A stretch of DNA of 11,896 bases from Candidatus Hermodarchaeota archaeon (GTDB taxonomy: Archaea > Asgardarchaeota > Hermodarchaeia > Hermodarchaeales > Hermodarchaeaceae). Under the pieces are notes generated by a model. It was not told where the DNA came from. It searched no databases and worked only from the letters and a program-made list of their open reading frames with translations. The translations under genes were made by a program, and so were the position numbers. Shown here in pieces: positions 1 through 11,896 of this stretch. The stretch lies in contig JAEOUH010000019.1 in the NCBI GenBank assembly GCA_016839365.1, positions 1-11,896 on the forward strand, written 5' to 3'. Position 1 is the stretch's first letter, and each line of letters begins with the position of its first letter.

Positions 1-180
1 AAGAAGCCAATGATCGCCCTAACCGCTGGCGGCAGATTCACGATGCAAGGGGCTCGCCTTCTCGAGGAAAGAGGAATACCTTCCCTTCCCACACCAGCTC
101 GTGCAGCAAAAGCCCTCTGGGCCCTAGTCGAGTATGGGCAACACCTTAAGAAGTTTCATTCACAAAACCCGCCGACTTGA
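1..180 (+). CDS. 3' end (partial) of ADP-forming acetate/acyl-CoA ligase alpha subunit (ACD family)
   Basis: Not in ORF track. Frame +1 reads KKPMIALTAGGRFTMQGARLLEERGIPSLPTPARAAKALWALVEYGQHLKKFHSQNPPT* (TGA 178-180). The KP..GG / GIP..PTP.RA..A..AL..Y pattern matches the C-terminus of archaeal ACD alpha subunits. Confidence 0.8.
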   Translation, partial: KKPMIALTAGGRFTMQGARLLEERGIPSLPTPARAAKALWALVEYGQHLKKFHSQNPPT

Positions 181-187
181 CTTGGTC

Positions 188-195
188 TTTTTTTT
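188..195 (+). terminator. Oligo-T archaeal terminator
   Basis: T8 tract 7 nt after the stop codon at 180. Confidence 0.65.
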
Positions 196-218
196 CGGCA
201 AGGTTGGACGAGAGCACG

Positions 219-226
219 TTTTATAA
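219..226 (+). promoter_or_regulatory. TATA box of thiolase-DUF35 operon
   Basis: TTTTATAA in the intergenic region. SD-like GAGGTG at 271-276 lies 7 nt before the GTG start at 284. Confidence 0.6.
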
Positions 227-283
227 TTGGGTGCGAATATCGTGCTCTATTCAGCTTTCCTCGTATGAACGAGGTGTACTATT

Positions 284-1444
284 GTGCTCAATGTAAGCAT
301 TGTTGGCGCCGGACAAACCAAGTTCGGACGTCATGACGATTACACGTTACGGGAGCTTTTCGCCCTTGCCGCCCATGAAGCCATTGAAGATGCCGGGATT
401 GCACCCAAAAATGTCGAAGCGGCCTTCATTGGTAACCTCTCGGCAGACCAATTCAACCGGCAAACCCACATCGCTCCCATGATGGTGGATGCCGCTGGTA
501 TGAAAGGCATCCCTGCCACGAAATGCGAAGCCGCATGTGCCTCATCAGCCACGGCATTACGCGCTGCGATTCTCGCTGTCGAATCTGGACATCACGATGT
601 GGTCATGGCTGCAGGTGTTGAAAAGATGACTGACCTATCAACACCAGGAGTCATCGAGACGCTAGCCATGGCTGCTGACCAACCCTTCGAGGCTGAACCC
701 GGAATTACCTTCCCAGGCATTTTCGCCCTCTTGGCCGTTGCCCATATGGCTAAATACGGCACAACAAAAGAACAGATGGCGGCTGTCGCCGTTAAGAACC
801 ATGCCAACGCGGTGCATAATCCCCTAGCTCAATATCAGAAGGAAATCACTCTGGACCAAGTCTTATCGGCGCGGATGGTTGCCTGGCCCCTTGGGCTCTT
901 CGATTGCTCACCTATCACAGATGGTGCAGCCGCAGTTATCCTCACACGAAATAAACTCGCAAAGAAATTTACCGATGCACCTGTGAAAATTAAGGCCTCA
1001 GCACAGGCCAACGACACCATGGACATGTGCGACCGTTCTGATTTAACCTCTCTTTACTCTGCGCGAACCGCAGCCCAACTGGCCTACAAACAAGCTCGAA
1101 TAGGCCCTCATGACATCGACTTTGCAGAAGTTCATGACTGCTTTACCATTGCTGAAATCATCGCCACCGAAGATCTGGGCTTCTTTTCAAGAGGAATGGG
1201 AGGACAAGCCGTCGAACAGGAATACACAGCCTTAGATGGAGAATTCGCTATCAACACCAGTGGAGGACTCAAAGCCAAGGGTCACCCTGTCGGAGCAACC
1301 GGCGTCGCCCAAATCATCGAACTATACCACCAACTCCGAAACGAAGCCGGCAAACGCCAAGTCGATAAGCCAAATTATGGACTTGCACATAATGTCGGGG
1401 GGTCTGGAGCAACAGCGGTTGTACATATTTGTGAACGATGGTGA
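284..1444 (+). CDS. Thiolase family protein (archaeal acetyl-CoA acetyltransferase, SCP2/SCP-x type)
   Basis: Motifs: CEAACASS (catalytic Cys), GVEKM, CSPITDGAAA, EVHDCF, INTSGGLKAKGHPVGATG, HNVGG. GTG start with SD. Confidence 0.95.
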   Translation: MLNVSIVGAGQTKFGRHDDYTLRELFALAAHEAIEDAGIAPKNVEAAFIGNLSADQFNRQTHIAPMMVDAAGMKGIPATKCEAACASSATALRAAILAVESGHHDVVMAAGVEKMTDLSTPGVIETLAMAADQPFEAEPGITFPGIFALLAVAHMAKYGTTKEQMAAVAVKNHANAVHNPLAQYQKEITLDQVLSARMVAWPLGLFDCSPITDGAAAVILTRNKLAKKFTDAPVKIKASAQANDTMDMCDRSDLTSLYSARTAAQLAYKQARIGPHDIDFAEVHDCFTIAEIIATEDLGFFSRGMGGQAVEQEYTALDGEFAINTSGGLKAKGHPVGATGVAQIIELYHQLRNEAGKRQVDKPNYGLAHNVGGSGATAVVHICERW

Positions 1445-1449
1445 TTAAG

Positions 1450-1854
1450 ATGAGTGAAGAAACAACTGTTAAGAAATACTTCGAGCTGATTAACGAACAG
1501 AAACTCTGTGCAGCTCATTGTGCTAGCTGTGATTCCTTACACCTTCCCCCACGGCTCTTTTGTCCGAACTGTAATAGTAAGACAACTGATTGGACACAAT
1601 TGGGTGGTGAAGGCACACTCCGTTCGTTTACGGTGATTCACATCGCAGGTACAAAGTATGCTGAGGATGTCCCGTATATTGTTGCCATCGTCGCTTTGAA
1701 GGAAGGACCTTCGGTTTGCGCACGGCTGGTGGGTGTTGATCCCCTCAAACCCGAAGACATCCATGTTGGTGATCCCGTCGTAGCTGATTTTGAAGAGCTG
1801 TCGGGATCCACTTCAGAAGAAAAAGCAACGCGTCTAGTTTTTCGGCCCGCCTGA
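1450..1854 (+). CDS. DUF35 family Zn-ribbon/OB-fold protein (thiolase partner)
   Basis: CxxC...PP...CPxC zinc ribbon followed by an OB-fold (GTLRSFTVIH, PYIVAIVAL.EG, IHVGDPV). Coupled to the thiolase. ATG 1450 is preferred over ATG 1438 because SD-like GGTGA lies at 1440-1444. Confidence 0.92.
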   Translation: MSEETTVKKYFELINEQKLCAAHCASCDSLHLPPRLFCPNCNSKTTDWTQLGGEGTLRSFTVIHIAGTKYAEDVPYIVAIVALKEGPSVCARLVGVDPLKPEDIHVGDPVVADFEELSGSTSEEKATRLVFRPA

Positions 1855-1881
1855 GATATTTCTTTCCCATTTGAGTATTAA

Positions 1882-3210
1882 CTAGTTCTTGACCCCTAGA
1901 TAGCGAATCGTAGTAAGAGCGAAGACTTTGGTCACTTTGATCAAATCCTCTATCGCGATTTTCTCATCCGAGGTGTGCGCAGAAGCCATGTTCCCAGGAC
2001 CATATACAACCGTGGATTCAATCCCAGCACGGCGGAGCAACCTTCCATCCGTGGCAAAAGGAACAAGAAAGTATACTGTGGGACCAGTGATTTCGGTTGA
2101 CGCATTAAAAACCGTTGTCGCCAACGGATTTTGTGTGTAATTGGGCACTGAATTTCCTTCAAAGGACTCAACGATTTCGATATTGCAGTCGCCTTCAATG
2201 CCTTGTTGTTCAGCGTGCCTGCGTATGAAATCAACCATCTCTTGGGGCTTTTGACCAGGTAAAATACGGAAATCTAGCTGAGCCTCACAACGGTCTGGAA
2301 CTACGTTTGCAGCCACTCCACCAGTAATAGTCCCAATGTTCATAGTCGTTGTAGTAAGCCCTACGATTCCAGCGGACAGCGGGTTAGGCTCATCACCTTG
2401 AAAGATAAAGGATTCTAGCAGTTTTGGCTCTGTGTTCAAGCTAGCGGCAAACTGAGCAATAATCGCTTCACGGGTTATCGGGGGAGGAATTGTGGGAGGG
2501 TTTTCGGTTTGTAGCGATTCAAGCAGTTTTATCATCATCGTGACCGCATTCTTGCCGGCTGATGGAATACTGCCGTGAGCCTTCTCTCCTTTGGTGGTAA
2601 TTTTCAGCCAAACTGGTCCTTTTTCTCCAATATTCACTGCGTACCCAAAGCGGCCAATACCTGAAGGTTCAGCGATTAATGCTGCGTTGGCTTTGATTTT
2701 CTTCCAAGCCTTGTCAATGCACCACATTGTCCCTAACTTCCCTTGCCGTTCTTCATCTCCAACGGCATTAAGAATCAGAGTCCCTTTCAAGGGCACTTCC
2801 AAATCATGAAGTGCACTCATTGCCATCGCTTGGCAAGCCACCCCGCCTTTCATGTCCACGGCTCCCCGTCCATAGATCAAACCGTCACGGATTTCTGCCC
2901 CAAAGGGATCTACTGTCCAATCTTCACCAGGGGGCACCACGTCAACATGGCCATTAAACAGAATATGCTTCCCGTTATTTGCTTTCCACGTGGCGATGAG
3001 ATTATCGATGTTTGGATGAGATGAAACATATTCGGTGTCAATCCCCCGCTTTTCCAAGGTTTTTCCGACGCAATGGGCAGCCTCAGCCTCACCACGTGTT
3101 TCCCGGTCCCAGCTAGGGATTCGAATCATGTCCTGGCATAAGCGAACCAGTTCATCCTGCAGCTCATCAATATGGTTGATAACTTTTTGCTCCCAGTCAA
3201 TCACTTTCAT
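1882..3210 (-). CDS. M20 family metallo-amidohydrolase (ArgE/DapE-like deacylase/peptidase), substrate unknown
   Basis: Metal and catalytic motifs: NGHVDVVP, GRGAVDMKGG, GDEE, IAEP, AHGS, NVVPD, TDGR, GPG..AHTSDE. Confidence 0.92.
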   Translation of the reverse strand: MKVIDWEQKVINHIDELQDELVRLCQDMIRIPSWDRETRGEAEAAHCVGKTLEKRGIDTEYVSSHPNIDNLIATWKANNGKHILFNGHVDVVPPGEDWTVDPFGAEIRDGLIYGRGAVDMKGGVACQAMAMSALHDLEVPLKGTLILNAVGDEERQGKLGTMWCIDKAWKKIKANAALIAEPSGIGRFGYAVNIGEKGPVWLKITTKGEKAHGSIPSAGKNAVTMMIKLLESLQTENPPTIPPPITREAIIAQFAASLNTEPKLLESFIFQGDEPNPLSAGIVGLTTTTMNIGTITGGVAANVVPDRCEAQLDFRILPGQKPQEMVDFIRRHAEQQGIEGDCNIEIVESFEGNSVPNYTQNPLATTVFNASTEITGPTVYFLVPFATDGRLLRRAGIESTVVYGPGNMASAHTSDEKIAIEDLIKVTKVFALTTIRYLGVKN

Positions 3211-3282
3211 CGGAATACCCTTGTGAGCATAGTCCAGTTGCTAATGAAAAACCTTGAGGGTGTTCGAGGGTTGAACCAAATA

Positions 3283-3290
3283 TCTTATAC
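3283..3290 (+). promoter_or_regulatory. Putative TATA box of citG-like gene
   Basis: TCTTATAC preceded by A-rich AACCAAA (BRE-like). SD GGAGA at 3316-3320 before ATG 3330. Confidence 0.35.
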
Positions 3291-3329
3291 TAGACAAACT
3301 CCCTATCTCATGGCTGGAGATTTCATCAT

Positions 3330-4313
3330 ATGCATCAGGAGCTCAATGTCGAAGAGCGGCTTTGCAGCATCTCGGAGAAAGCCCAACTGGCCATGCTCTT
3401 AGATATTCTTACCCCAAAACCTGGCAATGTACACCGATACAAGGACCATCATGATACGAGGCTTATTCATTTTGCAGCTAGCATCGCACGGCTAGCCCAT
3501 CCAATTTACCAGGCTGCCCGTTGGGGTTATCAACGTAACAAATCATCGCAAGGTCCTTCTAAATTGGGAGAATTAACCAAGCTCGCATTACAGGCCTCAA
3601 TGAAACCCCATAGGAAAAATACATTGCTTGGAACCATTCTCCTCATTATACCCCTTGCAGTGGCTGCAGGTTACGAAATTCCACGCCCCAAATGGTCACC
3701 CTCAACACTCCGTCAAAGTCTTTCGCACATCCTTCATCAGTCCTCAATCGATGACGCCATAGAACTCATTCGCAGCCTCCAAATCGCTAATCCCGGAGGT
3801 GGGAAACCAAAGACACCTCATTGGACTGAGGAATCCCAAGCCTTTGATTTCCAATCTCCCCGAACAATCGAAGCGATTCGTCGCGAGAAATACACCCTCC
3901 TTGATTTACAGGCCCTAGCTGCACCTTTTGATTCGATAGCTGAAGAATACACCACGGATTTCAGTTATACTTTCGATATATTATATCCAAGGTTCATTGA
4001 GGCATTAAACCAGCACCCACGTGTCGAAGACGCCGTTCTCATTTCCTATCTTTGGGCGTTAGGGCAACGTCCTGACACCTTCATCCAACGCAAGGTCGGA
4101 CCTGATGTGGCCCAGCAAGTCACAAATAAAGCACACAAACTCCATAACCGAATCCTCGAATTACCTGAGGACCGCTGGCAGAAGGAACTCATAGTCTTTG
4201 ATGAGTATCTACGATCCGAAGGCTCTCGACTCAACCCAGGTACGACGGCTGACCTTCTCTCCGCAGCAGTTTTTCTTGCCCTTTTACTTGATAAGATCAA
4301 GCTAATTTTCTAG
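3330..4313 (+). CDS. citG: CitG-like protein (triphosphoribosyl-dephospho-CoA synthase family, archaeal/H4MPT-associated type)
   Basis: Motifs KPGNVHR, NT.LGTILL, PDTFIQRK.G and LNPGTTADL are typical of the CitG/COG1767 family. No citrate lyase or malonate decarboxylase genes in the window, so the canonical function is not assured. Confidence 0.85.
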   Translation: MHQELNVEERLCSISEKAQLAMLLDILTPKPGNVHRYKDHHDTRLIHFAASIARLAHPIYQAARWGYQRNKSSQGPSKLGELTKLALQASMKPHRKNTLLGTILLIIPLAVAAGYEIPRPKWSPSTLRQSLSHILHQSSIDDAIELIRSLQIANPGGGKPKTPHWTEESQAFDFQSPRTIEAIRREKYTLLDLQALAAPFDSIAEEYTTDFSYTFDILYPRFIEALNQHPRVEDAVLISYLWALGQRPDTFIQRKVGPDVAQQVTNKAHKLHNRILELPEDRWQKELIVFDEYLRSEGSRLNPGTTADLLSAAVFLALLLDKIKLIF

Positions 4314-4360
4314 CCAACCCATTAAGGGCGAGACCACCAAAGAATGTGCGGTACTGCAAG

Positions 4361-5845
4361 CTAGGGTTCCCATTTGAAGGGGTGTTTTGCATACTCTTTG
4401 TCGGAGAGCAGTTCATTGATGCTCGGACGTCCTTCGATGGCGCGGCGGAGGGCATGACGCATGGCCTTGTAGTTGTTAATGAGAATACGTTTCCGATCCA
4501 CTGCTGTTGGATGCACAAAAACGGTTGCAACAATTAACAATTGGTCGACAGCGGATTTGGGGATAAGTCCTTCTTCAACCGAATCCATCACCGCTTTGGC
4601 ACACCCGGTTTGAGCTGGACCACCGAATAAGCTAGCCTGGTGCATGCTCCGATTAGCTACTGTTGGTACAAGGAGGGTCTCAGGTTTGACCATGAGATTG
4701 GGTTCGAGAATAGCGAGAAGGGGCTCCATACGTTCCTTAGGTGCTGTTTTTGCCTGGGCAAAGGCATATCCCACTGGCCCGTCCTTGCGTCCAATCATTA
4801 GGTCGATATGGGCGACTTCTGCACCAGTCCCGGCAAGTCCTTCTCCTACCTTAATGGAGAAGTCTTTGATGTGCTCGGGTGTGAACCCGATGACGCCGAA
4901 TCGCGCCTCTAGAGGTTCTTTGGGCTCAACTTCAATTTTCACCGGTTTACGCTCGATTTTTCCAAGCTTCTCCAGTTCAATGCGGATTTCTTCACGGTTC
5001 TCGTAGGTGAGAACTCCGCCAAACGTTAGTGGGAGTCGGGGTTTACCCACTGGGACACCAATCATATTCAATCCGGCCTTTGTACCCACAGCTCCGGACC
5101 CCACAATTAATCTTGTGAGTTTCTGGACCTTGAGCTGCAAAGCAATAGCTTCCGCATATTTTTTGGCCTGAACTTTCTGTAACATCTCGACCCAAATGTC
5201 ACCGATGAGTTGTGCACTAGCTAGAATCGCTCCTGAACATCCTGAAGCGAGAGCTGGAAACACGACCTCGTCATGGCCGACTAATACGTTTATCTTTGAT
5301 CCGACTTTTTCCAAGACCGCAAGGATGAGTTTGAGTTGCCCGCTGGAATCTTTGAGGCCAACGATATTATCGAGGTCGGCTAAATCTTCAACTATTTGCC
5401 AGGGCATATCTAGACCCGTGCATTGGGGAATGTTGTAGAGAATAATTGGCAATCCCACCTCATTCACAAGGCGATAATGTTCGTACAATCCACGCAGGGT
5501 GGGGCGCATATAGTAGGGAGTAACTACAAGGCAGGCATCAGCCCCTGATTTCTGGGCAGATTCAACAAGCTCGATTGTTGTTTTCGTGTTACTAGCACCA
5601 GCTCCTGCGATGACGGGGACTTTTCCCGCTGCCTCCTCTATGGCAAGTTTGACCACGCGTTTGTGTTCTTCAATAGTCAAACTGGTGAATTCGCCGGTTG
5701 TTCCTGCAGGGACAAGTCCGGTGATTCCTAGATTGTCAATGCAATGGCGAATCAGCCGGCGAAATGCAGCGTCATCAACTTTTACGCCATCCTTTGTGAA
5801 AGGAGTAACTAGTGCGGGGTTAATACCGCCTGGTTTAAATCCCAT
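4361..5845 (-). CDS. Fusion protein: N-terminal DapA/NAL-family class I aldolase + C-terminal formaldehyde-activating enzyme (Fae) domain
   Basis: aa 1-~296: LVTPF, GTTGE, PYY, LYNIP (Tyr137), GLKDSSG (Schiff-base Lys165), RLPL. aa ~329-494: VGEG..G.G.EVAHIDLMIG (His346), PLLAILEPNL..KP.TL, GPAQ...AKAV.D.V.EG.IP, VFVHP, NY.A, KHPF. Single uninterrupted frame. SD AGGAG at 5855-5859 (- strand). Confidence 0.93.
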   Translation of the reverse strand: MGFKPGGINPALVTPFTKDGVKVDDAAFRRLIRHCIDNLGITGLVPAGTTGEFTSLTIEEHKRVVKLAIEEAAGKVPVIAGAGASNTKTTIELVESAQKSGADACLVVTPYYMRPTLRGLYEHYRLVNEVGLPIILYNIPQCTGLDMPWQIVEDLADLDNIVGLKDSSGQLKLILAVLEKVGSKINVLVGHDEVVFPALASGCSGAILASAQLIGDIWVEMLQKVQAKKYAEAIALQLKVQKLTRLIVGSGAVGTKAGLNMIGVPVGKPRLPLTFGGVLTYENREEIRIELEKLGKIERKPVKIEVEPKEPLEARFGVIGFTPEHIKDFSIKVGEGLAGTGAEVAHIDLMIGRKDGPVGYAFAQAKTAPKERMEPLLAILEPNLMVKPETLLVPTVANRSMHQASLFGGPAQTGCAKAVMDSVEEGLIPKSAVDQLLIVATVFVHPTAVDRKRILINNYKAMRHALRRAIEGRPSINELLSDKEYAKHPFKWEP

Positions 5846-5869
5846 CTGACAACGCTCCTATTTACTCGC

Positions 5870-6817
5870 TTAAGGCTGAGGAATGGCTAAATCCTTCGCA
5901 CCAAGCTTTGATAATTTCGCTTCTGGATAATTATCTTGGATGAGGTTCCGAACGATTTCAGCCCACTTGACTTTTTCACGTGCTAGAAAACTGAGTCCAT
6001 CAATCGATGACCAAGGTGTGTATAACGCCATGCTGGGTCCAGGTTCAAATTTATAATAAACCGGCTGAACGCATCGGGTGATTTCCGCCGCTTCATAGAA
6101 TCGATTAAAGCCTCCAAAGCTGGGCATCAACATGATGTGGATGTCAATGGGTAGGTTAGTGGCTTGACGGATGGCGGCCAGTTGAGGAATAGTCATATCG
6201 GCAACGGGGTTGAAACTCCCTGCCCCTAGCTGTTCAAGCAGTTTTCCTCCCGCTGGGGAGGCGTGGCCTGCGAAGATGCTGACTTTGAAGGTAATATCCT
6301 TGGGGATTTCACCAATCTCTTTGAGTTTATTCAATGCCCAGAGGAGTCCTTCATCAATCACTAAGAATCCTCGGAAGCCTAAATCAATACCACGTTTGAT
6401 GTCGGCAATCACTTCTACAAGCTTGTCGGCACCTCGAAATCGCATGCCTGACAAAATACCATCGGGGGTTGCCACTTGTCTGCCAACATCCCAGCTCGTG
6501 CGGGGGCCCGGTGTCAGAATAACTTCCATTTGCGCGTCATGTGCAAGTTGGGCAAATTTCTTGAGCTCTTTATCATCAAGCAGAGTGGCTCCCATCACTA
6601 CGCTGATAAGCCGATGTACTGGCATTTTTCGCTTATCAGCTTCATCGATTAGTGCTTCTAAGACCTCTGGGCGTTCGACGCCAGAGATTTCGATACGATA
6701 GCCGGCTCCATCTGGAAACCGTTTTTCGCTAGTCGGTAGATCATATGCATCTTGCCCGGGCAACCCAATTTTTTCAAGGGCTTTCCGGACCTTTTCATAA
6801 GATTTCAAACTCACCAT
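5870..6817 (-). CDS. Uncharacterised TIM-barrel protein, peptidase U32-like family
   Basis: Conserved-looking blocks (D..DLPTSEKRFPDGA.YRIEI, GPR.SWD.G, G.RGFLV.DEGLLW, FKVS, LE.LGA.SFNP, L..IR....LPID, E..R...PVY.K) that I recognise from proteins auto-annotated as U32 peptidase. Ends 24 nt upstream of the aldolase-Fae gene. The ORF is secure, the function is not. Confidence 0.65.
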   Translation of the reverse strand: MVSLKSYEKVRKALEKIGLPGQDAYDLPTSEKRFPDGAGYRIEISGVERPEVLEALIDEADKRKMPVHRLISVVMGATLLDDKELKKFAQLAHDAQMEVILTPGPRTSWDVGRQVATPDGILSGMRFRGADKLVEVIADIKRGIDLGFRGFLVIDEGLLWALNKLKEIGEIPKDITFKVSIFAGHASPAGGKLLEQLGAGSFNPVADMTIPQLAAIRQATNLPIDIHIMLMPSFGGFNRFYEAAEITRCVQPVYYKFEPGPSMALYTPWSSIDGLSFLAREKVKWAEIVRNLIQDNYPEAKLSKLGAKDLAIPQP

Positions 6818-6855
6818 AAGGAGTCCCTCGAATAGATGGGTTTTGCCTGTTGCTG

Positions 6856-6864
6856 TTTAAAAAA
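6856..6864 (-). promoter_or_regulatory. TATA box of the U32-like/aldolase-Fae operon
   Basis: TTTTTTAAA on the - strand, ~39 nt upstream of ATG 6817. SD-like GAGGGA at 6824-6829. Confidence 0.55.
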
Positions 6865-6874
6865 GGTTAACCTT
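6863..6874. promoter_or_regulatory. Perfect 12-bp palindrome, candidate operator
   Basis: AAGGTTAACCTT abutting the TATA box at the BRE position. Confidence 0.35.
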
Positions 6875-6920
6875 GTCGCGTTTAGGGAGCTTTTTTCAGT
6901 CCATATGAGAAAGCATACAC

Positions 6921-7010
6921 GGCTCTGTCGATACGGCTATCTTAAACCCGCCGAGGCCTCCGATTTGGAGCTGCGAGGAAAGTGGGTTCAGTCAAGACAG
7001 AGCCACACCT
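6921..7010 (+). ncRNA. Box H/ACA pseudouridylation guide sRNA (single hairpin, archaeal type), predicted target LSU rRNA helix 69
   Basis: Perfect 9-bp basal stem GGCTCTGTC (6921-6929) / GACAGAGCC (6996-7004), followed immediately by ACA (7005-7007) + 3 nt and a pyrimidine tract. Internal pocket 6930-6944 / 6989-6995. Upper stem AACCCGC/GTGGGTT. K-turn-like CCGA (6951-6954) / GCGAGGA (6973-6979). Apical stem CTCCG/TGGAG. 16 nt from pocket top to ACA. Pocket complementary to conserved LSU sequence UGACU..UCUUAAGGUAGCC. Confidence 0.8.
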
Positions 7011-7043
7011 CTTCCTTTATCCATCCTATTCGAGTTGTAAGTC

Positions 7044-8180
7044 ATGGAGATTACAGATCTTATCACACCGGCACTGATTATCGACAAAACTAAACTCCTG
7101 CGAAACATTCAATGGATGGCCGAAAAAGCGCAACGGAATGGGGTTCAGCTTCGCCCACATATCAAAACCCACAAATGCATAGAAATTGCCAATCTCCAAA
7201 ACGAGTATGGTGCAGAAGGTATCACTGTGTCCACATTGGGGGAGGCTGCCGTCTTTATAGATAATGGGTTCTCAGACGTCACCTTAGCTTACCCTGTCAT
7301 CCCAGACAAATTCTTGACCCTGCTCAAATTAGCCCAAAAAGCTCAGATAAATGTGGTTACAGATCACCCGACCGTTGCAACCCAACTCGAAGCCCAGTGT
7401 ATTGCCGCAGACAATATTCTTAATGTGTTAGTCAAAATCGACTGTGGGTATCACCGCTGTGGAGTCGACCCCAAGGATCCAATGGCACTCAAGCTCGCTA
7501 AGCAAGTCGCAGATGCTTCCCATCTCACCTTTGGGGGAATTCTAACTCATGCAGGTCATGCGTATCATGCCACTTTGCGGGAGGAAATCCAAACCATAGC
7601 GAACATTGAACAAGAAGTGATGCTTCAATTTACGAAAACACTACAAGATAACGGGCTAGCCCCTGAAACCGTATCAATCGGTTCTACTCCCACTATGATG
7701 CAGGCCCCCAACTTCAAACCGGGAATAACTGAAATCCGCCCTGGAAACTATGTTTTCTTCGATAATACCCAGGCCTTACTTGGTTCCTGTTCACTGGCAG
7801 ATTGTGCACTCACAGTACTAACAAGTGTAGTAAGTGTCCAGGATTCACATATCGTGGTTGATGCAGGAGCTACTGCCCTCTCAAAGGATGCAGGGGCCAC
7901 TCATATTTCTACACACCAAGGATATGGCCTCGTTTTCATACTTGGAGATGAATTCGAACCAACTGCAGCTCAAATCACCCAGCTTTCCCAAGAACATGGC
8001 AAAATCAAGTTCCCCAACTCCCACCACAAATCCCTCATACCTGGGGATCATCTACAAATAATCCCAAACCACTCATGCCTCACGGCTAACCTTTTTGATC
8101 AATATTACGTCATCGATAATAATCGGGTTATCACCACCTGGCCTATACACCGCAACCGGCTCCAGTCTCCTCTAGCCTAA
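7044..8180 (+). CDS. Fold-type III PLP enzyme, D-serine dehydratase (Dsd1)/D-threonine aldolase-like family
   Basis: TPALIID, LRPHIKTHK (PLP Lys), DCGYHRCG, THAGH, GSTPT, EIRPGNYVFFD, LSQEHG, IPNHSC (His/Cys Zn ligands). Confidence 0.9.
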   Translation: MEITDLITPALIIDKTKLLRNIQWMAEKAQRNGVQLRPHIKTHKCIEIANLQNEYGAEGITVSTLGEAAVFIDNGFSDVTLAYPVIPDKFLTLLKLAQKAQINVVTDHPTVATQLEAQCIAADNILNVLVKIDCGYHRCGVDPKDPMALKLAKQVADASHLTFGGILTHAGHAYHATLREEIQTIANIEQEVMLQFTKTLQDNGLAPETVSIGSTPTMMQAPNFKPGITEIRPGNYVFFDNTQALLGSCSLADCALTVLTSVVSVQDSHIVVDAGATALSKDAGATHISTHQGYGLVFILGDEFEPTAAQITQLSQEHGKIKFPNSHHKSLIPGDHLQIIPNHSCLTANLFDQYYVIDNNRVITTWPIHRNRLQSPLA

Positions 8181-8197
8181 ATCAAATCGAAGGTAGC

Positions 8198-9148
8198 GTG
8201 ACCGAAATAAAACAAACTGCGACCCTTCCTCCCTCATTACAAGAACGCTTCCAAATGCTACTAGGTGATGAATATCCACAATTCCTTGATGCGATATCAA
8301 AACCACCTACGCATTTCGTCCGAATCAATACTCTGAAAACAGATATCGATGCAGGTCTTAAGCAACTTAAGCAACTCGACATCACCTACTTACCACTCCC
8401 CTGGTACTCTGCTGGATTTCGGATATCAGGGAACCTTGAACACCTTCCCTTCACTAAAGAATATTCTCTTGGATGGTACTATATCCAAGAAGGCGGAAGT
8501 ATGCTACCCCCCGTCGTTCTCAACCCCCAATCCCACGATTCTGTCCTTGACATATGTGCTGCTCCTGGTTCAAAAACAACACAAATGGCCCAAATGATGA
8601 ACAATAAAGGAGCCATTATTGCAAACGACCGTTCCTTCCGCCGACTAACTAGTCTGGGACACAATATCCAAGTCTGCGGTATTATCAACACCATCACTCT
8701 CTGTCAGGATGGACGGCACCTTTCAACCCGGCTTCCGCTTCAGTTTGACCGAATTTCAGTTGATGTACCCTGTACTGCTTCAGGACATCTTCGGAGTAAA
8801 CCGCCACAATTTGAAGTTCCAGACCTACGACGCATCCTTGGAATACAAACCATTCAAAAAGGTCTGCTAACCGCCGCATTTCGCCTCCTCAAGCCTGAAG
8901 GCTCACTAGTCTATTCCACCTGTAGTATACACCCTGAAGAAAATGAAGCAGTGGTTGACCATCTACTTCGCAGTTCATCTGACGCGGTGTTAAAAATCCC
9001 TCAACTATCTAACTATCGCAGCCACCCCGGAATCACACAATGGAGTGACGTCCATTTTTCAGAAAAGCTTACTAAATGTTTACGCATCTACCCGCACGAT
9101 AATGACACTGACAGCTTTTTCATAGCTCTAATAAGGAAGGAGGCATGA
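8198..9148 (+). CDS. RsmB/RsmF/NOP2 family RNA cytosine-C5 methyltransferase
   Basis: RINTLK, YYIQE..S, DICAAPGSKTTQ (SAM motif I), DVPCTASG (motif IV Cys), YSTCSIHPEENE (motif VI Cys), RIYPH...DSFFIA. Confidence 0.95.
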   Translation: MTEIKQTATLPPSLQERFQMLLGDEYPQFLDAISKPPTHFVRINTLKTDIDAGLKQLKQLDITYLPLPWYSAGFRISGNLEHLPFTKEYSLGWYYIQEGGSMLPPVVLNPQSHDSVLDICAAPGSKTTQMAQMMNNKGAIIANDRSFRRLTSLGHNIQVCGIINTITLCQDGRHLSTRLPLQFDRISVDVPCTASGHLRSKPPQFEVPDLRRILGIQTIQKGLLTAAFRLLKPEGSLVYSTCSIHPEENEAVVDHLLRSSSDAVLKIPQLSNYRSHPGITQWSDVHFSEKLTKCLRIYPHDNDTDSFFIALIRKEA

Positions 9149-9645
9149 TGGCGCAAATAAAGGCATTAACTATGGATCTCGAAAGAGAAACCCATGTCTG
9201 GCAACTGCTCAAGAAACAATTTGGAATTCCTAAACTTGCAGGATATCGATTCTTGAAATCCGGGCGAAAACGAATCCGTCTAATCAGCGAAGCTGCTTTC
9301 AAACTTCTTTCCAAGCTTCCCTACACCGGAACAACAGGACTCTATATCGGTGAGTATTCACCGAAGGCCTTCCGGCTCTCAATGGATGGTGCCCAACTGC
9401 TCGGACATCATGCTACAAAACAGAAAGTGGAATTAACCGATGTTCAAGCTCAACAGTGGTTACAGGGGGAATCGGTTAATTATGAAGACATACAAAGAGG
9501 GTATGTAATCGTCATTCACAACAACACAATCCTTGGGTGCGGCAGTCTCTCTAAAGGTCTGCTTCGCAGCTTCGTTCCAAAGATCCGACGACTCAAACTA
9601 TCCGATCAGCTTCCTGGTGGAGAATGTTCATGTCAGTCACCATAA
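9145..9645 (+). CDS. Nip7-like / RsmF C-terminal PUA-domain RNA-binding protein
   Basis: GLYIGE....FRLS.DGAQLLG..ATK..VEL....A..W..GE.V, GYVIV.....ILGCG and FVPK.RR match the RsmF C-terminal/Nip7-type pre-PUA+PUA pattern. Overlaps the methyltransferase stop (ATGATG). SD AGGAGG at 9138-9143; the true start may be 9148. Confidence 0.8.
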   Translation: MMAQIKALTMDLERETHVWQLLKKQFGIPKLAGYRFLKSGRKRIRLISEAAFKLLSKLPYTGTTGLYIGEYSPKAFRLSMDGAQLLGHHATKQKVELTDVQAQQWLQGESVNYEDIQRGYVIVIHNNTILGCGSLSKGLLRSFVPKIRRLKLSDQLPGGECSCQSP

Positions 9646-11003
9646 CCATTTACGGGGGCGCAGGAGAAATCGGCGCCAACAAAATCCTAATCCACGATAA
9701 GGGATACGATACGAAGTTCTTCCTCGACTTCGGGAAATCTTTTGAAACCATGCGTAAGTTCTACGATTTCCCTGTCGCTCCACAATCTCTTGACGAGCTA
9801 ATTCAAGTGGGTGGTACGCCCGATATCCCCAACCTATACCATCAACCCTCTAAAAATGACCAACCTGCTTCTGACGTTGATGCCGTGCTTCTCTCTCATG
9901 CACACACAGATCATAGTGGCTATCTGCCATTACTAAATCGGAGCATTCCTATCCACATGGGTGAGTGCACCCGCATCATCTTTGAAGCCCGACTCCAAGG
10001 AACCCGAAAAACATTTGACACCGACATTGAAGGGCAAACCATCAACACCTTCCGCACTGGTAACCGAGTGAAAATCAATGGAATCGAGATCCAACCCGTC
10101 CATGTGGATCATAGTATTCCAGCAGCTTATGGTTTCATCATCTACTGTTCAGAAATTACCATTGTGTATACAGGCGATTTCCGTCGCCATGGCACACTGC
10201 CTCAGCTGACCGAAGATTTTGTCAAGGCAATCCAAAAGAGTGGACCACCCGATGTTATACTCACCGAAGGCACGAATATCGCAAAGGCCGAACTAGCGAC
10301 AGAGCAAGAAGTCCTCGAAAAAGTTACTACGATCGTCCGAGGCTGTAAGAGCCTCACAATCGCGGATTTCTCTGAACCCGACTTTGACCGGTTTCGCACC
10401 ATGCTATCAGCTGCTACCAGCAACGACCGAAAATTGGTTCTTGAACCACGACGAATGTGGATACTGAACGCCATTAACCATTGCCGAGATCTTCAGACCC
10501 CAAGCATCGCCAATGATACAGAAATTCTTTGGTTCGATGCCAAGAAGAAACGCGTCTCAAAGTACGAAAAATTACTCCAAAATGCAGATCCGCCTATCAA
10601 GAATCTTGATGAGCGTGCAGTGACGGCTAAAGACCTTCATAAACAACCGAACCGATACGTATTCTGTTCTAGTTTTGGCAGTATCAGCACCATGCAAAAA
10701 ATCAAACCACCTGAATCAGGTATCTATCTTCTGAGTGCATCAGAACCTTTCAATGAAGAGAGCGAAATCGGTTTCGATAAACTTCTAAATTGGCTCGCCC
10801 TATCTGGACTAGCAATGTACAATTCCCATTGCTCTGGGCACATCCATCCTCTACAGCTTTGCCAAACGCTTGAGGAAATCCGACCAAAGAATCTGGTTCC
10901 GATTCATACAGAAGCCCCGGAACTCTTCCAAAGGTTCGTTAAAAGTACAGGAATTCCTGTGCAAATCCCCAAACAAGGAGTTCCCCTCAAATTCTCTCCC
11001 TGA
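9630..11003 (+). CDS. Metallo-beta-lactamase/beta-CASP ribonuclease, RNase J-like
   Basis: YGGAGEIGANK, LDFG, SHAHTDH (HxHxDH), VDHSIP, YTGDFR, EGT, HCSGH, PIHTE. ATG 9630 is preferred over 9624 on SD spacing (GGTGGAG 9616-9622). Confidence 0.88.
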   Translation: MSVTITIYGGAGEIGANKILIHDKGYDTKFFLDFGKSFETMRKFYDFPVAPQSLDELIQVGGTPDIPNLYHQPSKNDQPASDVDAVLLSHAHTDHSGYLPLLNRSIPIHMGECTRIIFEARLQGTRKTFDTDIEGQTINTFRTGNRVKINGIEIQPVHVDHSIPAAYGFIIYCSEITIVYTGDFRRHGTLPQLTEDFVKAIQKSGPPDVILTEGTNIAKAELATEQEVLEKVTTIVRGCKSLTIADFSEPDFDRFRTMLSAATSNDRKLVLEPRRMWILNAINHCRDLQTPSIANDTEILWFDAKKKRVSKYEKLLQNADPPIKNLDERAVTAKDLHKQPNRYVFCSSFGSISTMQKIKPPESGIYLLSASEPFNEESEIGFDKLLNWLALSGLAMYNSHCSGHIHPLQLCQTLEEIRPKNLVPIHTEAPELFQRFVKSTGIPVQIPKQGVPLKFSP

Positions 11004-11008
11004 AGCCA

Positions 11009-11018
11009 TTTTTCTTTT
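11009..11018 (+). terminator. Oligo-T terminator
   Basis: TTTTTCTTTT 5 nt after the stop at 11003. Confidence 0.55.
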
Positions 11019-11032
11019 ATACCCGAAAGGGA

Positions 11033-11040
11033 TTTTAACA
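11033..11040 (+). promoter_or_regulatory. TATA box (with purine-rich BRE) for a probably leaderless transcript
   Basis: GAAAGGGA-TTTTAACA ending 24 nt before ATG 11065. No SD visible. Confidence 0.5.
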
Positions 11041-11064
11041 GGTTCACAGGAACCACGCCTCATT

Positions 11065-11896
11065 ATGTCGTTTCTCAAGGGTGTCTTCAGTGGAGATCCA
11101 GCGAAATCAGCTGCAAAACACGAAAAACGGGCAAGAAACCATCAAGCAGAAGGAAACGAAGTAAAAGCCGCTGATGAATGGGCCGCTGCTGGACGCTCCT
11201 ATACAAAAATCCCCGATTACCAAAAAGCCTACGAAGCTTTTCTTCAAGCCGCCCAATTCTACCTTGCTCTCAAAGATGACAAGCGCGAAACAGACATTCT
11301 CTTTGAAGCAGTTGATGCTGCCATCGCTAACCATGATTTCAATTCTGCTTCATCAGCACTAACCCAAGTCACACGCATAGGTACACGGAAAAATGATAAT
11401 GAGCTTCTTATACGGACTTACGCGCTACAAACGATTATGCTCTTTGCTGCAAATGATCTAGCTAAGGCGAAGCAAACCTATCGCGAAGCTGAAAAGGTCA
11501 AAAAACGCTTCGGACGAAAAAAGGCCAAAACACCTGTCTATCCTATCGCTTCCCTCCTTGTCAACCGTTTCATCGAAGGAGAAGGTGCTCCAGAGGATTT
11601 ACAAATCCCTTCACGCTTTGATGAATCTGAAACAGTAATCCAACTGCTTACCACCCTTCTAGCGCTTTATCAAAGTACACTTTCCTCACAACTAAGACTA
11701 TCGCTAGATAAGCAAGAAGTAAAAATCAAAGAACCTGTTTCGGGTCAGGTTACAATCAGTTTCTCTGAGGCTACTATAATCCTTGACACGCAAATATCGC
11801 TCCCTTCAAATATTGCCCTTCTCGAACCCATATCCCCTCCCAAAGAACCCATGAAACGGTTCAAAATACCCCTCCTAATGGAAGCGCGTTTACCAG
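11065..11896 (+). CDS. Partial (3'-truncated) hypothetical protein: TPR/alpha-SNAP-like alpha-solenoid followed by predicted beta-sandwich
   Basis: Not in ORF track. Open frame of 277 codons to the window end: MSFLKGVFSGDPAKSAAKHEKRARNHQAEGNEVKAADEWAAAGRSYTKIPDYQKAYEAFLQAAQFYLALKDDKRETDILFEAVDAAIANHDFNSASSAL...LRLSLDKQEVKIKEPVSGQVTISFSEATIILDTQISLPSNIALLEP... Confidence 0.8.
   Translation, partial: MSFLKGVFSGDPAKSAAKHEKRARNHQAEGNEVKAADEWAAAGRSYTKIPDYQKAYEAFLQAAQFYLALKDDKRETDILFEAVDAAIANHDFNSASSALTQVTRIGTRKNDNELLIRTYALQTIMLFAANDLAKAKQTYREAEKVKKRFGRKKAKTPVYPIASLLVNRFIEGEGAPEDLQIPSRFDESETVIQLLTTLLALYQSTLSSQLRLSLDKQEVKIKEPVSGQVTISFSEATIILDTQISLPSNIALLEPISPPKEPMKRFKIPLLMEARLP

Follow-up and report, generated by a model that had tools for sequence, protein, structure and literature searches.

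A recurrent archaeal fusion of a pyruvate-type class I aldolase with Fae and its candidate role in H4MPT-linked formaldehyde chemistry

Architecture, Neighborhood, and Distribution of the Fusion

The window analyzed here, 11,896 nucleotides of contig JAEOUH010000019.1 from a Candidatus Hermodarchaeota archaeon (GCA_016839365.1), carries on its minus strand an open reading frame of 494 aa plus stop (4361..5845; ATG at 5845, stop codon at 4361-4363) in which a class I aldolase of the DHDPS/NAL family is joined to a Fae domain. The aldolase occupies residues 1-300 (4946..5845, minus strand), as delimited by Pfam and PDB alignments, with the Pfam DHDPS profile (PF00701) covering residues 5-274 at an E-value of 5.7e-71. 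Fae takes up residues 330-494 (4361..4858, minus strand) and is recognized by both Pfam (PF08714, residues 333-490, E-value 1.6e-55, profile positions 1-158 of 159) and NCBIfam (TIGR03126, 193.2 bits against a cut-off of 118.05, profile positions 2-160 of 160). Between the two lies a partly conserved linker of about 30 aa (residues 301-329; 4859..4945, minus strand), in which E305, R315, F316, T322, P323, and F329 are invariant across the 12 sequences compared. These near-full-length matches bear out, with exact coordinates, the initial annotation of the gene as a single reading frame holding a complete DHDPS-family barrel and a complete Fae, and the linker and the Fae motifs VAHIDL (from residue 344) and GPAQ (from residue 409) are present as it had claimed.

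Lying 24 nt upstream of the fusion is a gene for a 315-aa uncharacterized, weakly U32-like TIM-barrel protein (5870..6817, minus strand), hereafter the partner; in the sequence between the two, GGAG precedes the fusion's ATG. A CitG-family gene (3330..4313, plus strand; PF01874, below all NCBIfam CitG/MdcB cut-offs) is convergent with the fusion, and its position beside the fusion is conserved only in the Hermod-like family. Methylotroph genetics may offer a link between CitG and H4MPT, of which the literature searched gave no record, and it is uncertain that this gene belongs with the fusion and its partner. Farther along is an M20 ArgE/DapE-family deacylase (1882..3210, minus strand), which is found repeatedly close to the fusion in Asgard families f1 and f6, with gene orders that differ between them.

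The fusion is found in 238 species genomes, mostly of Bathyarchaeia and Asgard archaea, and in 50 of the 121 Asgard genomes sampled. More than 120 full-length relatives with both domains occur among the matches listed, with identities ranging from 97% to 41% in Asgard and Bathyarchaeia, and in at least two phyla the fusion is strictly retained, with conservation at its two active sites. Its recurrence in independent assemblies rules out an assembly artefact. Three longer aldolase-domain proteins (P0136, P0141, and P0216) have no informative additional domain. The suggestion that this architecture had not been characterized agrees with the literature searched, which holds no description of the fusion or of a natural H4MPT-linked aldolase for 4-hydroxy-2-oxobutanoate (HOB). 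The architecture is not rare.

Active Sites of the Two Domains

In the Fae domain, which aligns with residues 5-166 of Methylobacterium extorquens Fae (1Y5Y; E-value 1.2e-32), the VAHIDL motif supplies His346 (codon 4808-4810) and Asp348 (codon 4802-4804), and GPAQ spans residues 409-412 (codons 4610-4621). His346, Asp348, and GPAQ are invariant wherever the fusion is present as a single copy. At about 12 loci, the fusion instead occurs as a tandem pair of paralogues in which one copy keeps the His and Asp and has lost GPAQ, and the other shows the reverse. Such reciprocal loss indicates selection on a functional Fae site in the fused protein. Fae is a homopentamer that has its active site between subunits and accelerates the condensation of formaldehyde with H4MPT, and the complementary pairs lend indirect support to a similar pentameric arrangement, with an inter-subunit site, in the fusion. 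The members of such a pair may form a hetero-oligomer, and a D5 decamer would reconcile a pentamer of Fae with the tight dimer of the aldolase. The connection to H4MPT that had been proposed for the gene finds the expected enzymes in its own genome, where mch, mer, mtd, and ftr all score above cut-off.

The same genome also encodes a separate, bona fide Fae-Hps (NF009833, 593.7 bits against a cut-off of 274). Fae-Hps, found in methanogens and other archaea, resembles the fusion in joining Fae to a formaldehyde-releasing or formaldehyde-consuming aldolase-type enzyme in an H4MPT-coupled setting. The two differ in the partner domain, which is a Schiff-base DHDPS-family pyruvate aldolase in the fusion and an OMP-decarboxylase-fold Hps in Fae-Hps; in the position of Fae, C-terminal in the former and N-terminal in the latter; and in the substrate, a C4 2-oxo acid as proposed here versus a hexulose phosphate. 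On the NF009833 profile, the fusion reaches just 161.9 bits, through its Fae part alone.

The aldolase domain retains the machinery for pyruvate, with Thr49 and Thr50 (codons 5696-5701) of the GTTGE motif at residue 48, Tyr137 (codon 5435-5437), and the Schiff-base Lys165 (codon 5351-5353) invariant across the fused family; the domain also carries Tyr112. The acceptor side of the pocket is different. DHDPS Arg138 (E. coli numbering) binds the carboxylate of aspartate semialdehyde, and the PDB alignment places Cys142 (codon 5420-5422) at its position. Cys is found here in 113 of 121 fused proteins and Arg in none, and in a library of 1.84 billion proteins Arg is likewise absent from fused representatives and present in most of their stand-alone neighbors. 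The first Asp of the G-D-D motif is replaced by His191 (codon 5273-5275), giving G190-H191-D192. Taken over the fused members, small or hydrophobic residues fill the acceptor pocket (C/V/L/T at 142 and H/W/F/Y at 191), and N also occurs at 191. The aldolase domains of the fusions form one separate clade with 98% local support, inside which all 14 placed fused representatives fall. The N-terminal domain is therefore best supported, from its residues and ancestry, as a putative pyruvate-type class I aldolase of DHDPS descent that would lack aspartate-semialdehyde binding.

The Partner Barrel

The partner adjoins the fusion in 15 loci, spanning five Asgard families and some Bathyarchaeia. It has two forms, of 315 and 430 aa, which never occur in one genome and are probably distant homologs (hhalign 73%, E-value 3e-5). 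One form or the other is present in 48 of 50 fusion-bearing Asgard genomes, and in one family (f9) the 430-aa form accompanies the fusion in 9/9 genomes and is absent from the 6/6 that are fusion-less, two-by-two counts that exaggerate the association, since related genomes are not independent.

The window's copy matches nothing in Pfam, NCBIfam, or the PDB sequences, and a profile of the 430-aa form has no match in the PDB. The AF2 model of the partner is a barrel (pLDDT 79), and for either form Foldseek and VIA-align find no more than generic TIM barrels (best Z 14.9 for the 315-aa and 12.2 for the 430-aa form), among them class II aldolases, CutC, pyruvate kinase, BKACE, and glutamate mutase. 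An Atlas search leads to U32-like unnamed bacterial clusters, and Peptidase U32 (PF01136) matches 5 of 11 partner members weakly (best E-value 2.8e-4), the window's copy not being one of them. Characterized U32 enzymes bind Fe-S through Cys residues, and the window's copy has one Cys; the U32 protein Mk0906 aligns at Z 12.8, with many other barrels at least as good. Complex prediction for the fusion with the partner scored 0.00, which speaks neither for nor against binding.

The 430-aa barrel occurs without the fusion in 13 genomes, 11 of which have hom, and at the six fusion-less loci examined (families f4, f21, and f24) it is followed in order by a class I aminotransferase, homoserine dehydrogenase (Hom), and AOR (aldehyde:ferredoxin oxidoreductase), with an MFS transporter after this operon in two of the six. 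HOB is the simplest intermediate that this operon and the fusion would share, given the presence of the partner barrel in the former, and a C4 skeleton is suggested by the partner's association with homoserine dehydrogenase. If the aminotransferase is an aspartate aminotransferase, however, the shared node would be homoserine rather than HOB.

Proposed Reaction and Alternatives

We consider the chances about even that the fusion is a bifunctional enzyme in which a HOB-type pyruvate aldolase and a working Fae are coupled via H4MPT. In this scheme, the aldolase would interconvert HOB with pyruvate and formaldehyde on Lys165, and the Fae domain would exchange the formaldehyde with tetrahydromethanopterin to give methylene-H4MPT, which would feed the mtd/mch/ftr/mer branch of the genome. 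The fusion and the upstream barrel would act as a two-gene module, the latter making or using HOB. The architecture, the residues, the gene content, and the gene associations are observed; the substrate, the channeling, the direction, and the role of the partner we infer, the substrate through guilt by association. The original proposal of HOB as substrate is thus upheld indirectly, by way of the partner's operon with aminotransferase, homoserine dehydrogenase, and AOR. The loss of polar acceptor residues in favor of bulky or hydrophobic ones also fits a very small aldehyde. Cleavage appears somewhat more likely than synthesis, with formaldehyde released and then captured, as in archaeal Fae-Hps. 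A functional parallel is found in aldolases such as E. coli RhmA that are used in the synthetic homoserine cycle and catalyze the same interconversion of pyruvate and formaldehyde with HOB. There, metal-dependent class II enzymes act promiscuously, as a side activity, on HOB as a non-native metabolite (PMC8879981; PMC10992282), whereas the fusion is proposed to be a class I enzyme dedicated to this reaction and linked to H4MPT within the protein itself.

A wider scheme, possible but on balance doubtful, would place the fusion at an undescribed HOB node in Asgard and Bathyarchaeia, where the TIM-barrel family would feed or drain HOB and two exits would be available. In one, the fusion would split HOB to pyruvate and methylene-H4MPT; in the other, the aminotransferase-Hom-AOR set would lead via homoserine and aspartate semialdehyde to aspartate, without Asd.

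The same chemistry could instead run in the assimilatory direction, with methylene-H4MPT-derived formaldehyde condensed onto pyruvate, as the initial annotation had envisaged for the reverse reaction, to give HOB, which would be transaminated to homoserine for threonine and methionine. We regard this as unlikely and keep it as a minority reading, its probability being counted within that of the aldolase-Fae chemistry itself. In its favor, asd and hom are both absent from 32 of the 50 fusion-bearing Asgard genomes, and within family f9 hom is found in 5/6 fusion-less versus 2/9 fusion-bearing genomes. The host's own family has ThrC-like genes (about 200 bits), and on one short contig an aminotransferase and a ThrC-like gene flank a stand-alone member of the aldolase clade. 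On the other hand, the f9 genomes without hom also lack the 240-bit ThrC, and neither hom nor a ThrC match above cut-off is found on a closed Bathyarchaeia chromosome that carries the fusion. The partner's other operon looks catabolic, containing AOR and, at two of its loci, an MFS transporter gene. Assimilation resembling the homoserine cycle is weakly supported because canonical homoserine kinase (ThrB; above cut-off in 10 genomes) and MetX (in 6 genomes) are found in none of the fusion-bearing Asgard genomes and Hom in 8 of these 50. The neighbors of the host's own ThrC-like gene are uninformative.

Another possibility, which we judge improbable, is that the aldolase acts on a different 4-hydroxy-2-oxo acid, such as a 2-keto-3-deoxy sugar acid, 4-hydroxy-2-oxoglutarate, or 4-hydroxy-2-oxovalerate, in which case the task of Fae would have no bearing on the aldolase product and could be assembly, regulation, or the general detoxification of formaldehyde. 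DHDPS/NAL-family enzymes cleave many such acids, the pocket differs from one fused protein to another (C/V/L at 142 and H/W/F at 191), and Fae-Hps is already at hand in the genome to deal with formaldehyde. The 2-keto-3-deoxy sugar-acid aldolases (archaeal KDG aldolase; E. coli YagE and YjhH) belong to the same superfamily and, as class I pyruvate lyases, split 4-hydroxy-2-oxo acids to yield an aldehyde; HOB can formally be counted as the C4 compound of their series. Yet the fusion scores only 102.7 bits on the Arch_KDGaldase profile (cut-off 390), and we know of no Fae fusion among these aldolases. A Fae with an unrelated task is also hard to reconcile with the strict retention of the fusion in at least two phyla and the apparent selection on the Fae site in the tandem pairs, and the pocket and the partner's homoserine dehydrogenase link argue for a small aldehyde and a C4 skeleton, respectively.

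The database name, by which the protein would be a genuine 4-hydroxy-tetrahydrodipicolinate synthase (DapA) with Fae appended, is very improbable. DHDPS enzymes are indeed its nearest sequence relatives, sharing the barrel, the Lys/Tyr/Thr-Thr set, and the Tyr from a neighboring subunit; the fusion passes the dapA model TIGR00674 by a borderline score (229.8 bits against 206.15), DHDPS structures account for all of the best PDB matches of its aldolase domain (about 45% identity where aligned, E-value 6e-52), and it is the only DHDPS-family gene of its genome. Against this, the Arg138 equivalent has become Cys, Val, or Leu and G-D-D has become G-H/W-D family-wide, and most host genomes are without the DAP pathway. 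Searches of the window's genome, which is 84% complete, gave no dapB, lysA, or Asd/ArgC domain, and dapB is missing from 42 of 50 fusion-bearing Asgard genomes, being found in 0/17 of family f1, 0/3 of family f12 (two closed genomes included), and 0/5 Bathyarchaeia genomes. Among the Asgard genomes sampled, dapB scores above cut-off only in family f9, and wherever it is present a canonical, separate dapA adjoins it; the f9 dapA reads S-R-T and G-D-D, versus Q-C-T and G-H-D in the fusion. Taken together, these observations all but rule out a true DapA and favor a non-lysine, pyruvate-type class I aldolase with an apparently intact Fae.

Finally, an H4MPT-dependent substitute for PanB, adding a C1 unit to 2-oxoisovalerate, is extremely improbable and is ruled out as a replacement: ketopantoate hydroxymethyltransferase (PanB) does perform an analogous transfer from methylene-tetrahydrofolate, and these archaea use H4MPT, but PanB (PF02548) is present in the host genome (C43:3725-4465) and in most fusion-bearing genomes (16/17 in f1 and 15/17 in f6), a distribution that is not complementary.

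Implications

Databases label the fusion DapA throughout, a name now attached to its copies in hundreds of archaeal genomes, and reconstructions of Asgard and Bathyarchaeia metabolism may in consequence credit an absent lysine step and miss a C1-linked reaction. These lineages are among the most abundant archaea of sediments. Should the proposed chemistry hold, the fusion would be a natural aldolase dedicated to pyruvate and formaldehyde and tied to H4MPT, of direct interest to synthetic methylotrophy, which currently uses promiscuous class II aldolases and free formaldehyde. Run in reverse, it would be the first natural enzyme to fix a Wood-Ljungdahl C1 unit directly onto pyruvate, and would parallel in nature the engineered homoserine cycle. 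The partner barrel and the Hom/AOR operon point to an unrecognized C4 pathway, with concrete proteins for expression and assay.

Architecture and distribution of the fusion

The ORF at 4361-5845 on the minus strand is a single uninterrupted frame of 494 aa, and Pfam and NCBIfam bear out the initial annotation, which had read it as an aldolase barrel joined to Fae. The DHDPS-family barrel spans residues 5-274 (E 5.7e-71); Fae is full-length, at residues 333-490 (E 1.6e-55). The protein scores above cut-off on both TIGR00674 (dapA; 229.8 bits vs 206.15) and TIGR03126 (fae; 193.2 bits vs 118). The aldolase side carries GTTGE at 48, Tyr137, and Lys165, while the Fae side has the two motifs quoted earlier, VAHIDL (with His346 and Asp348) and GPAQ (at 409), and aligns end to end with the crystal structure of Methylobacterium extorquens Fae (1Y5Y; E 1.2e-32). 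An assembly artefact, previously raised as a possible source of the fusion, is ruled out by recurrence: more than 120 proteins among the matches listed, from independent assemblies, share the full-length two-domain architecture, and the fusion is encoded in 238 species-level genomes and, within the Asgard phylum, in 50 of the 121 genomes sampled. Our literature search found no paper describing this architecture, in agreement with the earlier statement that no characterized protein of this kind was known; a genomic study of Bathyarchaeia counted fae genes as formaldehyde detoxification and passed over the fusion (PMC10321748). The closest described system is Fae-Hps in logic and DHDPS in sequence, and the proposed chemistry corresponds to the 4-hydroxy-2-oxobutanoate (HOB) aldolase step of the synthetic homoserine cycle, where promiscuous class II enzymes perform it and HOB is called non-native (PMC8879981).

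The aldolase domain is distinct from DapA

Alignments to solved DHDPS structures place Cys142 of the fusion at the position of E. coli Arg138 (YNIPQCTG vs YNIP-x-R-S), the residue that grips the aspartate semialdehyde carboxylate in the E. coli enzyme. Among 121 fused proteins, position 142 is Cys in 113, Val or Thr in the remainder, and Arg in none, and Thr49, Thr50, Tyr137, and Lys165 are invariant. In a search of 1.84 billion representatives with the aldolase domain alone, Arg was absent at this position from every fused one, whereas most neighbors of ~300 aa had it, followed by a G-D/E-D motif; in the tree, one clade with 98% local support takes in all 14 placed fused representatives. A separate dapA, suggested earlier as a check, is missing from the fusion's own genome (GCA_016839365.1; 2.2 Mb, 84% complete), where the fusion is the only DHDPS-family gene and no dapB, lysA, or Asd/ArgC domain was detected. 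Across the 121 Asgard genomes, dapB above cut-off is confined to family f9, where it directly adjoins a separate dapA of ~300 aa with the canonical motifs S-R-T and G-D-D; dapB is missing from 42 of the 50 fusion-bearing Asgard genomes, two closed genomes among them, and was not found in five fusion-bearing Bathyarchaeia genomes, one of which is a closed chromosome. Cys142, the separate clade, the missing dapB, lysA, and Asd, and the distinct dapA beside the f9 dapB together largely rule out a true DapA. The closed Asgard genome G012, in which dapB was not found, has a stand-alone DHDPS-like gene besides the fusion (L106:3973-4857) that keeps the Arg and reads G-K-D and T-A.

The Fae domain and the tetrahydromethanopterin branch

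The tetrahydromethanopterin (H4MPT) enzymes that the initial annotation had proposed looking for are present in the own genome (mch, mer, mtd, and ftr, all above cut-off), and a genuine Fae-Hps is encoded separately from the fusion (593.7 bits on NF009833). Tandem pairs of the fusion are found in Asgard families f6 (Thorarchaeota-like), f8, and f20, as well as in a Korarchaeota-like contig and one additional unplaced lineage (L095:7980-10868; L096-L104; L123:6528-9479; L124:6715-9398). Upstream copy A has lost His346/Asp348 and kept GP(V/A/T)Q, downstream copy B has kept the His/Asp and lost GPAQ, and nearly all copies retain the aldolase Lys and Tyr. H4MPT sits between subunits of the Fae pentamer, and reciprocal decay is expected if the two motifs come together from different subunits. 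Judged from these residue patterns, the decay shows that the Fae site of the fusion is under selection and suggests that copies A and B form an obligate hetero-oligomer; the Fae domain looks functional. More speculatively, a D5 decamer would suit both a pentameric Fae and a dimeric aldolase interface. Two large ORFs of ~870 and ~815 aa, neither with a Pfam family, lie directly upstream of the f6 tandem pair (L097:2484-7543, with equivalents in L098-L103).

The partner barrel and its two genomic settings

A 315-aa ORF (5870-6817, minus strand) lies 24 nt upstream of the fusion and has no match in Pfam, NCBIfam, or PDB sequences. This form adjoins the fusion in several Bathyarchaeia and in 15 loci spread over five Asgard families; a ~430-aa protein, likewise without a Pfam family, replaces it in 60 of 74 Bathyarchaeia loci and in f9. 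The two forms are probably homologous: their profiles align (hhalign 73%, E 3e-5) around a common FK(V/I)S-x-x-AG motif, and AlphaFold2 models both as TIM barrels (pLDDT 79 and 82), for which fold searches returned only generic barrels. One form is present in 48 of the 50 fusion-bearing genomes and both together in none (121-genome Asgard sample), and within f9 the 430-aa form is found in exactly the 9 fusion-bearing genomes and in 0 of 6 others, counts that, given the kinship among genomes, describe a pattern and are no test of association. In G012, the partner gene and the fusion are separated by an inserted TnpB/Cas12f-like gene (L087:6344-7807).

The 430-aa barrel also occurs without the fusion in 13 genomes, 11 of which have homoserine dehydrogenase (Hom). 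At the six loci examined (L111:6304-13325, also L112-L116; families f4, f21, and f24), the tightly packed order is barrel, class I aminotransferase, Hom (NF004912, 415 bits vs a cut-off of 373), and aldehyde:ferredoxin oxidoreductase (AOR), with an MFS transporter after AOR in two. Asd was not found in f4, and the operon may connect aspartate and homoserine through AOR, independently of Asd. In f6, the 430-aa barrel and a ThrC-like PLP enzyme with a fused PadR DNA-binding domain are encoded divergently (L117:5715-7193, also L118 and L119), and an ECF-transporter S component lies next to the barrel.

Several other genes accompany these loci. The window gene at 7044-8180, divergent from the partner gene, is D-threonine aldolase/D-serine dehydratase-like (PF01168 and PF14031; BhcC-like at 171 bits, far under the cut-off of 690) and is probably outside the module, since it is found only here and in the closest relative, L007. 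An RsmB/F-type RNA methyltransferase (8198-9148 and 9145-9645) has its PUA domain in a separate ORF with a 4-base overlap, a split also seen in a related Hodarchaeota/Promethearchaeota contig (L004:7362-8794). At 284-1854, a thiolase gene overlaps a DUF35-type zinc-ribbon/OB-fold gene; the two form the pair typical of acetoacetyl-CoA thiolase in archaea and keep their synteny in every Hermod-like locus. In 63 of 74 Bathyarchaeia loci (e.g. L013:11486-12271), a gene for a TrmI/GCD14-like methyltransferase comes ~10 bases after the fusion, on the same strand, probably as operon hitch-hiking of a tRNA enzyme.

Proposed substrate and direction of the reaction

The barrel thus keeps two sets of company, aldolase-Fae or aminotransferase-Hom-AOR, and HOB is the only compound a single step from both, as it yields homoserine on transamination and pyruvate plus formaldehyde on retro-aldol cleavage. 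This lends indirect support to the substrate named in the initial annotation; if the operon aminotransferase is an aspartate aminotransferase, however, the shared node would be homoserine and not HOB. A role as a PanB replacement was rejected, as the own genome and most of those with the fusion have PanB. We give roughly even chances to interconversion of HOB with pyruvate and formaldehyde, the formaldehyde passing to H4MPT. HOB would form a Schiff base on Lys165, with Tyr137, Thr49, and Tyr112 of the neighboring subunit acting as in DHDPS; the formaldehyde freed by retro-aldol cleavage would enter a pocket that Cys142 and His191 make narrower (relatives have Val/Leu and Trp/Phe there), and the Fae domain would condense this formaldehyde with H4MPT.

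The reverse, assimilatory direction, likened earlier to the homoserine cycle, predicts homoserine-using enzymes, and ThrC-like genes at ~200 bits are the only candidates left. Canonical thrB over cut-off (10 Asgard genomes) and MetX matches (6) never coincide with the fusion, and Hom is present in just 8 of the 50 fusion-bearing Asgard genomes; f9 genomes without hom likewise lack the 240-bit ThrC, and a closed fusion-bearing Bathyarchaeia chromosome has neither hom nor an above-cut-off ThrC match. The AOR and transporter of the partner's alternative operon look catabolic, and archaeal Fae-Hps, by analogy, runs in the formaldehyde-releasing direction. Assimilation is therefore the weakly supported, somewhat less probable reading, and we lean toward these archaea using the fusion to cleave HOB, with the formaldehyde captured as methylene-H4MPT.

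Follow-up and report, generated by a model that had tools for sequence, protein, structure and literature searches.

A conserved hairpin in a Hermodarchaeota archaeon resembling a box H/ACA guide RNA with a probable target in helix 69 of 23S rRNA

The locus and its genes

The window analyzed here, that is, the whole stretch of DNA (11.9 kb), is an entire contig (C68) of an archaeal MAG of 2.2 Mb that is 84% complete. An Asgard host had been proposed for this DNA, and because the close relatives of the window's proteins are titled Candidatus Hermodarchaeota or Promethearchaeota, the host is, judging from these proteins, an Asgard (Hermodarchaeota) archaeon. The hairpin under study lies within a 226-nt gap separating two divergent genes, and the features of this region are as follows.

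5870-6817, minus strand: 315-aa ORF, upstream divergent neighbor
6836-7093: mechanical ORF of 85 aa, overlapping the hairpin
6891-6898, plus strand: TATA-like box (UUUUUUCA), preceded by the purine-rich GGGAGC, with its center ~27 nt upstream of the first stem base
6921-6929, plus strand: 5' strand of the lower stem H1 (GGCUCUGUC), pairing with 6996-7004
6930-6934, plus strand: unpaired part of the 5' pocket (GAUAC), variable among homologues
6935-6945, plus strand: 5' guide strand GGCUAUCUUAA, complementary to 23S UUAAGGUAGCC with one U.G pair
6946-6951, plus strand: 5' strand of the upper stem H2 (ACCCGC), 100% of cells paired
6952-6954, plus strand: non-bulged strand of the K-turn-like motif, C-G-A (3n, 2n, 1n), followed by G6955 (-1n)
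6955-6974, plus strand: apical hairpin with a 3-nt loop, the irregular C-stem of the predicted K-turn
6975-6981, plus strand: bulged strand of the K-turn-like motif, G-A-G (L1-L3), G6978-A6979 (1b, 2b), A6980 (3b) and an extra A6981
6982-6988, plus strand: 3' strand of H2 (GUGGGU plus U6988), covarying with 6945-6951
6989-6995, plus strand: 3' guide strand CAGUCAA, of which A6990-A6994 pair with 23S UGACU
6996-7004, plus strand: 3' strand of H1 (GACAGAGCC), with changes compensatory to 6921-6929
7005-7007, plus strand: ACA box, directly 3' of the lower stem
7044-8180, plus strand: D-serine-dehydratase-like gene, downstream neighbor

The TATA-like box was found at an equal distance from the hairpin in all 17 homologues (described below), as (G/A)GGAGCTTTTTTCA in the window's genus (g1) and as GAAGG(A/G)TTTTATCA in the sister genus (g2); the T-rich box together with the preceding purines reads GGGAGCUUUUUUCA, and UUUUAUCA in the sister genus. 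A position ~27 nt upstream is the spacing expected for an archaeal TATA box, and we regard the element as a putative sRNA promoter. One metatranscriptome, from a source study, had no contigs on this stretch and was uninformative either way.

Several observations concern the neighboring genes. The 315-aa protein has no Pfam or NCBIfam match, yet it is 82-96% identical across the family, a conservation that the gene beyond the hairpin does not nearly reach. Its language-model look-alikes were clusters in which 17-23% of the members carry Peptidase_U32, which may serve as a lead only; the Peptidase_U32 family includes RNA and quinone hydroxylases (RlhA, TrhP, UbiU/V). Two genes downstream of the guide RNA, a NOL1/NOP2/Sun-type RNA m5C methyltransferase is split over two overlapping ORFs on the plus strand (8198-9148 and 9145-9645), the catalytic ORF being 316 aa long and the second (166 aa) bearing a PUA-like RsmF C-terminal domain. 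On the upstream side, a DHDPS-family aldolase fused to a formaldehyde-activating enzyme (Fae) domain (4361-5845, minus strand) adjoins a CitG-like triphosphoribosyl-dephospho-CoA synthase (3330-4313).

A conserved and covarying hairpin

The initial annotation had proposed an unannotated single-hairpin box H/ACA guide RNA at this place, a view that is supported by the conserved covarying hairpin, the ACA box and the complementarity to rRNA. The architecture it described could be recognized part by part. The basal stem is a perfect 9 bp (6921-6929 with 6996-7004), the ACA box follows it directly and lies 16 nt (C6989-C7004) from the upper stem, which is formed by 6945/6-6951 and 6982-6987/8, and the pocket between the two stems is asymmetric, with 16 nt on its 5' side and 7 nt on its 3' side. 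The GA dinucleotides of the proposed GA/GA motif are located at 6953-54 and 6978-79. Computational folding of the sequence beat that of shuffled controls (z = -2.9). In free RNA, A6945 is able to form a seventh H2 pair with U6988; the earlier caution that the pairing register requires A6945 to be available for the target was apt, as opening A6945 gives a canonical 6-bp upper stem. The MFE fold also closed the pocket with GGCU/AGUC, a detail that had no support in the alignment. With regard to known families, an Rfam/Infernal search at gathering thresholds gave no match to any curated H/ACA family, and three matches to a 281-nt region at a relaxed threshold (E<=10), all on the opposite (minus) strand, were attributed to chance.

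Using BLAST and a covariance model built here, we found the hairpin as a single copy in 13 of the 14 other genomes of the genus and in three of the four genomes of the sister genus, which resulted in an alignment of 17 homologues (14 from g1 and 3 from g2). Covarying homologues in related genomes, on which the proposal had been made to depend, were present in this alignment, and the ACA box was invariant, being kept in all 16 homologues whose contig extends that far. Overall, 98.7% of cells were paired, versus 29-46% for slid controls, and eight pairs (six of them in the lower stem) had changes on both sides; the observed values were reached by none of 500 shuffles. All nine pairs of the lower stem were formed in each of the 17 sequences, six of the nine showing both-side changes (for example CUGUC/GACAG, CCGUC/GACGG, CCAUC/GAUGG and GACCCCGC/GCGGGGUC), and H1 and H2 together were 100% paired with seven covarying pairs. 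In H2, the pair 6947/6986 occurred as C-G, U-A or U.G and the pair 6950/6983 as G.U or A-U. Conservation starts at the base of the stem and decays within a few bases past the ACA, and the G.U pairs place the RNA on the plus strand. Thus, the covariation excludes a chance structure, and the hairpin at 6921-7007 (plus strand) is genuine.

The internal loop above the upper stem is likely a K-turn, to which L7Ae would bind. It is invariant (non-bulged C-G-A in 17/17) while the flanking stems vary, and its best reading places the bulged strand C6974-GAG-G6978 A6979-A6980 opposite C6952-G6953 A6954-G6955. Individual positions (6952-6955 and 6974-6980) were assigned by comparison with the K-turn consensus, which this reading fits, and the motif resembles Kt-7. 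In the bulged strand, A6976, G6977, G6978, A6979 and A6981 were invariant and only 6975 (G/A) and 6980 (A/C/U) varied, corresponding to L1 and 3b, where a K-turn tolerates change. Two other arrangements, the MFE pair C6952-G6975 and a K-turn with G6975.A6954 as the first sheared pair, were rejected in view of a change of G6975 to A in three genomes. The predicted K-turn is imperfect: A6981 is an extra base where the sheared pairs meet H2, and the C-stem (G6956-C6971, C6958-G6970, U6959-A6969, C6960-G6968, C6961-G6967 and G6962.U6966) is irregular, its pair 6956/6971 being found as G-C, A-U, U-A and G.U. With A6945 open, the loop stands above a 6-bp H2, in agreement with the archaeal rule of an upper stem of 5-6 bp (PMC2377435, PMC7991803).

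The protein partners that such an RNA would need, cbf5, nop10, gar1 and L7Ae, had been named as a point to check, and all four scored above the Pfam cut-offs in the same assembly (G000), with two genes of the L7Ae family. The Cbf5 frame contains TruB_N, TruB_C_2 and PUA domains; it begins at a GTG a short distance before the TruB_N match and is cut off by the end of the contig (L045, G000:C6:11422-13643).

The distribution of the RNA appeared to be narrow. Covariance model R1 had no match in 133 Asgard genomes outside the family, and at E<=10 it gave only the 6921-7007 copy in the window's genome, without paralogues. A guide-derived pattern, which would miss analogous guides of other pairing registers, gave 15 matches outside the family in 400 Asgard genomes, a rate not above that of the reversed-pattern control, and none of the 15 had the lower stem. 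A strict home-made H/ACA descriptor recovered the hairpin together with ~20 AT-rich, mostly implausible candidates. The initial annotation had seen in this guide a sign of an archaeal origin of the modification; since the searches beyond a single Asgard family yielded neither a homologue nor an analogous guide, the RNA says little on that origin and leaves the view of it unchanged.

Pairing with 23S rRNA and the target uridine

Searches with archaeal and bacterial LSU models and for sequence motifs found no rRNA in the 84%-complete assembly, and because the host 23S is absent from it, target pairing was judged on the rRNA of relatives. The segment GUAACUAUGACUCUCUUAAGGUAGCCAAAUGCC was present in 23S genes from congeners (G005, G007), from the sister genus (G017) and from a number of further Asgard families, its same-genus form being UGACUC-U-C-UUAAGGUAGCC. 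The 11-nt pairing claimed for the 5' guide strand holds in these sequences, as 6935-6945 is complementary to UUAAGGUAGCC apart from one U.G pair. On the other hand, the UGACUG hexamer predicted as the partner of the 3' strand did not occur: every 23S examined had UGACUC or a close variant. Of the proposed CAGUCA pairing, five pairs remain (A6990-A6994 with UGACU), whereas C6989 faces C; A6995 faces A. This leaves C-U-C of the target unpaired, or U-C when the C.C mismatch is taken to be stacked within the helix, and total rRNA complementarity amounts to 16 bp, 11 from the 5' strand and 5 from the 3' strand. The site had been assigned to the equivalent of E. coli U1923 and yeast U2266, and this agrees with the relatives' rRNA, in which the sole unpaired U in the pocket is U1923, six bases 3' of the 1917 equivalent and corresponding to yeast U2266.

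The guide strands were also compared across the homologues. The 5' strand (6935-6945) was invariant in all 14 g1 sequences, and in many relatives the last base or bases of 6930-6934 lengthen the pairing to CCA(AA) of the target, gaining a pair to the A that follows GCC. The three g2 guides have lost one or two pairs beside the pocket (UCAUAA, UCAUUA, UCUUUA) and gained distal UUU:AAA pairs to the same target (CCAAA). In the 3' strand, G6991, U6992 and C6993 were invariant in the 17 sequences, and positions 6990 and 6994 were A or G (6994 in 16/17 sequences), either of which pairs with the target U; the C.C mismatch was U.C in one homologue. When 16S and 23S, and thus rRNA only, were scanned for H/ACA targets by a simple scoring procedure, the U in GACUC-U-CUUAAGGUAGCC was the top rRNA site for 17/17 guides. 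The window's guide scored 34 at this site, while the next distinct site scored 22 in rRNA sequences alone and 26 in whole fetched loci, and only 1 of 1000 shuffled guides reached 34. A 16S site, GUCG-U-AAC-AAGGUAGCC, came next in rank when the guide had CGGUC; it was rejected, as four bases would have to stay unpaired and the window's CAGUC does not fit it.

Target-ACA spacing in archaea is 14-16 nt (PMC7991803), so that the 16 nt of this RNA are at the upper end of the range; its 9-bp H1, too, is within what has been published for archaea. In Pyrococcus, functional spacings were 14-15 nt and the 3' helix was the more important (PMC2377435); a 15-nt spacing would put C1922 in the target position here. 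Assays with Haloferax and Methanocaldococcus components showed that modification still occurred when the U was shifted by one place in the 3' direction ('NU'), that a spacing of up to 17 nt was tolerated and that an unpaired UVUN could be modified at both U's (PMC7075261). Because these modes are active, we took U1923 as the likeliest target. We consider it quite probable that the RNA is a genuine H/ACA guide aimed at this helix 69 segment, and we are inclined, with somewhat less confidence, to see the U1923 equivalent as the base it modifies.

From these observations we infer transcription, RNP assembly and the identity of the modified uridine as follows. The region 6921-7007 (plus strand) would give a single-hairpin archaeal box H/ACA sRNA of ~87-90 nt, probably transcribed from its own TATA-like promoter ~27 nt upstream. 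L7Ae would bind the K-turn-like loop over the 6-bp upper stem, and Cbf5 with Nop10 and Gar1 would bind the ACA and the lower stem of 9 bp. In 23S rRNA, the open pocket would then engage helix 69 on its 3' strand and at the point where it joins helix 70: A6990-A6994 would pair with UGACU (E. coli 1917-1921) and G6935-A6945 with UUAAGGUAGCC (1925-1935), so that C1922-U1923-C1924 would remain at the pocket's top. The uridine converted to pseudouridine would be U1923, which is separated from the ACA by 16 guide nucleotides and is equivalent to yeast 25S U2266 and S. islandicus 23S U2066. Several observations speak against this reading as a whole: the C.C mismatch beside the target leaves a 3' helix of 5 bp, the spacing exceeds that of functional Pyrococcus guides, the K-turn is imperfect, the sister-genus guides are mismatched right beside the pocket, and there is no match in Rfam.

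It is also conceivable, if unlikely, that the guide modifies another or an additional uridine, namely U1921 (yeast psi2264), alone or in sequence with U1923. In this case A6990-U1921 would open and U-C-U-C would be unpaired in the pocket, similar to the 'UVUN' mode of Haloferax sR-h45; UCUC fits the UVUN rule, and UCUA was doubly modified in vitro (PMC7075261). Taking G6991-C1920 as the first pair would put 14 nt between U1921 and the ACA, as is canonical for Pyrococcus (PMC2377435), and both psi2264 and psi2266 are present in yeast. However, position 6990 is always A or G, each of which pairs with U1921, and opening this pair would leave a 3' helix of 4 bp, which was insufficient in Pyrococcus (PMC2377435). 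Moreover, in S. islandicus the modification is limited to the equivalents of 1917 and 1923 (PMC11077068). U1923 remains our preferred target.

Relation to known guide RNAs and introns at the binding site

In its testable features, the RNA would work like a classic single-hairpin archaeal box H/ACA sRNA, and it belongs to no curated family. Similar to Pab91 and Pab160/Pf9 of Pyrococcus and sR115 and sR435 of S. islandicus, it has a ~9-bp lower stem followed by ACA, a bipartite pseudouridylation pocket with an rRNA target, and a 5-6 bp upper stem with an L7Ae-type K-turn/K-loop cap, the K-turn being predicted here; these sRNAs depend on Cbf5, Nop10, Gar1 and L7Ae, whose four genes are all in this assembly. 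In contrast with these RNAs, it shows no detectable sequence or Rfam relationship, its ACA spacing is 16 nt rather than the 14-15 nt functional in Pyrococcus, and it has the C.C mismatch by the target, the extra A in the K-turn, the irregular C-stem and an Asgard host.

Two other archaeal RNAs are known to act on helix 69. S. islandicus sR148 is an atypical H/ACA RNA guiding 23S psi2060 and psi2066; the latter is the equivalent of yeast psi2266, is Cbf5- and guide-dependent, was lost on sR148 deletion and is conserved in S. acidocaldarius (PMC11077068). The RNA described here would address the same rRNA nucleotide (E. coli 1923), also with a short duplex 5' of the target, but it has the form of a classic hairpin, in which two guide strands and an ACA box are present, and there is no evident homology between the two. 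Stem-loop 2 of Haloferax volcanii sR-h45 is likewise an archaeal H/ACA hairpin acting on helix 69; it accepts target sites with more than two unpaired bases at the pocket's top, and its ACA box is required. The uridines it specifies are different ones, psi1940/psi1942 (E. coli 1915/1917), which lie in the loop and not in the stem, and the hairpin belongs to a double-hairpin RNA (PMC7075261). In Pyrococcus abyssi, only the helix 69 loop pseudouridine was found (PMC2377435).

As for eukaryotes, the RNA resembles snoRNAs of the yeast snR84 type in being a predicted guide for the same conserved uridine in UGACUCUCUUAAGGUAGCC and in its eukaryote-like spacing of ~16 nt. Yeast snR84 and other eukaryotic H/ACA snoRNAs are the guides for the helix 69 stem pseudouridines psi2264 and psi2266. 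Eukaryotic guides differ in being double hairpins with H and ACA boxes, in lacking a K-turn and in having Nhp2 in place of L7Ae. The initial annotation had regarded the site as eukaryote-type and UAGCC and UGACU as a special, eukaryote-like prediction. This was overstated, as AAGGUAGCC was present in every Asgard 23S fetched (nine families), with UAGCC in each Asgard sequence examined, and psi2066 has been mapped and genetically assigned in S. islandicus.

Thus, the RNA appears to be a new example of a well-known kind, and modification of its site has precedents in yeast and Sulfolobus. A search of a full-text library found no paper on H/ACA guide RNAs in Asgard archaea, and such RNAs are absent from MAG annotations and Rfam. 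For the archaea most closely related to eukaryotes, our analysis provides a specific pair of guide and target that can be put to the test, at a helix 69 position common to yeast and Sulfolobus, and bears on how a conserved rRNA pseudouridine is specified across Archaea: apparently by a classic guide here, by an atypical one in Sulfolobus and by none known in Pyrococcus. In addition, the alignment can serve as a covariance model seed for annotating the family.

The 23S genes of congeners contain group I introns inside the guide's binding site. In two of them (G005 C17, locus L010, and G007 C20, locus L011, both minus strand) UUAAGGU and AGCC are separated by an intron of ~325 nt, which scored 61-70 bits with Rfam Intron_gpI, above the gathering score. 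On another contig (G005 C60, locus L009), an insert of ~700 nt separates GACUCU from CUUAAGG, so that it follows immediately on the target U, and has group-I-like core sequences and an ORF resembling a LAGLIDADG homing endonuclease; G005 has both versions, on different contigs. Since the intron splits the binding site, full pairing would be possible only with ligated exons, and splicing would have to precede modification. That archaeal rRNA can contain group I introns has been described before (PMC6125680).

A bolder reading is that the RNA, which already has the eukaryote-like spacing of ~16 nt, shares common descent with the snoRNA lineage that makes psi2266 in yeast, or that it couples rRNA exon ligation to modification, the latter suggested by a binding site that spans the group I intron insertion sites in congeners; we judge this improbable. 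Common descent with eukaryotic snoRNAs cannot be shown from such short, target-constrained sequences. If true, it would mean that site-specific H/ACA guide lineages, beyond the protein machinery, predate eukaryogenesis.

We consider it very improbable that the RNA forms a non-catalytic H/ACA-type RNP, acting as a folding or assembly chaperone like eukaryotic snR30 or snR10, or is an orphan guide with a non-rRNA target. Such roles would agree with the non-ideal pocket, the C.C mismatch, the 16-17 nt spacing and the fact that in congeners with introns only ligated exons could be bound. Nevertheless, the pocket does offer a U, guided pseudouridylation of this very site is genuine in another archaeon (PMC11077068), guides of atypical geometry have retained activity in vitro (PMC7075261), and no other rRNA site scored as well in a target scan that covered rRNA only.

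Finally, a role other than in trans (a cis-regulatory leader, a promoter structure of a flanking gene, a small ORF at 6836-7093 or a chance hairpin) is extremely improbable: although the intergenic position between divergent genes, the synteny of the upstream 315-aa gene in nearly all homologous loci and the overlapping mechanical 85-aa ORF would suit it, the RNA is on the strand opposite to that conserved gene, and the downstream gene adjoins it in only 8 of the 16 other loci, so that it is not the leader of one particular gene. Compensatory changes, G.U pairs, an invariant ACA and 16 bp of rRNA complementarity would be unexpected in a leader, the ORF is excluded and a coding function disfavored by 1-nt indels in the apical loop of three genomes, and chance is excluded by the covariation.

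One further insertion was observed in the same helix 69/70 region. Another Asgard 23S (L002, G019:C1, ~3510-3570 of the locus) carries an insert of ~29 nt, CGGGAAAUCUCAACGAUUUCUCGAGAGAC, between CUCUUAA and AGGUAGCC, which its sister genome G030 lacks and which could be a mini-intron or an expansion.
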